From Fidelibacterota bacterium (GTDB lineage Bacteria; Fidelibacterota; UBA8477; JABMPR01), in assembly GCA_018650445.1 (NCBI GenBank), contig JABIFX010000081.1:23407-87406 (forward strand): a stretch of DNA of 64,000 bases, given 5' to 3'. The notes beneath the pieces are model-generated. The model was not told the DNA's origin and ran no database searches. It was given only the letters and a program-made list of their open reading frames with translations. Position numbers and translations under genes: made by a program. Below, one piece after another: positions 1-64,000 of this stretch (position 1 is its first letter; every line of letters begins with the position of its first letter).

Positions 1-313
1 GCATTAGATCAGATTGAAATGTGCTTGCGGCATATTCCCCTGGATAGGAAACCTTGATATTCCGACGACTCTGATGTCTGGTTTCCATTATTTCTATGGT
101 TTCATCCAGGTGCATGAGCGGATGCTCAAGGCTCTCAGGGTTGAGTATTTCCAGGACTGTCAGCGTTTCATATTGGTAAACATTCGAACTATAGGGTGAA
201 TAAATCTCAAGGAGCTCCCGTTCCTGTTCTAATGGGACCCCAATTTTACTTTTTTAAATTTTCACCCCATTATAAAGATGTAGAGATGAACCACCATATC
301 CACAGGGAATGAT

Positions 314-346
314 AAAAAGTAAGAGGCCAGCAAAGCTGGCCCCTCT
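314..346 (-). terminator. Rho-independent terminator downstream of the DUF5916-like gene
   Basis: GGCCAGC (325-331) and GCTGGCC (335-341) form a hairpin with an AAA loop, and flanking bases extend the stem. On the minus strand a T-run follows (A-run 314-318 on plus). It lies about 30 nt past the stop at 378. Confidence 0.6.
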
Positions 347-377
347 ATCGTATTCCTAAAGGTCTTTCAGAGCAGGG

Positions 378-3051
378 TTATTGCCCAAACCAATAAGACA
401 GTTTTAAAGCAAAAATATCATCTGCTTCAGACTTTAAAAGTGTATCGAAATCTTGTGTAAAATCAAAGACTCCTTGATTCTCAAAATTTGATCCGTTGTG
501 CGTCCAAACAAAAAACATGGTAGAACCTGGTGAAAACTCCCAGCGAAGCACCAGGGTTCCAACCAAAGATTTGTAATTAAAATCAGGATTATACAGTGTG
601 AAGGCATCGTCATCACTGCCCCCGGTTGGATCAATGACAAAGTTTTCATCAATGGTTGATCCCTCTTCACCATAGACCAGGAACTCATTGGATTCAGGAC
701 GCTTGTATTCCTTGAAACCTGAGTAGTCACCCACTGCAAAAAATGGCTGAAAATAGCCTTCCACCGTAAATTGTGGGGTGATCGGAAAATCAATACGGAT
801 ATCTGCTGAGGTGATCGTCTGGTCCAGCTGTGAGAAAACGTAACGTTTACCGAACATTTGCGTATTGGCTGGATCATCAATAGTTTTAATGTATTGAGCC
901 ATTGCTGTCTCCCAGGAAATAGCAGGTCCAAACGATAGGTTGAGTCTGTCTCCCAGCTTCATATTAACATGCATAGATAAACCAGTTTCATGACCACCAT
1001 CATCTTCAGATCCATAATTATATGACCAATCGAATGATAAATTTTTTCTGTAATCAGAACTAAGATTTGCGCTAAAAAAGGCTTCTCCTGGTACTAAAAC
1101 TCTTGGACCACCCCTTAAATTGGTATTGCTCAAATTCTCAAGGGCATATCCCCCATCTGCATGGATATTCCAAAAATTAACAAACCGAATTTGTCCCATA
1201 CCAAAGAACACGTCAGAGGTTTTAACCCAGTCAAAATCATGATTATTGGCATAAATTAAACTTGCATTGGCTGACCGGATATATTGTCCTCGTTCTAACC
1301 AGCGGTAGCCTAACATAATATGTTTGTTAATCACATCTGTTGAACCTGTCAGACCAAGATCATTGGATTCAAAACCAGGGGATATCCATCCGAGAGCTGC
1401 ATTAAATGTGACGGTCCCGCCCTCTTTGTTGAGTTTAATTCTTCCTGCGTGACCGGATAGTGATGTCGAGTTTGTGTCAAGCTTCACATGGGCAGCATCT
1501 GGTCGTTGAAAATAGTGACTGGAGTTCCTTTGAAGATCAAATATCCTTGATTCTGTGCCATTGACCTCTGAGAATCCTCCCCAACCTCCAAGGGCCCAAT
1601 TTTGATTTTTACCGAGAAAAGCCCAGCCATCAATACCAAGTCCAAGTCCTTTTTCAGACAGAAGTTCAGCTGACTTGTGCTGATCATCAAAATCACCAAG
1701 AAGTTCAACACCATTCATAATACGATGGGTGTAGGTACCCATAAATCCCAAACCATCGCCCATCATCAAATTCTTTTAAGGAGCGTAGGACATTGTATGA
1801 TGTGTATGGTTCAACCTGCTCATCTATGATTTTACTATTTTCATAATAATGAGCATACTCTCGATTTGTCAGCGCAGTTAATCCACCCACTGACCAATTG
1901 TCACCTACCTTGCCACTAATCTTTGCTGCTCCGAGAATCTTTGTATTGGATGGTTGATCCAATGAATCAGAATCAATTGAATATTTGTGTCCCTGAGGTG
2001 GTCGTCCTATTCGGCGACTATAAAAAAACCTGGGTTCACCAAAATTTATTCCAATGTTGTTGGTAGGACCCCCGTTACCGAAATTGAATATACTACGGCC
2101 CTCAAGGAAAAATGGTCGCTTTTCAGAATAGTATGTTTCATGATCGCTAAGGTTGATTGAAGAAGGATCAGCTTCAACTTGGCCAAAATCAGGATTGATA
2201 GTAGCATTTACAGTTAAATTAGCACCAATCCCCAGTTTCATATCAGCACCAATACCTAGATGCCGATCTTTCCCATCGATAAAGGTATTATCCTTGAGTG
2301 TGGGTAGATTGCTGGCACTGGAAGTCACATAGGGCAGAAATTCTCTGCGTTTGGGGGGGTGAATATTTCGAATTTGAGTCAGGTCAGCGGTACGGCTCAT
2401 CGCTCCGCTTTCATTTAACGGAAAATAAGTATAGTAGTCCCATTCACCTGCGCGCTGGATATATCGTGTGGGAAGGATGCCCCATACATACTCATCTTTT
2501 TCACTAAATCTTAATTGAGAAAGAGGTATTCGCATTTCTGCAGTCCAACCCTTATCGTCAATAGTGGTTTTGCCTTCCCATATTCCATCCCAGGAATCAT
2601 CGGTCCAACTATCGTTGAAATACACTTCATCTCTCATGGATCCAGCCGGATTAATCTGAAATGAAAACCCTGATCGTTTATCATGATATGAATCAATTAT
2701 GACTTCAAAAATATCTGAATTGAGATAGGCATCCCGGCGTCCAATTCTTCCAACAACAGAATCAGGGCGAGTATCCCACATACGGGCTCCCACATAGATG
2801 GCTACATCATCGTAAGCTATCCACAAATCAGTTTTCTGTGAAGCTTTGGCACCATTAAAAGGTTCGTATTGAATAAAGTTTGAATAGCTGGTACCAAGAT
2901 ACAGAGCCTCGTCCAAACGACCGTCTATAACAAGTGGCTCAGAAACTCTGACAGCTTTGACTTCACGCTCTCGATAATTGTTTGGATCATAAAGCTCGTC
3001 ATAGCCGAACAATCCTGCAAAAATGCTAAGAAATAATATAGTGTATTTCAT
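378..3051 (-). pseudogene. CBM9-like / DUF5916 family secreted protein, split by a 1-nt frameshift into ORFs 1705..3051 and 378..1769
   Basis: The N-terminal ORF has a signal peptide (MKYTILFLSIFAGLFG) and the CBM9-like block VIDGRLDEALY...YDDVAIYVGARMWD...GWTAEMRIPLSQLRF. The second ORF continues in another frame with a 65-nt overlap. Removing one A from the A4 run (T-run 1774-1777 on plus) gives a continuous reading ...VLRSLKNLMMGDGLGFMGTYTHR... The combined length of about 890 aa fits this family as I recall it. Confidence 0.7.
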
Positions 3052-3559
3052 AATAGGCCCCTATGTGTGTGTGTTCTGGTGTCATGTGGTTTAATGAGAT
3101 CAAAATTCCCTGGCTCTCACAGATATCATGCTTGCTGGATCATCATGATCCAAACACGTGTAAATGAATGCATAGTTAGTTCTGTCTATGAGCATTATGT
3201 GACGTATTATGTCAATCGATATGCCAGTTCTATTAAAGCATACATATATCTAATATTAACAGGTATATATACGTCTATGTAGAATCGTTTTTGAGCATTA
3301 AAAAGCATCAAATTGATTAGAATCTATATATATATGATATATCTTCCGGCAGGTCGGATGTTCCTAGAATCGAATATATTATTTTTTGGGGAGTGGTTAC
3401 GCTAGGCTTTTGGATTCACGCTAACGTGTCATGGTTATTTCGGTCAGGATCAGGCGTCGAGCAAGACCTGACAATGGTATAATTCCACGATCATCTCGTC
3501 CTTTAGCGAAATTGAATAGAAAATAAGCTCAGAATCAGTTATTCAGGTGTAAGATAACC

Positions 3560-4927
3560 TCAAGGAGTCTTCGAAAGAATACTCTGTGCATAGCTACGTC
3601 CATAGATGGAAAACTCTGTCAGGATATCATTGAGTTCCAGCTCCAGATTCTGAAGTGCCTCTGGATTGCCAGAATTATTAAGTACATCCAATAATTCATT
3701 TTTACCTGCAAAATCCCTCAATTGGTAATTGGGATCAGATACCAATTGTTCGGGGAAATTCTTAGCTATTATTTTGTCCAGCTTCCTGGCCCTGGAATAT
3801 GAATTTTTGGTAATAATTTCACGCGGTATCATATCCATATAATGAGGGATTACTCTTTTTGAAGACAAGGTTTGGAAATGTAAATAATCCGAATCATTCT
3901 CCATATAAGCCCGCTCAAGGAGCTGTCTTTCCAAAAGTTCAATTGCCATGTGTCTGTTTGAGACCAATTGAATCGCCTCATCTTTCATTCGACTTCGGCC
4001 CATCATGTCCATGACATTCATTAAAATCATTTTAAAGGTCCCAACACCAGGTAGTGCCTGGGCATGGTAGGGTTGTGTCAGATCAGCAAGATAGTGCAAT
4101 CCCCACCCCATAAAGCGCCAACCCCAGTAATCATGCCCCAGGCTGAAGGCTAACTCAGAGAGTGTCTTGTATAAATGGATTCTATATTCTGGGTAACATT
4201 TTTTAATAAAAGGTGCGACCATATAGATCAAGGCCGCTTCATGATAAAGTCCCATATGAATAGGAGCTTGAGAACCGTATTCAAGTTTTGCATCTCCAAA
4301 CGGCTGCGTTCCTAATCCGTAACTCTGGCCCCATTCCGTATTATTGTCTTCAAAAAGCCCGATGTCCAAACCCAGGTCAGGTTCATGGTTGGCAGAAACC
4401 AGTACGCTGAGGGGATCGATTTTTTCACCAGGTGTTAATTCAACAAACAAGACATTATAAAAACCACTATTCCCCTTTAGAGGAGTTACATCCTCAGGAG
4501 CCAGGGTGGGATGAGAACCAGCATCGCTACCGGGCAGCAGCTGTAGATATGAGATTAATTTCGCTTCAGGATTGATTCGAATGGCGTTAGTAAATCTTTG
4601 ACGGACAGTTTCCTGGTCATTATTTGCCTGAAAAGTAAGAGAATCAGGTAGAGCTGCGTAAAAATCTAAATTTTCTATCGCCCACGCCTCCTCAGCCCTA
4701 AGTGTCTCTTCAAGGTGCAGCTCAGCTAATATGAGAAATTCCTCCAGGCTCGTCACGACGACATCCTCCGCGGACGCTATTTCCTCCATGGAAGAGAATA
4801 CAGGCTGAGCGATAAGCGTGTGTATTTCCCAGCCATAGGCAGGCAAGGAAATCAGATTTAGAAGGCTTAGTAGAAATATGGGTTTCCAGAATATTGTTTT
4901 CATAAGGATCCTCAGTTTAGACGCCAA
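3560..4927 (-). CDS. Zinc-dependent phospholipase C / P1-nuclease superfamily-like secreted protein
   Basis: GLHYLADLTQPYHAQA resembles the PLC zinc motif (HYLGDVNQPMHA in Bacillus PLC). The signal peptide ends ...LPAYG/WEIH, so the mature protein would start with Trp followed by a nearby His, as in PLC and P1 nuclease. Confidence 0.55.
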   Translation of the reverse strand: MASKLRILMKTIFWKPIFLLSLLNLISLPAYGWEIHTLIAQPVFSSMEEIASAEDVVVTSLEEFLILAELHLEETLRAEEAWAIENLDFYAALPDSLTFQANNDQETVRQRFTNAIRINPEAKLISYLQLLPGSDAGSHPTLAPEDVTPLKGNSGFYNVLFVELTPGEKIDPLSVLVSANHEPDLGLDIGLFEDNNTEWGQSYGLGTQPFGDAKLEYGSQAPIHMGLYHEAALIYMVAPFIKKCYPEYRIHLYKTLSELAFSLGHDYWGWRFMGWGLHYLADLTQPYHAQALPGVGTFKMILMNVMDMMGRSRMKDEAIQLVSNRHMAIELLERQLLERAYMENDSDYLHFQTLSSKRVIPHYMDMIPREIITKNSYSRARKLDKIIAKNFPEQLVSDPNYQLRDFAGKNELLDVLNNSGNPEALQNLELELNDILTEFSIYGRSYAQSILSKTP

Positions 4928-5019
4928 TAGTCACTTAGAATTGATTAAACCAAAATAGTGGGAGTAATTGACATTAGTATTTATTTCTGTGAGTTGGAAT
5001 CGGAGATATACGCTTACAA

Positions 5020-5391
5020 TTAGTGGACCTGATCAATCATCTGTTCAACTAATTCGATAAGCGCATTAAAATCTACTATGGGCTTGGTGAAGTATTCATC
5101 AAAACCCTTTCCCATATACTTCTCTCTATCACCGACCATGGCGTGGGCCGTGAGAGCGATGACAGGTAAATGTTTTAATTTTTCATCAATACGCATCGAC
5201 TCGAGAACAGCAACCCCATCCATCCGCGGAAGCGAAATATCAAGCAACACGAGCTCAACATTTGCTTCAGGTAATCCAGCCAAGGCATCTATCCCATTTT
5301 CATAACTCACAATCTCATATAGCGAACCAAGTATAGCTTCTGCCAGCATGAGATTATCAGGATTGTCCTCTACGATAGCTATGCGTCTCAT
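5020..5391 (-). CDS. Single-domain response regulator (CheY-like receiver)
   Basis: IAIVEDNPDN acidic pocket, LVLLDISLPRMDG phospho-acceptor Asp, ALTAHA and FTKP Lys motifs. 123 aa with no output domain. Confidence 0.9.
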   Translation of the reverse strand: MRRIAIVEDNPDNLMLAEAILGSLYEIVSYENGIDALAGLPEANVELVLLDISLPRMDGVAVLESMRIDEKLKHLPVIALTAHAMVGDREKYMGKGFDEYFTKPIVDFNALIELVEQMIDQVH

Positions 5392-5762
5392 AAATCTTCT
5401 AAAGCTCCACTTAAATATTGCTGAAAGACCGCTTGAGCTGTTGACAGATCTGAAAGGAGATCAGGCATGCTGTCTAATTGCTCTTCAATAGCAGCGGCTT
5501 CAATTAACTTTGAGATACTAGAAACCTTCTTCCCACCCAGATTTCCAGCGCTTGATATAAGAGAATGGGCTGCATTTTTTATAGTCGAGAAATCGTGACC
5601 ATCTATTCCTTCAGAAATGCTGACCAGAAGTTGTTATCCTCTGGTCAAATACATACCTACAAGCTCGTTGGCCAGCTTCGATCCTCCCAGTTCCTGTAAG
5701 CGGCGGAGGAATAGCGGGTCAATATCACCTGAAACCGTTGAGTTATTCACTTGATCATTCAT
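5388..5762 (-). pseudogene. Hpt (histidine phosphotransfer) domain gene interrupted by an in-frame TAA
   Basis: My own translation of the minus strand gives MNDQVNNSTVSGDIDPLFLRRLQELGGSKLANELVGMYLTRG*QLLVSISEGIDGHDFSTIKNAAHSLISSAGNLGGKKV...LSGALEDL*. AAHSLISSAGNLGG is the Hpt HxxKG-type phospho-His motif. The TAA is codon 43 (plus 5634-5636). The stop TGA overlaps the receiver ATG (ATGA, 5388-5391). The gene is missing from the ORF track because of the internal stop. Confidence 0.7.
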
Positions 5763-5897
5763 AGCTACACTTTAAAATTATTTCTAGCATTAAGCAAATT
5801 AATATACAGCAAAATATTGCTCATACATAATAATAGCATTGATTCATAACCGGTTCCTGGAAGGGTGATGATTTATATCAACCCAACGTAATGACCG

Positions 5898-6422
5898 TTA
5901 GGGTAAATCGATATACTCTGCGAGAATGCTCTGCTTCTCAGAATTAGATGATTTTTCAAGGACGATGAGCTCGCGATTCCCACCCAGCAGATAATGTCCG
6001 GCCAAATATCCCACTGCCCCTCCAACACTGATGGTGGTGATAAAATTCAAGGGAGTGTCAAGCCAGGTGGCTAATCTCTCACTCCATGTCATCTCGTCAA
6101 TGGAGCCGCGACCCTTGAAAAAAAACTTAATTCCAATGAAACTCCCTAACACAACGAGGCAGGGTGAGTATCTATTCGCTCTGCTGAATTCGCGAATCCC
6201 GGTAATCTCTGCCAGGCTCAAACTCCTCCTGGTATGGACTCCTGGCAGAAAGGGCACGTATTCCACAGTAACATCAAATTCTGAGACACTAATTACTCTG
6301 CAATCTTGAATGGTTTTATTATCACCATAAAAAATGGTAAGTGATTGAGCATGAAGTTGCTGCCCCTTTGAAGCTAGAACTGACATAAATATTATGATGA
6401 TTAATTGAATCAGTTTAATCAT
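5898..6422 (-). CDS. Hypothetical exported/membrane protein
   Basis: Signal-like N-terminus MIKLIQLIIIIFMSVLASKG and a C-terminal hydrophobic segment (ISVGGAVGYLAGHYLLGG). No recognisable family. Confidence 0.5.
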   Translation of the reverse strand: MIKLIQLIIIIFMSVLASKGQQLHAQSLTIFYGDNKTIQDCRVISVSEFDVTVEYVPFLPGVHTRRSLSLAEITGIREFSRANRYSPCLVVLGSFIGIKFFFKGRGSIDEMTWSERLATWLDTPLNFITTISVGGAVGYLAGHYLLGGNRELIVLEKSSNSEKQSILAEYIDLP

Positions 6423-6438
6423 AGATGATATCCCCCTG

Positions 6439-7128
6439 TTACATTTTTATAAAATGTGAATAAACATAGGGTCTTAATGCGCCGGAGGGTGTGTGGGATG
6501 TAATGTTAGAAGTTTCAACCAATTCAAATTCGTGTCCCATGAATTTTTTTTGTTGTTCAGAAGAATACCGCCGAACATCGAGACCACTACATTTGCTAGC
6601 ACCATCGGGAGCAAACGTTGCTAATATGACATGCCCCTCCCTCTTGACTTTTTTTTGCATCAAAATGTGGTATGCGTTACGTTGATCGTCAGTTGTGAGG
6701 AAATGAAAAAGTGCTCGATCATGCCATATTGAAACTTCAGGAAGCATATCCATCTCGGCGGTCTGGGTAACATCAGCCTCAATCCATTTAACCATACCAG
6801 CTTGATCTTTGTGCAGTAAACTCTTGGCCTTCATCAATGCAAGGGGGCTAATATCGAGTGCAAATAGGTTTGTATAGCCAAGTGCTATCAGTTCTGAAAT
6901 GAGATTGGTTGTGCCACTGCCAACATCCAGGATTGACTCAGTTTGTGAAATCTGACACCTTGCTATTAGCTCAAGCGAAGCTTGGGGTATTGCTTCGTAC
7001 CATCCAAGTTTGGTGGTATCGCTTTTTGAATAGGCATGGTTCCAATGTTCTTTTGTTTCTAGATGCACCTTGTTTGGTAGCTCCTCTACTACTGAAATCG
7101 AATTTAGAAGTTCCCCTATTGGAGGCAA
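6439..7128 (-). CDS. Class I SAM-dependent methyltransferase
   Basis: SAM motif I ILDVGSGTTNL followed by LFALDISPLAL. The length and layout are typical of small Rossmann-fold methyltransferases. Confidence 0.75.
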   Translation of the reverse strand: MPPIGELLNSISVVEELPNKVHLETKEHWNHAYSKSDTTKLGWYEAIPQASLELIARCQISQTESILDVGSGTTNLISELIALGYTNLFALDISPLALMKAKSLLHKDQAGMVKWIEADVTQTAEMDMLPEVSIWHDRALFHFLTTDDQRNAYHILMQKKVKREGHVILATFAPDGASKCSGLDVRRYSSEQQKKFMGHEFELVETSNITSHTPSGALRPYVYSHFIKM

Positions 7129-7217
7129 GCCTACATAATTGTCACATATGGAGATAAGCCAATACGTTCAAAAAGAAATTCTGGGTGCTTTCCTCCGTGT
7201 GAAAATCCTACATACAC

Positions 7218-9167
7218 TCAATACCTCTTTTTCCCGATGGGATCTTCAAACCCCAGCCAAATATTGAAGTACTTGGACTGCTCCGGGGTCATCTCCTTCA
7301 TAATCTTTAGCTGATAGGGAATCTCATCCTCCTTGTATGTGATCTTATCTGAAAGGGTAATAGTCGAGGCATCCCTCTCGACCTCAAAGGAGACTAGCAT
7401 CCCCTCAGGAAGTGGATATCCAAAATCATCAAAATAGGTATCGAGGTAGATGGATGGATCAACCTTATCGCCGGCCTGAAGCCCAATTTCGTTTTCCTTA
7501 CCTATTTTTTTGATATTGAGATTACCACCCAAAGAAATGCTTGAATACTTACCGCCATTATCCTTTATGGGATGACGAGGAACCGTCGTGGTAACGTCTG
7601 CTTCATAGAGGACACCGACATAATCAAGAATTTCAGCATAGGGCAAGGGTTCACGACCCTCTACATATTTACTAAAAAAGTCTCTAAGGTCAGGATGTAC
7701 TTTCTTAGTAAAAAGGTCAAACACCATCTCTTCATCCATGGGTTTTCCGGGACCATACTCTTCAATGAGCTCGTACATCACATCAATGAGTCTTTTCCTC
7801 CCTTCGGTAAGCCGAATAATCTCAATGTCCAACAGCATTCCCATAACTGCACCGCGCTGATAAACTTGAGTGTAATTTTTCTTATACGGTTTATCCAATA
7901 CGTTTGCAGACATCTCCGTAAAGCTCATTTCTTCGAAGGGGAATTTTTCACCACTACGTATTTTTCGTTTCAATTTATTGCAGACAAAATCCTTTGGTGT
8001 GAGCATCCCTCCATTGGCCTGGATAATCAGAGACATATACTCGGTCACACCCTCATATAGCCATAAATGTTTTGACATGATGGGCTGGTTGTAATCCCAA
8101 TTATGGATATGTTGACTACGGAGATTCAGAGGGGTGAGAATGTGCATGAACTCGTGGATCGCAATATCTTCAATTGTCTCAGATATACGTTCAGTATAGC
8201 CTGGTCCCGGGTCAGGGAGGTAATAAAATGATGATTTGTTGTGCTCCAGGGCACCGCCTATAGGGAGGCCATTGCGAATCACATATATGAGACCTTTAAG
8301 AATTAAAAATCTCTGATTATCCAGGATTTTGCCCAAGCCATATTCATTTGCGTAATAAATAAGATAGGCGTAATCCTCAGCTGGAAGGGTGTCAATATAT
8401 GATCCAATGGCTGCCATGGATGCATCAAGAGATTTTGTAATATCTGCTGCTCGTTCTGTATCATCAGTTTCATGAGCAAAACCAACCATGACGTCCGTGC
8501 TATGGATATTAAAGCTTGAAGTATCAGGTCTCCCAAAGAGAATGGGACTATCAATGAGTTCATGATAGTCCAGGGCTGATATTGATACCTCTCCAGCTGA
8601 CTTAGAATCCTGTTCAAGGACGGTCATGGCATAAAGATGTTCTGGATAAACGTATAGCATATCTACAGCTTGCTCTTCCTGACCAGTAAAATATCCAAAT
8701 ACGCCCCCGGCATTGATGGCAAACACCCGGTCTTCAATAATACCTGTACCGGCCATGGGCCAAATGGTCCAGGGGTTCTTGCTATCCCAGGAGGCACTTA
8801 CCCAATATTTGATGGATTTGATATTACCAGCCGAGGTGATTACAAACGTATTTTTGCCGTGCTTTTTAACCTTGAGTGCTTCACCATCTTGATCGTACGC
8901 AGCCAATTTATGAATATATTTGCCATAATTGGCTTCAGCATAGGTCCCAGGAATCATCCAGGGGAAGTGATATATCAGCGTATCCTGACCAAAATCTTCA
9001 CAAAACAATTCGACCTGGAAGCGACTCTTCTCAATGGCGTTTAAATCAATGCGATAGTCATACCTTGGACCACCTTCAGAGGCAGATGTAGCCGAGAATA
9101 TCAGAGTGAAGATAATCGTAGATAAAAAACTTGTACGGAGAGTTGTAGTTTTCGCTATCGCATTCAT
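7218..9167 (-). CDS. M61-like gluzincin metallopeptidase with C-terminal PDZ-like region
   Basis: HEFMH (HExxH) followed by WLYEGVTEYM, which supplies the third ligand Glu. Signal peptide present, and a C-terminal GLQAGDKV PDZ-like segment. Confidence 0.65.
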   Translation of the reverse strand: MNAIAKTTTLRTSFLSTIIFTLIFSATSASEGGPRYDYRIDLNAIEKSRFQVELFCEDFGQDTLIYHFPWMIPGTYAEANYGKYIHKLAAYDQDGEALKVKKHGKNTFVITSAGNIKSIKYWVSASWDSKNPWTIWPMAGTGIIEDRVFAINAGGVFGYFTGQEEQAVDMLYVYPEHLYAMTVLEQDSKSAGEVSISALDYHELIDSPILFGRPDTSSFNIHSTDVMVGFAHETDDTERAADITKSLDASMAAIGSYIDTLPAEDYAYLIYYANEYGLGKILDNQRFLILKGLIYVIRNGLPIGGALEHNKSSFYYLPDPGPGYTERISETIEDIAIHEFMHILTPLNLRSQHIHNWDYNQPIMSKHLWLYEGVTEYMSLIIQANGGMLTPKDFVCNKLKRKIRSGEKFPFEEMSFTEMSANVLDKPYKKNYTQVYQRGAVMGMLLDIEIIRLTEGRKRLIDVMYELIEEYGPGKPMDEEMVFDLFTKKVHPDLRDFFSKYVEGREPLPYAEILDYVGVLYEADVTTTVPRHPIKDNGGKYSSISLGGNLNIKKIGKENEIGLQAGDKVDPSIYLDTYFDDFGYPLPEGMLVSFEVERDASTITLSDKITYKEDEIPYQLKIMKEMTPEQSKYFNIWLGFEDPIGKKRY

Positions 9168-9433
9168 AATTTATAACCTTTCTTAGAAGACCGAAACACA
9201 TCGTAGAATCCAGGATATTATTTAGGGTTGCTCAATTTCAAAGCAAAGCATCTTTTATATCACAATGGCTTAAAATAAACAGCAATCAGGGTAACCGAAC
9301 GAAATTTTTTGTCTCCATTAATCAGTATATTTCCCCATCAATCATTTACAGCTCAGCACGATTACCTATTTTTATCATGTATTGTATAGCTTATTATGGA
9401 AGTGCAACATGAAAAAAATAGGAATACTATGCA

Positions 9434-9997
9434 ATGACTGAAGTAACAGATATCGAGAGTCCTGTCGAAATAGATCCAGGTAACCAGCAGGACATCATTC
9501 ACACTCTGCGAACCGCGCAACAACATCAGGTTACTTTGAGTATGATCGCTGATCAAAAGGCCAATATCATCATCGGGTTTGCCTTGATATTCTTTTCAGT
9601 TATTCAATCACAGATATTCTCGGCAGAATTCATGGATGATATGTACTTTTTCCCAATCACTGCCCTCGCCCTGACTGTGTTTGTATCATTTTTCCTGGCA
9701 ATCATGGTAGTTTTACCACGTTTCAAGCGTGGTCATATCTATACCCAACCCTCCCAAATGCCCAATCCATTATTTTTTGGATTTTTTGCCTCCTTCACCC
9801 AGGCTGAGTATACGGACTATATGATGGATACTGTTAACAATAACGAGGCTGCACGTCGTTTGATGGTGCAGGATTTGTATCAAATTGGAGTGGTCCTCCA
9901 AAAGAAGTATGAACTTCTCAGATTCAGTTACTTGTCACTGGCCATCGGGGCACTTCTTTCAACTATCGTGTTGGTCATCAAACTGTTTTTTGTTTGA
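9434..9997 (+). CDS. DUF5706 / Pycsar-effector-family (PycTM-like) membrane protein, standalone
   Basis: TLSMIADQKANIIIGF, then two TM helices, then NPLFFGFF...MVQDLYQIGVVLQKKYELLRFSY and a final TM. This matches my recollection of the DUF5706 signature (ITLSDIADTKANILL ... NLLFFGNF ... DLYYLGLVLNRKYKLLR). Confidence 0.6.
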   Translation: MTEVTDIESPVEIDPGNQQDIIHTLRTAQQHQVTLSMIADQKANIIIGFALIFFSVIQSQIFSAEFMDDMYFFPITALALTVFVSFFLAIMVVLPRFKRGHIYTQPSQMPNPLFFGFFASFTQAEYTDYMMDTVNNNEAARRLMVQDLYQIGVVLQKKYELLRFSYLSLAIGALLSTIVLVIKLFFV

Positions 9998-10545
9998 TCA
10001 TTTCCTAATTTTCCATATCCACTGTCTTCTCTGAAGGCAATTTGATACTGATCCTCAGTACTCAGAATAGCTCCCTTTAGCTAATTCATGCTGTAATCCT
10101 CAGATACACCAATAGTTAAGCTTTCCATATTGCATTCATTGTACTAGGGGTTTTTGATTCAATATGTAGGTATCCCCTTATGCCTATAATCATCTTTAGT
10201 TCTAATATAGTTCAAGGTAAAAATGCACTGGGAGATATAGATATGGCTACCAGGACAAAACTAAAAGTTGGTGGAATTTCAAATGAACGAATCTGAACAA
10301 ACGATCACCAAAAAAATCAAAGCCTCCTGAATTCGAGCTTATGGAATTTTCCTTACAGGTAGAGACCATCATAATCAGGGATTGCGAATCTATCCTTTAT
10401 ATGTGTCCACTCACCGAGGATCGCCTCCCCATTATTTCAACACAAAACTCGAATTCTGTGACAATCCAGTTTTCTGCACGACTCAATCCTTCCTGCATAT
10501 GTCGGGGCATATCCCCCATTTGCAATATAATTCCCCATTTTCTGG

Positions 10546-10561
10546 TGGATATGCCCTTGCA
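10546..10561 (+). promoter_or_regulatory. Weak candidate sigma54 -24/-12 element (TGGATATGCCCTTGCA)
   Basis: The GG and GC dinucleotides have the canonical spacing of TGGCAC-N5-TTGCA, and the -12 TTGCA is exact. The -24 half matches only at TGG. It lies 120 nt upstream of the ATG at 10681. Confidence 0.3.
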
Positions 10562-10680
10562 TTTGCAAAACTATTTAAAAATGGGGGAAATCCCCCGCCA
10601 AAATTAGGATTCCCCTAATACCTGAGAATCTCTCCGTTCGTAACATAGTCCAAGACGCAACCGCAAAAGGAGAGTGCATA

Positions 10681-11670
10681 ATGTTAGTAGCAGTTTTAAT
10701 GGTTTTCGTAATTTTCTCATTCACAGGTGTAGCTGTCTTAAATGTCTCCTACCTGTCCAGCTCGACTTCCATGGAAACCGTCCAAAATATTAAACTCCAA
10801 TATGAAATGGAATCCAAAATCAATGAGGCGTTATGGCGCATCAATACCGGTGTAGATTCTATAGTTAATTATAGTTCAGGTGGAACCACTATCAATTGGG
10901 ACTCCCAGTTAAATATTCTCTCTGTAGGAATTGACAATTTTAACATGGAGTCCGAGGTATTGTTGGATCTTTCCGAAGACACCCATTTTGATAGAGCCCT
11001 TGCTTCTGATGCAACCATCAACACAAACAACTTTGACACAGACATCGCTGAAGAAAATAGTAGCCGCTTCTTTACCTTTATGCCTGAAGTAGATCTCGAC
11101 TACTTTACAGATAATGCAGTAGCCGTTCATAGCAATTGGTTCAAGCGCTGGGATGGAGATAGTGAACACGAAGATGATGAAGCATTTGCAGAGGGAATCC
11201 ATATTTTTACTGGTTCATTTATTGAATTGAAGGATATGGAACTTAACAATTGTACTCTCGTCTTTACCGGACGCTTTGTATTCTTCTCCAATAGTAATCA
11301 CATTAACGCTCCTGTGCCAGTTGATAGCTCCAATGCTCTTCCAGCCCTGGTATTTACCAATCCAGACAATAACTTTTACGTCGCAGCTGAAGGTGCCAAT
11401 CACGAGAAAGAAGATGTAATCAATGGTGCTATTTATACAGCAGGTACTATCATTTTAAAAAAGGGTGAATTGAGTGGACCCATCGTAGGTAAAACCATTA
11501 ACCTTGAAGATGGTAGTGGTTATGCGCATGATATAAGGTTTAGAGATACTGAACATCCCTGGCACTACCGCTGGCAACATGGTTTTAAAGAAAAAAGTCA
11601 TTACGATTGGCCTAAACGCATTGGTCGCTGGAGAACTGCTAAATGGGCCAAAAAGCATTCCCAAGCCTAG
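10681..11670 (+). CDS. Hypothetical TadG/PilX-like membrane-anchored protein
   Basis: AAAGGAGAG RBS just upstream. N-terminal anchor MLVAVLMVFVIFSFTGVAVLNVSYL resembles PilX_N/TadG N-termini. The C-terminal INGAIYTAGTIILKKGELSGPIVGKTINL resembles the TadG-type GxIYAP...G repeats. Confidence 0.4.
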   Translation: MLVAVLMVFVIFSFTGVAVLNVSYLSSSTSMETVQNIKLQYEMESKINEALWRINTGVDSIVNYSSGGTTINWDSQLNILSVGIDNFNMESEVLLDLSEDTHFDRALASDATINTNNFDTDIAEENSSRFFTFMPEVDLDYFTDNAVAVHSNWFKRWDGDSEHEDDEAFAEGIHIFTGSFIELKDMELNNCTLVFTGRFVFFSNSNHINAPVPVDSSNALPALVFTNPDNNFYVAAEGANHEKEDVINGAIYTAGTIILKKGELSGPIVGKTINLEDGSGYAHDIRFRDTEHPWHYRWQHGFKEKSHYDWPKRIGRWRTAKWAKKHSQA

Positions 11671-11697
11671 GTCACTACCATATTTGCATAGGAAAAG

Positions 11698-11723
11698 ATC
11701 CTCCTTCCAGGGGGATTTTTTTT
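11698..11723. terminator. Bidirectional rho-independent terminator between convergent genes
   Basis: ATCCTCC (11698-11704) and GGGGGAT (11710-11716) form a 7-bp stem with a TTCCA loop, followed by T7 on plus and preceded by AAAAG. It lies between the 10681 gene and the kinase gene end. Confidence 0.7.
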
Positions 11724-11888
11724 ATCCCTAATATCCAGGATGTGACCAGCTAATCGCGAATGCCCAAGCGCACTTCCGCAAAGATGGAATCTACTCAACT
11801 CCATGTCATGGAATTCTAAACTGTTCTTTTATTGGATGTAAATAGAGACCGGTGGTTTTATTATCGGAGTGTTTGGAGCTGGGAAATA

Positions 11889-13193
11889 CTACTTCAGTTC
11901 AATAAGAAACTCAGTGGTTTGAGGATCTATTCTCTGAAGTGAAAACCCAAACCCATGATTCATCAAAATATCTCTGATCATCATCAAACCGACACCCTGA
12001 CCGTTTTTCTTGGTGCTGAAAAAGGGTGTAAATAAATTGGACCGATCAGATTCCGAAAATCCCGACCCTGAATCACGGATACTTAACAATTTTTGAGGGT
12101 TATTTGATGTTTTAATGCTGATTCTACCCTGCTCACCAATGGCTTCCAAAGCATTCTTGAGGATATTGATCGTAGCTTGTTCCATCTGCTGCAGATCGAA
12201 TTCGCAGATCAAGGGCTCCTGATCCAGATCCCAGATTAGATCAATTTGGCGTTTCTCACATTGGACTGAGAAAAGTTTTGTCACAGTGTGTAGTACTTCA
12301 TGGAGATCATGCTTCTCTTTGGCGGGCGGAGGAAGGCGAACAATCCCAGCATAATTCTGCATAAATTGATTGAGATGTTCGTTACGGTTGATGGCCACAT
12401 CTATGACTTCAACAAAATCATCAGCATCCCCCTCAGCCAATTGATTTTTATAATTTAACATTGAATTAAGGATCGAATTGATAGCCCCAATAGAATTGCT
12501 AATCTCATGGGACATAAATCGAATGATCTTGCCGTATGTTTGTTTTTCCCGTTTGAGTAGCTCCTCAGTGAGTTCCTCGAGAATAAGGAACTGGCGTTGG
12601 AAACCACGATCAATAAATTCTGACTTCTGACATTTATACGTTCGTCCATCGTTTCTTGCCAGGGTCAGCGTTTCACCGGTTCTGAGTTGAGCCAATTGTT
12701 CTGTAAAATCATCTCCAGGGGTGGAAAGCGGAACGCCAATGTACGTTTGATTGGATCCACCCAATATCCCTGAAGCAATCGGATTCAGGGAACGGATTTT
12801 ACCATCAAATTCAAGAATCACAATACCGGCCGGTGAAGCCTCAATGAGCTTATCCAGAAAGTATTGTTGTTCCTGTTGTTTCACCCGTTCTAGACGCATT
12901 TGCTCGATCATTTGATTGTACACTGCGATGAGCTCATCCATTTCTAGCTGGCCAACCTGGGTGAGCTTGGTGTTGAAATCCTTGGCCTTTATGGCTTCAA
13001 TGCCATTTTTGATCAGATCAAGTGGAGCTATAAATGAGCGAAACAGTCGTACGGAAAAGCCAATTGAAACAAGAATAACTGCTTCCACCATAAAGAAGTA
13101 AAACGGTTTTTCAGGTAGATATTGGAGTGCTAATAGAAAAAATGAGCCGTGAAGGATTAATACGAAAAGTAGGTATTGGACCCTGAGACTCAT
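11889..13193 (-). CDS. Sensor histidine kinase (two closely spaced TM helices, HAMP, PAS, HisKA, HATPase)
   Basis: H-box FMSHEISNSIGAI. N and G boxes NILKNALEAI, IRDSGSGF and GQGVGLMMIRDIL. There are only a few residues between the two N-terminal TM helices. Confidence 0.9.
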   Translation of the reverse strand: MSLRVQYLLFVLILHGSFFLLALQYLPEKPFYFFMVEAVILVSIGFSVRLFRSFIAPLDLIKNGIEAIKAKDFNTKLTQVGQLEMDELIAVYNQMIEQMRLERVKQQEQQYFLDKLIEASPAGIVILEFDGKIRSLNPIASGILGGSNQTYIGVPLSTPGDDFTEQLAQLRTGETLTLARNDGRTYKCQKSEFIDRGFQRQFLILEELTEELLKREKQTYGKIIRFMSHEISNSIGAINSILNSMLNYKNQLAEGDADDFVEVIDVAINRNEHLNQFMQNYAGIVRLPPPAKEKHDLHEVLHTVTKLFSVQCEKRQIDLIWDLDQEPLICEFDLQQMEQATINILKNALEAIGEQGRISIKTSNNPQKLLSIRDSGSGFSESDRSNLFTPFFSTKKNGQGVGLMMIRDILMNHGFGFSLQRIDPQTTEFLIELK

Positions 13194-14551
13194 TCGCCAA
13201 GACCATATTTCTCAAGACGACGATAGAGGGCTGCCCGACTGAGCCCCAAAGACTCGGCCACTTTGCTAATATTCTTATCATGGAGCAGCATGGCTTTATG
13301 AATCATGGAAATTTCCATTTCTTCAATGGTACCTAACTGTCCTTGATCGCGATGCTCCTGAGGGCTATGCTGTAATTGTGATGCAAAATCTTTTACCTTT
13401 AGATGATCATTGGAGCTCACCAGAACGGTCCGCTCGACCAGATTCTTCAATTCTCTGACGTTGCCAGTCCAGTTCAAATTCTGTAGCCAGGGTATTGCAG
13501 CCGAATCCAGCTGTAGCCCAGGTCGATTATATATGCTTTTCAATTTCTCGATATAGTATTGTGCCAGTCTAGGTATATCGCCTTTTCTATCCTTGAGCGC
13601 CGGGACATGGACTGTTATCAAGTTGATCCTGTAGAACAGATCTTCACGAAATTCGCCTGTGCTAACCAGTGCATCCAGGTCTCTGTTGGTTGCAGCAATC
13701 ACTCTGAAATCAACTCGCTTGGTTTGACTGGAACCTAGCACTTCAAAACTACAATCCTGAAGCACCCGCATGAGTTTTATCTGGGAACTGCGATTCAGAT
13801 CTCCTATTTCATCGAGAAAGATAGTTCCCTTATGAGCCTTCTCGAATCGTCCGATGCGATCGTATTTCGCATCAGTAAATGCTCCACGTTTATGCCCAAA
13901 CATTTCACTTTCAAAAAGCGAACTGGAGATGCCCCCAAGATTCACTTTGATAAATGGTCCATCCCGTCGATTGCTGTTTGCATGGATGGCTTCCGCAATC
14001 AACTCTTTCCCAGTTCCGCTCTCACCTAATATGAGAGCAGACGCATCTGTGGCACTTACACGACCAACAGTTTCCAATAGTTTTAAGAGCTGGGGGTCTT
14101 CACCAACAATTTCACCAAAATCATACACTTCATCGAGCTCAGTCCGACTGGGGGATCCAGAGCTTAATTTTGACTGGATTCCCAGATTCAGAGCGGTTTG
14201 AAGAGAGCGTAATAACTGTTTGTTATCCCAGGGTTTATTTATGAAATCAGAAGCTCCGGCTCGCATTCCCTTGACGGCCAGATCTATAGTTCCCCAGGCG
14301 GTAATCAAGATCACAGGGATTGTCTGTGTAATGCTTCGAATATCATCAAGCAACTTTAAACCTTCAGAACCACTTGTCTCCCGGGAATAGTTCATATCCA
14401 TAATGACCAGATCAAGTGCTTCATCGCTCAATATCTTGAGAGCTGCCGGGGGGGTCAGAGCCTTACATGATTCATGACCAGCCTGTTTCAACAACAGAGC
14501 CAAGGAAGCGCAAATTGCAGGATCATCATCTATAATGAGTATTTTTGCCAT
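13190..14551 (-). CDS. Sigma54-dependent response regulator (NtrC family: REC, AAA+, Fis-type HTH)
   Basis: Receiver DLVIMDMNY, Walker A GESGTGKE, sigma54-contact loop GAFTDA (a variant of GAFTGA), and a C-terminal HTH ISKVAESLGLSRAALYRRL. A 4-nt overlap links it to the kinase gene. Confidence 0.9.
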   Translation of the reverse strand: MAKILIIDDDPAICASLALLLKQAGHESCKALTPPAALKILSDEALDLVIMDMNYSRETSGSEGLKLLDDIRSITQTIPVILITAWGTIDLAVKGMRAGASDFINKPWDNKQLLRSLQTALNLGIQSKLSSGSPSRTELDEVYDFGEIVGEDPQLLKLLETVGRVSATDASALILGESGTGKELIAEAIHANSNRRDGPFIKVNLGGISSSLFESEMFGHKRGAFTDAKYDRIGRFEKAHKGTIFLDEIGDLNRSSQIKLMRVLQDCSFEVLGSSQTKRVDFRVIAATNRDLDALVSTGEFREDLFYRINLITVHVPALKDRKGDIPRLAQYYIEKLKSIYNRPGLQLDSAAIPWLQNLNWTGNVRELKNLVERTVLVSSNDHLKVKDFASQLQHSPQEHRDQGQLGTIEEMEISMIHKAMLLHDKNISKVAESLGLSRAALYRRLEKYGLGE

Positions 14552-14630
14552 TATTCCTCCACAATCTAATGAGAGCTAGTCAATAATGCCTTAGCAATAT
14601 TGACCCAAATTGAGAACAGGTAGTTAATAA

Positions 14631-15830
14631 CTAATCATCATGTAGCGCCATTGCAGGTTCAATACTGGATGCTTGATTTCCTGGATAAAGGGCACATAGG
14701 AAGGTGATCACATAGATCAAAGCAACACTGATGAAGGTAGCCGATAAATAGATATTGGGTCCAATAAATCCCAAAACACCCAATAATGGAAATTGGATCG
14801 CAAAGAAGAGACCGATAATGATACCAAAGGTGGCCAATACCAGAGCTTCACCAATAATTTGTGCATGGATACGTTTCACTGTGGACCCCAGGGCTCGTCT
14901 CAGACCAATCTCCGATGTTCGCCGTTTGGTGTTATACCAGATCACACCAAATAAACCCAAAGCCACGTTGAGGATCAGGAAGGCACAAATGATACCCATG
15001 ATTATGGGGATAACGATGGTCTGACGATTGGCAGATTCACGGGCTTCATCTAGACGACCCATTTTGACAGTCCAATCCTTGGCAATGCCGGTAATATGAG
15101 TCAGAATTCTCTGCTCGAGTTCACGGGTTGAACCGGGCTTAACTTTGAAGAGAATGCGTGAGAACATCCCATCCATGCTATCGATCCAGTCTGGTCCCAT
15201 CAGGGTAGATCCTCTGGTTAGAAAGACCTTTTTGGAACCTGTGAAATCACCACTATTCCTGAATTCGCCGACTTGTCCAATGATCGCGAATTCCTCGCCG
15301 TCATCATCTACCAGAAATTTTCCGATGGGATCCTGATCCGGAAAAAATTCTTCCTGGGTCTGCTTATTAATAATAATAGGGGTCCGTTGGCTGGCGTTAT
15401 CCTGACGATCAAACCAGCGACCGGCAATGAGGTCAATTCCCAGGACTTGGTTAAAGTGATCACCCACCAATCCCTTATGGACTGTGATTTCCTCACCCTC
15501 ATTCATGAACTGGGTCATGCTGGTAGCGGCGGGCATAAAGAGATAGCAATTTGAATATGAGTGAAACTCTATTTCCGGGTAGCTATCCAGGGCAAACTCA
15601 ACTTGTCGTAAAGTCTCCAGAATTTCTTCCGGCTCCTGAATGCTCCAGCCAGGATTGATATACCAGACATCCTCATATTCAAATCCCAGGGGCTTAAAAT
15701 AATTATTCAGCATATAAAACAGGGTCGTGAACACCAGAAAAAGAGAGAAGAATGAAATGACAATTCCAATCGTCATTAAAGCGTTCTGCCTTTTTCGATT
15801 CCAGATCATCTTAAACATCTGTTTGATCAT
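14631..15830 (-). CDS. ABC transporter permease, FtsX/MacB type
   Basis: N-terminal TM, a large periplasmic domain and a C-terminal FtsX block (EIGLRRALGSTV...). Confidence 0.85.
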   Translation of the reverse strand: MIKQMFKMIWNRKRQNALMTIGIVISFFSLFLVFTTLFYMLNNYFKPLGFEYEDVWYINPGWSIQEPEEILETLRQVEFALDSYPEIEFHSYSNCYLFMPAATSMTQFMNEGEEITVHKGLVGDHFNQVLGIDLIAGRWFDRQDNASQRTPIIINKQTQEEFFPDQDPIGKFLVDDDGEEFAIIGQVGEFRNSGDFTGSKKVFLTRGSTLMGPDWIDSMDGMFSRILFKVKPGSTRELEQRILTHITGIAKDWTVKMGRLDEARESANRQTIVIPIIMGIICAFLILNVALGLFGVIWYNTKRRTSEIGLRRALGSTVKRIHAQIIGEALVLATFGIIIGLFFAIQFPLLGVLGFIGPNIYLSATFISVALIYVITFLCALYPGNQASSIEPAMALHDD

Positions 15831-17074
15831 TTTTGACCTCCTCGCAGGGCTTCAACAGGGTGTAGGCGAGACATTTTATAGGCGGGATAAACACCTGACA
15901 GTAGGCCAAAGAATAAGGCTATTCCCATGCTGACCAGGAAGACCTTTAAGTTTATAATCAAATGCAAATGGGCGATCATACCGCTACTATTTATCAGGTG
16001 AAGCACCACAACGGCAAGTAGCAAACTTATAAAACCACCAATAAGCGTTATGATGACATTCTCGACCACGAATTGTCCTACCAGGGTGAGAGATGAAGCT
16101 CCAAATGCCTTCCGTACTCCAATTTCAGAGGACCTTTCTAAAATCCGACTGATATTAATATTGACCAGGTTTACGGTGGGTAACAGGAGGAATAAAGTCA
16201 TAAGGATGATGGCAATGCTCATGAGTGGTGCTACGCCTCCCTCAGTTGATTCAAAAATATTCCGGGTCATGGCTTCTCCATAGGTTGAAGCACTGGTAAT
16301 TACCTTATTGAATCGACCTTCAGGGAATTCAATCATCTTCATTTGCTGGTCAAATTCCTGTCTGATCGTGGATAAATCAGCTTTGGAGGAAGCTAATAAC
16401 ATGGCATACCAGCCAGGAAATCCGCCCACTAAACTCGGTAAGCCGAAATCCTGTTTTGAGTGGGTGATAGGTAACCAGACATCAGAGTAAGGCATGATGC
16501 GCAGTAAGGATACATTTTCCACCACACCAACTACCCTAAATTCGCGTCCGTAGAGATCGATTGTTTGATCCAGGGCCATTTCCCCATCAAAATATTTTTC
16601 CCGGGTATGGCGATTGATGACCATGACAGGTGTAATATCTTCTTCATCGTGCTTGTAGAATGGACCACCTTCAAGAAATTCGAAATCCAGAATTTCCCAG
16701 AATTCAGCATCCACATATTTTACATCCAGGGCTAATTTTTTCTTGTCCTTGTAGACCACGGTTGGCCGATGAAATGATGCCATGGAGATGATTTTGGGCG
16801 TCTTCAGAGTTTTGACATACTTTTCAAAAAACCAGGGACTGAAGATTGGTCCATTCCAGGTTCCACCTGATTCAGTTTTTAAACAACCCATGGTAACCGA
16901 CAGGGTTCGATCTAACTTTTTTTCAGGAGCAACCGGGCCAAATGTATGTTCAATAAATGAAGTCACGACAATGAGAATTAACAGGGTAAAGCTGATGCCA
17001 AATAGACTAATGAAAGTGAAGAGTTTATGGCGTTGCAGCACTTTCAGGGCTGTCTTAAAATAATTTTTCAGCAT
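15827..17074 (-). CDS. ABC transporter permease, FtsX/MacB type (second copy)
   Basis: Same architecture as the neighbouring permease, with EIGVRKAFGASS in the FtsX motif region. A 4-nt overlap links it to the next gene. Confidence 0.85.
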   Translation of the reverse strand: MLKNYFKTALKVLQRHKLFTFISLFGISFTLLILIVVTSFIEHTFGPVAPEKKLDRTLSVTMGCLKTESGGTWNGPIFSPWFFEKYVKTLKTPKIISMASFHRPTVVYKDKKKLALDVKYVDAEFWEILDFEFLEGGPFYKHDEEDITPVMVINRHTREKYFDGEMALDQTIDLYGREFRVVGVVENVSLLRIMPYSDVWLPITHSKQDFGLPSLVGGFPGWYAMLLASSKADLSTIRQEFDQQMKMIEFPEGRFNKVITSASTYGEAMTRNIFESTEGGVAPLMSIAIILMTLFLLLPTVNLVNINISRILERSSEIGVRKAFGASSLTLVGQFVVENVIITLIGGFISLLLAVVVLHLINSSGMIAHLHLIINLKVFLVSMGIALFFGLLSGVYPAYKMSRLHPVEALRGGQK

Positions 17075-17082
17075 GATAACAC

Positions 17083-17748
17083 CTAGTTGACCTGGCTGCC
17101 ATCGAACAACCGGACGATCCGATCTGTTTTCATGGCAATACTATCATCATGGGTGACCATTACAATGGTAGTGCCCATATCACTGACCAGTGATTTCAGG
17201 ATTTCTAGAATCTCCTGCCCCATAACACTGTCAAGATTGCCGGTGGGCTCATCTGCGAGGATGATCTCAGGGTTCCCGACGATGGCCCGGGCAATTGCCA
17301 CGCGTTGGCGCTGGCCCCCTGACAATTGGGCCGGAAAATGTTTTGTACGTGCATTCAAGCCTACTTTTTCCAGAGCTTCAAGAGCTCGTCGTCTTCTCTC
17401 TTTACCACTCATGGTCCGATAAATGAGAGGGATCTCCACATTATCTACAACGGAAAGATCATTCACCAAATGGTAGCTCTGAAAAACAAAACCGATCTTG
17501 TGGTTGCGAATACGAGCCAGTTTCCGATCACGGAAGGAATTCAGTTTTTCACCATCCAGCAGAATTTCACCCTCGGATGGCTTGTCAAGCAATCCGATGA
17601 TATTGAGCAAGGTACTTTTACCTGAGCCAGAAGGTCCCATAATGGAAAGAAATTCACCTTTGCTCACCTTTAAATTGATATTTGTCAGTGCCAGCGTTTC
17701 GATACTGTCTGTCCGATAAAGTTTCTCGATATTATTTAGCTGGATCAT
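17083..17748 (-). CDS. ABC transporter ATP-binding protein (MacB/LolD type)
   Basis: Walker A GPSGSGKST, signature LSGGQRQR, Walker B ILADEPTGNLD. Confidence 0.95.
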   Translation of the reverse strand: MIQLNNIEKLYRTDSIETLALTNINLKVSKGEFLSIMGPSGSGKSTLLNIIGLLDKPSEGEILLDGEKLNSFRDRKLARIRNHKIGFVFQSYHLVNDLSVVDNVEIPLIYRTMSGKERRRRALEALEKVGLNARTKHFPAQLSGGQRQRVAIARAIVGNPEIILADEPTGNLDSVMGQEILEILKSLVSDMGTTIVMVTHDDSIAMKTDRIVRLFDGSQVN

Positions 17749-17788
17749 GTTCGCTCCCGTATGTGTTAACTATCTTAAATTCTTGCTC

Positions 17789-19033
17789 TTAGTCGATCTC
17801 TATTTGATCCAAATGGATATAGTCTTCCATGTCTGTGATAATCAGGCGATCACCTGCTGAAACACCGCTAATAAACTCGACATGGTCTAAGTTTGTGGCA
17901 CCGACTACAACGCGTTTGCGATGTGCGACATTGTCTTTCATAATGAATATATTCTGGGGACCGCTGCCATTGATATAGGGTCCATTTTCCGCCCGGATTA
18001 CATCATCCTTGAATGAGGTAATCACAAATACATCGACCCTCAGATTTGATCTTAGATTTATATCCGCATTATCCTCAAGATCGATGAGAAATGAAACGAC
18101 CCCATTCTCCACAGTCGGGATTATACTTGATATGTTACCAGGCAAGTCATGATCGTTTGCTCGAACTTTTATAGGACCACCGATTTTCAAACGGGTAACA
18201 TGGATATCAGAAATTCGGGCTTCAACTTTATAGGTACGTAAATCTGCTACTCGGGCAACAACAGCACCTGGCAGCACCGTTGCTCCAATATCATCTTTTA
18301 CCCAGGTGATCACGCCATCCCGATCTGCTCTGATCTCGGAGCGTTCCAACTGGCGCTCCAGTTCAAGTATAGCTTTTCTCTGGATTGCAACCTGAAGATC
18401 TACTTCCTTCAAGTCTGCCTGTAGACGTCGCTCATCGTTTTCCATCTGACTACCTAACAGTTCCCGCTCTCGTTTAGCGATCTTTAAATTCAAACGGGCC
18501 TGATCAAGCATGTCCTTGGTTTCAGCACCAATCTTATGCAGACGTTCACGGAGATTTAATTTTGATTCATTGAGATCAATCTTGAGTGTGTAAATATCAT
18601 ACCGAGCCTGGAGTTCATTGCGATTTTTCTGCAACTGAAGATCCAGTTGAAGTTTTCTGTTTTCCAATAACTCGAGTTGTTCCTTTTGACTCTCCAGTCT
18701 GAGAGTGATAGATTCCTTGTTCATGAGCACAATCTGTGATCCTTTTGAGACCTGTGCGCCTGCTTCGAAATAGATAGCCTCTATCCGAGATTGAATCGGG
18801 CTGGTTATTACTTGTTCAAATTCAGGAATAACAATGCCAGTGGCACTTAGTGCATCTTCAATCCGCCCCTTTTCAGCCATTGAAACCACGATGCGGTCCG
18901 CATCTAATTTTGGCGTAATTATCCACCGAAGCAGCAAGAGTACTGCCACCAGTAGCAGGCCAATTAAAACGTATTTAAACAGGACCTTTGATTGTCGTTT
19001 GTTCACTTCGCTTTTACTCAGGTCTCTATCCAT
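17789..19033 (-). CDS. HlyD-family periplasmic adaptor (membrane fusion protein)
   Basis: N-terminal anchor, a long coiled-coil (LESQKEQLELLENRKLQLDLQLQKNRNELQ...) and a beta-barrel C-terminus. It is the first gene of the efflux operon. Confidence 0.85.
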   Translation of the reverse strand: MDRDLSKSEVNKRQSKVLFKYVLIGLLLVAVLLLLRWIITPKLDADRIVVSMAEKGRIEDALSATGIVIPEFEQVITSPIQSRIEAIYFEAGAQVSKGSQIVLMNKESITLRLESQKEQLELLENRKLQLDLQLQKNRNELQARYDIYTLKIDLNESKLNLRERLHKIGAETKDMLDQARLNLKIAKRERELLGSQMENDERRLQADLKEVDLQVAIQRKAILELERQLERSEIRADRDGVITWVKDDIGATVLPGAVVARVADLRTYKVEARISDIHVTRLKIGGPIKVRANDHDLPGNISSIIPTVENGVVSFLIDLEDNADINLRSNLRVDVFVITSFKDDVIRAENGPYINGSGPQNIFIMKDNVAHRKRVVVGATNLDHVEFISGVSAGDRLIITDMEDYIHLDQIEID

Positions 19034-19118
19034 GGAAAATCTTCACTTTCATTTCGTCCCGGTAAGAGCTAAGCCGTTTTCCTGGGATGTCATTTGCTTA
19101 TTCATATATATCTGTATA

Positions 19119-19134
19119 TTCAATCAACGTGCCA
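19119..19134 (-). promoter_or_regulatory. Candidate sigma54 promoter for the HlyD-ABC-NtrC-HK operon (TGGCACGTTGATTGAA)
   Basis: On the minus strand, TGGCACG is an exact -24 element. At the correct spacing the -12 reads TTGA instead of TTGC. It lies 86-101 nt upstream of the HlyD ATG at 19033, and the operon itself encodes a sigma54 activator. Confidence 0.35.
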
Positions 19135-19439
19135 CACTATATCATGTTGTTTATATACGACTTATGAAATCACTATTACACAAATAGTGTCCGATAATGA
19201 ACACTTCTGCAGCAGGTACGCTGGAAGTGAACACCCCATAGAGTCGTCTGTTCTGGAAATATGTGTGATTTATTCTATATCTGAAGGAGTAAAAGTAGGA
19301 TCAATTTCTCATGAATGAAGAGTCAGTTTGCAACCTTTTATAGCCATTGCTCTTGGTAGGTACAACCTGACTCCCAGGTTAGCTGCAATGATGAGAGCCC
19401 ATTTGATCTTGATTGTAACCAATTTATGTCCTTGGATAA

Positions 19440-20603
19440 TTAGCGGAGCAGGACGTTCTTTTGGGTTACCAGGAAATCTGGCGTAGAAGCAGAAATGATA
19501 TATACCCCACTGGCCACAGGAGATCCTGTAGCATCCAGTCCGTTCCACTTAAAGGAAGTGGTACCCACTGATTGATTCGCAATTGATTTTGACCAGACCT
19601 GTTGACCTGTAGAATTATAGATTCGTATCTGCAGATCTGCTGGTTTCCACAATTTAGCTTGAATAGTCAGAGTGGGGTTAAAGGGGTTGGGATATGTATT
19701 TAATAATAATTCAGGAATGACTTCAGCAGAAATCGGATCTGCAATACTTGTGGGATGGAAGGGTGTTCCATAGGTCCAATCCACACCAGAGATTCTGATA
19801 TCATATCCATTACCACTCATGTCATGAAGGCTATCACCCCCGCCCTCGTTCATGGGCCAATACAACTGTAAACCAGTTTCATCTCCATTAAGCATAGAAC
19901 TCATATCGTGAAATATTTCACTATGCGAACGAACACGATTCCAAATCCTAACCTCATCAATCACGCCTAAAAAATTCATTATGCCTGGAGGAATCGAACC
20001 AAGCTCAAAGCCCTCTACTGCATTACTACGAATCGGACCTGATGGTGGAACGATATGTGAAACTTCCTGCTCGATACCATTTAAATGTATGACCACCTCG
20101 TTTGTAGCTGAACTGTAACTAACTGCAAGATGTGTCCACACATCCAATACAATAGACCCAACGGGCAAAAAGCTATGACTAACCCCACTATTATGCCTGA
20201 GTTGTAAAATTAGGCTTCTATCACTGGCTGTGGGATGATCCTGGATAATAAACAACCAGATGCTTGGCTTATAAAGAATGGTACCAATATAATTTGGTCC
20301 TTCACCCCATCCATTGGGTTTGATCCAGGCTTCAAGGGTCAGAGATTCAGATAGATTGAGTCCCGAGGAAGGTAGAATTCTGGATTCATTCAGCTCCAGA
20401 CTAAATTCGAGTGCACTCTCCCCTTCACGAAAATGTTCGAGGGTTTGATCCCTTGTAGAAATAAGCTTTGGTTCTTCATGCGGCAGGTTTGAACGACTGA
20501 ATGCAAATGAAGCCATCCAAAATAAAGCGATAAAGGCAATCATCCAGCTACCCGAGAATCCAACCCTGCCATGGCGGGCCATTACGTTCATCTCACTACG
20601 CAT
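19440..20603 (-). CDS. LamG/concanavalin-A-like lectin domain protein with T9SS C-terminal sorting domain
   Basis: LTLEAWIKPNGW...IDEVRIWNRVRS is typical of Laminin_G_3 domains. The C-terminus YPNPFNPTLTI...VYIISA...LLR is a T9SS type A CTD. Its start codon directly abuts the stop of the C25 gene. Confidence 0.8.
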   Translation of the reverse strand: MRSEMNVMARHGRVGFSGSWMIAFIALFWMASFAFSRSNLPHEEPKLISTRDQTLEHFREGESALEFSLELNESRILPSSGLNLSESLTLEAWIKPNGWGEGPNYIGTILYKPSIWLFIIQDHPTASDRSLILQLRHNSGVSHSFLPVGSIVLDVWTHLAVSYSSATNEVVIHLNGIEQEVSHIVPPSGPIRSNAVEGFELGSIPPGIMNFLGVIDEVRIWNRVRSHSEIFHDMSSMLNGDETGLQLYWPMNEGGGDSLHDMSGNGYDIRISGVDWTYGTPFHPTSIADPISAEVIPELLLNTYPNPFNPTLTIQAKLWKPADLQIRIYNSTGQQVWSKSIANQSVGTTSFKWNGLDATGSPVASGVYIISASTPDFLVTQKNVLLR

Positions 20604-23600
20604 CTAAGGTCCACCTAGAATCGCTTCTATAAGGATTATGATATCCATGATATCCACTTGTGCATCCCCGGAAAGGTCAAATTGCTCATATTGCTCCTCA
20701 GTCATCTCTTCGAGCTGAATGGCAAAATCCATTAAGCTGATAGCATCGGTAATATTGACCTGATAATCGTGATTTACATCGCCCCAGGGCAACTCACCAT
20801 CTGCTATATCCATGGATACCATGATGTTTGCAGTGGGATAATTGGGTGCGCTGGTTTCGATATTCATGGAAATCTCGTAATGACCATGAGCCATTCCAAT
20901 GGAAGAAGCACTTATTAAGAAAGCTGAACTTTCTCCGGGATCTACTCGTCCATGCCAATTCGAAGCTGAGAACCATTCCACCGGTCTGAGGATAGCTATC
21001 GCGGATCCAGATTCCAGTGGTGCAGTTTCATTATGGTGCATAGTTAAGCCAATATTCCTATCAGCATTTTGCATCCCAATGGTTCCCGATATGGTTGATG
21101 CATCCATGGATTGATATTGAAAGATGATCATTCCTACTTTGTGGAGGACAACCTGAAAAGTATAGTATTGAGATGTACCCCACTTGGGGAAATTTTTCCA
21201 GGTGATGATGCACTCATCATCTTCATTGGTCCAATAATAAATGCTTCCATTGGGACCTCGATCGTTATTCAGGTCATCCCACCAGGGAGCAATCATTGCT
21301 GGTGGACTCATTTGATTGGGTAAGGCCGCATTTAGCCAGGGAGAAAATGAGCTCTCAAAGCTTATCGTCCCATTGCTGCCAATAAACATCTCCTCATAAA
21401 TATTCTCATAAAATGGAAATTCAAACCCCAACGGCAATGGACCGATACTACTATCATCGGGGTCACCAACCCATTCCAACAGGTTCCCCTGTGTTTCAAT
21501 ATCGTACCAGGTATAGACTGGTCCTGCCTCATCGACATCTCGTCTCCAATAATAACCAAAGGCATCCTCTCCTTCTCGGATTCCAGATGAATTTGGGGGA
21601 ATATCAGGGGTATCCTTTGTGATATTTGATTCGAAACCTGCGGGAGGGGACGGTGGCACGCGGTTGGATTCCACATCAAGACTGATGGCATAGGCCACTG
21701 GAGCTTCACCTGTGTTGATAATCATAATTGAGTCATTTGATGTGCTCCAGGGATTGAGATGAAAATGAATATCAGTTGTGTTCAAAGCGACACTCGCATC
21801 ATGAAATGCTGTCCCTTTGTCTGTGGAAAAAAGGATAGCAGTATTATTCCTCAGGAAGGCCACGCTGGGATCATTTACATTATTGTAGGAAGTCATGAGA
21901 CCAGTTCTGCTATCTGGTGATTCGATACCAATGGTGGCAAAATTTGCCAGTATATCTGTGTTTTCATAACGATTATATTGAAATTTGATATTATTATCAC
22001 CTGAGTCCGTAGGGTATAGTTCAGTATTAAAAATGATAAGTTGAAAACTGAGAAGATCTCCCATGTACAGATGACTTACATTGCTCCATTCAATAATAAA
22101 TTGACCATCATTAACCATATTAAACTGGTAAATCCCTCCCCATGGCGTGATCAGATCATCCCAAAATGGTGCTAACATTCCAGGTGGACCAATGGGAGAA
22201 GGAATTGTTCTGTTGTGAAAATTTACGACGTCATGTTCACCGAAGGCTGCCCACCCATTTGTACAGACAGTTATATTTGTGAAAACCTCACCATAGTATG
22301 TGACGGGAAAAGGGAGATCGATTATTGTTGAAGCGTCTGCTTCTTCCCAGATATCAGTGATTCTAATGGAGGAGCCAGATCCGCCCATGTTTGGATCAAT
22401 TTCATGCCAATCATAAGATTGGGCCTGTGAAAAGCTCAGGTCAAATTCATCAAACATACGATACCCATAAGGATCAGCCTGCGATGGACCAAAGCGAATA
22501 ACATCTCCAATTTGAACATTTACATAAATAGTATCCGTCCCATTTGGAGATGTGCATTCAAAGCCTACGCTAATTCGTTCTCCTGGAAAGATTTGATCAC
22601 TGAAGACAACCTCGATGGCATTGTCTGTGTGACCAGTAGCATCAATGTCTATTCCTGGACATGCCAGGGGGTCACCTGAAAAAGTTAACAGGTCATGGGC
22701 TACGGGTGAAAGCGTCATTGGACCAGAGATTGCGCCCCCCCTGTTTATCATTTCAATTTGAAACTGAGCAGAATCACCGGCGCTCACATTACCGCTGAGT
22801 AAGAGAAAGTCTTGAATGTCTAATTGTGGGGCTTGCACTGAGATATGCTTTTGCCAGGTCCATATTTCGCTGTCCTCTTCAACCTGAAGATCAATGATTG
22901 TCGGGGTACCATGGGGTAAGCCCGCTTCAGCGGTGAGGTAAATCGTGATGGGATCAAGGGCGCTATTTGCTGGAACAGACTCAACAATAATTTGGGAGGT
23001 TACATTCACACCTGAGGCCTGTGAGGAAAATGAAAACTCGACATTGCTCATGGCTTCACCGTGGTTAAAAAACTGTAGATTCATTGGGGCCGTAAGTCCT
23101 GCTACAGGGAGAGCATCTGGATCCAGGGTCCAGCCCTGGAGTGTCATTCTCTGCGATCTTTGTACAATGGGGATCGAAGCCAAATAAGGATAAAGGTTCT
23201 TCCCAGTAACAGTTACCAGAATATCATCAGCCTCTCCAAGGTCGATTGGCAAGTTAACCATCCCATTGTCATCAGAATATGCTCCAATCACATTGTCATC
23301 GTTTAAGAAGGACACGTAAGCATTGCTGATGACAGACCCATTCTCACTGAGGACGGTTAATTCTATTGAATTCTGCACTGAACTGAGAGTATCAGCGTGA
23401 ACCACATTTAACAACTGTGGGACGTCGGTCCACAATTGCATCCCCGGATCACCTAATAGATTGTAGATATGATGATAGAATTCAGCGGTTTGCTCAAAGG
23501 GAAAGTATGTATTTTGATGATAGTTGCGCCAGAGCTCGTATTTGCCCGCCCACATGGCTTCACCCAGTACCTGAACACCCCCATCGAAAATCGCCGAATA

Positions 23601-25112
23601 GATGCCAATGTCTATAACATTGTTAAACTGGGTATGCGTGTACAACTCACTGGGACCAAAGAAGGCAACCGCTCCCCTCGGCACATTTGCGGTTCCAATA
23701 CGAGTCCAGACTTCACCAAAGCAGGGATCTTCATAGGCGTCAAAATTACCACCCCCACAAACAACTGATGTAATGACGGGTGTTTTGGCTCCGTTGCTAA
23801 TGAGCTGATAGATATCATTGCTGGTAAAATTGGGACCGTACCAGCCGTTATACATACCAAAGCCACGATAATTCACAAAACTTACGCCTTGATTAATTGG
23901 TGTAGCGATATCGCTGGTTGACTCTGACTCAGGGTGGTATGCAGTGTAAACAGTTGAATAATTATTGTCCAATAACTTATCTGCGACCCACTCCTTGGTG
24001 GCCTGGGCAGAAGCGGCACCGGTATTTGTGGAGATCATCAGAGCTCGATTGAACCAGTCAGTTTGATCCATGGCTGGTTGGCTCTCATATCTAACGATTT
24101 TAGATGTAAAGGTAATCAATTCAGAAATGGTATCCACCGACAGCCTGCCCACCATGAGTTCTGGAAAGGTATCGTCACCTTCAAGTAGAGTGTAAGGGTG
24201 GTCACCTATCAAATAATCGCCATAACTATTTTGAATATAGAAACCAGGCATACCCTGATCTGAGTCACCAATTAATAGCAGGAAATCAGGACGATGCTCC
24301 CAGGTATCCCAGGCAGTCTGGATATAGTTTTTTATGGCGGATCTGGATGTACCTGTTACCGCTGTCGTTACCACGGTGACCTCATAGCCGGCTCTCTGCT
24401 TCCAGGTAGTTAAGATTTGGAGATAAGGTTCATAGAGAGGTGGTGTAATAATGAGGTAGTGACCTTTCCGGGGAAACTGTCCAGTGGGCGGTACGATTGA
24501 ACGCATACCATTTTGAACAAAATCCTCCAGGTCCTCTCCCTGTTGAACACCTAGCAATTCAAACTCTATGGTCAGGGGCACTCGAATACTATGGGTACGA
24601 GAGTCTAGTTTGACTGGATGAAGCGTAATTGGAACAAATTGCTGGCCCCGCATAAATACTGGTTCGCTGAGGATCAATGTCTCATGCGACGATCCTGATA
24701 ATTGAGAATCATCATACAGGGTTGAAGTAATGATAGATGGCTCTGAATCCAGATGCACCTCAGGGACTGTCATCAGTCGAGTGTTTTGTAAAACTTCATC
24801 CTGGCGCTGAACTGCTTCGATTCTGATATCTTGTGTTGAGCTGACAGGTACCATCTGGGTGGTCATGGGAGTTGCAGGATCACCTGGTGCCCCGGCTATA
24901 CCCCAGCCGTATTTGGTAAAGAGCTCAGGGTTTTCAAGCATGGATTGCCACTGGTCTAGAGTAACATGCTGAAAATCAAGTTGAACCCTGATTCCTCCAG
25001 GAATTGGAATTAACTCCATCTTTGGCAAGTATTGATCTGCAGCCCCAAGAAATTGGAGCGTGAGTAAAAGGCTGATTATAATCTTTACACTTTTCAACAT
25101 AGTGTCTTCCAA
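20604..25112 (-). CDS. Peptidase C25 (gingipain)-like giant secreted protein with C-terminal dockerin-type repeats
   Basis: C25 core HYLIITPPLYEPYLQILTTWKQRAGYEVTVV...FLLLIGDSDQGMP...FVNYRGFGMYNGW...ITSVVCGGGNF. The C-terminus GDVNHDYQVNITDAISL...DLSGDAQVDIMDIIILI forms two dockerin-like EF-hand segments. The likely true start is the internal MLKSVKIIISLLL. Confidence 0.8.
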   Translation of the reverse strand: MEDTMLKSVKIIISLLLTLQFLGAADQYLPKMELIPIPGGIRVQLDFQHVTLDQWQSMLENPELFTKYGWGIAGAPGDPATPMTTQMVPVSSTQDIRIEAVQRQDEVLQNTRLMTVPEVHLDSEPSIITSTLYDDSQLSGSSHETLILSEPVFMRGQQFVPITLHPVKLDSRTHSIRVPLTIEFELLGVQQGEDLEDFVQNGMRSIVPPTGQFPRKGHYLIITPPLYEPYLQILTTWKQRAGYEVTVVTTAVTGTSRSAIKNYIQTAWDTWEHRPDFLLLIGDSDQGMPGFYIQNSYGDYLIGDHPYTLLEGDDTFPELMVGRLSVDTISELITFTSKIVRYESQPAMDQTDWFNRALMISTNTGAASAQATKEWVADKLLDNNYSTVYTAYHPESESTSDIATPINQGVSFVNYRGFGMYNGWYGPNFTSNDIYQLISNGAKTPVITSVVCGGGNFDAYEDPCFGEVWTRIGTANVPRGAVAFFGPSELYTHTQFNNVIDIGIYSAIFDGGVQVLGEAMWAGKYELWRNYHQNTYFPFEQTAEFYHHIYNLLGDPGMQLWTDVPQLLNVVHADTLSSVQNSIELTVLSENGSVISNAYVSFLNDDNVIGAYSDDNGMVNLPIDLGEADDILVTVTGKNLYPYLASIPIVQRSQRMTLQGWTLDPDALPVAGLTAPMNLQFFNHGEAMSNVEFSFSSQASGVNVTSQIIVESVPANSALDPITIYLTAEAGLPHGTPTIIDLQVEEDSEIWTWQKHISVQAPQLDIQDFLLLSGNVSAGDSAQFQIEMINRGGAISGPMTLSPVAHDLLTFSGDPLACPGIDIDATGHTDNAIEVVFSDQIFPGERISVGFECTSPNGTDTIYVNVQIGDVIRFGPSQADPYGYRMFDEFDLSFSQAQSYDWHEIDPNMGGSGSSIRITDIWEEADASTIIDLPFPVTYYGEVFTNITVCTNGWAAFGEHDVVNFHNRTIPSPIGPPGMLAPFWDDLITPWGGIYQFNMVNDGQFIIEWSNVSHLYMGDLLSFQLIIFNTELYPTDSGDNNIKFQYNRYENTDILANFATIGIESPDSRTGLMTSYNNVNDPSVAFLRNNTAILFSTDKGTAFHDASVALNTTDIHFHLNPWSTSNDSIMIINTGEAPVAYAISLDVESNRVPPSPPAGFESNITKDTPDIPPNSSGIREGEDAFGYYWRRDVDEAGPVYTWYDIETQGNLLEWVGDPDDSSIGPLPLGFEFPFYENIYEEMFIGSNGTISFESSFSPWLNAALPNQMSPPAMIAPWWDDLNNDRGPNGSIYYWTNEDDECIITWKNFPKWGTSQYYTFQVVLHKVGMIIFQYQSMDASTISGTIGMQNADRNIGLTMHHNETAPLESGSAIAILRPVEWFSASNWHGRVDPGESSAFLISASSIGMAHGHYEISMNIETSAPNYPTANIMVSMDIADGELPWGDVNHDYQVNITDAISLMDFAIQLEEMTEEQYEQFDLSGDAQVDIMDIIILIEAILGGP

Positions 25113-25230
25113 ATGGAAAAATTAAGGTAGTAAACTAGTCGTTATGCGGCAAGAGCAATTAAATCACAACTTTATCATTAACCTGGGGGTTGCATAATGG
25201 GATTCAGAATAATATTCCAAGGCTTAGAAT

Positions 25231-25265
25231 AAAAAAGCCCCTGATTTTTTAGGTCAGGGGCTTTT
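25231..25265 (-). terminator. Rho-independent terminator after the Ig/PKD gene
   Basis: GCCCCTGA (25237-25244) and TCAGGGGC (25254-25261) form the stem. On the minus strand it is followed by TTTTTT. Confidence 0.75.
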
Positions 25266-25289
25266 GTTATCGTCTTTAGGAAGAATGTG

Positions 25290-27725
25290 TTACTTCAGAT
25301 ACACCATGCGCTTCACTTCTCTAAATGATCCTGCATTAAGGACATATAGATAGGTTCCACTACTCAGATTCTCAGGAGTAAAATGGACACTATAGTGACC
25401 TGCTTCATAATAACCTTCAGCAACCTCAGCTACCTGGGCGCCACGGATATCATAGATTTTCAAACTGATATCCCCAGAAACATCCAGAGCAAAGTCAATC
25501 GTTGTACTTGGGTTAAAGGGGTTAGGATAATTGCTGGCTAAACTTGAAACCTCAGGAATTTCTGGGGCCATTTCAGGTTCAACCCAAGCTCCATTTCCAC
25601 CTTTGGCAAGTCCAGCGCCACTGCCACCAAAATAACTGTCCAGCGCAAGATCAGCCTCTTTGTCGATTTTGATCTCAGCAGCCAGTATCGCACCCGTGAA
25701 AGCAGTTTTCTTCTTCAGCTCAACTTTACTTTCTGGGGCATAAATGGTACCATAGAACACCACATCGTCCTCCATCTTGACTGAATGGTGATGGTGATGG
25801 TGGTGGTGGTCCTCATTGTGATGATGATTACCATCAACATAGAAGATGATATCGGAGGCATCGATGTATGAACCATTTGCAGGTCCAACATATACATCCT
25901 TCTTGATCTTCAGTTCCTTTTCAACCCGGACTTCCGTAGCTTCTTCAAAGCGGATGTGACTCTGCTTTTTCGCTTCAAGCTTCTCGATGTTATATACACC
26001 ACCAGTAAAAGTCAATGTTCCACGATCTTCAACCTTGATGTGATGGTAGTCGCCTGGCTCTAAGACCAGATCCTGGTTTTTACGAACACGAATGTTCTGG
26101 CTACCAGCGGGAGCGGACTTGAAGGGAGGCATGGTGCTGAACATGGGGGTGTCACCAAAGGTATATTCATCACCGGTGATATCACCCTGATTTTCCAGCT
26201 CATTGTAGTAGACATCACTGGCAATCAAGGCATTGTGTTTAACCTTGATACCATCGGCCATCACTTTGTAACCTGCTGCAATGGTAACGTCTTTATCGAT
26301 CTTCAGTTCTTCATGGTCGTGATTGTGACCATCCTGTTCATGCTCATGGGTTTCATTGATCACAATGTTACCACTAAAGACCTCAATATCCTTTTTCAAG
26401 TCAATTTTGGTCTCAGCAAAAAGCAGGGCTCCAGCAAGGTCGGCTGTCACATTAACAGTTACCACGAAAGAAGTTGATACTTCAGCTTCCCATGGATCAA
26501 CGGCAGTAACCTCCACAAAGCTTTCACCTAGATCAACAACATCAAAACTCAATACGCTTCCGGTCAGGCTGCTTGTCACAGCATCACCATTGGAGCTTGT
26601 GAATGAATATGATAATACATCGCTGGTATCTGCATCAGAAAAGACTGTTAAAAGATCTATGTCAGCTGATAGAACATCATCACCATAGGATATTTCAAAA
26701 TCATCGATAGCATTAGCTACGATTGGTGCTGTATTGACAACTTCTACTACACGTTCGGCTGTACTTGCGTTGCCACCTTCATCAGTGGCTGTATATGTGA
26801 TCGTATAAGAAGCAGGGATATTGATATCTACACTACCGCTAATATCTATTGTCACATCTGAACCACAGGCATCTTCAGCTTCTATACCTGCTTCAGCATA
26901 GGCCAGATAAAGACCCAGCTCCATGGGGTTATCACCCAACATGGTGATCACAGGTGGTTCTGTGTCAGCAGTGATCTCTACGAGCACATTATCGCTCGAG
27001 GAAGCAGCATAGATGTCTGTTACCGTCAGGGTGAAGGTATGAGATCCTGCACCAAGGCTTGGTGTATAAGCGGCTGTGGAGCTAACCACATTCCCGCCAA
27101 GGCTCCAACTGTAGCTTAGGGCATCACCGTCGGGATCAGTGGAGGCAGATCCGTCCAGGTTTACAGCCACATCGTCTATGATACAATTTATAGCCACATC
27201 ATCACCAGCAGCTGCAACGGGAGCAGCATTGATCACGGTTACTATACGTTCAGTTGTGCTAGCATTTCCAGCTTCATCTGTGGCCGTGTAGGTCAAGGTA
27301 TATGAACCCGGGGTTTCCACATCTACTGTGCCACTCACATCAACTGTTACATCACTACAAAGGTCTGAGGCTTCATAACCTGGGTCTTCGTAAGGGATGT
27401 GAATATTTGTACTGAAGGGACCTGTACCCAACAATGTCAGTTCTGGAGCATCAGTGTCGGCCTCAACGGTGACTGATACCTCATCACTATCTGTTTCACC
27501 AAAGGCATCAGTTACGGTGAGAGTATAGTTGTAGGTGTGTGGAGTCAGACCTTTTTTGATGCCATCGATGTGGACCATCGCTTGCTCAGGGACAGATATT
27601 ATTTCAATGGTGCTAGGTGTGACAAAAGGGCTGCCATCAGGTTTTTGTGAGCCTGGAAGTGTTGTAACAAAAAAAGTTAATAGTAGTAATCCGAAAGCCA
27701 TATTTTCAATAAGTTTTCTCATCAT
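25290..27725 (-). CDS. Multi-domain surface protein: repeated Ig-like (HYR/DUF5011-like) and PKD domains, His-rich beta-helix-like region, T9SS CTD
   Basis: Repeated TYTATDEAGNAST..ERIV.V modules and a PKD-like segment DGSASTDPDGDALSYSWSL. His-rich tracts THEHEQDGHNHDHEE and HHHNEDHHHHHHHH. C-terminus NYPNPFNPSTTIDF...MVYLK. Confidence 0.8.
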   Translation of the reverse strand: MMRKLIENMAFGLLLLTFFVTTLPGSQKPDGSPFVTPSTIEIISVPEQAMVHIDGIKKGLTPHTYNYTLTVTDAFGETDSDEVSVTVEADTDAPELTLLGTGPFSTNIHIPYEDPGYEASDLCSDVTVDVSGTVDVETPGSYTLTYTATDEAGNASTTERIVTVINAAPVAAAGDDVAINCIIDDVAVNLDGSASTDPDGDALSYSWSLGGNVVSSTAAYTPSLGAGSHTFTLTVTDIYAASSSDNVLVEITADTEPPVITMLGDNPMELGLYLAYAEAGIEAEDACGSDVTIDISGSVDINIPASYTITYTATDEGGNASTAERVVEVVNTAPIVANAIDDFEISYGDDVLSADIDLLTVFSDADTSDVLSYSFTSSNGDAVTSSLTGSVLSFDVVDLGESFVEVTAVDPWEAEVSTSFVVTVNVTADLAGALLFAETKIDLKKDIEVFSGNIVINETHEHEQDGHNHDHEELKIDKDVTIAAGYKVMADGIKVKHNALIASDVYYNELENQGDITGDEYTFGDTPMFSTMPPFKSAPAGSQNIRVRKNQDLVLEPGDYHHIKVEDRGTLTFTGGVYNIEKLEAKKQSHIRFEEATEVRVEKELKIKKDVYVGPANGSYIDASDIIFYVDGNHHHNEDHHHHHHHHSVKMEDDVVFYGTIYAPESKVELKKKTAFTGAILAAEIKIDKEADLALDSYFGGSGAGLAKGGNGAWVEPEMAPEIPEVSSLASNYPNPFNPSTTIDFALDVSGDISLKIYDIRGAQVAEVAEGYYEAGHYSVHFTPENLSSGTYLYVLNAGSFREVKRMVYLK

Positions 27726-27967
27726 CCATCCTTATGTGATGTTCAATAGTGAGTATGATAATTAGGGATCCCCAAGATAGTGGTCTTCAAGTCCAGTAAA
27801 AAGACAGATCCTATTTGCCACGATCAACAGCCCCCAATACATGCAATATTCGTGCTAGTAAAGGATTGTGTCGACCATTTTTAAAGAGTTTTTTGAGTTG
27901 TGAGTTGCATCACTTGAGTGAGGAATCAACCGACTCGTGGACTTGCCCCCCTAAGGCTAACCATATA

Positions 27968-29011
27968 TCAACCGGTTCCCCCAGTAGCCTTGGCGGCTAT
28001 TGTAGTGTACATCTTACGATAAAATTGTCTACTCTTCAGGAAGGCAGCCAGCCCTGGTAAACGCATCTGAATATCTTTCCAGTGAGACCGAATAGCAGGC
28101 TGGAGCGGACCAAACCCGCTTCGTTGCAGTGTTGCCCCCCAGAGTGGGTTCAATTCAAGAAATACAGGCTGACCATCTTTGATAAGAAAATCTATGGCTC
28201 CAAGATTGTTTCCCAGAATGCTGACGCCGTCAATTATCTGCTTCCTGAAGAGAGGATCGTCCATTAGAGCATGGAGTTTGAGATTCAATTCTACGAAATA
28301 GCCATATTCCTCGAGACTGGCATCACGATAATGGATTTCTCTTTTCTGAGCACCAACACCATAGAAACTTAAGACCTTATCAAAGACAACATGCGCTCTG
28401 TAAGCTTCACTAAAGCCGGATCTCGTAGTAGTTTCGACAAACTCTACAGCCATGACTCGGCTATGTTTTCGATTCTTCTTCGCGGATTCTACACGATCGA
28501 AAAGTTTCTCCAGCGTACTCGTAATGAGTTTCTCGTCTGCATCCGGTTCGATAATCACCAGACCATCACCCCCGCTTTCGTTGTTGGTCCTGAGAATGAT
28601 TCGTGCAAAATTTTTTTGAAACGTCTCAACTTGGGATCGTGCGAGTTTTGGATCTGAGAGGATGATGTGATTGGGGACCAAGAGCCCTGCTCCCTTCCAC
28701 AGAGAATAGGATTCATCCTTCAGGTCGCCGGCATAAAAACTCTTGATATCATTCACTACAAGCCGTGAGTCTCGGTAGGTGGCAATCTTTGACTCAATGC
28801 GCTCAACGTCCTGATCGCTGGTTCTTTCAGGGATATTCCTGCAGAAGATTACATCGGCTTCGGAAATCTTGAAGGTTTGCCGCAAACCACCTGTAAAAAC
28901 GGCTGCTTCACTTTCATGCCGTCGACGACGTTCGATCCTGTAATGATCACGGAATTTTTTCTTGCGAAAGCCTTGGTGCAGACCAATAAAGTAAATACGT
29001 GGATGGGACAT
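27968..29011 (-). CDS. ATP-grasp-like protein (putative)
   Basis: The C-terminal GAIDFLIKDGQPVFLELNPLWG resembles the ATP-grasp Mg/ATP-binding strand. The rest is unassigned. Confidence 0.4.
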   Translation of the reverse strand: MSHPRIYFIGLHQGFRKKKFRDHYRIERRRRHESEAAVFTGGLRQTFKISEADVIFCRNIPERTSDQDVERIESKIATYRDSRLVVNDIKSFYAGDLKDESYSLWKGAGLLVPNHIILSDPKLARSQVETFQKNFARIILRTNNESGGDGLVIIEPDADEKLITSTLEKLFDRVESAKKNRKHSRVMAVEFVETTTRSGFSEAYRAHVVFDKVLSFYGVGAQKREIHYRDASLEEYGYFVELNLKLHALMDDPLFRKQIIDGVSILGNNLGAIDFLIKDGQPVFLELNPLWGATLQRSGFGPLQPAIRSHWKDIQMRLPGLAAFLKSRQFYRKMYTTIAAKATGGTG

Positions 29012-29100
29012 CGGTAAATATAGTTCCTGGATTTTAATAATGCGAACGATCTACTACGAGTGCAAGGTGCAGAAGATAGATCCTGATTCTCTCAGGCTGA

Positions 29101-30111
29101 TCATTTTAACTCATATTCAGATCTGTTAGGGAAAAATGCCTGCATAAATAATTTCATTTCCTCAATCACTTTAGGTGAAGTATCTGAATACTGATTTAAG
29201 CAGAAGGATGATGGTCTGTGGATGTTAATTTTTTCCAATACTAATTGAACATTCTCCAGCGACATATTGACATAAGTAAAATTGAACCTGAAAACGGTTC
29301 TGCCTAAAATGTTTAATTTCTTAGTTCTTCTGTGGATAGTTTTCAAATATTTAACTTTCGCTATACTTTTTGCAATAGCATAAAATCCGAAGAGATTATA
29401 GGGTATGATTGCGTTATTCTCCCGAAATGGGTGCTTAGATGTTTGAACAAATGCAACATTGTATTTTTCCTCTAACTCATATAAAACTGACTTCAGCATC
29501 GGTTTCACCGTATGCCGAAAATCATCATGGATATCCTTATTTAATGATTTTGATATCAAAATCCTGCTGTTTTCAATAGCATGTTGATGTTCATTATCTT
29601 GCCTGCCTTTAAGTTTAGAGCGATCTAAATGATGTTCTCTCTTCTTAGGCCACAATCTTGCTGTAAAGATATATGGCGTACCATTTTTAGTGAAAAAGTG
29701 TGTTGGTTTTGTAGATTTTCCCAAAAACATATCATCATTAAAGTAAATAAAGTGCTCCGAAAGGTCCTCTATGTGATGCAAATTTGCTTCAATTGCTCTA
29801 GCACTAAAGGTTGGTAGATGCGATTGATCTCGAAATATGGACTTATGGTCAATAATGGTAATTTTGGGATGAGAGATATCTAACCATGAGGGGACTTGAT
29901 TATCTGTTACGATGAATATTTTATTAACCCATGGCGCAAATTGATACACTGAGCGTAAAGAATATTTCAATTCATCATTATGTTGAAATCGCGCATCAGA
30001 ATTTGCGTTGGATGATACTCGGGCTCCAAGTTTTTCTGCAACAACTGTCCTTTTTCTGTTCCATTCCGAATCAGCGCCATCAACCCATGTATAGACAACA
30101 TCAATTTTCAT
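29101..30111 (-). CDS. Stealth-family hexose-1-phosphoryl transferase (capsule phosphotransferase-like)
   Basis: Stealth CR1 IDVVYTWVDGADSEW and CR2 NDELKYSLRSVYQFAPWVNKIFIVTDNQVPSWL. The gene is visibly AT-richer than its neighbours. Confidence 0.85.
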   Translation of the reverse strand: MKIDVVYTWVDGADSEWNRKRTVVAEKLGARVSSNANSDARFQHNDELKYSLRSVYQFAPWVNKIFIVTDNQVPSWLDISHPKITIIDHKSIFRDQSHLPTFSARAIEANLHHIEDLSEHFIYFNDDMFLGKSTKPTHFFTKNGTPYIFTARLWPKKREHHLDRSKLKGRQDNEHQHAIENSRILISKSLNKDIHDDFRHTVKPMLKSVLYELEEKYNVAFVQTSKHPFRENNAIIPYNLFGFYAIAKSIAKVKYLKTIHRRTKKLNILGRTVFRFNFTYVNMSLENVQLVLEKINIHRPSSFCLNQYSDTSPKVIEEMKLFMQAFFPNRSEYELK

Positions 30112-30220
30112 TACTCAGCTAAAATATCCTATGTTTGCCCCACATTTTTGTGGAGGGGCATATTGTTTGTTCGCAAGAAGTATCAAAGAGTGTTTTAACC
30201 ATTCGATATAGACTGTGAGG

Positions 30221-30269
30221 TCTCTACCAAAATCATGCTATTTGTTCTGAGCTCTTCTGACAGGATATA
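30221..30269 (+). repeat. Left copy of a 49-bp imperfect inverted repeat
   Basis: tctctaccaaaatcatgctatttgttctgagctcttctgacaggatata matches the reverse complement of 33901-33949 at 43/49 positions, including a perfect 24-nt core caaaatcatgctatttgttctgag. Confidence 0.9.
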
Positions 30270-30423
30270 TTGAATGTCGTCAAAGCATTTCGGAACTTAG
30301 TAGCTAAAAGTTAAGAGACACTTTGGAGTTGTCCAGTTCATTGTGCAAACACCTCATGGCACCAAAACTAAAGACCTTGTTTTGACTCAATGCAGAGATG
30401 ATACTCGATATTAGAACCTGATA

Positions 30424-31953
30424 TCAGCGTAGATATATCATCTTAATCACTCGCGAGGAATTCCCAGATTGTATTCTTGCGAAGTAGATACCAGTGCCTA
30501 CCTGAGTACCTTCACTATCGATACCATTCCACTGGACAGTGTATCGACCAGCGGCTTTGGATTCCGAGACAAGCGTTCTGATGTGATGCCCCTGAATGTC
30601 CGTTACCATGAGCTTTACTTCAGATGCTTCAAGAGTTTCGTACTCGATAGTTGTTGTAGGATTGAAGGGGTTTGGAAAATTATTGAGCATACTGAGGGAT
30701 TCAGCCTTCACATGATCCTGTGAGATTGATGTTACATCAGAAGTATGCCAGGATGCGGTGATCGTATATTCAACCCCATTTAATACACTGAGATCCCCGA
30801 TGTAAAGCTGACTAATGCCAGTAAACTCAACCGTAGTGGCACCTTTGACACCTATAAACCATGTTCCTGGTTCAGGATCCGATATCACAAAATAGTGATC
30901 CGAACCACCTGATGTGAGTGAAGCCTCAGCAGAACCAGAAAAAGCGTAGTCATCTGGATCGGCGAAAAGATGGATGTCATACTGCTCTCCTGCTTCAAGC
31001 TCGATAGAAATACTGCCCGCTTCTTCAGGGACTTCAAAACTGTAGTGGTGGTACTGTAGATCTCCTATCCGTGTGAATTGAGGATTAGACTCTTCATATG
31101 TCTTGTCCATTACCCGCGGTTCACCATTTACTAAAGTAGCTTTAATTTCTGGAGGAGCACATCCATCGAGGGCATAGAGTAGTAGGCTTTCCATTAACAT
31201 CAATCCTTCTCCAAGAATCTCTCCCTCAGGATGTGATCCAATGGCCAACATTCTGCCCGTAGTATCATTTTCTTTGTAGGTCCAACAGCTGGGGCGCTGA
31301 TCCACAGAGGGATGCTGGGTGTAATCATAGCGAAGCAATATTTCAGTTCCTGGGGGTAATGAATTTGATTCATCAGCATAGACACCGCCCCAGTGGAAAA
31401 TATTACTGATATACATATCATCTCCAAATGTGGAGTAATTCAGTAATGCGCTGTTTGGTGAGATGAAATGACCTGTGTATACACCAGCACCAGTAATTCC
31501 TGTACCCAGCATAACACCTGGCCAGATTATTTCGCTCAATATTGCACCGGCACATGTTCCCACATATCCACTTCCTCCAGAATAGAAAGCCTGGATTCGT
31601 TCCACCCCCGCCTCACCTAGAGCATAATAATGAGGGACAGCATCGCCGCCGTTCACATAGATGGTTCTGAATCGCGGTGCTCCATCAGGGTATAATAGCC
31701 ACCCGTTACTGTCCATATCACTTCCAATAATAACGGCGTTTTGCATATTCTGTGATTCTGAAGCAAGATACTCCCAACTCAATCCAAGAGAGTCCGCGGC
31801 AGGCAAAGTAGTCCTGGAGGTTAGACCTACACCACCATCCATGAATAAATCTTTGTAATAACCCTCCGTCTGCGCTAAGCATGAAAAACACACACTTAAC
31901 AGGGTAATCAAATACGCGAGTCTATTGGATAGAGGTCCTTTTGAGGATGTCAT
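30424..31953 (-). CDS. Secreted protein with T9SS CTD (glutamine-amidotransferase-like/BPL_N-like N-terminal region, uncertain)
   Basis: Signal peptide, SGGSGYVGTCAGAIL, and C-terminus NFPNPFNPTTTIEY...MIYLR. Confidence 0.65.
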   Translation of the reverse strand: MTSSKGPLSNRLAYLITLLSVCFSCLAQTEGYYKDLFMDGGVGLTSRTTLPAADSLGLSWEYLASESQNMQNAVIIGSDMDSNGWLLYPDGAPRFRTIYVNGGDAVPHYYALGEAGVERIQAFYSGGSGYVGTCAGAILSEIIWPGVMLGTGITGAGVYTGHFISPNSALLNYSTFGDDMYISNIFHWGGVYADESNSLPPGTEILLRYDYTQHPSVDQRPSCWTYKENDTTGRMLAIGSHPEGEILGEGLMLMESLLLYALDGCAPPEIKATLVNGEPRVMDKTYEESNPQFTRIGDLQYHHYSFEVPEEAGSISIELEAGEQYDIHLFADPDDYAFSGSAEASLTSGGSDHYFVISDPEPGTWFIGVKGATTVEFTGISQLYIGDLSVLNGVEYTITASWHTSDVTSISQDHVKAESLSMLNNFPNPFNPTTTIEYETLEASEVKLMVTDIQGHHIRTLVSESKAAGRYTVQWNGIDSEGTQVGTGIYFARIQSGNSSRVIKMIYLR

Positions 31954-31987
31954 TTTCGTCTCCCAGCAATATTCATTAGTTTCAGCA

Positions 31988-33439
31988 CTATCTCAAATAG
32001 CTCATTTTTTTTGTCAGCACTTCCCGCCCGCTTTTTAGCCCGTATATATATACGCCAGAGCTGACTTTTCTACCGTTGAGATCATCACCCTCCCATCTGA
32101 ATTCATAGGTGCCAGCATGCAGCATGCCCTTAAAAAGTGTCCGAATATGTGATCCTCTCAGATCGTAGACCTCTAGTGATAAATAATTGTTTTCATTTAT
32201 CATGACCGGGATGGTTGTTGCCGGATTGAATGGGTTTGGATAATTCTGAAGCAGCTTGATGGTGGTGGGTTCGACTATATTGTGATCCAGGCTCGTAGTT
32301 GAATAATACTCAAAGCATCCCATATCGGGGGCGAAGCCGTTAAAGTCCCCTTCAGAGAGATTTACCAGCGTGTCTCCAGAAGTTGAATCTACATAAACGG
32401 CGCTCCCTGCATCAATACAAGCCGAACTTGAATCCAATTGGTAATTACTATTTACTGCATCGACAAAAAGAGGATCAGAGGACATGATTGACTCAAAGGT
32501 ATTCAATTCATTACTATCGATAAGCATTCCATCCAAACCGCCCTCGATTGTGCAGTGTGCAATCAGCAGATCACTGGCAGCCCACCCACTTGTATGGCTC
32601 GCGATCTCACTATATTGATTTCCCCAGCAAATAGAGTTGGTCATATAAAGATTGGAATGTTCAGTGATAAGTATTCCTCCACCGTCGTAATTGGTATCAG
32701 TATAGTTGGTTACGATAGTGCTGCGGTTTATGTTAAGTGTCGCATATTCATGAACCCATACTCCTCCACCTCCATATCGGCCATCATTACCATATACCAG
32801 GAGTTGATCAGCATCCAAACTTGACTGCCTCACACTTATTCCCCCTGCTATTTCAGCTGCATAATTGCTCACAATTTTTACATTCCTAAAAGTTGGATTA
32901 GAATTCATGGCGATTGAAACACCCCCACCCCAACTAGAACTGTTTCCGATAATTTCTACATTCTCCAGTAGAGGGTGTGATTCTACAGAGATTCCAATAC
33001 CACCTCCAGCGGAACCAGTTCCCGTCGCTGTATTCCCTGAGATAATTAGATTGCGCAATGTCGGAGAAGAGTATATACGGCAAATGATACCCCCACCAAA
33101 CCGTTCTACGGTTGTGTAATCCACTCCAATTCCATTTGTAATTGTAAATCCATCTAATACTGCAGCAGGAGATTCTCCATTTACAAATTGGACAACACTA
33201 CTTACCTCATTCCCATCGATTGTCGTAGAGACTGGACCATCCATAGACATAACAACGATGTTCTTTCCGTTAAAATTTAGGTTTTCTGTGTAGGTGCCAG
33301 GTAAGACCAACACGGTGTCTCCTGTGTTCACATTATCTATTCCAGCTTGAATTGTTGCATGATCCATTGGAATCAGAGTCACTGCTGCCAAGGCACAGGT
33401 ACCGATGAGCGTCATCAAAATAATTACTACGGTTCGCAT
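31988..33439 (-). CDS. Right-handed parallel beta-helix repeat protein with T9SS CTD
   Basis: Repeated GGGI/GGGV turns (FGGGIICRI, AGGGIGISV, WGGGVSIAM, GGGGVWVHE, DGGGILITE) and C-terminus NYPNPFNPATTIPV...MSYLR. Confidence 0.75.
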   Translation of the reverse strand: MRTVVIILMTLIGTCALAAVTLIPMDHATIQAGIDNVNTGDTVLVLPGTYTENLNFNGKNIVVMSMDGPVSTTIDGNEVSSVVQFVNGESPAAVLDGFTITNGIGVDYTTVERFGGGIICRIYSSPTLRNLIISGNTATGTGSAGGGIGISVESHPLLENVEIIGNSSSWGGGVSIAMNSNPTFRNVKIVSNYAAEIAGGISVRQSSLDADQLLVYGNDGRYGGGGVWVHEYATLNINRSTIVTNYTDTNYDGGGILITEHSNLYMTNSICWGNQYSEIASHTSGWAASDLLIAHCTIEGGLDGMLIDSNELNTFESIMSSDPLFVDAVNSNYQLDSSSACIDAGSAVYVDSTSGDTLVNLSEGDFNGFAPDMGCFEYYSTTSLDHNIVEPTTIKLLQNYPNPFNPATTIPVMINENNYLSLEVYDLRGSHIRTLFKGMLHAGTYEFRWEGDDLNGRKVSSGVYIYGLKSGREVLTKKMSYLR

Positions 33440-33650
33440 GATATTTCTTTCTCATTTTTGTTTATGTGACAGTTGGAATATGACTCAGAGAGAAAAAATA
33501 AGCACCTTTACAAAACCTTTACAAATGCATTTTTCAATCTTGAAATGAAAATGGAGAACTGTTTTCGTGGATAATAATTATTGAGCAAAGCATGCAGGTA
33601 TCGAAGTGCTACCATGACATAGGTTACTCATCATTCAACATGCTAAATTT

Positions 33651-33669
33651 GAAAAACCCGCTGCGGGTT
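33651..33669 (-). terminator. Small terminator-like hairpin downstream of the OMP remnant
   Basis: AACCCG-CTG-CGGGTT. On the minus strand it is followed by TTTTTC. Confidence 0.35.
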
Positions 33670-33671
33670 AG

Positions 33672-33690
33672 ATGTGACTGGAATGTGACT
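33672..33690 (+). repeat. Direct repeat ATGTGACT x2 with 11-bp period
   Basis: ATGTGACT occurs at 33672-33679 and at 33683-33690. Confidence 0.8.
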
Positions 33691-33765
33691 AAACTGAAAG
33701 AGCCCCATTTCTGAGGCTCTTTCGACTAAAGTTTGTTTCTCAAAGCATTCAATAAGCTGATTATC

Positions 33766-33909
33766 TCAATACAATCCTACTTTGACGCCTAGGTTAAAAT
33801 ACACACCACTCATATCAGAATCTGTGTACGTGTACTCAGTACCTGCACCATCGTAGTATTCACCTTGCTGAGTGAATGTTAGTTCATCAAGGCCCGTTAC
33901 TGTATCCTG
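33766..33909 (-). pseudogene. C-terminal remnant of an outer-membrane beta-barrel-like gene
   Basis: An open frame of 47 codons with no start codon: QDTVTGLDELTFTQQGEYYDGAGTEYTYTDSDMSGVYFNLGVKVGLY*. An in-frame TGA lies immediately upstream (33910-33912), inside the inverted-repeat copy. Confidence 0.4.
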
Positions 33910-33949
33910 TCAGAGCAACTCAGAACAAATAGCATGATTTTGTAAGAGA
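33901..33949 (-). repeat. Right copy of the 49-bp inverted repeat
   Basis: Its reverse complement tctcttacaaaatcatgctatttgttctgagttgctctgacaggataca pairs with 30221-30269. Confidence 0.9.
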
Positions 33950-33975
33950 TACTTTTGGCTAGTTTGAAAGCTTGA

Positions 33976-34299
33976 AAGGAAGAAGCAAGCACTGAATTCC
34001 CTTTCAACCTTAATTACCACACCACACTTAAGATTGTGAAGAAGTATTACAAGACTGCGAATATTGAGAATGCTAATATCCATACTTTACGCAGAACATT
34101 TGGATCAATAATGGTCCAACAGGGTGTTGATATTTTCACTGTGAGCAAACTACTCGGGCACAGTTCAGTTACAGTTAGCGAAAAGCATTATGCGGATCTT
34201 CTTCCGAGTAATTTAAAGGCAGGTGTTAAGGTTCTTGAGAAAGCTCTCAGGCGAAAGCCGAAGAAGAAGCCCAAGAAGCAGAAGAAAGAGTCCAGTTAA
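33976..34299 (+). pseudogene. Tyrosine recombinase (phage-integrase family), C-terminal ~105 codons only
   Basis: NIHTLRRTFGS (HxxR) and LLGHSSVTVSEKHYADL (catalytic Tyr region). The frame opens at 33976 just after a TGA and has no ATG. The N-terminal two-thirds of a normal integrase are absent. Confidence 0.8.
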
Positions 34300-34317
34300 C
34301 CTTGGGCTCTTTTTTTT
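34287..34317 (+). terminator. Rho-independent terminator after the recombinase remnant
   Basis: AGAGTCC (34287-34293) and GGGCTCT (34304-34310) form the stem, followed by T7. Confidence 0.7.
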
Positions 34318-34401
34318 CTCAAGTTTTCATACCTATCCGTTGCCTGACGATCCTCAAACGTAGTAATATGTCCAATGTTACATGAAATATATCCAGATTA
34401 A

Positions 34402-34455
34402 GTGACCATTCCGTGACCATGCTATGCTAATTAGTGGTTAATTGTGGTCAATTGG
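34402..34455 (+). repeat. Helically phased direct repeats (GTGACCAT x2, then TAATT(A)GTGGT x2 plus CAATTGG)
   Basis: GTGACCAT occurs at 34402-34409 and 34413-34420. TAATTAGTGGT, TAATTGTGGT and CAATTGG lie between 34428 and 34455, about 10-11 bp apart. Confidence 0.75.
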
Positions 34456-34483
34456 ATACATTCCTCAAAAAATGCATCCAATG

Positions 34484-34517
34484 AAAAACCCCTCGTAACT
34501 CTTTGGATTACAAGGGG
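34484..34517 (-). terminator. Rho-independent terminator closing the G+C-rich element
   Basis: On the minus strand, CCCCUUGUAA and UUACGAGGGG form a 10-bp stem with one G-U pair, followed by UUUUUC. On the plus strand the same position is a C-A mismatch, which favours minus-strand function. Confidence 0.65.
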
Positions 34518-34523
34518 TTTAAA

Positions 34524-34796
34524 TGGTGGGCCACCCCGCATTCGCTTCGCTCTGACGGGACAAGCAGGGAGTTGCCGTTCGTTTCACTCCGGCGTCCCTA
34601 CGATTCTGCTGCTAGCAGATTCTCCGTGGTGAACCCCTGTTCGGGGTGCAAGTTCAGTGGGTCCAGGTTGGAAACTGGCTTTGGGGAATGAAACACAGGG
34701 AGTTGGCTGCGAGCTTCGCTCTCGCCTCTTCTCGTCACTTGCCGCTGGCAACTGACTGCGTAGTGAACCCCTTCGGGGTGAAAGTCTGGGGTGCCC
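34524..34796 (-). ncRNA. Unassigned G+C-rich structured element (candidate ncRNA, strand tentative)
   Basis: 57-58% G+C in the two 60-nt lines I counted, against 37% for 34381-34440. The ends pair: GGGCACCCC with GGGGUG(G)CCC. The interior is a tandem duplication with a ~131-134 nt period and covarying hairpins. Terminators flank both sides, and there is no credible ORF. Confidence 0.4.
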
Positions 34797-34800
34797 ATAC

Positions 34801-34835
34801 AAAAGAAAAAGCCGCCGAATGGCGACTTTTCTTTT
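34801..34835 (-). terminator. Terminator immediately 3' of tRNA-Met
   Basis: On the minus strand, GUCGCC-AUUC-GGCGGC (one G-U pair) is followed by UUUUUCUUUU. On plus the stem has a C-A mismatch. Confidence 0.6.
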
Positions 34836-34836
34836 G

Positions 34837-34910
34837 TGGGCCCACAGGGACTTGAACCCCGAACCGACGGATTATGAGTCCGGCGCTCTAACCAATTGAG
34901 CTATGGGCCC
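34837..34910 (-). tRNA. tRNA with CAT anticodon (elongator tRNA-Met, or tRNA-Ile2 if lysidinylated); CCA not encoded
   Basis: I folded a cloverleaf by hand. Acceptor GGGCCCA/TGGGCCC, D-arm GCTCAATTGGTTAGAGC, anticodon stem CCGGA/TCCGT with loop CTCATAA, and T-arm CGGGG-TTCAAGT-CCCTG. The discriminator is A followed by CAA, not CCA. It is not initiator-like, because pair 1-72 is intact and the anticodon stem lacks three G-C pairs. Confidence 0.9.
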
Positions 34911-35035
34911 GATAGTGAATTGGGAACAGGTGATTTCATTACTCACAAAGCTCCCAAAGAGCCAATTAAAATAGTCGAGGGGTCATGCATGTGCAAAGGG
35001 ATTGTATTTCCAAACCCGAGACAAACCCCCATAAT

Positions 35036-35069
35036 ACAAAAAGTCCCTTGTTCTGCCGAATAAGGGACT
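35036..35069 (-). terminator. Rho-independent terminator downstream of dnaG
   Basis: AGTCCCTT (35042-35049) and AAGGGACT (35062-35069) form the stem. On the minus strand it is followed by TTTTTG. Confidence 0.6.
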
Positions 35070-35318
35070 TCTCGCTGTCATTTTTCCGATGATATTTTAG
35101 GCTAAAACCAAAAGCGTGTCAAGCTTGAGGTGAATATATTTTAAATTATTTTATACCTTGTATATACATGTATATAATGAATATAAGTCCCTATAGTGCT
35201 GTAAATATGACCAGCCATCACTAGCTAATATCCAATCAATCCAGGTTTCCTCCCATGAGGCGTGGATTAAATCACATTAATAGTGAAAATAGAGGGTGGA
35301 AGAGCCGCAATGATACGA

Positions 35319-37127
35319 CTACATCGGTGTGGGATTGGGTTTGATATCCCGTTGCTCAAGTTGAAGTTCCACTTTCCTTCGGAAATACTCAGTGGAATCA
35401 TCACCCCTGGCATCTGCATCACGCATAAGTTGTTTTAATTCATCCATTTCGCGCTGAATAGCCCACCAGCGTACCGTCTTTATACATTGATGTGCATGGC
35501 TGATACTTTCCAAGTCTGGTCGCGCCTCGTTGATCAATCGGGCAATAAATCGCCGGATCTCGGCAGATTCAATTTCATCCAACAATCTACTATGATTAAT
35601 AGGTAATTCTTTGCGCAGACGACCATGGAGCATCTGGAAGATTTCTACATAATGGAAAGCCTTGATATCATCGTCACCGATGGTGGAAGTCAACCAGTTC
35701 AGCAAACTTTCATCCTGGCTCAGATGCAACCGCAACAGTTCAAATTCTGCTTTCTCAGCACCCGATTCTGGACGGCGCAAGGTATCTGGTTTGGATTGTG
35801 TCTGTCTAACCGGAGGATCAGGGGTATACTCACTACGACGGACCCTTTTTGATTGACGTTTAAGCAATCCCATAACCGCTTCTTCAGGAACATGCATTTC
35901 ATCTGCCAATTGACCTGCCAACATGCCCCTTAGTATTTCATTCTGCATTAGAGCCAGTTCAGATACCATCCCTTCAAGGAATGCTGTCCGCTTCACAGGA
36001 GAATCCATTTGATCCTGATTGGCTCTGAGCACAAAAGTCATAAAATCCAATGCTGACCCGATGAGTTTTTGAAATTCCTTGGCGTCCTTCTCATCAAAAA
36101 AGCTATCTGGGTCTTCCCCATGGGGTATCTGGATAATGCGGACGTCAAGTCCTTTGTCCAGAAGTGTGAGTCCTGCTTTTTGAGCTGCCTTCTGACCAGC
36201 AGTATCTCCATCATAACAGACCAATACTTTATCTGCAAAACGTTTCACCAGCCCAGCCTGCTCGGAAGTAAATGCAGTACCGGTACCGGCTACAACATTT
36301 TGGAAACCTTCCTGATACAAGCGAATGAGATCCATATAACCTTCAACTAGAATGGCAGTCCGCGAGCTTCTAATCTCATCGCGACTAATATTCAAACCAA
36401 ACAGGGTGCGTCCCTTATGGTAAATGGGTGTTTCGGGACTGTTCATATATTTGGCGCCTTCAGCTTCGCCAAAAATTCTACCACCAAAAGCCTGGACTTT
36501 ACCATTGATATCCATGATGGGAAACATGATTCGGTTGCGGAAGCGATCGTAGTACCCACCCCCGTTCTTGGGCATAAGCAGACCGCTGCGCGTCAGAACA
36601 TCCTGGGATAATCCTAGCTTCATCACCTCCAGGGTCACCGTGTCCCAACTGTCTGGAGCAAAACCAACCCGGAAAGTTTTCAGGGTTTCTTCGGCAAGGC
36701 CTCGATTGAGCAAATAGTCTTTCGCAGATTTAGCACTGCTATCATTTAATTGTCGTTCAAAAACCCTGGCCGCAATTTCATGCATGTTGTAAATGGATGC
36801 CCGATCATCTTTTTTGCGGGGTTCTCCCGGATCAGTCTCAATGTGAATATTGGCTCGATCTGCCAGCAATTTTACCGATGATAAAAAATCGAGTCGTTCG
36901 TGTTCCATGATAAAGTTAATGACATTGCCACCGGCGCCACATCCGAAACAATGATAGATTTGCTTATCAGGACTGACACTGAAGGAAGGGGTCTTTTCAT
37001 TATGGAAGGGGCAGCGACCAAAAAAGTTACGACCCGAGCGTTTTAGTTGCACATAATCAGATACAACATCGACTACATCGTTGGCTTCCCTGACTTGTTC
37101 AATAATATGTTCTGCAATGAGTGCCAT
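35319..37127 (-). CDS. dnaG: DNA primase
   Basis: Zinc ribbon CPFHNEKTPSFSVSPDKQIYHCFGCGAGGN and TOPRIM region ILVEGYMDLI...VCYDGDTAGQKA. Confidence 0.95.
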   Translation of the reverse strand: MALIAEHIIEQVREANDVVDVVSDYVQLKRSGRNFFGRCPFHNEKTPSFSVSPDKQIYHCFGCGAGGNVINFIMEHERLDFLSSVKLLADRANIHIETDPGEPRKKDDRASIYNMHEIAARVFERQLNDSSAKSAKDYLLNRGLAEETLKTFRVGFAPDSWDTVTLEVMKLGLSQDVLTRSGLLMPKNGGGYYDRFRNRIMFPIMDINGKVQAFGGRIFGEAEGAKYMNSPETPIYHKGRTLFGLNISRDEIRSSRTAILVEGYMDLIRLYQEGFQNVVAGTGTAFTSEQAGLVKRFADKVLVCYDGDTAGQKAAQKAGLTLLDKGLDVRIIQIPHGEDPDSFFDEKDAKEFQKLIGSALDFMTFVLRANQDQMDSPVKRTAFLEGMVSELALMQNEILRGMLAGQLADEMHVPEEAVMGLLKRQSKRVRRSEYTPDPPVRQTQSKPDTLRRPESGAEKAEFELLRLHLSQDESLLNWLTSTIGDDDIKAFHYVEIFQMLHGRLRKELPINHSRLLDEIESAEIRRFIARLINEARPDLESISHAHQCIKTVRWWAIQREMDELKQLMRDADARGDDSTEYFRRKVELQLEQRDIKPNPTPM

Positions 37128-37236
37128 GATTCTGCTTTGAAGATAAGACGGTTGAAATTGAATGCTAACTGAAGTTGGGTCCCCCCTCTGTCTGAACTAC
37201 GTTCCGACACCTCCCCCAGGGGAGAAAAAAGCATTT

Positions 37237-37608
37237 TCAACTGGGGTTTTCGTCTAAGGCCTGTAAAATGGTTGAAAGGACTTCTGCTTCATTTTGAAAC
37301 ACGTCGGCATTTTTGAACCGCAGGATTCGGTATCCATTGGCGATGAGAAGATCCTGTCTACGTTTATCATATTCCCTGACCTTTTGCGTGTTGTGAATGG
37401 GACCATCAAGCTCAATGATTAATTTCTCGGAAAAACAAAAGAAATCAACGATGTAATTAAGAAGAACATGCTGTCGGCGGATTTTATACCCACCTAGTTT
37501 TTTGCCCCGGAGAAGTGACCACAAACGATATTCAGCCGCAGTCTGTTTTCTACGTAAAGCTCTACTCCGTTTAACTAAGTGATCTGGAATTTTCATATTT
37601 TTTTTCAC
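37237..37608 (-). CDS. DUF559 (Vsr-like) endonuclease domain protein
   Basis: RALRRKQTAAEYRLWSLLRGKKLGGYKIRRQHVLLNYIVDFFCFSEKLIIELDGPIH...GYRILRF is the DUF559 signature. Confidence 0.85.
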   Translation of the reverse strand: MKKNMKIPDHLVKRSRALRRKQTAAEYRLWSLLRGKKLGGYKIRRQHVLLNYIVDFFCFSEKLIIELDGPIHNTQKVREYDKRRQDLLIANGYRILRFKNADVFQNEAEVLSTILQALDENPS

Positions 37609-37674
37609 CCTCCTTCAGGAGGGTCAGTTCAAAGAACTGGGGAGGAGAGGGAGAGCTATCAGTATGACAAAGAA

Positions 37675-40047
37675 CTACTTCAACTCGACAAAAGTGATAC
37701 CTGCCCCACCTTCATCCAGACCACCCAGACGTTTTGTCTTCACCGCAGGATGTTTATCAAGGACTTCATGGACGACCTGTTTTATAACCCCTGTACCCTT
37801 ACCGTGGATGATTTGCATGATGGACAAATTATTGAGTACAGCCTGGTCAATAAACCGACCTAACTCTTCAATAGCTGCGTCGGCGCGAAATCCTCTTAAA
37901 TCAAGGCTATAGGTACTAGCTTTACGATCAGATACGTTGACGACCGTTGTCGATTTCAACTCAGTTGCTTTTTTCTGGGGTGCCTTCCCCAACCACTCGA
38001 TAGGGACGCGCATTCGTTTACCGTCAACTTCCACCATGGTCTTACCCCGTATGGATTTTTCAAGAACCACTCCAATTTGGTCCAAACTGAATACGGTTAC
38101 CTCCAGGCCTTTGGTGACGTCCTCACTTCTCAACTTTTCCAGTTTGAGTGGTTCTTCAGTTTCCTCGATAACCTTTTCCAGCTCTGCTTCAATCTGATCC
38201 AGAGTTCCGCGAACTTCTTTGATATTTTCTTTGCCAGCCTGAGATTCCTTGATCTGCTTGATGACCTGCTCAACTGTCTGACGGGCATCCGTGATAATCT
38301 GACCCGCCTTCTTTGCTGCATCTCTGTCAGCTTTTCGCTCGGCTTTCTGTACAGATTCCAGAGCCGTATCCATACGCTTCTGTTTCATTTTCAGATCGCG
38401 CTGTAAATCGGTGTTATCGGATTTTAAACCTGACAGGGTGGCTCGCTCAGCTTCAAGAGATCTCAGCAGTTTTTCCATACTGTCTCGTGCCCAACCGATA
38501 TAGCCACGGGCGGACTTCAGGATGTCATCAGAGAGACCGAGACGTTTGGATATTTCAAAGCCATAGCTACTACCAGGTACGCCAGCTAAAAATTTGTAGG
38601 TGGGTTTAAGCCCTTTTTGATCGAATTCCATAGCGCCATTCATAACATTCTCAGCTTCGTGGGCGAAAACTTTCAGGTCACCAAGATGCGTGGTAGCCAC
38701 CGTTTTCACACCGGCACCTCCCAGGGATTCCAGAATCGATCGCGCCAGAGCCGCCCCTTCTGCAGGGTCTGTACCGGTTCCCAATTCGTCTAGAAGCACC
38801 AGACTTTGAGATGTGGTCTGATCCAGAATGCTAATGATAGTACTCAGGTGGGCCGAAAAGGTTGAAAGATCATCCACCAGAGATTGTTGATCACCAATGT
38901 CCGTGAAAATTTTATCTACAAAAGGAATCACACTGCCTTCTGCTGCAGGTACCGGGACACCAGCATTGGCCATTAAGGCGAGGAGACCAATGGTTTTTAG
39001 TGCTACGGTCTTGCCCCCGGCATTTGGTCCTGTAATAATCAGAGTGTTTGTTTGGCTGTCCATGGCGAGTTCAAGTGGGACAACCTTCCTCTGTAATGCA
39101 AGCCTGGGGTTACGGGCACTTTTTAGCAGGAAGGACCCATCTTCTGAGAGTGTTGGGATAGTGCAGGCAAAAGTTTTACCAAATTTGACCAGTGCTGTGT
39201 GATAATCTAATATCTCCAGCAATTTGTAATTCTGCCGAATAGTTGAGTGATGAAGATGGAGACGACCAGTAAGTTCCTGTAGGATACGCTGAACTTCCTG
39301 TTGCTCCTCAATCTCAATTGTTTTGATCTGATTATTTAATTCAATGATCTCAAATGGTTCAATAAAGGTAGTTGTCCCGGTATTGGACATATCCTGGATA
39401 ACACCTTGAACCTGTCCCTTATACGAGCTGATGACGGGCAGGACTAATCGGCCTGCTTTAATTCCAGCTTGAGATTCGTTCAGATAACCGCTTTCACCGT
39501 ATTTTTTAACCAAATCAGCCATCCTGGTGCGGACAGCTCCACCAGATTTCCGAAGCTTACGACGGAGAGATGACAGGGTTGAGGAGGCATTGTCCAAAAC
39601 CTCACCATCTGGACCAACAATCTTGAGGATATCTTTTTCAAGATCAAGAAGCGGAGTGATGTTCTGAAAATCCTCATCCCAGATAGATATTTCTTCCTCG
39701 GGATGGTTTTGATAGATGTTTTTTAATGTCCTGGATTGTTCAAGAATATTGTGAACCGTTTTCAGATCCTCAGGGTATAGCGTACTGCCATCCAGAGCGA
39801 GTAATTTTAATATTTCATGAAGTTCATCATAAGGACGAATATAGAAGCTGCTGTTGATATCCATGAGGGCTTCAATGGCTGCGATACGGTCATATTGCTC
39901 GCGAATATCAATTGGATTGTCCTTGGGTTGGAGCTTTTCAAATTGATGGGTGACACTGATCCCGGCTGCTTCATCTGCCAACCATTGACGTACATCATCA
40001 AAACCGAGGTGTGTATTACTAGAATTAGTTGAGTCAGAAGAATCCAT
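37675..40047 (-). CDS. mutS2: Endonuclease MutS2 (MutS domain V ATPase plus C-terminal Smr)
   Basis: Walker A IITGPNAGGKTV, DELGTGTDP, and a C-terminal Smr domain LDLRGFRADAAIEEL...IIHGKGTGV. Confidence 0.95.
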   Translation of the reverse strand: MDSSDSTNSSNTHLGFDDVRQWLADEAAGISVTHQFEKLQPKDNPIDIREQYDRIAAIEALMDINSSFYIRPYDELHEILKLLALDGSTLYPEDLKTVHNILEQSRTLKNIYQNHPEEEISIWDEDFQNITPLLDLEKDILKIVGPDGEVLDNASSTLSSLRRKLRKSGGAVRTRMADLVKKYGESGYLNESQAGIKAGRLVLPVISSYKGQVQGVIQDMSNTGTTTFIEPFEIIELNNQIKTIEIEEQQEVQRILQELTGRLHLHHSTIRQNYKLLEILDYHTALVKFGKTFACTIPTLSEDGSFLLKSARNPRLALQRKVVPLELAMDSQTNTLIITGPNAGGKTVALKTIGLLALMANAGVPVPAAEGSVIPFVDKIFTDIGDQQSLVDDLSTFSAHLSTIISILDQTTSQSLVLLDELGTGTDPAEGAALARSILESLGGAGVKTVATTHLGDLKVFAHEAENVMNGAMEFDQKGLKPTYKFLAGVPGSSYGFEISKRLGLSDDILKSARGYIGWARDSMEKLLRSLEAERATLSGLKSDNTDLQRDLKMKQKRMDTALESVQKAERKADRDAAKKAGQIITDARQTVEQVIKQIKESQAGKENIKEVRGTLDQIEAELEKVIEETEEPLKLEKLRSEDVTKGLEVTVFSLDQIGVVLEKSIRGKTMVEVDGKRMRVPIEWLGKAPQKKATELKSTTVVNVSDRKASTYSLDLRGFRADAAIEELGRFIDQAVLNNLSIMQIIHGKGTGVIKQVVHEVLDKHPAVKTKRLGGLDEGGAGITFVELK

Positions 40048-40051
40048 GACT

Positions 40052-41026
40052 CTACTCTTCGCGACCCTGTTCCTCTACTTCTTGCTCTTCGAGATCCTGC
40101 GCCTCTGCTTCTACCTCTTCTCGATCCTGCACCTTCGGTTCGACATTTCCGCGACTCTGGGCAGCTGCTTCGATTTCATCCAGCAATTTATCCATATCTG
40201 TTTGTCTATTGGTACCAGCATGCTTGATTTTTTCCACCTCTCCCATGATATCCAGATCCGCGCCGCCGAGACCTTCAACTCCAGCCGATTTTAACATCTG
40301 CTGCATGAGTCCTTTTTGAGCTCCACCCATTGACTCCATGGCTTTGCTCAGAATTTCAGTCTGATCCTCTCCCTTACTACCGCCAAGCATTTTCAATAAA
40401 TCAGGGCTAAGAGCACTATTTCCGTCATTCCCACCTAGAAGACCATCTAGGAGACCAGCACTACTATCATCTCCTGCCAGCTCAGGGAGACTCACCCCTT
40501 CGCCGCTCACAATTGAACCAATACTGGACTGCAACATGGTCATCTCATCCTCCATACCAAAGATCTTGACCACATTATCCGCGAAAAATTCCACATTGGG
40601 GTACAGCTTGGATTCCTGTTGCCAGGTTCCACGCATGTCTGGTGGCACCAGAGCAAAAGCCCACACAACAGCAGATAATAGAAGTCCAGCCTTGGTTACT
40701 CCAAGAGTAATTCCTCCGACCCGATCCACGATACCGAGGTTCATTGTCCTAACAATTTTTTTAAGAATAAAGCCAAGTATTGTAAATGAATACATGGTAG
40801 CCAGGAAGGCTATACCGTAACCTGCAATAGTCTTGTATGTAGCTGGTATGCTAATCAGGGGTTCAATTATCAGGACAGCATAATAGCTATAATTCATTGC
40901 CACATACATAGCAGCATACATCCCAACTATTTTTAGCACGCCATCAATAAGACCTTTCTTAAGTCCACTGACCGCCATAATTACGAGTAGGAATATACCA
41001 CCTAAATCAAAAGCTGTAGCCATCAT
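40052..41026 (-). CDS. cvpA: CvpA-family membrane protein with long acidic low-complexity C-terminal tail
   Basis: Four TM helices in the first ~160 aa with CvpA-like spacing, then a Gly/Asp/Glu-rich tail ending EEVEAEAQDLEEQEVEEQGREE. Confidence 0.65.
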   Translation of the reverse strand: MMATAFDLGGIFLLVIMAVSGLKKGLIDGVLKIVGMYAAMYVAMNYSYYAVLIIEPLISIPATYKTIAGYGIAFLATMYSFTILGFILKKIVRTMNLGIVDRVGGITLGVTKAGLLLSAVVWAFALVPPDMRGTWQQESKLYPNVEFFADNVVKIFGMEDEMTMLQSSIGSIVSGEGVSLPELAGDDSSAGLLDGLLGGNDGNSALSPDLLKMLGGSKGEDQTEILSKAMESMGGAQKGLMQQMLKSAGVEGLGGADLDIMGEVEKIKHAGTNRQTDMDKLLDEIEAAAQSRGNVEPKVQDREEVEAEAQDLEEQEVEEQGREE

Positions 41027-41469
41027 GAGCTAAGCATCCCTTTTACGATTTCTTGAAGCCGTTTTCCATCTGCCTTACCCGCCGCTGCTTTCATTAGGGG
41101 TCCCATAACCTTGCCCATGTCACCCATGCTAACCGCCCCTGTCTCCTTCAGGATCCGTTTAACGAGGTCTTCCATTGCAGTCTCATCCATCATTTGAGGT
41201 AAGTATTTCTTGAGCACCTGAAGTTCAGCATTTTCTGCTGCAACCAACTCTGGCCTGTCTCCCTGTTCATATAGAGCGATGGCTTCTTTGCGTTGCTTGG
41301 CCGCGGTCTGTACCAACTTGACAATTTCTGCTTCTTTTAGAGCTTCGCCCTTTTCAATCTCACGCATCTGTATTCTGGACTTAAGGTCCCGAATCGTTTT
41401 CAGGCTGGTTGCATCCTTAGCCTTCATGGCTACTTTTAATTGGTCATTTAATTCTTTACGGTAATCCAA
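41023..41469 (-). CDS. GatB/YqeY domain protein
   Basis: LNDQLKVAMKAKD...LKTIRDLKS...EIVKLVQTAAKQRKEAIALYEQGDRPELVAAENAELQVLKKYLP is a typical YqeY sequence. Confidence 0.85.
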   Translation of the reverse strand: MDYRKELNDQLKVAMKAKDATSLKTIRDLKSRIQMREIEKGEALKEAEIVKLVQTAAKQRKEAIALYEQGDRPELVAAENAELQVLKKYLPQMMDETAMEDLVKRILKETGAVSMGDMGKVMGPLMKAAAGKADGKRLQEIVKGMLSS

Positions 41470-41583
41470 ATCAAGCGCTCCCGCTGTTTAATGAAAAATT
41501 AAAATAACCCAGAAACTATCACATATGGATAATTATTTATCAGTACCGTACCTGGTAGAATAATGATGGCTCAGCTGGCTGGA

Positions 41584-42057
41584 TCAGGGGACATCAAAAA
41601 CATCACGCAAAGCGCTGGTGGCATCAAGGAGATGTTTTTCCTCAATGATAGCCGAGATAGAACTGATTGAAGTGGATATGGATAAAATATTGATGCCACG
41701 GATACCCAGGGCTCTGAAAAATGTAGCCGCCAGACCACAACGTTCCTTGAAGTGAGGTCCATATACCGTGAGCAGACAGACATGTTCAATCACTTCGACA
41801 CTAATGTCCTCATGCAAATCTTCAATTGCGTCCACTGCTTTTTGAAAGGATTCAGATTCATCATGGTGGAGTGTTACGGACAAATTGGCTTTACCGGTAC
41901 TATCCAGGTTTTCGCTGATAAAATTCACGGTCTGGCCATAAAAGCAGAATTCTTCAAGGGCAGAACCACCCCAGTCAGGTTCATCTGGAAGATTGAATAT
42001 TCTGACAAAGGATAGCTGCTCATCAACTATAATTCCACCGATTGATTCCTTCCTCAC
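41584..42057 (-). CDS. ACT-domain-like small regulatory protein (putative)
   Basis: LLTVYGPHFKERCGLAATFFRALGIRGINILSISTSISSISAII resembles aspartate-kinase-type ACT repeats. A 4-nt overlap links it to the kinase gene. Confidence 0.45.
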   Translation of the reverse strand: MRKESIGGIIVDEQLSFVRIFNLPDEPDWGGSALEEFCFYGQTVNFISENLDSTGKANLSVTLHHDESESFQKAVDAIEDLHEDISVEVIEHVCLLTVYGPHFKERCGLAATFFRALGIRGINILSISTSISSISAIIEEKHLLDATSALRDVFDVP

Positions 42058-43391
42058 AATTCCTCCTCAAACGGCAGCTGAACAGTAAATGTACTTCCCC
42101 TACCTTCCTGGCTATCTACCTGTATATCGCCGCCATGTAATTCAACCATGCGCATCACGATTGCCAAGCCCAAGCCTGTACCCTCTGAAATCAGTTTTCG
42201 GGCAGTAGGTGTCCTGTAAAATTCTTTGAAGATATTGACCTGTTCTGATTCCGGAATACCCTGCCCATCATCAGAAACTTTTACCACATAATTCAAGTCA
42301 ACTTTTTCTAAACTCACCTGAATGCTGCCTGATTCCTGGGTATAACGAATGGCATTGGAGATGAGATTGATAAATATTTTCCCCAGTGCATTAACATCCC
42401 CGAAATAATCAAAAGACGCATCTGCAGAATTGAATGTGAGAGTTTGACTTTTTCGGTCCGAATTGGGTTTCGCATCGGATACCAATCCAACCAGCAATTT
42501 GCGCAGACTCAGACTCTCGAACTGTTGCTGCTCCTGAAAATTTCCATAGGTTAGATCTGCCAGATCTTTGAGCATTCCTATGGTTTCAGATGTACGACCA
42601 ATGGCACGGTTTAGCATATTGATGACCCGCTCATCAGCCTTGGTCCCCAAAATATCTTCTATAACCATTAGGGTTGATTGAATGGTTGCAATGGGGGCTT
42701 TCATTTCATGGCTGGCATAACGGAAAAACGTAGTCTTGGTTTCGTTGATTTCGTGAAGTTTTAAGTTGGCAGCTTCCAGTTTGTCTCTCACACGACGATG
42801 TCTCTCAGTCACATTCTGGGCGAGATAAGCTGAAACCATCATAGTCACTACAAAAATGAACCAGATCCCCACAATAACTCGGGAATCATTCATTAAATGC
42901 AGCTCGCTATAGAAGCAAATATGCTCCACAAAACTCGACTGCTCTATGAGTAATAGACCTGAATACAGGATAATAACCAAGAGGGAATACAGATACGAAA
43001 AACCGCCTGGGAAAATGATACTAGCCAGAATAATGTGAAAAACGTAGAAGAAGGATAGTGGGCTTTCTGCACTCCCCGTTAGATAAATCAGAACCGTGAG
43101 CAAGAATAAATCCATGACCATTTGTAAATTGAGTAGAATAACCAGATTGGACATCCCGAATTGCTTTTTAGCCGAGGCGTATATGAGATACATGAGATTT
43201 AAGCCGACCAGGATGAAAGCAACAACGGCCATGGCATTCAGACTGGAAGCTGGACCGAGGGCAATGCTCTTCAAGAGAATTACTCCAGAGAAGAGTCCAA
43301 GAATTGCATACCAACGTAGCCGTATAAGCCATTTGTCACGCCGAAGCATGGAGGCAATTGAGAAAGCGGGTGTTTCAGGAAATAGCGTCAA
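42054..43391 (-). CDS. Sensor histidine kinase with polytopic N-terminal membrane domain
   Basis: About 6 TM helices, H-box FFRYASHEMKAPIATI, and G-boxes VSDDGQGIP and GTGLGLAIVMRMVELHGG. Confidence 0.9.
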   Translation of the reverse strand: MTLFPETPAFSIASMLRRDKWLIRLRWYAILGLFSGVILLKSIALGPASSLNAMAVVAFILVGLNLMYLIYASAKKQFGMSNLVILLNLQMVMDLFLLTVLIYLTGSAESPLSFFYVFHIILASIIFPGGFSYLYSLLVIILYSGLLLIEQSSFVEHICFYSELHLMNDSRVIVGIWFIFVVTMMVSAYLAQNVTERHRRVRDKLEAANLKLHEINETKTTFFRYASHEMKAPIATIQSTLMVIEDILGTKADERVINMLNRAIGRTSETIGMLKDLADLTYGNFQEQQQFESLSLRKLLVGLVSDAKPNSDRKSQTLTFNSADASFDYFGDVNALGKIFINLISNAIRYTQESGSIQVSLEKVDLNYVVKVSDDGQGIPESEQVNIFKEFYRTPTARKLISEGTGLGLAIVMRMVELHGGDIQVDSQEGRGSTFTVQLPFEEEL

Positions 43392-43435
43392 ATTGCTACC
43401 GTTTTTAAGATCGAATCAGTTAAAGTCTCTCCTGC

Positions 43436-43822
43436 TTAGACCTTAATGTTTTGATGTACGACGTCCACCAGTTTTTTTGGATTTACCGGTTTTTCTATAA
43501 AGGCGTCTACAGGTAGAAAATCAGCATCTTTACCGGGGTCAAACTGAAAACCAGTTTGATTACCGACAGCTGTTAACATGACGATGGGTGTATCTTTGAT
43601 GTCAGCATCTTCTCTAATTTTGTAGGCGACATGAAAACCTTCGTCCATGGAAGACATCATCACATCCAGAATAATCAAATCTGGAGATTCTGATTTAATC
43701 TTCTCCAGGCCCTTTTCACCATCCTGGGCATCAATCACATCATAACCAGCTGATTCCAAGGTGATACGCATGGCTTCAACGAGATCGAAGTCATCATCTA
43801 TTATCAATACTTTTTTTGCCAT
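43436..43822 (-). CDS. Single-domain response regulator (receiver only)
   Basis: KVLIIDDDFD, DLIILDVMMSSMDEG, MLTAVG and IEKP. 128 aa with no output domain. Confidence 0.9.
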   Translation of the reverse strand: MAKKVLIIDDDFDLVEAMRITLESAGYDVIDAQDGEKGLEKIKSESPDLIILDVMMSSMDEGFHVAYKIREDADIKDTPIVMLTAVGNQTGFQFDPGKDADFLPVDAFIEKPVNPKKLVDVVHQNIKV

Positions 43823-43863
43823 TTTTTATCTTCCTCCTGGGCGCGAACGCCAAACAAATTGAA

Positions 43864-44337
43864 CTAAGCCTCAGCGAGTTGGCTTACTCGATTTAGTTTA
43901 TCTTCAACGATATCAACGGCCATTTTCAAGGCCCTTTGAACGGGTACGGAAAGTGAGCCATTAAATTGAATTGATTCTGGTTCAATACCAATGATTTTCA
44001 AGTCTTCAGGTAACATATGCAGGGATTCTGCCATTTTTATTGATTCTGCCAATCCCAGACCATGCAGTGAAATGGGATCATCTTTTAAAACAAAGTCAAT
44101 TTGAGCGGAGTTAAACTCCAATACGGACCCTGCATCACGGCCCATCTGACAGGCATCTACAACAATCACATGCTCTCGTCCTTCGAGATACTCGAGGATC
44201 CCCAGGGCATCACTACCGGCATCCACCAATTCCAGCTGGGGATGTGTTTGCCGGGAAAGTGCATCGATAAGTAAGGGACCGATGGCATCATCTCCCCGTA
44301 AGCGACTACCCACACCTATGACTGTTAATGCTGCCAT
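43864..44337 (-). CDS. Hydrogenase maturation endopeptidase (HycI/HoxW family)
   Basis: VIGVGSRLRGDDAIGPLLIDAL and VVDACQMG motifs. It lies directly downstream of the large subunit gene. Confidence 0.85.
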   Translation of the reverse strand: MAALTVIGVGSRLRGDDAIGPLLIDALSRQTHPQLELVDAGSDALGILEYLEGREHVIVVDACQMGRDAGSVLEFNSAQIDFVLKDDPISLHGLGLAESIKMAESLHMLPEDLKIIGIEPESIQFNGSLSVPVQRALKMAVDIVEDKLNRVSQLAEA

Positions 44338-44342
44338 GAGAG

Positions 44343-45647
44343 CTATTCGATGAAATCAACTTCCAGCATATGAACTGAGCAAGAGATACATGGATCATAC
44401 GCTCTGACCAACATCTCAAGGTTCAGAGTAATTTCCTCCTTGGACTTGTTGATAATCTCAGGCACCAATTTCATCATATCATCATCTATGTTGGCCAAAT
44501 TTTGACCTGTAGGAATGATACAGTTCGCCTTGATGATATTTCCCTTATTATCATAAGTATAGTCATGGAAAAGAATACCCCTTGGAACCTCATTGGAACC
44601 AATACCCCGACCATAACGAGTGGGTGTCTGGTTGGGTTTCTCATTTTTGAGACCCATTTCCATCAACCTGTCAATGATGCGGACACTATCCAGAATACAA
44701 TGCACAGCTTCAACTACCTGGGCGATGGTATTCATATAGGGATTGTAACAATTGGGTTTGAGACCCATGGCTTCAGCAGCAGCATGAGCTTCTTCCCCGA
44801 GTTGGGCATGATTGTTATTCCAGCGAGCCAGAGCACCAACGAAATACGAACTTCTATTGTATTTTGCGTGTTTTGAGGTGCTATGATTCACAACGAATTC
44901 ATTGGTGACATCCAGATAATTTGAAATCGGAGTGGCGCCGCTATCAGAGGAGAAAATGTCTCCCTGGTAGAGGGCATACTCATCAGGGTGTTTGAGAGAG
45001 ACATACTCTGTTTCCCTTTCAAACTGAGGGATGGCGCCGGCCAGAGCCTTCATGGTCTCGATGGTTTCCAGACCATCCGGAAGGGCTTCTTCGAGCAGGC
45101 GTCGTTTGATTTCTAAAAGTTCTGCTTTTTCTGGAATTCTTGAAAAACCGCCAGGAACCGGTGTAATGGGATGCACGGCTCTACCAGAAACGATATCAGC
45201 AATATCATTGGCGAGACGTTTCATACGCAGAGCTCTCAGTACCACATCCTTATGTGTGGCTATGAGTGGAAACACACTGCCAACATTTAAAAAATCCGGA
45301 GCAGCCAGAAAATAGGCATGCAGGATATTTGATTGCAGAGTGGCTCCATGGACCAATAATTTTCTAAGGAGTACGGTCTGCTCTGAAACTTCCAGACCCA
45401 GGGCGTCTTCAGTGGTTACCAGTGATGTCAATTGATGACCGAGAGAACAAATACCACAGATTCTTGAGGTGATGATGGCGGCTTCATGAAAACTGCGCCC
45501 CTTCATCATAGCTTCAAAAAACCGGGGAGGTTCTACGATACTGAGGTGAGCTTTCTCAAGAACCCCATCTTTCATGTTTACTACGATATTTCCATGACCT
45601 TCCACACGGGTCAGGTGATGGACTTTGATGTCAAGATCACGACTCAT
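44343..45647 (-). CDS. hydA: [NiFe]-hydrogenase large (alpha) subunit, group 3b-like
   Basis: N-terminal RVEGHG and RICGICSLGH (RxCGxCxxxH). C-terminal DPCISCSVH (DPCxxCxxH). Confidence 0.9.
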   Translation of the reverse strand: MSRDLDIKVHHLTRVEGHGNIVVNMKDGVLEKAHLSIVEPPRFFEAMMKGRSFHEAAIITSRICGICSLGHQLTSLVTTEDALGLEVSEQTVLLRKLLVHGATLQSNILHAYFLAAPDFLNVGSVFPLIATHKDVVLRALRMKRLANDIADIVSGRAVHPITPVPGGFSRIPEKAELLEIKRRLLEEALPDGLETIETMKALAGAIPQFERETEYVSLKHPDEYALYQGDIFSSDSGATPISNYLDVTNEFVVNHSTSKHAKYNRSSYFVGALARWNNNHAQLGEEAHAAAEAMGLKPNCYNPYMNTIAQVVEAVHCILDSVRIIDRLMEMGLKNEKPNQTPTRYGRGIGSNEVPRGILFHDYTYDNKGNIIKANCIIPTGQNLANIDDDMMKLVPEIINKSKEEITLNLEMLVRAYDPCISCSVHMLEVDFIE

Positions 45648-46378
45648 AATTGAACCTCGTTTGAATTATAGAGCAGCATACGTTTTTTTGCTTCATCCAG
45701 ACTGATACCATGACTGGTCATCACTTCCAGCATCCCGTCAATATTGGGATTGTCAAGGATTCCCCGACAGCCTGTACAGAATTGTCCAAAGCTTGGGCAA
45801 ACCGCATCACAACCACCCCTGGTGATGGGACCGAGACAAACCATGCCGCGATTGTAAAGACACTCATTTTCCTTGAGCTTGCACTCCACACATACTGGAG
45901 AACCATATGTGGGGGGTTGTTTTCCCAGAACCAGAGCGATAAGCAGTTTGAGAAAATCTTGCTGGGTCATGGGACAACCACGGACTTCATAGTCGACTTT
46001 AACAACAGATGAAACTGCCATGGCTGGCAGGGTGGCAAACAGGTACTTGTCATCCCCATAAACCGTTTCGCGGACTTCATCTATGGGATGAAGATTCTTC
46101 ATAGCATTGACACCACCATTCACAGCACAGGAGCCAAGAGCCACTAAAATATCGCTACGACGACGGATATCATGAATTCGTTCCACACAGGATGGTGAAG
46201 TAATTGATCCTTCAATAAAGGCGATATCATAGTGATCAGCCTTGTCATCCATAGCCTCGCGGAATTCAACAATATCTATGTGTTTTAATATATCGAGGAG
46301 GTCATTTTCAAAATTGAGTTTATTGAGCTGACAACCTTCACAACTGGTAAAATCGAAAAATGCAACTTGTGGTTTCAT
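45644..46378 (-). CDS. hydD: [NiFe]-hydrogenase small (delta) subunit
   Basis: FDFTSCEGCQ...GSCAVNGG proximal-cluster cysteines of the NuoB-like fold, plus C-terminal Cys clusters. A 4-nt overlap links it to the alpha gene. Confidence 0.85.
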   Translation of the reverse strand: MKPQVAFFDFTSCEGCQLNKLNFENDLLDILKHIDIVEFREAMDDKADHYDIAFIEGSITSPSCVERIHDIRRRSDILVALGSCAVNGGVNAMKNLHPIDEVRETVYGDDKYLFATLPAMAVSSVVKVDYEVRGCPMTQQDFLKLLIALVLGKQPPTYGSPVCVECKLKENECLYNRGMVCLGPITRGGCDAVCPSFGQFCTGCRGILDNPNIDGMLEVMTSHGISLDEAKKRMLLYNSNEVQL

Positions 46379-47229
46379 TAGAGAGCCTCCTCCAATGGTT
46401 TGAGATCAACATAGTTGAACACGGGACCATCCTGACAACAGTAAACACCATTGATCTGGCAATGTCCACATTTACCAACACCACATTTCATGCGGCGTTC
46501 AAGAGACAGATATATCTGATCATCAGGAAGTTGTTTTGACTTGAGTGACATGACAACAAACTTGTACATGACTGGGGGGCCTGTGATGGCGGCTATGGTG
46601 GTGTTCAACTTGAGATCCAGAGAGGGAATCAGCGTTGTGATAACACCGGTATTGCCTTCCCAGGTCTCATCTGGTTGATCTACAGTCACATGTAATTCCA
46701 CATCATCTCGGTCTTTCCATGTTTCTAATTCATCTGTAAAAAGAAGTTCAGAGGGAGTCTTTGCACCATAAAGAATGATGAGGCGGCCAAAGTCTTTGCG
46801 ATTATCCAGAACATAATTAATGAGAGATCGAAGGGGTACCAGACCAATTCCACCTGCTACTACCAGGATATCCTTGCCAAAAAGTTTTTCCATGGGGAAG
46901 CCCTTACCAAAAGGACCACGAATACCCATCATATCACCGGTTTCATAATTCTTCAGCACGTTGGTCAGGGTGCCAACCTGACGGATACATAGTTCGAACT
47001 TACCATTCTTTGATGGAGAACTGGAAATGGATATGGGTGCTTCACCAATCCCGAATGCAGATACTTCTACAAACTGACCAGGACTATGACCTAAACTCTG
47101 ACCATCCGGCATTTCAAGCTCATACCATTTTTCCATTTCGGTTATCTGTTTGGCTCCAGTCACCTTACACATCGTGGGGTAATAGAGATCTTCAGTTTCG
47201 TGATGTTCTACATCTTGTAGACGTTTCAT
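46378..47229 (-). CDS. hydG: Sulfhydrogenase gamma subunit (FAD/NAD(P)-binding, 2Fe-2S)
   Basis: Ferredoxin-reductase-type fold (RGPFGKGF, ILVVAGGIGLVPL) and a C-terminal CGVGKCGHCQ cluster motif. Confidence 0.85.
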   Translation of the reverse strand: MKRLQDVEHHETEDLYYPTMCKVTGAKQITEMEKWYELEMPDGQSLGHSPGQFVEVSAFGIGEAPISISSSPSKNGKFELCIRQVGTLTNVLKNYETGDMMGIRGPFGKGFPMEKLFGKDILVVAGGIGLVPLRSLINYVLDNRKDFGRLIILYGAKTPSELLFTDELETWKDRDDVELHVTVDQPDETWEGNTGVITTLIPSLDLKLNTTIAAITGPPVMYKFVVMSLKSKQLPDDQIYLSLERRMKCGVGKCGHCQINGVYCCQDGPVFNYVDLKPLEEAL

Positions 47230-47244
47230 ATTCAGCCTCCTTCT

Positions 47245-48279
47245 CTATACCCGGACTGTCCGGTGATATTGGGCTTTCTCGTCTTCCTGGATGAGCTCAT
47301 TGACAATGTCTGGCAATGAGATTCCTGCAGGACAAAAAGCAGTACAGCGACCACAGCCAACACACCAGGGCAAGCCTTCTTCATCTGTTATGTATTTGAA
47401 TTTCCGATAGAGGCGATGGCGCGTTCGATTGATAGTCTTCTCTCGGAAGTTCTCTCCACCAGCGACCTCGGCGAAGGTACTGAGCATGCAACTATCCCAG
47501 CTGCGTTGGCGCATACCATCTTCAGCGGTCACTTCGACTTCATCTTGAACATCAAAGCAAAAGCAAGTGGGACAGGTCAGTGTACAAGCACCACAGCCCA
47601 CACAGCGTGAAGCCACATCAGCCCAGACATCAGAATGATAGGCGTACTGAAAAACACGTGGGAGTCTATTATAATGATATCTTATTTTTTTCTTAAAGTG
47701 ACGACCCTCAACTACTTCAGGTTCTGTTAGATTGATTTTATCAAACCCATTTAACATTCCCTGACCACTATCTGTGAGAACATAGAGTTGAAAGTCACCA
47801 TCGACTTCATTGAGGAAGAGATCAAAGCCTTCCATTTCTTCGATGACAACGCCTACACTTTCTGAAAAGTGAAATTCATCCGGTTCAAACGAGATACCCA
47901 CAAAACGGGAGGACTGACGTCGTTTGAAATAATTTGATTCAGCAGATCCAGACAACATGCTATGATCCAGCCTGAGTATGGATTGCATCTCATAACTATG
48001 TACTCCAAAGAATACTCTGGGAGCGACTATCACATCTTCTTGCTCGTAACTCCCATTTTTGAGTGAGAAACCCATCAATTTTTCGACGGGTGGGAGAAAC
48101 ATCTTCTTGAGTGGTAATAAGGTACGGGTATAGTCCAGCACAACATCACTGCTGTCACGGACAACTTCAAACGAATACGAGACATCCCCTTTCCCATGGG
48201 GGGCGATTACCTCCCCAAAATCCCCGAGGTAATCAATCAGGGCTGGGACATCAGACCGTAATAGAGAAAAACACTCCAT
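47245..48279 (-). CDS. hydB: Sulfhydrogenase beta subunit (4Fe-4S dicluster, AsrA-like)
   Basis: CVGCGACTLTCPTCFC and CVGCGRCTAFCPAGI. It is the first gene of the B-G-D-A order seen in Pyrococcus-type group 3b enzymes. Confidence 0.85.
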   Translation of the reverse strand: MECFSLLRSDVPALIDYLGDFGEVIAPHGKGDVSYSFEVVRDSSDVVLDYTRTLLPLKKMFLPPVEKLMGFSLKNGSYEQEDVIVAPRVFFGVHSYEMQSILRLDHSMLSGSAESNYFKRRQSSRFVGISFEPDEFHFSESVGVVIEEMEGFDLFLNEVDGDFQLYVLTDSGQGMLNGFDKINLTEPEVVEGRHFKKKIRYHYNRLPRVFQYAYHSDVWADVASRCVGCGACTLTCPTCFCFDVQDEVEVTAEDGMRQRSWDSCMLSTFAEVAGGENFREKTINRTRHRLYRKFKYITDEEGLPWCVGCGRCTAFCPAGISLPDIVNELIQEDEKAQYHRTVRV

Positions 48280-48340
48280 AATGGCTTCCTTCTATAAGTG
48301 ATCGGTTAACAAATTTTCCAACAATCATCACTCGATCATT

Positions 48341-48356
48341 TGCAAAGCACATGCCA
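48341..48356 (-). promoter_or_regulatory. Sigma54 -24/-12 promoter (TGGCATGTGCTTTGCA) upstream of hydB
   Basis: The minus strand reads cTTGGCATG-TGCT-TTGCAaat, against the consensus TGGCACG-N4-TTGCW. There is one mismatch and the spacing is exact. It lies 62-77 nt upstream of the hydB ATG (48279), which has a GAAGGAAG RBS. Confidence 0.6.
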
Positions 48357-48556
48357 AGACATCTGTTTCCCTATGACAATTATTTATCTTATCATGTATA
48401 ATTGATAAAGTCAGCAGAATACTTTATTAAGGACTGATTTAGATCAATTCAGCACTTTGTAATTAATTGATTTGTGCATTACCTGCTATTGTAAATCGAA
48501 ATATCAGAATCAATGGCAAGGGAAAGGGGGGGCTACTGTCGAGAGGTGAAACCTGT

Positions 48557-49204
48557 TTAATTCAGCGAGATATCATCCGAAATTCTGGGATCGACACGTT
48601 TAAGCAATTCAATGGTTTCAATCTGATCATCAATGAGCCACAGAATGCGATTAGCGCGTTCTCGGACAGAATCCATTGAAAGGAGTGCATATTGCTCATC
48701 GTTTTTTAGAGGCAGGGTGCGGGCTACCAGATTCACTAGTGCTATAAAAGATTCCTGTTCCTCCAGGATGGGGCTAAAATCGAGTGTGTCTGGAGATTGC
48801 TCCACCAGATAATTCAGGCGCAGCAGCAAGTCCTCACGCTCATCAATAAAATCATTTCCAGAATCTGATTCAGGTAACTCGATCAATTCAGCCACGCGGA
48901 AGGGGTTGTCTTTGACTATTTCACCAAACCCAACCCTAAACAGGCCTTCCAGAACAATATTGTATTTCCCATTCTCCAATTTTTCATAGGACTGAATTTT
49001 ACCAAGACACCCGACGGGGAAAATTTCCGGGGTACCATAATAATCATCTTCGTAACCGGGTTTCAGAACCCCCATGGCCAAGAGACCATCTCCTTCCAAT
49101 ACACTTTCAATCATTTCCACATATCTCGGTTCGAAGATGTGGTAACTGGCTGTAGTTTCAGGAAACAGATTTACCGTAGGTAAAGGAAAAACGGGCGCGT
49201 GCAT
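48557..49204 (-). CDS. LON substrate-binding (Lon N-terminal) domain protein
   Basis: FPLPTVNLFPETTASYHIFEPRYVEMI is the LON_substr_bdg signature. No ATPase or protease domain is present. Confidence 0.8.
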   Translation of the reverse strand: MHAPVFPLPTVNLFPETTASYHIFEPRYVEMIESVLEGDGLLAMGVLKPGYEDDYYGTPEIFPVGCLGKIQSYEKLENGKYNIVLEGLFRVGFGEIVKDNPFRVAELIELPESDSGNDFIDEREDLLLRLNYLVEQSPDTLDFSPILEEQESFIALVNLVARTLPLKNDEQYALLSMDSVRERANRILWLIDDQIETIELLKRVDPRISDDISLN

Positions 49205-49218
49205 CTACTCAGCCTCAG

Positions 49219-49560
49219 TTAGGAACTAGGGTTATGAATTCCGGGAGGGGCCGCGATTTTCAGAACGGTCAACTGCTCATCGCTCTCATTGATAATACCT
49301 GAGCTGACACCCATTTCCACCAGGACTGAAGTGTTGCGTGTGAGTACCAGCACCTCATCTCCCACTTCAAAAACACCCTCTCCCCGTAATACGAAATAGA
49401 TAATGTCTGAGATGGGCTCCACCACAGGTGAAATGTATTGATGCGTATTTAATAACAGCACATCCATTCGCAGTTGGTCGCTATTGAACATACTATTAAT
49501 GTTGGCAGCATCTTCTGAGAAGTGGGCGACCTGTTTTAAGTCTTTTACATTATTTTCCAT
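49219..49560 (-). CDS. Cupin domain protein
   Basis: YFVLRGEGVFEVGDEVLVL...SVLVEMGV beta-barrel pattern. Small at 113 aa. Confidence 0.5.
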   Translation of the reverse strand: MENNVKDLKQVAHFSEDAANINSMFNSDQLRMDVLLLNTHQYISPVVEPISDIIYFVLRGEGVFEVGDEVLVLTRNTSVLVEMGVSSGIINESDEQLTVLKIAAPPGIHNPSS

Positions 49561-50212
49561 GAATCATCTCTATAATTTTGTTGACCAGTTTTTCGATTCC
49601 AGTGGCAACCTCGCTAATTCTCATATCCAACATATATGCTGGAGTTGAAACCAGGTTTCTTTCTTCATCAACTACAAAATCGTCGACTGGACAGTTAATA
49701 TGATTTCCACCCATTTCATTGATGGCAGCCGCCGTATCAGCATCTGAACCGATGGTCAATTTGGCATCAGCGCCATAAATATGGGGTATCATCGCTGGGG
49801 CAATGCAAACAAAGCCCATGGGTTTTCCAGTTGCAGCAAAAGCTCGTGAAAACTGGAGTATATCAGCCTGCACCGTACTTGCGGCACCTTTAACAGCGAA
49901 ATTAGACAGGTTTTTGGCTGCCCCATAGCCACCTGGAAAAATAACTGCATCAAAATCATTGGGGTTGGCTGTAGCGATATCTATAATTTGGGTCCTGGCT
50001 ATGCGGGCTGCCTCTACCAGAACGTTTCTCTGTTCTCCCTCGGCAACTTCACCTGTGAAATGGTTCACCACATGCATCTGTTCCATATCCGGTGCCATGC
50101 ATTGATAGCTCACACCGGCGCGATCTAGAGCAAGCATAGTGATCACACTTTCTTGAATCTCTGCGCCATCTAAAAATCCTGAACCTGATAAAACCACTGC
50201 TATTTTTTTCAT
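49550..50212 (-). CDS. elbB: ElbB-type DJ-1/PfpI family glyoxalase-like protein
   Basis: Collinear with E. coli ElbB as I recall it: MKKIAVVLSGSGFLDGAEIQE..., IFPGGYGAAKNLSNFA, GFVCIAPAM and VSTPAYML. Confidence 0.85.
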   Translation of the reverse strand: MKKIAVVLSGSGFLDGAEIQESVITMLALDRAGVSYQCMAPDMEQMHVVNHFTGEVAEGEQRNVLVEAARIARTQIIDIATANPNDFDAVIFPGGYGAAKNLSNFAVKGAASTVQADILQFSRAFAATGKPMGFVCIAPAMIPHIYGADAKLTIGSDADTAAAINEMGGNHINCPVDDFVVDEERNLVSTPAYMLDMRISEVATGIEKLVNKIIEMIHGK

Positions 50213-50235
50213 ATCACCCTCCCCTTACCTGAATT

Positions 50236-50595
50236 TTACCAATCAAAAGCTGATGTATCGAAATCATCATCTTCTTTTTCAGCAACCGGCTGCACCCATA
50301 ATTGGTCAGCTCTCATGACGACTGGATAGGTTTCCAGCCTGGTATAACTGGGTTTGATCCCCTTCCCCGTAGATATGCTGTATTTCCACCCATGTAAAGG
50401 GCAAGTCAACGTATCGCCGGTTATTTCACATAGTTCAAGTTTGAAGCCATTGTGTTTACAGAACCCTGAACGTGCAATAAAACGATCTGGTGTGTGAAAT
50501 ATGGTAATTTCCTCTCCATCCAGATTCACATTAAGAGCACCATTCTCAGGTACAGCAGATGCATCACAGGCATAAATAAAATCAACTTCAGACAT
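50236..50595 (-). CDS. Rieske [2Fe-2S] domain protein
   Basis: CKHNGFKL...CPLHGWKY (CxH...CxxH). I place the start at the internal MSEVDF (50595), which gives an 8-nt overlap ATGTCTGA with the NUDIX stop. The track ORF extends to 50670. Confidence 0.75.
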   Translation of the reverse strand: MSEVDFIYACDASAVPENGALNVNLDGEEITIFHTPDRFIARSGFCKHNGFKLELCEITGDTLTCPLHGWKYSISTGKGIKPSYTRLETYPVVMRADQLWVQPVAEKEDDDFDTSAFDW

Positions 50596-51202
50596 GGGCT
50601 TTCCAATCTCCACTGGCCAGTTTTTCAGCCCAGAACAAACCCACCATAGTTTTTGCGTCAGTGATTTCACCGCGCCTTAACATTTCCATGGCTTTGTCCA
50701 GGGGCATTTCAATGATTTCCAGAAACTCATCCTCATCCCGGTCTATTTCCTGCATGGTTAAATCGCTGGCGGCATAGACTGCCATTTTCTCATCGGCATA
50801 GCCAATGGCGGGATAGAGATGACTTATGAATGTCCAGGTGCTAGCTGTATAGCCAGTTTCCTCAAGAAGCTCGCGTTTGCCCGTCGTGAGAAAATCCTCT
50901 CCAGCATCTGTTTTGCCAGCAGGAAGCTCGTAAAATATCTCATTGGGATAATATCTAAACTGCCGTTCCATAATCAATGTGGTGGTATTCAAAAATGGAA
51001 TAATGACTACGGCACCAGGATGTTTGATGCCCTCGCGGACACTGGTCTTGCCGTTGGGAAGTTTGACCTCATCCCGGACCACGTGGAGAAGATTCCCCTT
51101 AAATTTGGTCTCAGATGATATTTTTATTTCACGAAGTTCTTTGGAATTCATAAGGCTTTTAGCATAGAATGCATCAGGCATAAATGCAAGTGTGTTGCGC
51201 AA
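50588..51202 (-). CDS. NUDIX hydrolase (ADP-ribose pyrophosphatase-like)
   Basis: Nudix box GKTDAGEDFLTTGKRELLEETGY. Confidence 0.85.
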   Translation of the reverse strand: MRNTLAFMPDAFYAKSLMNSKELREIKISSETKFKGNLLHVVRDEVKLPNGKTSVREGIKHPGAVVIIPFLNTTTLIMERQFRYYPNEIFYELPAGKTDAGEDFLTTGKRELLEETGYTASTWTFISHLYPAIGYADEKMAVYAASDLTMQEIDRDEDEFLEIIEMPLDKAMEMLRRGEITDAKTMVGLFWAEKLASGDWKAHV

Positions 51203-51221
51203 CTATTCTGCACCCTTAATC

Positions 51222-52004
51222 TCAGTTCAACTCGAATTCAGTGACAGAGACTGACCCAAAACATCCATAGCCACCCGCTACCGTCGATCCATCTGGATGA
51301 TAGGTATTGGGAATGAAGGAGATGGGACTATTACCGTAGCGGGTCAGGTTCTCATCAAGGGCGGTGACGCTCAGGTGAAGCGGTGCACCGTTGGCTGCAT
51401 CGAATGTCCATTCCACTGGGATGGTCGCGCTACTACCTGGCTTCACCACCTTCTCGAGAACGGTCACCGCAAAGAACAGATATATCCTGTATTCATAAGC
51501 AGAGGGGTGGTGCTGCAGGTCAAATTTTAATTCATCAACGTTTATCACCCAGGAGCCTTTATCAATTTGTGGAAAATCTGGGATAGTGGTTTCGGCGGTC
51601 AGTAAGGGAAAACCCAGTGCACTGATCTCAAGTTCATAGATCTCACCAGCATTTGCATGGAAGTATGCATTATTGTAATCCTGCCAGTCCGTAGCGTTAA
51701 CATTACTCTGGCCGAAATTATAGGTCATGCTGTCACTCCTTGTCATGACCTCCACATACTCTATAGGGGGTGAAAAATTCTCTATGGAATCTGAATAAAT
51801 TTCTTCTGTGGTGAGCGCCCTGTTGATATTTATAAATGAGTTTCCCTGAAGATCATCAGCCCGGAGAACACCCATAATATTCAGACCAGGTTCGAATTCT
51901 GTTTCAACAATATCTGTGGGCATGGGACCTGGTTGATGCGGTAAATCACAAGCATTCACAAGGAGCAAAAACAGGAGGACTGGCAGTGTGTTAGTAATTT
52001 TCAT
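51222..52004 (-). CDS. Lipoprotein, DUF4249-like (partner of the upstream TonB-dependent receptor)
   Basis: Lipobox LLVNAC. Its size and its position directly after a CarboxypepD_reg TonB receptor match the usual DUF4249 context. Confidence 0.4.
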   Translation of the reverse strand: MKITNTLPVLLFLLLVNACDLPHQPGPMPTDIVETEFEPGLNIMGVLRADDLQGNSFININRALTTEEIYSDSIENFSPPIEYVEVMTRSDSMTYNFGQSNVNATDWQDYNNAYFHANAGEIYELEISALGFPLLTAETTIPDFPQIDKGSWVINVDELKFDLQHHPSAYEYRIYLFFAVTVLEKVVKPGSSATIPVEWTFDAANGAPLHLSVTALDENLTRYGNSPISFIPNTYHPDGSTVAGGYGCFGSVSVTEFELN

Positions 52005-52015
52005 CTTGGTACCTA

Positions 52016-54349
52016 TTAGAATTGTAGGCTATAGCCAAATGATATTGATGGTAAATAACCAGCTCCAAAGCCATAGTAACCATACTCCGGGATGTAGAAG
52101 TAGTAGATCGGGTTGCGATGTAGGAATAGCAGATTCCTGATGGTCATGGTCATATAGGCATCTATCCCCCCCAGGTATTCAGCCAGATTAAAGCCAAAGC
52201 CTGAACGGAGTTTTTTCTTCCAGCCAATATCCCAGGCTAAACGAGCGGGATACCTCACATTGTTACGCTCTGGTGTGATGTAGGTGGCAAAATATCCAGT
52301 AGTATTTGTCAGTGGATCATAGGTTCCATGCATGCGCATTCCCGTTTCCCAGGTGCGTGGAAATCCTGAAGTAATCTGCAAGGTCGAACTGGCCACAATA
52401 TCCGGTGTTAATTTAAACAGCAGAATGGATTTGAGATTATGGGGTTGGTCCGCATCAAATAAGCTTGTCTGGCCATCCAGAATGGAGGGATAGCGACGGA
52501 ACCCTTTGGAATAATTGTAGCCCAACCACCCTGACAGACGGCCAAATTCACCTCTCAACAGAATTTCAAACCCATAGGATTCTCCAGAGCCTCCTTCGAT
52601 AAGGGCTGAGCTTTCACCGGCAACTATTGTATTGCTGTAGGTTGCCCGATAGAGTTGTTTCAAATCTTTATAGTAGGCACTCACTTCATAGGCGATGTCA
52701 CCAAACAGGGGACCGCTGAGTCCTACGATGTAGTGGATGGAATTGAGAGGCTCTCGATTCTCAAGTGACTGGTAATAGTCAAGAAATTGTACAAATTCAT
52801 CACCCTTAGAATCCATGGTTGTGAGATATTGAAAATATTTCCCATAAGCCGTCTTGAGCTGGTGACCTCCAGGGATTCTGAGACTTGCTGATGCCCGCGG
52901 TTCCATATGCCACACACCCTGTGCCTGAGATCTTGAATTTCGCAAGCCCAGTTTGAACTGGAAAGGACCTAGTTCAATCTTATCCTGAAGAAAGAATGAT
53001 TGGAATTGTGCTCCCGATTTATTGGGATTTGGGTCTGCATCGAAACGGCCCACCTCGTTAGCAAAATAGATATCATTTATCTCCAGACCCAGCTTCAGGG
53101 TCTGATTCCAGAAGGCATACCAGGCCAGGTTCGCTTTTCCTGTATTTTCACCGATGGTATTCTCAATATGAGTTTTATAGTCGAGAGCGACTGTGAAATC
53201 TTCAACCGTATCGGTTATGGAGTAATTGAAGTAAGTCAAATTGTCCACTGAGGAAGCTGAATGATAGACTTGACCTTCCAGGATTAAGGTCGGCAGGAGA
53301 ACAGAATTAAACTTGACACCCAGCGCCCGGTTGGTGGTATTGGTTACAAATCCCTCACCGAAGGATTCAAATAAACCCTCAGGGAAAAAAAGCATGAGAT
53401 TATCCACACTGTAGTCCATATAGTCGCGGGCAAAAAATCCGGAGAACCTGAGACGCGTCTTACCAAGGAGTACCTGATAAGCCGCATTATAATCCATGAC
53501 CAGATTAGGTGAGCCCATCATGACTCGGAGCATAAAATCGGTATAAGTTCTGCCAGACACCATGGCCGTCCCATTTTTGCCCGCAGGAAATTCAATGGCC
53601 CCACTAATACCTGAAATAGCTGGTCGGAACTCACCGTGGATTTCTGATTGATGACCCTCACGGGTGGAAATATTCATGATGGAGGCATTACGGCCACCAT
53701 ACTCAGCATCGAAGCCACCCACCAGCATCTCCACATCCTTGATGGAATAGGGGTTAAAGATGGCACTGGAACCCATAAAATGTTGAGGATTATAAATGGT
53801 CATCCCATCCATCTGAACCAGGTTTTCACCAGGATCGCTACCCCGCACATAATACTGGGGTGACATGGGATCTGAGGTGGTTACACTTGGTGAGAATTGG
53901 ATCAGTTTGAAGACATCCTTGTTGAGTTGAGGAATTTCTGTAAGAATCACAGGATCAACCTGTAAACTGGAGATATCCATATCCTTGATGATGGTAGCGC
54001 GCTTTCCTACAACCTCGATGGCTTTGGTATCAATGGCATGCGGCCATAGGGTTACGCTTGAAATAAAATGATTCACAGGACCCAGATTGATACTGAGTGT
54101 CGTGTCCTCATAGGCGATGTGGGAGAATGTCAGATCAACAGGTCCTGAGCCAGTGTTGCGAAGAATGAAAAAGCCCTCCACATTAGTGGCAGCACCTTGA
54201 CCAGTCGCTTTGATAAAGACATTTACACCAATAATACTTTCTCCAGATTGCACATCGTGGACAAAGCCGGTGACATCCGTAGCACCCAGGTGAGCATTGA
54301 GTGAGAGGATCACCAGGAGGATGGTTCGTATTTTAGCTCTCAAGATCAC
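52016..54349 (-). CDS. TonB-dependent receptor with N-terminal carboxypeptidase-regulatory-like domain
   Basis: GFVHDVQSGESIIGVNVFIKATGQGAATNVEGFFIL (CarboxypepD_reg), a plug region, and a beta-barrel ending in the aromatic ...FGYSLQF. Confidence 0.85.
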   Translation of the reverse strand: MILRAKIRTILLVILSLNAHLGATDVTGFVHDVQSGESIIGVNVFIKATGQGAATNVEGFFILRNTGSGPVDLTFSHIAYEDTTLSINLGPVNHFISSVTLWPHAIDTKAIEVVGKRATIIKDMDISSLQVDPVILTEIPQLNKDVFKLIQFSPSVTTSDPMSPQYYVRGSDPGENLVQMDGMTIYNPQHFMGSSAIFNPYSIKDVEMLVGGFDAEYGGRNASIMNISTREGHQSEIHGEFRPAISGISGAIEFPAGKNGTAMVSGRTYTDFMLRVMMGSPNLVMDYNAAYQVLLGKTRLRFSGFFARDYMDYSVDNLMLFFPEGLFESFGEGFVTNTTNRALGVKFNSVLLPTLILEGQVYHSASSVDNLTYFNYSITDTVEDFTVALDYKTHIENTIGENTGKANLAWYAFWNQTLKLGLEINDIYFANEVGRFDADPNPNKSGAQFQSFFLQDKIELGPFQFKLGLRNSRSQAQGVWHMEPRASASLRIPGGHQLKTAYGKYFQYLTTMDSKGDEFVQFLDYYQSLENREPLNSIHYIVGLSGPLFGDIAYEVSAYYKDLKQLYRATYSNTIVAGESSALIEGGSGESYGFEILLRGEFGRLSGWLGYNYSKGFRRYPSILDGQTSLFDADQPHNLKSILLFKLTPDIVASSTLQITSGFPRTWETGMRMHGTYDPLTNTTGYFATYITPERNNVRYPARLAWDIGWKKKLRSGFGFNLAEYLGGIDAYMTMTIRNLLFLHRNPIYYFYIPEYGYYGFGAGYLPSISFGYSLQF

Positions 54350-55380
54350 GGTAACAGGACCCCGACTCTCAGGAGTAAGCCAATTTCAGCTTGTGGAATG
54401 ACATCAGGTAGAATGTTATAGCCAGCATAAACACCAATTCCACCATACACTCCCTTGTGATACACAGGGCGATATTCCACACTTGCCTGAGCTGACAAAT
54501 TTAAGTAGAATAAATTGTAGTAATCCAGATGGTCAAAATGACCGCCCTCGAAATTATTGAAGCCAAAACGGTATGTCCCGGAAACCTGAGTTATCCACTG
54601 GGGTGAAAGCCGCTGAAACCACTGCTGATCCTTGCCCCCGATAGCGATAGACTCATGAATATCTGATCGGCGATAAAACAAACCAGGCGAGCCACGCATC
54701 CACTTTGATTCCTGATCTGCTGGAAAGTCCAGTCTGAAGTGAGCATTAATAGCAAATCCATCTCCAAAGAAAATGAATTCTGACCAGGTCATGAGTTGAC
54801 GACGAAAAAGATATGGGTAAAATTCTGAATTGAAGTCCTTTTCAGAAAGCACTCGGGATTGTTCCCTGGCAAACTCCTGAACCACACGCCCGAGGTAGAG
54901 TGTGTCCGCCTCTTTCTTCTCACGTTTGAGGCGCAATTCCCAAATCCAGTCGCTCATCGGTTGATCCAGACTGTCATAAAAAGTGGTGTAAGCACTGAGA
55001 CAGAGGCCCTTTTGTTTTATGCTGGAATTGTCAGTCCACAAAATGAGTTTAGAAAGATGCAGGGTGCCAACAAGATCGAGGGAATCCCTAACAAACTGCG
55101 CCTGGAAAAGATCTGACAATGGTTGATCCAGAGCGAGATATTGGTCAACTGGTATGTATCTGTATTTCTTGGTCTGGCGAATACCCAGAATAGAGCCATC
55201 CAGAATTCTGGAATCACTGACCTCTATTGAACTGGAGGATGGGTCCAGACTTGAATCCTGGACCACATCAATATTCAGGGTATCTGAAATAAAATCATTC
55301 AGAGCTGGAATTTTAAATCTATCGCCAGCATAGCCATTCTGAACACCCAGAATGCTCATAAGTAAAATGATGAAAGCCAT
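54346..55380 (-). CDS. Hypothetical exported protein (possible outer-membrane protein)
   Basis: Signal peptide MAFIILLMSILGVQNGYAG. A 4-nt overlap links it to the receptor gene. No recognisable family. Confidence 0.5.
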   Translation of the reverse strand: MAFIILLMSILGVQNGYAGDRFKIPALNDFISDTLNIDVVQDSSLDPSSSSIEVSDSRILDGSILGIRQTKKYRYIPVDQYLALDQPLSDLFQAQFVRDSLDLVGTLHLSKLILWTDNSSIKQKGLCLSAYTTFYDSLDQPMSDWIWELRLKREKKEADTLYLGRVVQEFAREQSRVLSEKDFNSEFYPYLFRRQLMTWSEFIFFGDGFAINAHFRLDFPADQESKWMRGSPGLFYRRSDIHESIAIGGKDQQWFQRLSPQWITQVSGTYRFGFNNFEGGHFDHLDYYNLFYLNLSAQASVEYRPVYHKGVYGGIGVYAGYNILPDVIPQAEIGLLLRVGVLLP

Positions 55381-55447
55381 ATGTCGATTCAGACTAATAG
55401 AATTTATCCTCTAACACTATCAGTTAAGACTATATATGCCATAATCA

Positions 55448-56284
55448 TCAGTGAAGTTTGTGGCCGATGGTTTCCACAAGAAGTTTTGCATTGTCAGTCA
55501 TGATACCCTTGATCATGGGATCCACGGCAAAGGTTTTCATTTTCTCCTCATCATTCACTACCCAGACGTGCATGGGAATATTTTTCACTCTGGACCAGAA
55601 TTTGACACCCCAGTTCATATTTTCCTCACAGGGGTGAAAGAGATCGGGGTGGGCAAGATGGACACCCAAAGGGTGTCTCAGAGATAGAATACTGGGGTTG
55701 AACCAGAGTAATGCTGTAAAAATTCTGGGATCAGATATCTTTACCCGCCAAATGCTTAAAGGGTTGAAGGATGAAAGGATGACACGGTCACGCATCTTAT
55801 TTTCACGGATAAATCTGACCAACTCCAGCTCTGTGTGCTGTACAGAAAAGAAGGAAAAATTCTTGATCTCAAAATTGAATATGGTGGTATCTGGCAGGGC
55901 ATCAACGACCTCTTGCAGCGTTGGTATCTGTTCCTGTCTCCCCTCCCATTCAGTAGCCGCATTAAGGGCTTTAAGCTCAGTCAGCGTATGCTCTGCAACC
56001 CGACCGGTTCCATTGCTGGTTCTCTCCAGTGTGTCATCATGAAAAACCACGAAATGACCATCTCGCGATCGGTGAACATCTAATTCGATGGCATTACACC
56101 CATCTGTAATCGCTCTCTGGAAAGAAGCAATGGTGTTCTCAGGTTCATGTAGAGGAGATCCACGATGGCCAAATAGCAGGTAAGGCTGATGCTTGTACAG
56201 AATTGAGGTATCCAGGGGTTTCCATATAAAGGAGTGGTAAAGTACAATGGCCAGAACCAGGGCTGAGAGCAAATAGATAATCAT
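55448..56284 (-). CDS. Glycerophosphodiester phosphodiesterase family protein
   Basis: GHRGSPLHEPENTIASFQRAI...IELDVHRSRDGHFVVFHDDTLERTSNGTG. Confidence 0.85.
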   Translation of the reverse strand: MIIYLLSALVLAIVLYHSFIWKPLDTSILYKHQPYLLFGHRGSPLHEPENTIASFQRAITDGCNAIELDVHRSRDGHFVVFHDDTLERTSNGTGRVAEHTLTELKALNAATEWEGRQEQIPTLQEVVDALPDTTIFNFEIKNFSFFSVQHTELELVRFIRENKMRDRVILSSFNPLSIWRVKISDPRIFTALLWFNPSILSLRHPLGVHLAHPDLFHPCEENMNWGVKFWSRVKNIPMHVWVVNDEEKMKTFAVDPMIKGIMTDNAKLLVETIGHKLH

Positions 56285-56390
56285 GAGAGCAAAATACTGC
56301 GGATTTTATACATCACAAGATCAGGAACAATACGAGGATTATTTTATTCCAGGCGGAGAGTTTTAGTCCCCGCCTGGTGGTCAATCAAAT

Positions 56391-58850
56391 CTATGGTACC
56401 ATCATTAATTTCTTATAACCTGCATTTTGGACTGTTTCCTCATTGATGGGAAACACCCTGTACTGACCTTTATTATACATCTCGGCTTGATCGGCATAAT
56501 GGGGTGAGTTTGGGTTACCTGATTGTCCCGTGGGTAAGACGCTGAGGCCACCCTTATCAAAATCTGCGAAATCATAGATATGACGAACTGATGGTCCCAG
56601 GACAACATCATATGGGTTATACATACGATATTCCATATTGTTGACTGTGGTACCAGAGCCGGCTGCAGGAAAGGGACCCACATTCAAATTGAACAGCCAG
56701 TCCAGCAGCTTTCCTATTACCTGCTTCACCATTTTCTTGTCAGGTGAAACTGACGCCATGGGATGCTTGTGAGTGAGGGTGTGCATCTCAGACCACTTCC
56801 AATCCTCAGTATTCGGGCCAAAGCGCTCCTCTAGATGTGTGACCGCTTCTGCAACTGATCGCTCCAGGATATCTATTGGACCCTCAACAATATTCTCAGT
56901 TGATACATCATCAAACCAGGTTGAAGTGGGGATTTCCTCCAGGAGATAAATCGCATTACGGATGGCGATACTAGCCAGCTTGAAGAAACCATCCTTGAAC
57001 TCAGGTCCAATCAGATCCATTTCATCACCATAGAGGTTGTAGGCAAATTTCACCCAGAGCACATTAAAGAAGGCAGCCTGGAGTGAGCTCTTTTCCATGA
57101 TATAATCCCAATTTTTCAGTGCATCAACAGCTGCTGTGGCATTGGGATTGGCGAATTTACTTTCACTAAGCAGATCCAAAAACAGTGGGGTCAAATCCCG
57201 GGCATGATCTGACAGGAAATCATTCTGAATATCCTGCATATCCTGGATATTGTACTTCTTGTCTGCAACACTCAGCATCTCATTGATGCGGTTTGCGCGG
57301 GCAGGTGGCTCCCAGTAGGCACTGATGTAATAAGGAAATTCATCACCAATGGTTTTATTGTTGGCTGTGGCGATATAACCCTGCTCAGGGTTGTATTGGT
57401 ATGGCATTTCCTCAAAAGGTACAAATCCTTGCCAGTCCCATTGAGGATCATCCCCAGGCAGAGGAACCAGTCCAGTTCCAGGGGCTCTAAGTGGTAGTGC
57501 CACTGCAGGTCGCCAGCCAATATTACCTTCCAGATCAGCATAAATCATATTTTGACCAGGAATCCAGAATTTCTCCACAGCATTTGAAAATTCATCCCAG
57601 TTACTGGCGGTATTCAGTCCGATAAAGGCATCGACCTCATTGGTTAAATAATTCCCCACCCAGGACATGGATACCGGTGCTGATTCATTGGCCTTTAAAA
57701 CCTTATGGACGTCATTTATGATGGGTCCGTGGAGGGTTTCCCTGACGATATGGACAACCGGCTCTTCCCCTTTCACATTGATGATTTCTTCATGGATAAT
57801 CATGTCTCGCCATTCACCGTCGTAAAAATATTGATTGGGATGGGCATCATCGGTGACTTCAACATAGAAGTCGGTATCATCCACCATGACGTTGGTAAAA
57901 CCCCAGGCATAGTGCTGGTTCTGGCCCAGAATAACAACGGGAACTCCGGCCAGGGTGACCCCAGCTACATCGAAGCGTCCACCTACCAGATGCATCTCAA
58001 ACCAAACTGGAGGCTGAGAGTAGGCAAGATGGGGATCATTGGCCAGGATGGGTTGGCCACTTTCTGTCATATCCCCACCCAGAACCCAGCTATTACTTCC
58101 AATATGTGACCCCGTGGCTCCAGTAATTTCTCGGATCCTTTTTTCACTGCGGAACATGGATTCGGCAACATCACTAAAATTTTTGGGTGTTTGGGGAACT
58201 ATATAAGGTTTGGTATCCGGATAGACCGGGTAGAGTTCACGAGCCAGTTCATCCCCTAACTTGTCAAGGACGCCTCCAAATATGACTTCCGGCATCCAGG
58301 CCAGACAGAGATCATGACCCATGAGACGGGCGTATCCAACAACGTGTTCCAGGGTCCAACGGATGGGTTTATGACCTGCAATTTTAAATTCTACAGGGAG
58401 ATCATCCTCGTGTTCATCGATATAGGCATTGATCCCTTCCAGTCCCCTCTCAATGATGTTGCGCGTCTCTGCGGACATGTTTTTAATTCCGTTTTTGGCA
58501 ATGCGATGGAAGCCCCAAACCCGCAGATACTTATCATCATCGATGAGATCTGGTCCAAAGGCCTCAGAGAGACGACCTTCCACAGCGCGGGCGATAACGT
58601 CCATTTTATAGAGCCTTTCAGAAGCCTGGATATAACCGGCTGCAAAAAAGAGATCTTCTTCATTCTCCGCATAGACGTGAGGGACGCCATATTCATCGGT
58701 ATATACCGTGACGGGAGCAGACAGTTGAGGCAGGCTTAATTCACCCTCGTTGACCGCCAGAGGTCCCTTCAAATATGAAAATTTTAACCACGCAAATACA
58801 GCCAGCAGCAATACAACGATGATAACCAGCGCTATCCATAGCTTTTTCAT
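56391..58850 (-). CDS. Penicillin acylase family (Ntn-hydrolase S45) protein
   Basis: GATGSHIGSNSWVLGG contains the beta-chain N-terminal Ser nucleophile context (SNxW). The 819-aa size and signal anchor also fit. Confidence 0.85.
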   Translation of the reverse strand: MKKLWIALVIIVVLLLAVFAWLKFSYLKGPLAVNEGELSLPQLSAPVTVYTDEYGVPHVYAENEEDLFFAAGYIQASERLYKMDVIARAVEGRLSEAFGPDLIDDDKYLRVWGFHRIAKNGIKNMSAETRNIIERGLEGINAYIDEHEDDLPVEFKIAGHKPIRWTLEHVVGYARLMGHDLCLAWMPEVIFGGVLDKLGDELARELYPVYPDTKPYIVPQTPKNFSDVAESMFRSEKRIREITGATGSHIGSNSWVLGGDMTESGQPILANDPHLAYSQPPVWFEMHLVGGRFDVAGVTLAGVPVVILGQNQHYAWGFTNVMVDDTDFYVEVTDDAHPNQYFYDGEWRDMIIHEEIINVKGEEPVVHIVRETLHGPIINDVHKVLKANESAPVSMSWVGNYLTNEVDAFIGLNTASNWDEFSNAVEKFWIPGQNMIYADLEGNIGWRPAVALPLRAPGTGLVPLPGDDPQWDWQGFVPFEEMPYQYNPEQGYIATANNKTIGDEFPYYISAYWEPPARANRINEMLSVADKKYNIQDMQDIQNDFLSDHARDLTPLFLDLLSESKFANPNATAAVDALKNWDYIMEKSSLQAAFFNVLWVKFAYNLYGDEMDLIGPEFKDGFFKLASIAIRNAIYLLEEIPTSTWFDDVSTENIVEGPIDILERSVAEAVTHLEERFGPNTEDWKWSEMHTLTHKHPMASVSPDKKMVKQVIGKLLDWLFNLNVGPFPAAGSGTTVNNMEYRMYNPYDVVLGPSVRHIYDFADFDKGGLSVLPTGQSGNPNSPHYADQAEMYNKGQYRVFPINEETVQNAGYKKLMMVP

Positions 58851-59013
58851 GTCCCGATCTCCTGAATTTGTTATGCTCGAAATTTACGTTTTCCAGAAGG
58901 ATTATCCATGACAAATCAATGTGGAATTTTGAGAATAATATTTGAAGATTGAAACCTGGCGTGGTGGATCAAATTTCCGGTTACAGGCAGTGAAGTTGTA
59001 AGCTATGTCACCA

Positions 59014-59499
59014 TCAGGTATTTTGCTTTTGCCGGCGAACAGTACCACCTACCACCAATGCAGCGGATATTATCATCAGGTTTTTGATGATATACTGTCC
59101 CTCCATGGTAGGTCCGTATGGAAAATAACCGGCCTGAAAAGTAATTTCTGGAAGCATAACCAGAGGCAAGAAGGTCCCCACCATCTGGAGAGCAAGTAGA
59201 CCAATGGCAATGCGTATGGTTTGCTTAAAAAGAAAGGCCACACCAATCAATACCTCCCACCAACCAATGATGGCGACCCAGGTCTCTCCTTCGAAAACAG
59301 GTAGCCAGGGGACAGTGGCGAGCACCAATGGCTCAGCTGAGGAAATACCAAAGGGTTTTAGAATACCAAACCAGATAAAAATGATTCCAAATGAAATGCG
59401 AACTGCTAATATACCCCAGTGTTCCATAAAGGTTGAAATCTTGCTGTCAATTTCATCAAAAGTCATTTTTTTGTCCTTTGGAGATTGCGATCCTCTCAC
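59014..59499 (-). CDS. DUF417/YkgB-like membrane protein
   Basis: AVRISFGIIFIWFGILKPF, GWWEVLIGVAFLF and GQYIIKNLMIISAALVV parallel E. coli YkgB blocks as I recall them. Confidence 0.55.
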   Translation of the reverse strand: MRGSQSPKDKKMTFDEIDSKISTFMEHWGILAVRISFGIIFIWFGILKPFGISSAEPLVLATVPWLPVFEGETWVAIIGWWEVLIGVAFLFKQTIRIAIGLLALQMVGTFLPLVMLPEITFQAGYFPYGPTMEGQYIIKNLMIISAALVVGGTVRRQKQNT

Positions 59500-59529
59500 T
59501 TCTAATAATGATTTACTTCAGTTTAAAAA

Positions 59530-59856
59530 CTACTCGTCCGTTTTAATTGAGATGTATTTAACAATTTCGTTTTCAAGCCCATGATAATCGTTGGACGATT
59601 CATACCCCTTCAAGCCGTTTAGTGTCTCAAAATACAAGGTGTGAGGCGAGCTATCCCTTATTTCAAAATCTAATAAAATGTCCTTTACATCACCATTCAA
59701 TGGATAATGAAATGACAACTGAAATGTCATCACATTTCCATCTGTAATTGAAAAATTTACGGGCCTAATTTTGTCAGATGGGATCTTAAATTTTTGCTCT
59801 ATTGTTAACTGAATGCTCTTCAAAACCGGAGCGTGAAAAACCAATATTTTTTCCAT
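59530..59856 (-). CDS. Hypothetical protein
   Basis: 108-aa ORF in a tight same-strand array. No recognisable motif. Confidence 0.4.
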   Translation of the reverse strand: MEKILVFHAPVLKSIQLTIEQKFKIPSDKIRPVNFSITDGNVMTFQLSFHYPLNGDVKDILLDFEIRDSSPHTLYFETLNGLKGYESSNDYHGLENEIVKYISIKTDE

Positions 59857-59896
59857 AATATGTACCTCGCTTATTAGATAAATTTCCTCAGGTGCA

Positions 59897-60634
59897 TCAC
59901 CAGGCGTAGCTCATCCCCACACTTAATGCTTCTTCTCCAAGACCCGCCCACTCGACAAACACACCGGTCTGGCCAAATTGAACGGCTGTTCCCAGTGCAA
60001 ATTGGTAGTGATGAATATCTGTACCGATAACATCTTTTCCCTCAAGCTCCCAGCTTACGGGTCCACCAAAAACTCGGGCTGTAAGATAAGGGAATATTGC
60101 ATCATTTATTATCCAACTCGCTCGCCCCCCCAAGCGTAGATCTGAAGAGAAATAGGTTGATTTTTGCTGGGTGGTAGGGTTCTCAATTTTGGCCGAGGAA
60201 GCGCTTATAAAGACTGAAAAATCGATATAAGGCATATAGTCCTCGCCTTGCTGCCACAGATACTCAATTCCCGCTGCCAGTAAACCACCAGATTGTACAG
60301 TTTGAGTTGTTTGCCCTGGGGGTGTTAATTTTCCATCGCGGATTAAACCTACCCCTCCACGAAGGGACCATTTATCGTCGAGTTTCCAGGAGCCGGAAAG
60401 GGAAAGGGAATTCATCTCAATCTCAACCTCATCACTTCCATCAAAACGGAGTGTTGAGTGGAGTGAACCCAAGCCAATGCCCAGTGTTAATGGACTGCTC
60501 TGAAGCTGCCCATCATGATTGCCTGAATCACTGCATTGTGGAGGCGGACCGCCTGGTAAGGGAACACCTCAGCCATATGCCTTTGGGACAGAGATCATCA
60601 AAAGACAAAGCAATAAATGTGATAATTTTTCCAT
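59897..60634 (-). pseudogene. Small outer-membrane beta-barrel protein gene with an in-frame TGA directly after the signal peptide
   Basis: My translation gives MEKLSHLLLCLLMISVPKAYG-TGA-GVPLPGGPPPQCSDSGNHDGQLQSSPLTLGIGLGSLHSTLRFDG...GMSYAW*. The TGA is at plus 60569-60571, in the same frame as ORF 59897..60472. The ending is aromatic, as in beta-barrel proteins. Confidence 0.6.
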
Positions 60635-60789
60635 CAGAACCCTTTTCAACTATTTCACACATGTATCTGATTTAAGCCCAGGGCTAAACCTTTCACCCCG
60701 ATAATGTTTTAAGCATTACATGAAGGTAGTGTGACTGTCTGCTCAATCAAGGAATATGCAACGGGTAGAAAGGTTGGAAGCGGGCTCTC

Positions 60790-62190
60790 TTAATCCAGGA
60801 AGGTGTCTTTGATTTTGAAAAAGTATTCCCGAGCAGCTTCATACTCGTTGGGAATCACACCATCCAGAATGGCTTCCTCAATAGTTTTTTTGATTCGACC
60901 AATCACCGGTCCAGGTGGGACACCCAGTAGTTCAATGATCTCATCTCCGCGTAGGGGTGATTGGAAGGCGCGCATGGCATCTTTTTCTACTACCTCCACA
61001 ATGCGATTCATGACACGATCAAAGTTGCCATAATATCGTTTGACGCGTCGGGAATCCTTTGATGTCACATCGGCTCGGACCAGAATCATCAGGTCATCCA
61101 GATTTTCCCCAGACTCAACAATAAGTCTTCTAATACCGGAGTCGCTGACTGCTTCCTGGGCCAGGGCAATGGGACGGAGATGAAGGCGGGTCATCCGTTT
61201 GAGGTAAGCGGTAAGTTTACGGGAGAGCCGCATACGTTTGCCAACTTCATTGAGCATTTTACGTCCCAGTTCTTCATGTCCGTGATAACTCCAGCCCGTA
61301 CCTTCAATAAATTTTTTGGTGGCCGGCTTACCAATATCATGGACCAGAGCAGCAAAACGTAGTCGCATTTTATCGCTGCGCTCAGCGGTATTATCAACCA
61401 CCTTGAGGGTGTGGTGAAACACATCTTTATGACGCTGACCATCACGGTCCTCTACCCCACCGAGAATGGCAATTTCGGGGAAAACCAGGGGTAAAAGTCC
61501 AGCCTTCTGCATCACATAAAAGCCAATGGAGGGCACCCGAGCTTTCAGGGTTTTGATAATTTCATCGGTAACCCGTTCCTGAGAGACAATACTAATCCGG
61601 TCTACTCTGCCCTGCATGGCCTGCATGGCTTCGGGAACCAGTTTGAATTCTAACTGAGCCGAAAATCTGGCGGCCCGCATCATGCGCAGGGGGTCATCAT
61701 CAAAAGTTTTTACTGGATCAAGGGGTGTCCGTAAAATTTTATCCTGGATATCCTGAATACCACCGTATTCATCCACCAATTCTCCGAAGTGCTCCGGCAG
61801 AAGATTAATGGCCATGGCATTCACCGTAAAATCGCGGCGACTGAGATCCCCTTTTAGATCCGTATAGACAACCTTGGGTTTGCGGGAGTCGGATTCATAG
61901 GTTTCAGTACGAGCGGAGGCCACCTCAATAAGAAATTCACCATATGGGATCAATGCGGTGCCAAACTCGCCATACTCTACAATATCCGGGACGCCAAGCT
62001 CCTGCCCCAGTTTCCTGGCAAATTCCAGCCCATCCCCGATGACCATGATATCCACATCTTTACTGGGAACATCCAGGATAAGATCACGGACAAAACCGCC
62101 TACCGTGTAGCATTCAATATTTGCAGCCTCAGCCAGCCGACCGGCTCGCTCCAGGACCGAGCGAATATTTTTTGGAATTCGACTAATCAT
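60790..62190 (-). CDS. tRNA nucleotidyltransferase / poly(A) polymerase family protein with HD domain (CCA-adding-type)
   Basis: GGFVRDLILDVPSKDVDIMV head domain, RDFTVNAMA, and HD region HTLKV...ALVHDIGKP. Confidence 0.85.
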   Translation of the reverse strand: MISRIPKNIRSVLERAGRLAEAANIECYTVGGFVRDLILDVPSKDVDIMVIGDGLEFARKLGQELGVPDIVEYGEFGTALIPYGEFLIEVASARTETYESDSRKPKVVYTDLKGDLSRRDFTVNAMAINLLPEHFGELVDEYGGIQDIQDKILRTPLDPVKTFDDDPLRMMRAARFSAQLEFKLVPEAMQAMQGRVDRISIVSQERVTDEIIKTLKARVPSIGFYVMQKAGLLPLVFPEIAILGGVEDRDGQRHKDVFHHTLKVVDNTAERSDKMRLRFAALVHDIGKPATKKFIEGTGWSYHGHEELGRKMLNEVGKRMRLSRKLTAYLKRMTRLHLRPIALAQEAVSDSGIRRLIVESGENLDDLMILVRADVTSKDSRRVKRYYGNFDRVMNRIVEVVEKDAMRAFQSPLRGDEIIELLGVPPGPVIGRIKKTIEEAILDGVIPNEYEAAREYFFKIKDTFLD

Positions 62191-62241
62191 ACGGGATGAA
62201 GATAATCTGAAATTGACCGCGGTGAAGGGAATTGAGTTGGG

Positions 62242-63525
62242 ATGTTGAAGGTAGATATAGGAGGTATAAGAGGTGGTTCAGAAAATATTTTGCAGGGGCA
62301 GAGCTTAGACTACTTTGTGGCCATGAGATTTGTCCGATCTTCAAATCAATCAAAGTTCACTATTTTACTGCTTTCCCTGGTGATGAGTCTAAGTAATTGC
62401 ACCTTGATGTTCCCAGTAATGGCTCCCTTTTCCGATCTACCTGAACCTACGGGTCCCTATTCAGTAGCCACCCACAGCTCGACCTGGACAGACAGCTCTC
62501 GTGATGAAACTTTCACTGAAGAAAATGATTTTCGTCGGCTTGTGGTCCAAACATGGTTTCCCATTGAAAAACAAGCTGACTTACCTACTCTGCCTTACAT
62601 TGATAATCCTGAATTGAGACTACCAGCCCTGGCCGAGCAATTGCGTCTTCCTCTCTCGCTCATCAGTCATTTTGGCGAGGTTAAAACTCATTCTACAGCC
62701 TTGCCCGGGGACCATAAGTTAGAGCAGAAATTTCCAGTCATACTTTTTTCACATGGATTGAGTGGAATGCGTTTTCAAAACACAGCACTAATAGAAGAAT
62801 TGGTCAGCTATGGATATGTGGTCTTTGCTGCTGACCATAGCTATGGAGCCAATATCACCATCTTTGATGATGGGGAAACCGCGGAATATCGAGCGGGAAA
62901 AAGAAGAGCCCTGAATGCGGCTTTTTTAAACACCATAGATCTCTCTCAAATCGATATTCTTGTTAGAGATCTCAGCTACATCATCGATGTGATTAAAGCA
63001 AGTCGTTCGGATTCATTCTTGGGTGGACTCCCTATGGATAAAAATCGAATCGGGGTGATGGGTCACTCGCTGGGTGGAGCTGTCGCCATCAGCTCCATGG
63101 CTGCGGATTCTCGTGTTGGAGTCGCCATGGTTTTGGATGGATGGTATGCGCCGATTCCTGATTCAGTGATAACCATGGGAATCAATAGACCCATCTTCCA
63201 TCTCGGGCAAAAACAATGGTCTGACCCCGGAAACTATGAGCGTATGGATGAGATGTTGTCGCACAGCAGTGGGCCAACTTATAAAATGCTCGTTCCAGGG
63301 ACATTGCACACCGACTTTACTGACATGCCCCTCTTCACACGATTCTCTCTTTTTATCGGATATACCAGAGTACAGAATCCCATCTGGCTCAATGATTTGA
63401 TACGGGTCAATACCCGAGGCTTTTTTGATGTTTATCTCAAGGATTATCCTGAAACTGAAATGAAGGAATTGATCCTCAGCCAAAGAGATGTCTCGAGCTA
63501 TATTTTTACACCGCACTTGCCCTAA
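62242..63525 (+). CDS. Alpha/beta hydrolase, PAF-acetylhydrolase-like lipase
   Basis: FPVILFSHGLSGMRFQNTALIEELVSYGYVVFAADH and nucleophile elbow VMGHSLGG. The likely real start is the internal MRFVRS... with lipobox LSNC. Confidence 0.7.
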   Translation: MLKVDIGGIRGGSENILQGQSLDYFVAMRFVRSSNQSKFTILLLSLVMSLSNCTLMFPVMAPFSDLPEPTGPYSVATHSSTWTDSSRDETFTEENDFRRLVVQTWFPIEKQADLPTLPYIDNPELRLPALAEQLRLPLSLISHFGEVKTHSTALPGDHKLEQKFPVILFSHGLSGMRFQNTALIEELVSYGYVVFAADHSYGANITIFDDGETAEYRAGKRRALNAAFLNTIDLSQIDILVRDLSYIIDVIKASRSDSFLGGLPMDKNRIGVMGHSLGGAVAISSMAADSRVGVAMVLDGWYAPIPDSVITMGINRPIFHLGQKQWSDPGNYERMDEMLSHSSGPTYKMLVPGTLHTDFTDMPLFTRFSLFIGYTRVQNPIWLNDLIRVNTRGFFDVYLKDYPETEMKELILSQRDVSSYIFTPHLP

Positions 63526-63767
63526 TCGCTTACCTTCACTTCTCCAAATATTTGGGTTCCACGTGTCCTTTTTTTTTGAAATGCTATTCTTTAGCATTCT
63601 TTAATCATGACATATATTGGCTTTAATTCTGTTTGCCAGCTTACAATTATGCTATATTTGGGCTAATCCAAAAAGTGGGGGGCGGAAGCCGTTGCTTGTG
63701 TGCCAAATCACAGAAACTCCCTTTCAAAACCTTAATTTCGGTTGTCACTAACATATATGGAGGATGA

Positions 63768-64000
63768 ATGATGAGTATCTTCAAGTTAAAAGGGATTCCC
63801 TGGCTACTTATTCTGAGTATCATGATAATGGCTATACCCATGTCGATTCAGGCAGATGGGTCAACATCAGCCACAAATATCGAACAGATCAAACAATTGA
63901 GACAAGTGCAAAATCAGAGCACTATACTTAAAAATTTAAAAGCTAACGCAGTATCTGTAAAGGCAACGCCCGAGCAGGAACGTATGCTGCGTTTGAGCAA
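63768..64000 (+). CDS. Partial CDS (5' end) for a secreted hypothetical protein, runs off the window
   Basis: GGAGGA RBS, then ATGATG. MMSIFKLKGIPWLLILSIMIMAIPMSIQA/DGSTSATNIEQIKQLRQVQNQ... has a clear signal peptide and stays open to the window end. Confidence 0.5.
   Translation, partial: MMSIFKLKGIPWLLILSIMIMAIPMSIQADGSTSATNIEQIKQLRQVQNQSTILKNLKANAVSVKATPEQERMLRLS

What the first reader, a model, noticed from the sequence alone, without database searches (positions are those of the whole stretch)
30221..33949. 49-bp inverted repeat brackets a 3.6-kb segment carrying two T9SS cargo genes and abuts a truncated tyrosine recombinase
- **The repeat.** 30221-30269 and the reverse complement of 33901-33949 match at 43/49 positions, with a perfect 24-nt core (caaaatcatgctatttgttctgag). 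A chance match of this length in 64 kb is negligible.
- **Orientation.** Both copies read inward toward the segment that holds genes 30424..31953 and 31988..33439 and the OMP remnant.
- **Right-hand junction.** The right copy sits exactly where two truncated genes meet. The OMP remnant loses its frame inside the repeat, and the recombinase remnant frame opens only about 25 nt beyond it.
- **Interpretations.** This geometry fits three possibilities: a recombinase-driven invertible segment now frozen, terminal inverted repeats of a non-autonomous element, or a scar of an inversion that destroyed both flanking genes.
- **Mini-ORF.** Each copy contains a 12-codon ORF, MLFVLS(S/C)SDRI(Y/Q)*. I do not consider it established.
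Basis: seen in the sequence. Interest (0 to 1): 0.62.

Follow-up and report, generated by a model that had tools for sequence, protein, structure and literature searches.

The report
Leftover ends of an insertion sequence
The 49-base inverted repeat is real, but it is two leftover left ends of an ordinary IS3-type jumping gene, one of them fused by a deletion to a broken integrase, and not a switchable or mobile 3.6-kb segment.

Summary
30221-30269 and the reverse complement of 33901-33949 match at 43/49 positions with a perfect 24-nt core, against 0 expected by chance.

The repeat is the left terminal inverted repeat (IRL) of a 1516-bp IS3-family insertion sequence. That IS has an HTH orfA, a DDE orfB in the -1 frame, an A-rich slippery site and TG...CA ends. 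Complete copies exist in the same genome (C258:558-2073) and in congeners.

The window holds three relics of it:
- IS[1-49] at 30221-30269 (-).
- The IS right end, IS[~1420-1516], at 30271-30355 (-), abutting the first relic as an IRR|1 nt|IRL junction.
- IS[1-81] at 33901-33981 (+), fused to the last ~83 homologous codons of a 340-aa integrase.

Congeners carry that integrase intact next to tRNA-Met. The IS termini point towards the 3.6-kb segment, so the segment lies outside the IS ends, not inside an element. The genus holds many other solo IS ends of varied length.

The most likely history is IS insertions in an accessory region beside a tRNA-Met island, followed by deletions. The 12-codon mini-ORF is not conserved. 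This is ordinary and of low interest.

The parts
30221..30269 (-). Relic 'a': left end (IRL) of the IS3-family IS, IS positions 1-49. The terminus at 30269 is mutated from TG to TA, and similarity ends at 30221.
   Evidence: 89% identity to IS[3-49] of the complete G007 copy. Alignment shown. 43/49 identical to the right-hand copy.
30270..30270 (.). Single-nucleotide spacer between the IRL terminus and the IRR terminus, forming an abutted IRR|IRL junction.
   Evidence: Alignments of both relics to the IS ends. The sequence is shown.
30271..30355 (-). Relic 'b': right end of the same IS type, IS positions ~1420-1516, comprising the last orfB codons, the 3' untranslated part and the IRR. Its interior side faces the T9SS gene, whose stop codon is 68 nt away at 30424.
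   Evidence: 90% identity to IS[1432-1511]. The alignment reaches the terminus. The same end occurs as solo relics in G011, G010, G002 and own contigs C57, C79 and C61.
33901..33981 (+). Relic 'd': left end of the IS, positions 1-81, from the TG terminus at 33901 to just before where orfA's ATG would lie. Similarity then stops.
   Evidence: The first 56 nt are identical to the G007 IS, and identity is 90% over 81 nt. In five congener loci the same sequence continues into orfA.
33769..33900 (-). 3' stub of an unidentified gene (43 host-derived codons plus stop), cut by the IS terminus.
   Evidence: Frame read. No Pfam hit and no homolog in the genome or in 80 relatives.
33976..34299 (+). C-terminal remnant of a tyrosine integrase of a tRNA-Met island. 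It is homologous to residues 258-340 of the intact 340-aa protein.
   Evidence: Pfam PF00589, E=3.5e-12. 70% identity to G016 integrase residues 258-340. Intact genes lie next to tRNA-Met in G016 and G014.
34836..34910 (-). tRNA-Met gene, the anchor of the decayed island. Its 3' 47 nt recur as exact fragments in many genomes of the genus.
   Evidence: ARAGORN and Rfam. Exact 47-nt fragments.
30424..33439 (-). Two T9SS-cargo genes (30424..31953 and 31988..33439). They are bystanders lying between the IS relics, outside the IS ends.
   Evidence: Por_Secre_tail and FlgD_ig domains. No DNA homolog in 22 congeners apart from the C-terminal sorting domain.
29101..30111 (-). Low-G+C Stealth-family gene whose start lies 110 nt beyond the inner edge of relic 'a'.
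   Evidence: Stealth CR1-CR4 domains. G+C is 0.35 against about 0.44 in the surroundings.

Best explanation
The inverted repeat consists of two fossil left ends (IRL) of an IS3-family insertion sequence, left behind in an accessory, rearrangement-prone region next to tRNA-Met.

Shown:
- The intact IS is 1516 bp and has TG...CA imperfect terminal repeats.
- It carries an HTH orfA and a DDE (rve) orfB in the -1 frame, behind a TTAAAAAAAAG slippery run.
- The window keeps IS[1-81] at 33901-33981, and an abutted pair IS[~1420-1516]|1 nt|IS[1-49] at 30355-30221 on the minus strand.
- The recombinase stub is the tail of an integrase that congeners carry intact beside tRNA-Met.

Inferred history:
- One IS copy inserted into a gene to the left of the island, leaving that gene's 3' stub.
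- A single later deletion ran from IS position ~82 to integrase codon ~255. It removed the rest of the IS, the 5' part of the stub gene, the island body and the island's far attachment site.
- At the left locus, either two IS copies sat head to tail or a second copy inserted beside the end of a first. Deletions from inside each copy then left only the junction.

The relics have no transposase, and the left IRL terminal dinucleotide is mutated, so I infer that they are inert. The inverted orientation of the two IRL relics is incidental. At most, the 24-nt identical core could support rare homologous recombination.
For: - **Conservation pattern.** In six of 22 congeners (seven loci) the 24-nt core is present. 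In five of those loci the sequence on one side is conserved and runs into a gene, while on the other side similarity stops abruptly after ...GACAGGATACA.
- **Transposase genes.** The adjacent gene is orfA (PF01527 HTH_Tnp_1). It is followed by a 331-aa orfB with rve domains that scores 180.3 bits on NCBIfam IS3 NF033516, above the cutoff of 160.
- **Frameshift set-up.** orfB is in the -1 frame and is open across the slippery site.
- **Complete copies.** G007:C172:1-1516, own C258:558-2073 (83% identical) and G012:C77:4724-6229 (86%).
- **Imperfect ends.** IRL and IRR are imperfect inverted repeats starting with TGTA.
- **Window pieces.** They match IS[1-81], IS[3-49] and IS[1432-1511] at 89-90% identity.
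- **Other relics.** Truncated ends have left-end lengths of 41, 67, 126 and 416 nt and right-end lengths of 32, 63, 73, 99, 116, 117 and 317 nt. Their inner flanks are unrelated to one another.
- **Integrase remnant.** 70% identical to residues 258-340 of the integrase beside tRNA-Met in G016. There is no second tRNA-fragment repeat on the 99.6-kb contig.
- **Independent contig.** Metagenome contig Ga0209054_1031051 is 100% identical to window 33215-34946, so the right junction is reproduced.
- **Abundance.** The transposase has at least 8000 homologs, some named 'InsO family'.
Against: - No target-site duplication is visible at either of the two complete copies that have both flanks.
- orfB has its own N-terminal HTH. 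It scores slightly higher on the IS481 model (196 bits), though below that model's cutoff of 224. Placement within the IS3/IS481 group is therefore not clean.
- The order and number of insertion and deletion events is inferred, not shown.
- Three relics within 3.7 kb is more clustering than independent random events would give, so a linked history (IS-flanked module or tandem dimer) is possible.
- The abutted IRR|IRL junction is unique among 23 genomes of the genus, and no specific event explains it.
Confidence: 0.9

Rival explanations
1. The three relics are the remains of one IS-flanked, composite-transposon-like module. Two IS copies in inverted orientation, with their IRL ends inward as in Tn10-type composites, brought in or once mobilised the two T9SS-cargo genes. 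Both flanking copies later decayed.
For: Three relics of one IS type cluster within 3.7 kb, whereas the whole genome has only about nine sites of this IS type. The enclosed genes and the Stealth region are species-specific, with no DNA homolog in 22 congeners. The relic orientations are compatible with two inverted copies whose IRL ends face inward.
Against: The two IRL relics differ at 6 of 49 positions. One is identical to the G007-type IS over 56 nt while the other is 89% identical, which suggests different variants or ages. A third relic (IS[1-49]) abutting the IRR is not needed by this model. No outer ends or target duplications survive. No related module was found elsewhere.
Confidence: 0.12
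2. A site-specific invertible segment. The 47-mers would be recombination sites for the adjacent tyrosine recombinase, now frozen because the recombinase is truncated.
For: Inverted repeats flank a gene-bearing segment next to a tyrosine recombinase remnant.
Against: The 47-mer is the terminus of a DDE-transposase IS in five congener loci and in the same genome. The recombinase belongs to an integrase found beside tRNA-Met in congeners, and the recurring sequence at those sites is the 47-nt tRNA 3' end. Only 83 of 340 residues survive. The left copy is part of an IRR|IRL junction. An independent contig shows the same orientation at the right junction.
Confidence: 0.02
3. A scar of a single inversion between the two repeat copies that split the integrase and the neighbouring gene.
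For: Two truncated genes meet at the right copy.
Against: An inversion would place the missing integrase N-terminus just inside the left copy and the missing 5' part of the stub gene just outside it. Those positions hold 68 nt of spacer plus an IS right-end relic, and the intact Stealth gene. No other piece of the stub gene exists in the assembly.
Confidence: 0.02
4. A chance match or an assembly artefact.
For: The genome is an 87%-complete, 273-contig assembly fragmented by a high-copy IS.
Against: No matches are expected by chance. The relic sequences are unique within the assembly, so no repeat-induced misjoin is needed. The right junction is reproduced exactly in a separate metagenome contig. 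The copies are not identical, as a k-mer artefact would require.
Confidence: 0.02

Closest known systems
IS3-family insertion sequences (for example IS911, IS2, IS3, IS150; OrfB = 'InsO' type transposase)
   Same: - Length about 1.5 kb.
- orfA with an HTH_Tnp_1 domain.
- orfB with a DDE/rve domain in the -1 frame, behind an A-run slippery site.
- Imperfect terminal repeats that begin 5'-TG and end CA-3'.
- orfB passes the NCBIfam IS3 threshold.
- The abutted IRR|IRL arrangement at 30270 has the layout of the minicircle junction through which this family transposes. That junction is described for IS2 in PMC3299598 (abstract seen).
   Different: - orfB carries its own N-terminal HTH_23/HTH_32 region and also resembles IS481 transposases.
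- orfA's stop overlaps orfB's ATG (ATGA).
- No 3-5 bp target duplication is seen at the two complete copies.
- The window copies are dead fragments of 49, about 85-97 and 81 nt.
Solo IS ends and IS relics in decaying accessory regions
   Same: These are truncated terminal fragments of varied length with unrelated inner flanks, scattered in this genome and across the genus.
   Different: Here two left-end relics happen to lie inverted 3.6 kb apart, and one abuts a right-end relic. That mimics a bracketed element.
tRNA-targeting integrative islands with a tyrosine integrase next to the tRNA 3' end
   Same: An integrase remnant lies about 540 nt from the 3' end of tRNA-Met. Intact homologs sit beside tRNA-Met in four congeners, and an exact 47-nt tRNA 3' fragment recurs at those sites.
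   Different: In the window only the last quarter of the integrase survives, and no second tRNA-fragment repeat is present on the contig.
Invertible DNA segments flanked by inverted repeats (Bacteroides invertible promoters, shufflons)
   Same: Superficial geometry only: inverted repeats around a segment next to a tyrosine recombinase gene.
   Different: The repeats are transposon ends, the recombinase is an island integrase stub, and there is no evidence of two orientations.

Membership tests
IS3-family insertion sequence (the parent element) | DDE transposase with an rve catalytic core that reaches the curated family threshold | tested here: met
   PF00665 rve, E=2.6e-24. NF033516 transpos_IS3 scores 180.3 bits against a cutoff of 160. 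The IS481 model scores 196.1 bits, below its cutoff of 224.
IS3-family insertion sequence (the parent element) | Two consecutive ORFs, orfA (HTH) and orfB in the -1 frame, with an A-rich slippery motif in the overlap | tested here: met
   orfA starts at IS position 89 and has PF01527. The orfB frame is -1 relative to orfA and is open from position 361 across TTAAAAAAAAGC at position 407. Frameshifting itself was not demonstrated.
IS3-family insertion sequence (the parent element) | Imperfect terminal inverted repeats ending 5'-TG...CA-3', and overall length of about 1.2-1.55 kb | tested here: met
   Both ends begin TGTA, and the IRL/IRR alignment is shown. Lengths are 1516 bp (G007 and own C258) and 1506 bp (G012).
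IS3-family insertion sequence (the parent element) | Short (3-5 bp) direct target duplications at insertions | tested here: inconclusive
   None is seen at own C258 (flanks ...tggc / ctag...) or at G012:C77 (flanks ...attg / ggat...). With only two complete copies that have both flanks, recombination between copies could have erased them.
IS3-family insertion sequence (the parent element) | Copy-out/paste-in transposition through a circle with abutted ends | not testable with these tools
   This needs experiments or reads. The family pathway is taken from PMC3299598.
Relics of that IS (the window's repeat copies) | Sequence identity to the IS termini, with similarity ending at the IS terminus on one side | tested here: met
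   89-90% identity to IS[1-81], IS[3-49] and IS[1432-1511]. In seven related loci similarity stops at ...GGATACA.
Non-autonomous element or MITE bracketing the 3.6-kb segment | Terminal repeats with their outer termini facing away from the enclosed DNA, and a target duplication outside | tested here: not met
   The TG termini lie at 30269 and 33901 and face the segment, while the IS interiors point outward. No duplication is seen at 30213-30220 or 33950-33957.
Recombinase-driven invertible segment | An intact cognate recombinase, and repeats that are its recombination sites | tested here: not met
   Only residues ~258-340 of 340 remain. The repeats are DDE-transposon ends.
Recombinase-driven invertible segment | Both orientations present in the population | not testable with these tools
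The one independent contig found has the same orientation at the right junction. The left-junction scan found nothing.
tRNA-Met island integrase (the recombinase stub) | Homology to integrases adjacent to tRNA-Met, and the same position relative to the tRNA | tested here: met
   70% identity over 83 aa to the G016 integrase. Integrase matches lie within a few hundred nt of tRNA-Met sequence in G016, G022, G014 and G011, and the G016 and G014 genes are intact.

The most novel reading that the evidence does not exclude
The abutted IRR|1 nt|IRL relic at 30221-30355 has the layout of an IS3-family circle or tandem-dimer junction. It lies 110 nt upstream of the low-G+C Stealth gene on the same strand. 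It could be a fossilised junction promoter that now drives the Stealth/ATP-grasp pair. Alternatively, the 24-nt identical cores could still allow rare RecA-dependent flipping of the two T9SS-cargo genes. Neither is excluded, because no reads or transcripts could be examined.
Probability: 0.05. Interest if true: 0.35.

Novelty: new member of a known kind. Interest (0 to 1): 0.12.

Why it matters
It matters mainly for annotation. A striking 49-bp inverted repeat around secreted-protein genes next to a recombinase stub looks like a phase-variable or mobile cassette, but it is debris from IS3-family insertion sequences and a deleted tRNA-Met island.

These elements shape its accessory regions and fragment its assemblies.

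It also gives a simple rule for similar findings. First check whether a repeat is the terminus of an IS present intact elsewhere in the genome or genus, and which way its TG end points.

Tried and rejected
- **Metagenome scan, left outer flank plus core.** No match.
- **Metagenome scan, right deletion junction.** One contig, identical to the window and in the same orientation.
- **Synteny in relatives.** Window 27000-33900 has no DNA homolog in 22 congeners beyond the IS end and the T9SS sorting domain. The DNA beyond tRNA-Met differs in G014 and G015. No uninterrupted ancestral arrangement could be recovered.
- **Full-length version of the 47-codon stub.** No Pfam hit, no paralog, and no hit in 80 relatives.
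- **Integron reading (integrase, attI, cassettes).** I considered this early because variable DNA starts right after the conserved 47-mer. I rejected it once the conserved side proved to be IS orfA/orfB.
- **Att-site reading of the 47-mer.** Rejected for the same reason.
- **Sigma-70-like promoter at the IRR|IRL junction.** None found.
- **Other abutted IRR|IRL junctions in the genus.** None found.
- **Shared sequence inside the right-end relics.** This could have pointed to a separate MITE, but the inner flanks are unrelated.
- **Rfam.** Only the tRNA was found in the window.
Full report
**Observation**

The repeat is real. The repeat finder reports arms 30221-30267 and 33903-33949 (47 nt, 89% complementary, 3635 nt apart). 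Counting 30221-30269 against the reverse complement of 33901-33949 gives 43/49. The 24-nt core occurs twice in the window against 0.00 expected from shuffles. It also occurs only twice in the whole 3.9-Mb, 273-contig assembly.

- A Stealth-family gene at 29101..30111 (-).
- Two T9SS-cargo genes at 30424..31953 and 31988..33439 (-).
- A 47-codon stub ending at 33769 (-).
- A tyrosine-recombinase C-terminal fragment at 33976..34299 (+).
- tRNA-Met at 34836-34910 (-).

**What the repeat is**

The core is present in six of 22 congeners. I aligned 300 nt around each copy. In five loci (G018 twice, G003, G011, G007) about 110 nt on one side is conserved and contains a start codon. On the other side similarity stops abruptly after ...TGACAGGATACA, and every genome continues differently. 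That is the signature of a mobile-element terminus.

The adjacent genes are as follows:
- A 121-aa orfA with PF01527 HTH_Tnp_1.
- A 331-aa orfB with rve, rve_3 and HTH_32 domains.
- orfB scores 180.3 bits on NCBIfam IS3 (cutoff 160), and 196.1 bits on IS481, which is below that model's cutoff of 224.

orfB is in the -1 frame relative to orfA. That frame is open from IS position 361, across a TTAAAAAAAAGC run at position 407. The element is 1516 bp, and its two ends are imperfect inverted repeats that both begin TGTA.

Complete copies are G007:C172:1-1516, the window genome's own C258:558-2073 (83% identical) and G012:C77:4724-6229 (86%). The transposase has at least 8000 database homologs at E<=1e-20. 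Several are named 'transposase InsO family protein', and many sit on ~1.5-kb contigs.

**Anatomy in the window**

BLAST of the IS against the genome finds three pieces in the window.

- **Piece d.** 33901-33981 (+) is IS[1-81]. It is identical to the G007 IS over the first 56 nt and ends just where orfA's start codon would be.
- **Piece a.** 30221-30269 (-) is IS[1-49]. It is 89% identical to the G007 IS, and its terminal TG is mutated to TA.
- **Piece b.** 30271-30355 (-) is the other end of the IS, about IS[1420-1516].

On the minus strand the left locus therefore reads as follows:
- the T9SS gene stop, then 68 nt;
- the IS right end (IRR), then 1 nt;
- the IS left end (IRL, 49 nt), then 110 nt;
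- the Stealth ATG.

The TG termini of both IRL copies face the 3.6-kb segment and their interiors point away. The segment lies outside the IS ends, which is the opposite of what a bracketing element requires.

**The recombinase stub**

Its homologs in congeners are intact 340-aa integrases. In G016, G022, G014 and G011 the integrase matches lie within a few hundred bases of tRNA-Met sequence. The G016 and G014 genes were read and are intact.

In G016 and G014 the integrase sits at the tRNA-proximal end of a gene set that my reading of the ORF lists suggests is phage- or ICE-like. It includes a second small recombinase and RadC-like and nuclease-like genes. Only the integrase was put through a family search.

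The window fragment is 70% identical to residues 258-340. An exact 47-nt fragment of the tRNA-Met 3' end recurs at many sites in the genus, which is the usual att-core footprint. On the window's 99.6-kb contig there is no second copy. The stub is therefore what remains of a tRNA-Met island, and it has no relationship to the 47-mer.

**Most likely history (inferred)**

At the right locus, one insertion and one deletion are enough.
1. The IS inserted into a minus-strand gene to the left of the island, leaving the 43 host-derived codons at 33900-33769.
2. A deletion from IS position ~82 to integrase codon ~255 then removed the rest of the IS, the 5' part of that gene, the island body and its distal att site.

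At the left locus, two IS copies lay head to tail. Either they formed a tandem dimer, or a second copy inserted next to the end of a first. Deletions starting inside each copy left only the junction.

Such decay is common in this genus. Left-end relics of 41, 67, 126 and 416 nt and right-end relics of 32, 63, 73, 99, 116, 117 and 317 nt occur in this genome and in congeners. Their inner flanks are unrelated to one another.

[quoted passage not shown] The left locus has that layout, but I cannot show how it arose. It is unique among 23 genomes of the genus.

**Rivals**

- **Invertible segment.** The repeats are DDE-transposon ends, the recombinase is an unrelated island integrase reduced to a quarter of its length, and an independent contig has the same orientation.
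- **Single inversion scar.** This fails because the reciprocal junction does not hold the missing gene halves.
- **Chance or misassembly.** This fails, on the uniqueness of the relic sequences, and on metagenome contig Ga0209054_1031051, which is 100% identical to window 33215-34946.
- **Decayed IS-flanked composite module.** This is the one rival I keep, at about 12%. It would have carried the two cargo genes. It fits the clustering of three relics and the species-specific content. Against it, the two IRL relics differ at 6/49 positions and match different IS variants.

**Mini-ORF**

It reads outward through the IS terminus, so its stop lies in whatever DNA flanks each insertion. The complete IS copy in the same genome encodes MLNAPTCSDRIQPFLSK at that place. 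It is not a conserved coding unit.

**Limits**

- No target duplications were seen at the two complete copies.
- The 'OMP' identity of the stub is unverified.
- Relatives give no ancestral synteny, because the region is species-specific.

**Verdict**

These are relics of an IS3-family insertion sequence at the edge of a deleted tRNA-Met island. The IS is probably an unnamed member of a very well known family. Interest is low.

Noticed in passing
G000 contig ends (for example C38:1-139 and 9412-9550, C23:1-139, C8:1-139, C141:2-140, C235:1-138, C56:1-137): A second, related IS, about 72-74% identical to the ends of the IS studied here, lies at or within about 15 nt of some 30 contig ends of the assembly, mostly as ~139-nt overlaps. 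A high-copy IS appears to be what fragments this genome assembly.
   Followed up: partly
window 34836-34882; G000 C99:10769-10815 and C20:29974-30020; many congener sites: The 3' 47 nt of tRNA-Met recur as exact or near-exact fragments across the genus, often beside integrase homologs. This is the footprint of a family of tRNA-Met-targeting islands. C20 also carries an integrase 53% identical to the window stub.
   Followed up: partly
window 34533-34835: This is a G+C-rich block with a ~132-nt tandem unit and inverted partial copies of the tRNA T-arm (repeat families D6, D13 and I7). It looks inserted relative to G001:C102, where the sequence matching 34451-34532 directly abuts tRNA-Met.
   Followed up: no
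L026 (G011:C74) 2251-2398 and 6032-6168: G011 has two tandem right-end relics of the same IS (116 nt and 32 nt). About 3.6 kb further on there is a forward IS left end at the contig edge, and a tRNA-Met 3' fragment lies at the contig start. This is a similar mix of IS debris and tRNA-Met att remnants to that in the window.
   Followed up: partly
window 28900-30300: The Stealth gene and its upstream spacer are markedly A+T-rich (G+C 0.35-0.37 against about 0.44). The right edge of this tract roughly coincides with the inner edge of IS relic 'a' at 30221, which hints at a separately acquired piece joined at the IS relic.
   Followed up: no
window 30145-30171: A hairpin (GCCCCAC ATTTTT GTGGAGGGGC) lies between IS relic 'a' and the Stealth start codon. 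The terminator scan did not call it, and its role is unknown.
   Followed up: no
right-end relics in the window (30271-30355), G011, G010 and G002: Four independent right-end relics have similar lengths (97-117 nt, from the last orfB codons to the terminus) despite unrelated inner flanks. This could be coincidence, or it could hint that this stretch is preferentially retained.
   Followed up: partly

What the first reader, a model, noticed from the sequence alone, without database searches (positions are those of the whole stretch)
34484..34836. Unassigned 273-nt G+C-rich, internally duplicated, highly structured element between a recombinase remnant and tRNA-Met
- **Composition.** The block 34524-34796 is compositionally foreign. 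Lines 34561-34620 and 34621-34680 count 57% and 58% G+C, against 37% for 34381-34440. It has no credible ORF.
- **Paired ends.** On the minus strand, 5' GGGCACCCC (34796-34788) pairs with GGGGUG(G)CCC (34537-34528). This gives 9 bp with one bulged G. ACCA follows, then a strong terminator (34484-34517).
- **Tandem duplication.** The interior repeats with a period of 131-134 nt. CAGGGAGTTG occurs at 34565 and 34696 (plus-strand reading). GTGAACCCCT(GT)TCGGGGTG(C/A)AAGT occurs at 34629 and 34763.
- **Covariation.** Between these anchors each unit carries a hairpin with the same GCT triloop but a different stem sequence. Unit 1 has TCTGCT-GCT-AGCAGA and unit 2 has GTCACTTGCC-GCT-GGCAACTGAC. This is covariation within a single sequence. 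Unit 2 also has a cUUCGg-type loop, CCCC-TTCG-GGG.
- **Link to the tRNA.** The anchor CACAGGGAGTTG differs by one base from the T-arm/acceptor segment CACAGGGACTTG of the adjacent tRNA (34843-34854), and has the same orientation.
- **Strand.** Both flanking terminator stems contain a G-U pair on the minus strand that becomes a C-A mismatch on plus. This hints at minus-strand transcription, although the UUCG loop favours plus.
- **Family assignment.** I cannot match it to tmRNA, RNase P, SRP, 6S or any riboswitch I know. A tandemly repeated structured motif next to an integrase recalls integrase-associated motifs such as STAXI, but that comparison is only a hypothesis.
Basis: partly seen in the sequence, partly recalled or inferred. 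Interest (0 to 1): 0.78.

Follow-up and report, generated by a model that had tools for sequence, protein, structure and literature searches.

The report
tRNA-derived hairpin repeats at island junction
The 273-base G+C-rich block is not a free-standing RNA gene but two tandem copies of a hairpin-rich repeat, built from backward and forward copies of the neighbouring tRNA's 3' end, at the junction of a decayed integrase island in a marine Marinimicrobia genome; the repeat family is undescribed, its hairpins are conserved and its function is unknown.

Summary
Window 34524-34796 is 54-60% G+C against about 37-44% around it. It is a tandem duplication, is rich in hairpins, matches no Rfam family and contains no tRNA or tmRNA.

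The interpretation needs revising. Read on the tRNA strand, each unit is an antisense copy of tRNA-Met nt 49-73, a GAA or GAACA spacer, then a sense copy of nt 49-73. G+C-rich hairpin modules interrupt the sense copy at 57/58 and, in the complete form of the unit, at 65/66. This explains the "paired ends".

The terminal GGCCCA-CCA, the terminator T2, the arm-type repeats and the integrase fragment are the left end of a decayed island. That end is 81.5% identical over 562 nt to an intact island in a relative. Several relatives have an empty site (tRNA, terminator T3, host flank), so the block is accessory.

I found nine complete units plus partial and decayed copies, in seven distinct loci. All lie at this tRNA-Met island hotspot in one Marinimicrobia clade, and all are in tRNA orientation. 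The units are mosaic and partly shared between species. Their hairpins covary strongly.

The best reading is an accreted array of tRNA-3'-end attachment-site modules. Whether the conserved hairpins act as RNA or as folded DNA is unresolved.

The parts
34837..34910 (-). tRNA-Met(CAU), intact. It is the integration target and the source of the copied sequence.
   Evidence: ARAGORN; Rfam tRNA, 70.6 bits.
34797..34836 (-). Terminator T1, a bidirectional palindrome (CAAAAGAAAAG...CTTTTTCTTTTG). With the tRNA 3' end on one side and its antisense copy on the other, it forms one long palindrome.
   Evidence: Terminator scan; inverted repeat I6. The terminator and following leader differ at only 3 positions over about 85 nt from L020 (DnaG 74% identical).
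34775..34796 (-). Unit A leader: antisense copy of tRNA nt about 49-72 (GGGCACCCCAGACTTTCACCCC).
   Evidence: Its reverse complement, GGGGTGAAAGTCTGGGGTGCCC, compares with tRNA GGGGTTCAAGTCCCTGTGGGCCC.
34764..34771 (-). Unit A: sense copy of tRNA nt 50-57 (GGGGTTCA), preceded by the GAA spacer at 34772-34774.
   Evidence: Invariant in all 9 units.
34705..34763 (-). Unit A insert 1 at tRNA position 57/58. Hairpin 1 is GUCAGUUGCC-AGC-GGCAAGUGAC. Hairpin 2 is GGC-GA-GAGC-GAA-GCUC-GCA-GCC.
   Evidence: Fold; covariation counts. Hairpin 2 is shared with L100 unit 2, but hairpin 1 is not.
34696..34704 (-). Unit A: sense copy of tRNA nt 58-65 (AACTCCCTG; the tRNA has AGTCCCTG).
34666..34695 (-). Spacer between the units (TGTTTCATTCCCCAAAGCCAGTTTCCAACC). 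It occupies the slot that holds insert 2, the acceptor copy and a terminator in other arrays.
   Evidence: comparison with L020, L100 and L156.
34643..34665 (-). Unit B leader: antisense copy of tRNA nt 49-73 (TGGACCCACTGAACTTGCACCCC). With the first bases of the GAACA spacer (34638-34642) it matches the reverse complement of the tRNA 3' end.
   Evidence: Local alignment: 22 of 26 positions match, with 3 mismatches and one gap. The score is 15, against a maximum of 13 in 500 shuffles.
34630..34637 (-). Unit B: sense copy of tRNA nt 50-57 (GGGGTTCA).
34574..34629 (-). Unit B insert 1. Hairpin 1 is GAAUCUGCU-AGC-AGCAGAAUC. Hairpin 2 is GCCG-GAGUGAAACGAA-CGGC.
   Evidence: Apart from one base in hairpin 1, the sequence is identical to the L156 unit from GGGGTTCA up to hairpin 2 and then diverges.
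34565..34573 (-). Unit B: sense copy of tRNA nt 58-65 (AACTCCCTG).
34534..34564 (-). Unit B insert 2 at tRNA position 65/66 (CTTGTCCCGTCAGAGCGAAGCGAATGCGGGG). This hairpin belongs to the insert-2 family, whose core resembles a D-arm with a shortened loop.
   Evidence: Homologous inserts occur in L015, L020, L021, L094, L124 and L156.
34524..34533 (-). Sense copy of tRNA nt 66-73 plus CCA (TGGCCCACCA). This is the junction where homology to the left end of the L118-type island begins.
   Evidence: BLASTN: 81.5% identity over 562 nt starting at window 34532. Intact islands read GGGCCCA-CCA-T2.
34480..34520 (-). Terminator T2. It is island-borne and follows the restored tRNA 3' end in intact islands.
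   Evidence: Inverted repeat I3. The same hairpin directly follows the tRNA in L015, L024, L108, L118, L120, L163, L165 and L177.
34402..34418 (-). Arm-type direct repeats GGTCAC-N5-GGTCAC, presumed integrase-binding sites of the island.
   Evidence: The identical motif sits at the same position in L118, L163 and L177, next to a full-length integrase. It is the only such match in the window.
33964..34299 (+). Tyrosine-recombinase remnant, matching residues about 246-337 of a 355-aa integrase. The ORF runs 34036-34299.
   Evidence: Pfam PF00589; 90% identity to the L118 integrase; tblastn 88%.
30427..33963 (-). Remainder of the decayed island: two cargo proteins with type IX secretion (T9SS) sorting tails. 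The host flank resumes at about 30426, and no attR or T3 is left.
   Evidence: Pfam. The flank downstream of T3 in L122 and L015 aligns to window 30426-30268.

Best explanation
The block is a tRNA-proximal array of two "attachment-site modules" left by recombination at a genomic-island hotspot. It is not a housekeeping or free-standing RNA gene.

**Shown**
- Each module is an antisense copy of tRNA-Met nt 49-73, a 3-5-nt spacer, and a sense copy of the same tRNA segment.
- G+C-rich hairpin modules split the sense copy at 57/58 (insert 1) and, in unit B, at 65/66 (insert 2). In unit A a 30-nt spacer replaces insert 2 and nt 66-73.
- The array is bounded on one side by the intact tRNA plus a bidirectional terminator.
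- On the other side it meets the left end (CCA, T2, arm sites, integrase) of a decayed integrase island.

**Inferred**
- Islands specific for this tRNA bring a fresh tRNA 3' part and a terminator each time they integrate. Each integration pushes earlier junctions inward.
- Recombination between the repeated tRNA-end sites leaves short blocks, each starting with a terminator and ending in a TGGGCCCA-like copy. The core TGGGCCCA is itself a palindrome.
- The blocks are shuffled between strains and species by the islands.
- In cis they act as spare or pseudo attachment sites plus transcriptional insulators.
- The conserved hairpins show that the module is copied and maintained as a unit, and it probably folds as a single strand on the tRNA-sense strand. 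What the fold does is not known.
For: **Derivation from the tRNA**
- Sense blocks GGGGTTCA and AACTCCCTG are invariant or nearly so in all 9 units.
- The antisense leader matches the reverse complement of the tRNA 3' end at 22 of 26 positions.
- In L015 a displaced tRNA 3' half carries both inserts: about 21 nt match the tRNA, then insert 1, then ACTCCCTG, then insert 2, then GTGGGCCCA and the ancestral terminator T3.

**Island junction**
- Window 34532-33974 is 81.5% identical to the attL-to-integrase segment of L118.
- The integrase remnant is 90% identical to the L118 integrase.
- Intact islands read tRNA-CCA-T2-arm sites-integrase-Xis with no units.

**Accessory status**
- Empty sites (tRNA, T3, flank) occur in L122, L175 and L187.
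- Strains carrying the same DnaG protein have at least 6 different sequences after the tRNA.
- Relatives whose DnaG is 93-97% identical lack the block.

**Block boundaries at the tRNA end**
- L020 has two successive blocks, the first ending in a perfect GTGGGCCCA copy and followed by T1, which opens the second.
- The same terminator-first, tRNA-end-last layout is seen in L100, L155 and L156.

**Horizontal shuffling and mosaicism**
- T1 plus leader differ at only 3 positions over about 85 nt between the window and L020, although DnaG is only 74% identical.
- The window's unit B and the L156 unit are identical, apart from one base in hairpin 1, up to hairpin 2. The window's unit A and L100 unit 2 share hairpin 2 but not hairpin 1.

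**Restriction to the hotspot**
- The covariance model finds units only there, in about 500 kb of sequence.
- The metagenome scan gave 4 distinct true loci, all of this kind.
- The viral scan found none.

**General phenomenon already described**
- Partial tRNAs, fragmented integrases and tandem integration next to an island tRNA are described for tycheposons (bioRxiv 10.1101/2020.12.28.424599).
- Tandem accretion with cis-mobilizable elements (CIMEs) is reviewed in PMC5704250.
Against: - Simple decay of att repeats does not predict G+C-rich hairpins that covary.
- It also does not predict the strong strand asymmetry of those hairpins. On the tRNA-sense strand there are 22 purine-purine mismatches against 2 pyrimidine-pyrimidine, and the loops are almost all purine. 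Both features suggest selection on a folded single strand, possibly an RNA.
- Two lines suggest the island integrases cross over near the anticodon loop. Homology of attR to the tRNA begins there in L100 and L021. An island-linked change at about nt 43-45 is seen within one species. The units lack that region, so they may not be substrates for these integrases.
- No excision product, circular form or second genomic location of a block was observed.
- The origin of the antisense copies and of the inserts is not explained mechanistically.
Confidence: 0.5

Rival explanations
1. The block is a functional structured RNA on the tRNA strand. It would be made by read-through from the tRNA-Met promoter, or as an island transcript, and would end at T2. 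It would be a mimic built from tRNA 3'-half parts: an acceptor-like closing stem with ACCA, a T-arm carrying an inserted two-hairpin domain, and a D-arm-like hairpin. Such an RNA could be cut or bound by tRNA enzymes such as RNase P, RNase Z or the CCA-adding enzyme, or could pair with tRNA-Met through its antisense segments.
For: - Covariation is strong: 79.6% of cells paired against 58% in shuffles, 16 of 18 pairs changed on both sides, and slid controls at 26-48%.
- The hairpins show strand asymmetry typical of RNA motifs: GAA, GAGA and AGC loops, G-A mismatches, and a conserved GA/GAA internal loop in hairpin 2.
- Units always lie on the tRNA strand, and several arrays are followed by a same-strand terminator: T2 in the window, T3 in L015 and L100.
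- The closing stem covaries between the window (GGGCACC / GGUGGCCC) and L020 (GGGUGCC / GGCACCC).
- A near-consensus promoter lies upstream of the tRNA.
Against: - A strong terminator (11-bp stem followed by a U-run) separates the tRNA from the block, and no promoter-like site lies in between.
- The block is accessory and absent from close relatives.
- Hairpins are swapped as modules between near-identical flanks, which points to recombination rather than gradual RNA evolution.
- There are almost no G-U pairs: 4 G-U against 121 Watson-Crick pairs, and 8 A-C.
- The closing stem is not conserved in L100.
- The fold z-score is only -2.7.
- The ACCA comes from the island's tRNA end.
Confidence: 0.27
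2. The block is an inert recombination scar. The hairpins would be born as palindromes and kept symmetric by template switching (quasi-palindrome correction) in a region full of inverted tRNA copies, with no selection and no function.
For: - The architecture is a series of palindromes: tRNA end, T1, antisense copy, GAA, sense copy.
- Pairing is almost purely Watson-Crick, without wobble.
- In several relatives an A+T-rich palindromic "module X" fills the same slot. It looks like a decayed version.
- L155 carries a visibly decayed unit.
Against: - Homologous stem positions show repeated compensatory changes across units from different species.
- The consistent bias towards purine loops and purine-purine mismatches on one strand is not expected from a strand-symmetric mutational process.
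- The block stays at 54-60% G+C within roughly 40% G+C surroundings.
Confidence: 0.15
3. The unit is a folded single-stranded DNA recombination site, analogous to integron attC or to the CTX-phage attP hairpin. In a single strand, the antisense and sense copies would anneal to rebuild a duplex that looks like the tRNA T-arm and acceptor target. The two hairpin inserts would protrude 8 nt apart, at 57/58 and 65/66, where a tyrosine recombinase would cleave on either side of an 8-bp overlap. The modules would then be small non-autonomous cassettes inserted at the tRNA 3' end.
For: - Antisense and sense target copies lie next to each other.
- Structure is conserved but stem sequence is not.
- Blocks are tandem and each ends in the palindromic TGGGCCCA.
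- The units lie next to tyrosine recombinases.
- C-GAA-G loops, which are very stable as DNA mini-hairpins (from my own knowledge), recur on one strand.
- The inserts sit exactly 8 nt apart.
Against: - The attC consensus sequences R'' (RYYYAAC) and R' (GTTRRRY) are absent on both strands.
- The integrases fall far below the IntI and Xer cut-offs, and they have arm-type sites and an excisionase, as classical double-strand integrases do.
- Leader-to-sense pairing is short, at 5-8 bp.
- The inferred crossover of the island integrases is near the anticodon loop.
- No free cassette or alternative insertion site was seen.
Confidence: 0.07
4. The block is a divergent member of a known RNA or repeat class: tmRNA, RNase P RNA, SRP RNA, 6S RNA, a riboswitch, STAXI, or a MITE or REP element.
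For: - The 3' end reads ACCA, the ends pair, and a terminator follows, which is superficially like tmRNA.
- It is a tandem structured motif beside an integrase, which is superficially like STAXI.
Against: - No Rfam hit, even at E<=10, in the window or in five other unit-bearing loci.
- ARAGORN finds no tmRNA, and the acceptor lacks G3:U70.
- No copies lie away from the tRNA-Met hotspot.
Confidence: 0.01

Closest known systems
Partial-tRNA attachment-site repeats and degenerate elements at tRNA-proximal island edges (for example tycheposon islands of Prochlorococcus, P4-like islands, ICEs and IMEs)
   Same: - An intact tRNA lies at the proximal edge of a strain-variable island.
- Partial tRNA copies, a fragmented tyrosine integrase and an excisionase in intact copies are present.
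- Empty sites exist in relatives.
- Successive integrations push older junctions inward (preprint read).
   Different: - Here the partial tRNA copies come as antisense plus sense pairs.
- The sense copies are split at two fixed positions by conserved, covarying G+C-rich hairpin modules.
- The blocks are only about 95-310 bp long and lack genes.
- None of this is part of the described att-repeat picture.
CIMEs (cis-mobilizable elements) and tandem accretion (ICESt1/ICESt3 family; review PMC5704250)
   Same: - The blocks are gene-less remnants bounded by att-like repeats.
- They sit in tandem with other, decayed integrative elements at the 3' end of a target gene.
   Different: - CIMEs are kilobase-scale remnants with recognisable attL and attR.
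- The blocks here are miniature, palindromic and built almost entirely of target-site copies and hairpins.
- Mobilisation is untested.
Integron attC sites; the folded attP of CTX phage
   Same: - They are recombinase-associated.
- Structure is conserved rather than stem sequence.
- They form tandem arrays.
- Inverted copies could rebuild a duplex site in a single strand.
   Different: - The R'/R'' consensus is absent.
- The integrases are not IntI or Xer by NCBIfam cut-offs.
- There are no cassettes with ORFs and no dif-like site.
- Single-strand recombination is unproven.
STAXI RNA and other integrase-associated structured RNA motifs
   Same: A tandemly repeated structured motif lies next to a tyrosine recombinase gene.
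   Different: - No covariance-model match at any threshold tried.
- The units are derived from the adjacent tRNA.
tRNA-like RNAs (the tmRNA tRNA-like domain, the RNase P-processed P4 CI RNA, tRNA 3' external transcribed spacer RNAs)
   Same: - An acceptor-like closing stem with ACCA and T-arm sequences.
- A position immediately downstream of a tRNA.
   Different: - No cloverleaf, no tmRNA tag and no G3:U70.
- The T-loop is interrupted by a domain of about 56-58 nt.
- The CCA is inherited from the island's tRNA end.
- Expression is unknown.

Membership tests
Partial-tRNA att repeats of a tRNA-integrating island | An intact target tRNA gene at the island edge | tested here: met
   tRNA-Met(CAU) at 34837-34910.
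Partial-tRNA att repeats of a tRNA-integrating island | Direct partial copies of the tRNA 3' part downstream of the gene | tested here: met
   GGGGTTCA, AACTCCCTG and TGGCCCA occur in tRNA order, twice. In L015 about 21 nt match the tRNA contiguously.
Partial-tRNA att repeats of a tRNA-integrating island | An adjacent tyrosine integrase (or its remnant) with island-type flank | tested here: met
   PF00589 fragment; 90% identity to a full-length 355-aa integrase; 81.5% DNA identity over 562 nt to an intact attL.
Partial-tRNA att repeats of a tRNA-integrating island | Presence/absence polymorphism, with empty sites in relatives | tested here: met
   L122, L175 and L187 read tRNA-T3-flank. At least 6 alternative sequences follow the tRNA within one DnaG-identical species.
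CIME / miniature integrative module | Bounded by attL- and attR-like repeats and lacking integration genes | tested here: inconclusive
   The block is flanked by GTGGGCCCA (the tRNA end) and GTGGCCCA (34527-34534). L020 has two successive blocks. Whether these repeats are functional att sites is unknown.
CIME / miniature integrative module | Excision or mobilisation in cis by a resident integrase | not testable with these tools
   This needs PCR for circles and empty junctions, or long-read population data.
Integron attC | R'' (RYYYAAC) and R' (GTTRRRY) core sites flanking an imperfect palindrome | tested here: not met
   Neither motif occurs in 34480-34840 on either strand.
Integron attC | An associated IntI-type integrase | tested here: not met
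   TIGR02249 scores 58 bits against a cut-off of 265; PRK15417 scores 29.5 against 435.
STAXI or any other Rfam family | A covariance-model match at or near the gathering score | tested here: not met
   No hit in the block at gathering score or at E<=10. No hit on units in five other loci at E<=1.
tmRNA | A tRNA-like domain with G3:U70, a tag reading frame and detection by ARAGORN | tested here: not met
   ARAGORN reports no tmRNA. The acceptor pair 3:70 is G-C, as read.
MITE / REP-type dispersed repeat | Many dispersed copies at unrelated loci | tested here: not met
   There are 2 copies in the 64-kb window, both in the block. In about 500 kb of related loci the model finds no unit outside the tRNA-Met hotspot. 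The complete genome was not available.
Structured non-coding RNA (generic) | Base pairs supported by compensatory changes | tested here: met
   16 of 18 pairs have changes on both sides. The covariation score is 0.54 against 0.21 in shuffles, reached by 0 of 500 shuffles. With only 9 related sequences, this applies equally to folded DNA.
Structured non-coding RNA (generic) | Transcription with defined ends | not testable with these tools
   There is no promoter-like site between T1 and the block. No expression data were available.

The most novel reading that the evidence does not exclude
The units are a previously undescribed class of element derived from the tRNA "top half", and they are functional as a folded single strand.

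- **As RNA:** an island-borne mimic with an acceptor/T-arm-like core, an ACCA end and segments antisense to tRNA-Met. It would be processed by tRNA enzymes, or would pair with the tRNA or its gene.
- **As DNA:** an attC-like folded recombination site that lets tiny gene-less cassettes insert at the tRNA 3' end.

The hairpin inserts at T-loop position 57/58 and at 65/66 would be the functional, selected parts.
Probability: 0.2. Interest if true: 0.75.

Novelty: new variant of a known kind. Interest (0 to 1): 0.42.

Why it matters
- **Islands at tRNA genes.** They are a main route of gene gain in streamlined marine bacteria. This locus shows a version in which the tRNA-proximal edge is not just decaying att repeats. 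It is an ordered, horizontally shuffled family of antisense/sense tRNA-end modules with conserved hairpins.
- **If the hairpins act in DNA.** They would point to a new way of building or protecting attachment sites, or of moving miniature cassettes.
- **If the hairpins act in RNA.** They would be a new tRNA-derived RNA carried by mobile elements of an uncultured phylum.
- **For genome scanning.** A G+C-rich, highly "structured", covarying block next to a tRNA and an integrase can be assembled from copies of the tRNA itself. Such blocks should be compared with the adjacent tRNA on both strands before being called a new RNA gene.

Tried and rejected
- **Known RNA families.** cmscan of the whole window at gathering score, of 34350-34950 at E<=10, and of five other unit-bearing loci at E<=1 gave only the tRNA and chance hits. 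The block is therefore not tmRNA, RNase P RNA, SRP RNA, 6S RNA, a riboswitch or STAXI. ARAGORN found no tmRNA.
- **Housekeeping RNA conserved by synteny.** Rejected. Relatives whose DnaG is 93-97% identical have the tRNA but not the block, and empty sites exist.
- **MITE or REP-like dispersed hairpins.** Motif counts, nhmmer and a covariance model find nothing away from the tRNA-Met hotspot in the window or in about 500 kb of relatives.
- **Phage or provirus origin.** A scan of IMG/VR with GGGGTTCA-N40-70-CAACTCCCTG returned 28 stretches. None is a unit.
- **Integron attC.** The consensus is absent and the integrases are not IntI.
- **T-loop as the integrase overlap region.** I considered that the two insert positions, 8 nt apart, mark integrase cleavage sites. 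Two observations argue against this for the island integrases: attR homology begins at the anticodon loop, and an island-linked change occurs at about nt 43-45. I kept the idea only inside the minor folded-DNA rival.
- **More L124-type contigs.** I looked for further copies of the variant in which the tRNA is interrupted by insert 2. The contigs for P0048 and P0049 end before the tRNA.
- **More units through DnaG homologues.** Ten further look-ups for nine homologues (P0004, P0027, P0046, P0014, P0057, P0050, P0006, P0062, P0049, P0048) added only L155 and L156.
- **Wobble asymmetry to assign the strand.** Uninformative: 4 G-U against 8 A-C.
Full report
**1. The observation**

The block is as described.
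- In 100-nt windows, G+C is 0.54-0.60 from 34500 to 34800 and 0.36-0.44 on both sides.
CACAGGGAGTTG / AGCAGGGAGTTG lie 131 nt apart, with the tRNA copy CACAGGGACTTG a further 149 nt on. The two halves of the GTGAACCCCT...TTCGGGGTG motif recur 134 and 132 nt apart.
- The GCT-loop hairpins and the end pairing are in the sequence and in the predicted fold.
- The fold is only moderately better than shuffles: z = -2.7 on the minus strand and -1.8 on the plus strand.
- Only short ORFs overlapping on both strands cross the block.
- ARAGORN finds a single gene in the window, tRNA-Met(CAU) at 34836-34910, and no tmRNA.
- Rfam has no match to the block at gathering scores or at E<=10.

**2. Organism and setting**

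The window belongs to a Candidatus Neomarinimicrobiota (Marinimicrobia / SAR406) population. The same locus occurs in at least seven public contigs, including two NCBI MAGs. The block is 100% identical in all of them; the only two differences seen, in one contig, fall in the tRNA.

On the minus strand the order is:
- mutS2, a DUF559 gene and dnaG (35319-37127);
- tRNA-Met;
- a bidirectional terminator, T1;
- the block;
- a second terminator, T2;
- GGTCAC-N5-GGTCAC repeats;
- the C-terminal fragment of a tyrosine recombinase on the opposite strand;
- two genes for proteins with type IX secretion (T9SS) sorting tails.

A near-consensus promoter (TTGACA-17-TAAAAT) lies upstream of the tRNA. There is no promoter-like site between T1 and the block.

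**3. What the block is made of**

Related sequences made the architecture clear. Read on the tRNA strand, each unit has three parts.
- *An antisense copy of the tRNA's T-arm and acceptor 3' strand.* For unit B, TGGACCCACTGAACTTGCACCCCGA matches the reverse complement of tRNA nt 48-73 at 22 of 26 positions, with 3 mismatches and one gap. The score is 15, against a maximum of 13 in 500 shuffles.
- *A spacer*, GAA or GAACA.
- *A sense copy of the same tRNA segment, in tRNA order but interrupted.* The full form is GGGGTTCA (nt 50-57), insert 1, AACTCCCTG (58-65), insert 2, then a TGGGCCCA-like copy (66-73).

Insert 1 is two hairpins. Insert 2 is one hairpin whose core (GUAGCUC-GAA-GAGCG in L015) matches the tRNA D-arm with its loop cut down. 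Unit B (34524-34665) has this full form. In unit A (34696-34796) the sense copy stops after AACTCCCTG, and a 30-nt spacer (34666-34695) follows instead.

They cover the whole block: 34775-34796, 34764-34771, 34705-34763, 34696-34704, 34666-34695, 34643-34665, 34630-34637, 34574-34629, 34565-34573, 34534-34564 and 34524-34533.

The "paired ends" are therefore the antisense tRNA-end copy of unit A pairing with the sense tRNA-end copy of unit B. T1 lies between the real tRNA 3' end and its antisense copy, so the whole stretch is one long palindrome.

The clearest proof of the tRNA derivation is in L015. There a displaced tRNA 3' half matches the tRNA over about 21 nt from the anticodon loop to the T-loop. 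It then carries insert 1, ACTCCCTG, insert 2 and GTGGGCCCA, and runs into the ancestral terminator T3 and the host flank.

**4. The 3' boundary is an island junction**

In relatives with intact islands the sequence reads as follows:
- tRNA-Met, then CCA, then T2;
- arm-type repeats;
- a full-length integrase of 340-355 aa on the opposite strand;
- an HTH_17 excisionase.

From the copy of the tRNA end, window 34532-33974 is 81.5% identical over 562 nt to this segment of L118. The integrase fragment corresponds to residues about 246-337 of the 355-aa protein (88-90% identity). So the ACCA and the "strong terminator" after the block are the island's restored tRNA end and its terminator. They are not the 3' end of an RNA gene.

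The host flank that follows T3 in empty sites resumes in the window at about 30426, directly after the second T9SS gene, with no attR left. The decayed island thus spans about 34836 to 30427.

**5. The block is accessory**

- Three species show the empty site: tRNA, T3, then flank (L122, L175, L187).
- Among strains carrying the same DnaG protein (P0046), the sequence after the tRNA has at least six forms: the empty site, several different islands, and one in which the tRNA is followed by insert 2.
- Relatives whose DnaG is 93-97% identical to the window's lack the block.
- Many contigs end at the tRNA, as expected at a strain-variable site.

This is the pattern described for tRNA-proximal island growth, with partial tRNAs, fragmented integrases and successive integrations (tycheposon preprint). 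It also fits tandem accretion of decayed elements (review PMC5704250).

**6. The unit is a family**

A degenerate pattern taken from the two units found 20 stretches in the metagenome collection. Four distinct loci are true homologues and the rest are chance or coding matches.

With the loci fetched through DnaG homologues, I have nine complete units plus partial and decayed copies, in seven distinct loci: the window, L015, L020, L094/L097, L098, L100/L105 and L156. L155 adds a decayed unit. L020a, L021 and L124 are tRNA halves that carry only insert 2.

- All units lie at this tRNA-Met hotspot or at its displaced 3' half, and all are in tRNA orientation.
- All units that carry insert 1 share AACU where the tRNA has AAGU, so they descend from one ancestral unit.
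- Blocks typically begin with a palindromic terminator directly after a tRNA end and finish with a tRNA-end-like copy, which is perfect (TGGGCCCA) in L015, L020a and L156 and degraded in the window and L100. L020 has two such blocks in series. TGGGCCCA is itself a palindrome.
- The units are mosaic. The window's unit B and the L156 unit are identical, apart from one base in hairpin 1, up to hairpin 2 and then differ. The window's unit A and L100 unit 2 share hairpin 2 but not hairpin 1.
- T1 plus leader differ at only 3 positions over about 85 nt between the window and L020, although their DnaG proteins are only 74% identical. This indicates horizontal exchange.
- A covariance model of insert 1 finds only these units, and the decayed L155 copy, in 500 kb. 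It finds two copies in the 64-kb window.
- A scan of viral contigs found no unit.

**7. Conserved structure**

I tested three helices on the nine-unit alignment.
- 79.6% of cells form standard pairs, against 58.2% in shuffles (0 of 500 shuffles reach the observed value).
- 16 of 18 pairs show changes on both sides.
- With partners slid by 1-3 columns, pairing falls to 26-48%.
- Insert 2 shows the same behaviour by inspection. The outer stems are CCAG/CUGG, CCUG/CAGG, CUCC/GGAG and CCCG/CGGG. The inner stems are GCUC/GAGC, GUCC/GGAC and GCCC/GGGC.

Pairing is almost purely Watson-Crick: 121 Watson-Crick pairs, 4 G-U and 8 A-C. Wobble pairs therefore do not assign a strand. There is, however, a strong strand asymmetry of another kind. 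On the tRNA-sense strand there are 22 purine-purine mismatches against 2 pyrimidine-pyrimidine, and the loops are nearly all purine (GAA, GAGA, AAA, AGA, AGC, AGU). The hairpins are thus constrained, and the constraint appears to act on the tRNA-sense strand as a single strand. These data cannot separate RNA from DNA. With nine related sequences the statistics are indicative, not conclusive.

**8. Explanation**

The origin is well supported. The block is an array of tRNA-3'-end modules at the tRNA-proximal edge of an island hotspot. It is joined on its distal side to the attL of a decayed island, and it is exchanged and rearranged by recombination.

How it acts is inferred. I favour a DNA-level role or none (confidence 0.5). 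On that reading the blocks are left behind and accreted by recombination between repeated tRNA-end sites. They provide terminators and pseudo attachment sites. The hairpins are maintained because the module propagates as a unit.

Three things count against this reading:
- the covariation and the strand asymmetry;
- the indication that the island integrases cross over near the anticodon loop, a region the units lack;
- the absence of any observed excision product.

The main rival (0.27) is a structured RNA on the tRNA strand. The covariation, the loop and mismatch types and the same-strand terminators support it. The strong intervening terminator, the lack of a promoter, the accessory distribution and the modular swapping of hairpins weaken it.

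An inert scar kept palindromic by template switching (0.15) fits the palindromic architecture and the A+T-rich "module X" in the same slot in other strains. It does not fit the strand bias.

A folded single-strand recombination site of the attC or CTX-phage kind (0.07) is attractive, because antisense and sense target copies lie side by side and the inserts are exactly 8 nt apart. It fails the attC consensus and integrase tests.

Known RNA families and dispersed repeats are excluded.

**9. Novelty and score**

The general phenomenon is known: partial tRNA repeats and integrase fragments at an island tRNA. The particular unit did not match any family I could search, and nothing like it turned up in the papers read. 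Its distinguishing features are the antisense/sense tRNA-end pair, the covarying hairpin modules at T-loop position 57/58 and at 65/66, and the gene-less blocks that start with a terminator.

I rate it a new variant of a known kind, with interest 0.42. It is moderately surprising to a specialist in mobile elements or RNA. It would become clearly interesting if the hairpins prove functional; I give that reading a probability of about 0.2 and would score it 0.75 if true.

Noticed in passing
L124:4099-4229 (a strain of the species whose DnaG is 79% identical): The dnaG-proximal tRNA-Met runs intact through the T-stem (…GTCCCTG). One insert-2 hairpin and the start of a second then interrupt it before the contig ends. 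This may be a disrupted tRNA allele, or a tRNA that carries an intervening hairpin at 65/66.
   Followed up: partly
L010, L013, L018, L114-116 and L184 (directly after the tRNA terminator); L094:7400-7480: An A+T-rich palindromic "module X" (…GAATATCCAATGTCGAAG…TTCGATATTCAAAG) fills the same slot between the tRNA terminator and T3, and it precedes the unit in L094. Its ends look like A+T-rich versions of TTCGGGGTTCAAG in both orientations. It may be an old, decayed relative of the units.
   Followed up: partly
window 34837-34910: The CAU-anticodon tRNA has G1-C72, so it is not an initiator. It also has C4:G69 and C5:G68. From my own knowledge, that pattern is typical of tRNA-Ile2 substrates of lysidine synthetase. 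It may therefore be tRNA-Ile2 rather than elongator tRNA-Met.
   Followed up: no
window 35094-35122 (minus strand): A near-consensus sigma-70-type promoter (TTGACA-17-TAAAAT, 11 of 12 matches) lies about 185 nt upstream of the tRNA. A hairpin-rich leader lies between dnaG and the tRNA.
   Followed up: no
window 30424-33439; L015:6773-14092: The island cargo differs by strain. The window carries two proteins with T9SS sorting tails (one also with a PPC domain). L015 carries a single 2439-aa ORF. L004 has unrelated genes downstream of the same block.
   Followed up: partly
window 34451-34482 and 34402-34418: Between T2 and the integrase fragment lie a 12-nt inverted repeat (ATTGGATACATT / AATGCATCCAAT) and GGTCAC-N5-GGTCAC direct repeats. 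Both are conserved in L118-type islands. A second island type has GGGACA / GGGCACA repeats at the same place. These are presumably accessory-protein and arm-type integrase sites.
   Followed up: partly
L094:7000-7350: The 3' end of a transposase-like ORF (not tested against Pfam) lies immediately upstream of module X and the unit. In this contig the unit is not next to a tRNA.
   Followed up: no
window 37237-37608: A DUF559 / Vsr-like endonuclease gene lies between mutS2 (with a Smr domain) and dnaG. It is conserved at that position across most of the clade.
   Followed up: no
L156:1499-1550; L015:2988-3031: Sub-threshold Rfam hits to whalefall-1 RNA (20.7-22.8 bits against a gathering score of 37) occur in the region upstream of dnaG in two relatives, on opposite strands. 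They are probably chance.
   Followed up: no
window 34859 and 34862 compared with L005: The only two differences between the window and the MAG GCA_018653465.1, across the roughly 2.4 kb compared, fall in the T-arm region of the tRNA. The block itself is identical.
   Followed up: no
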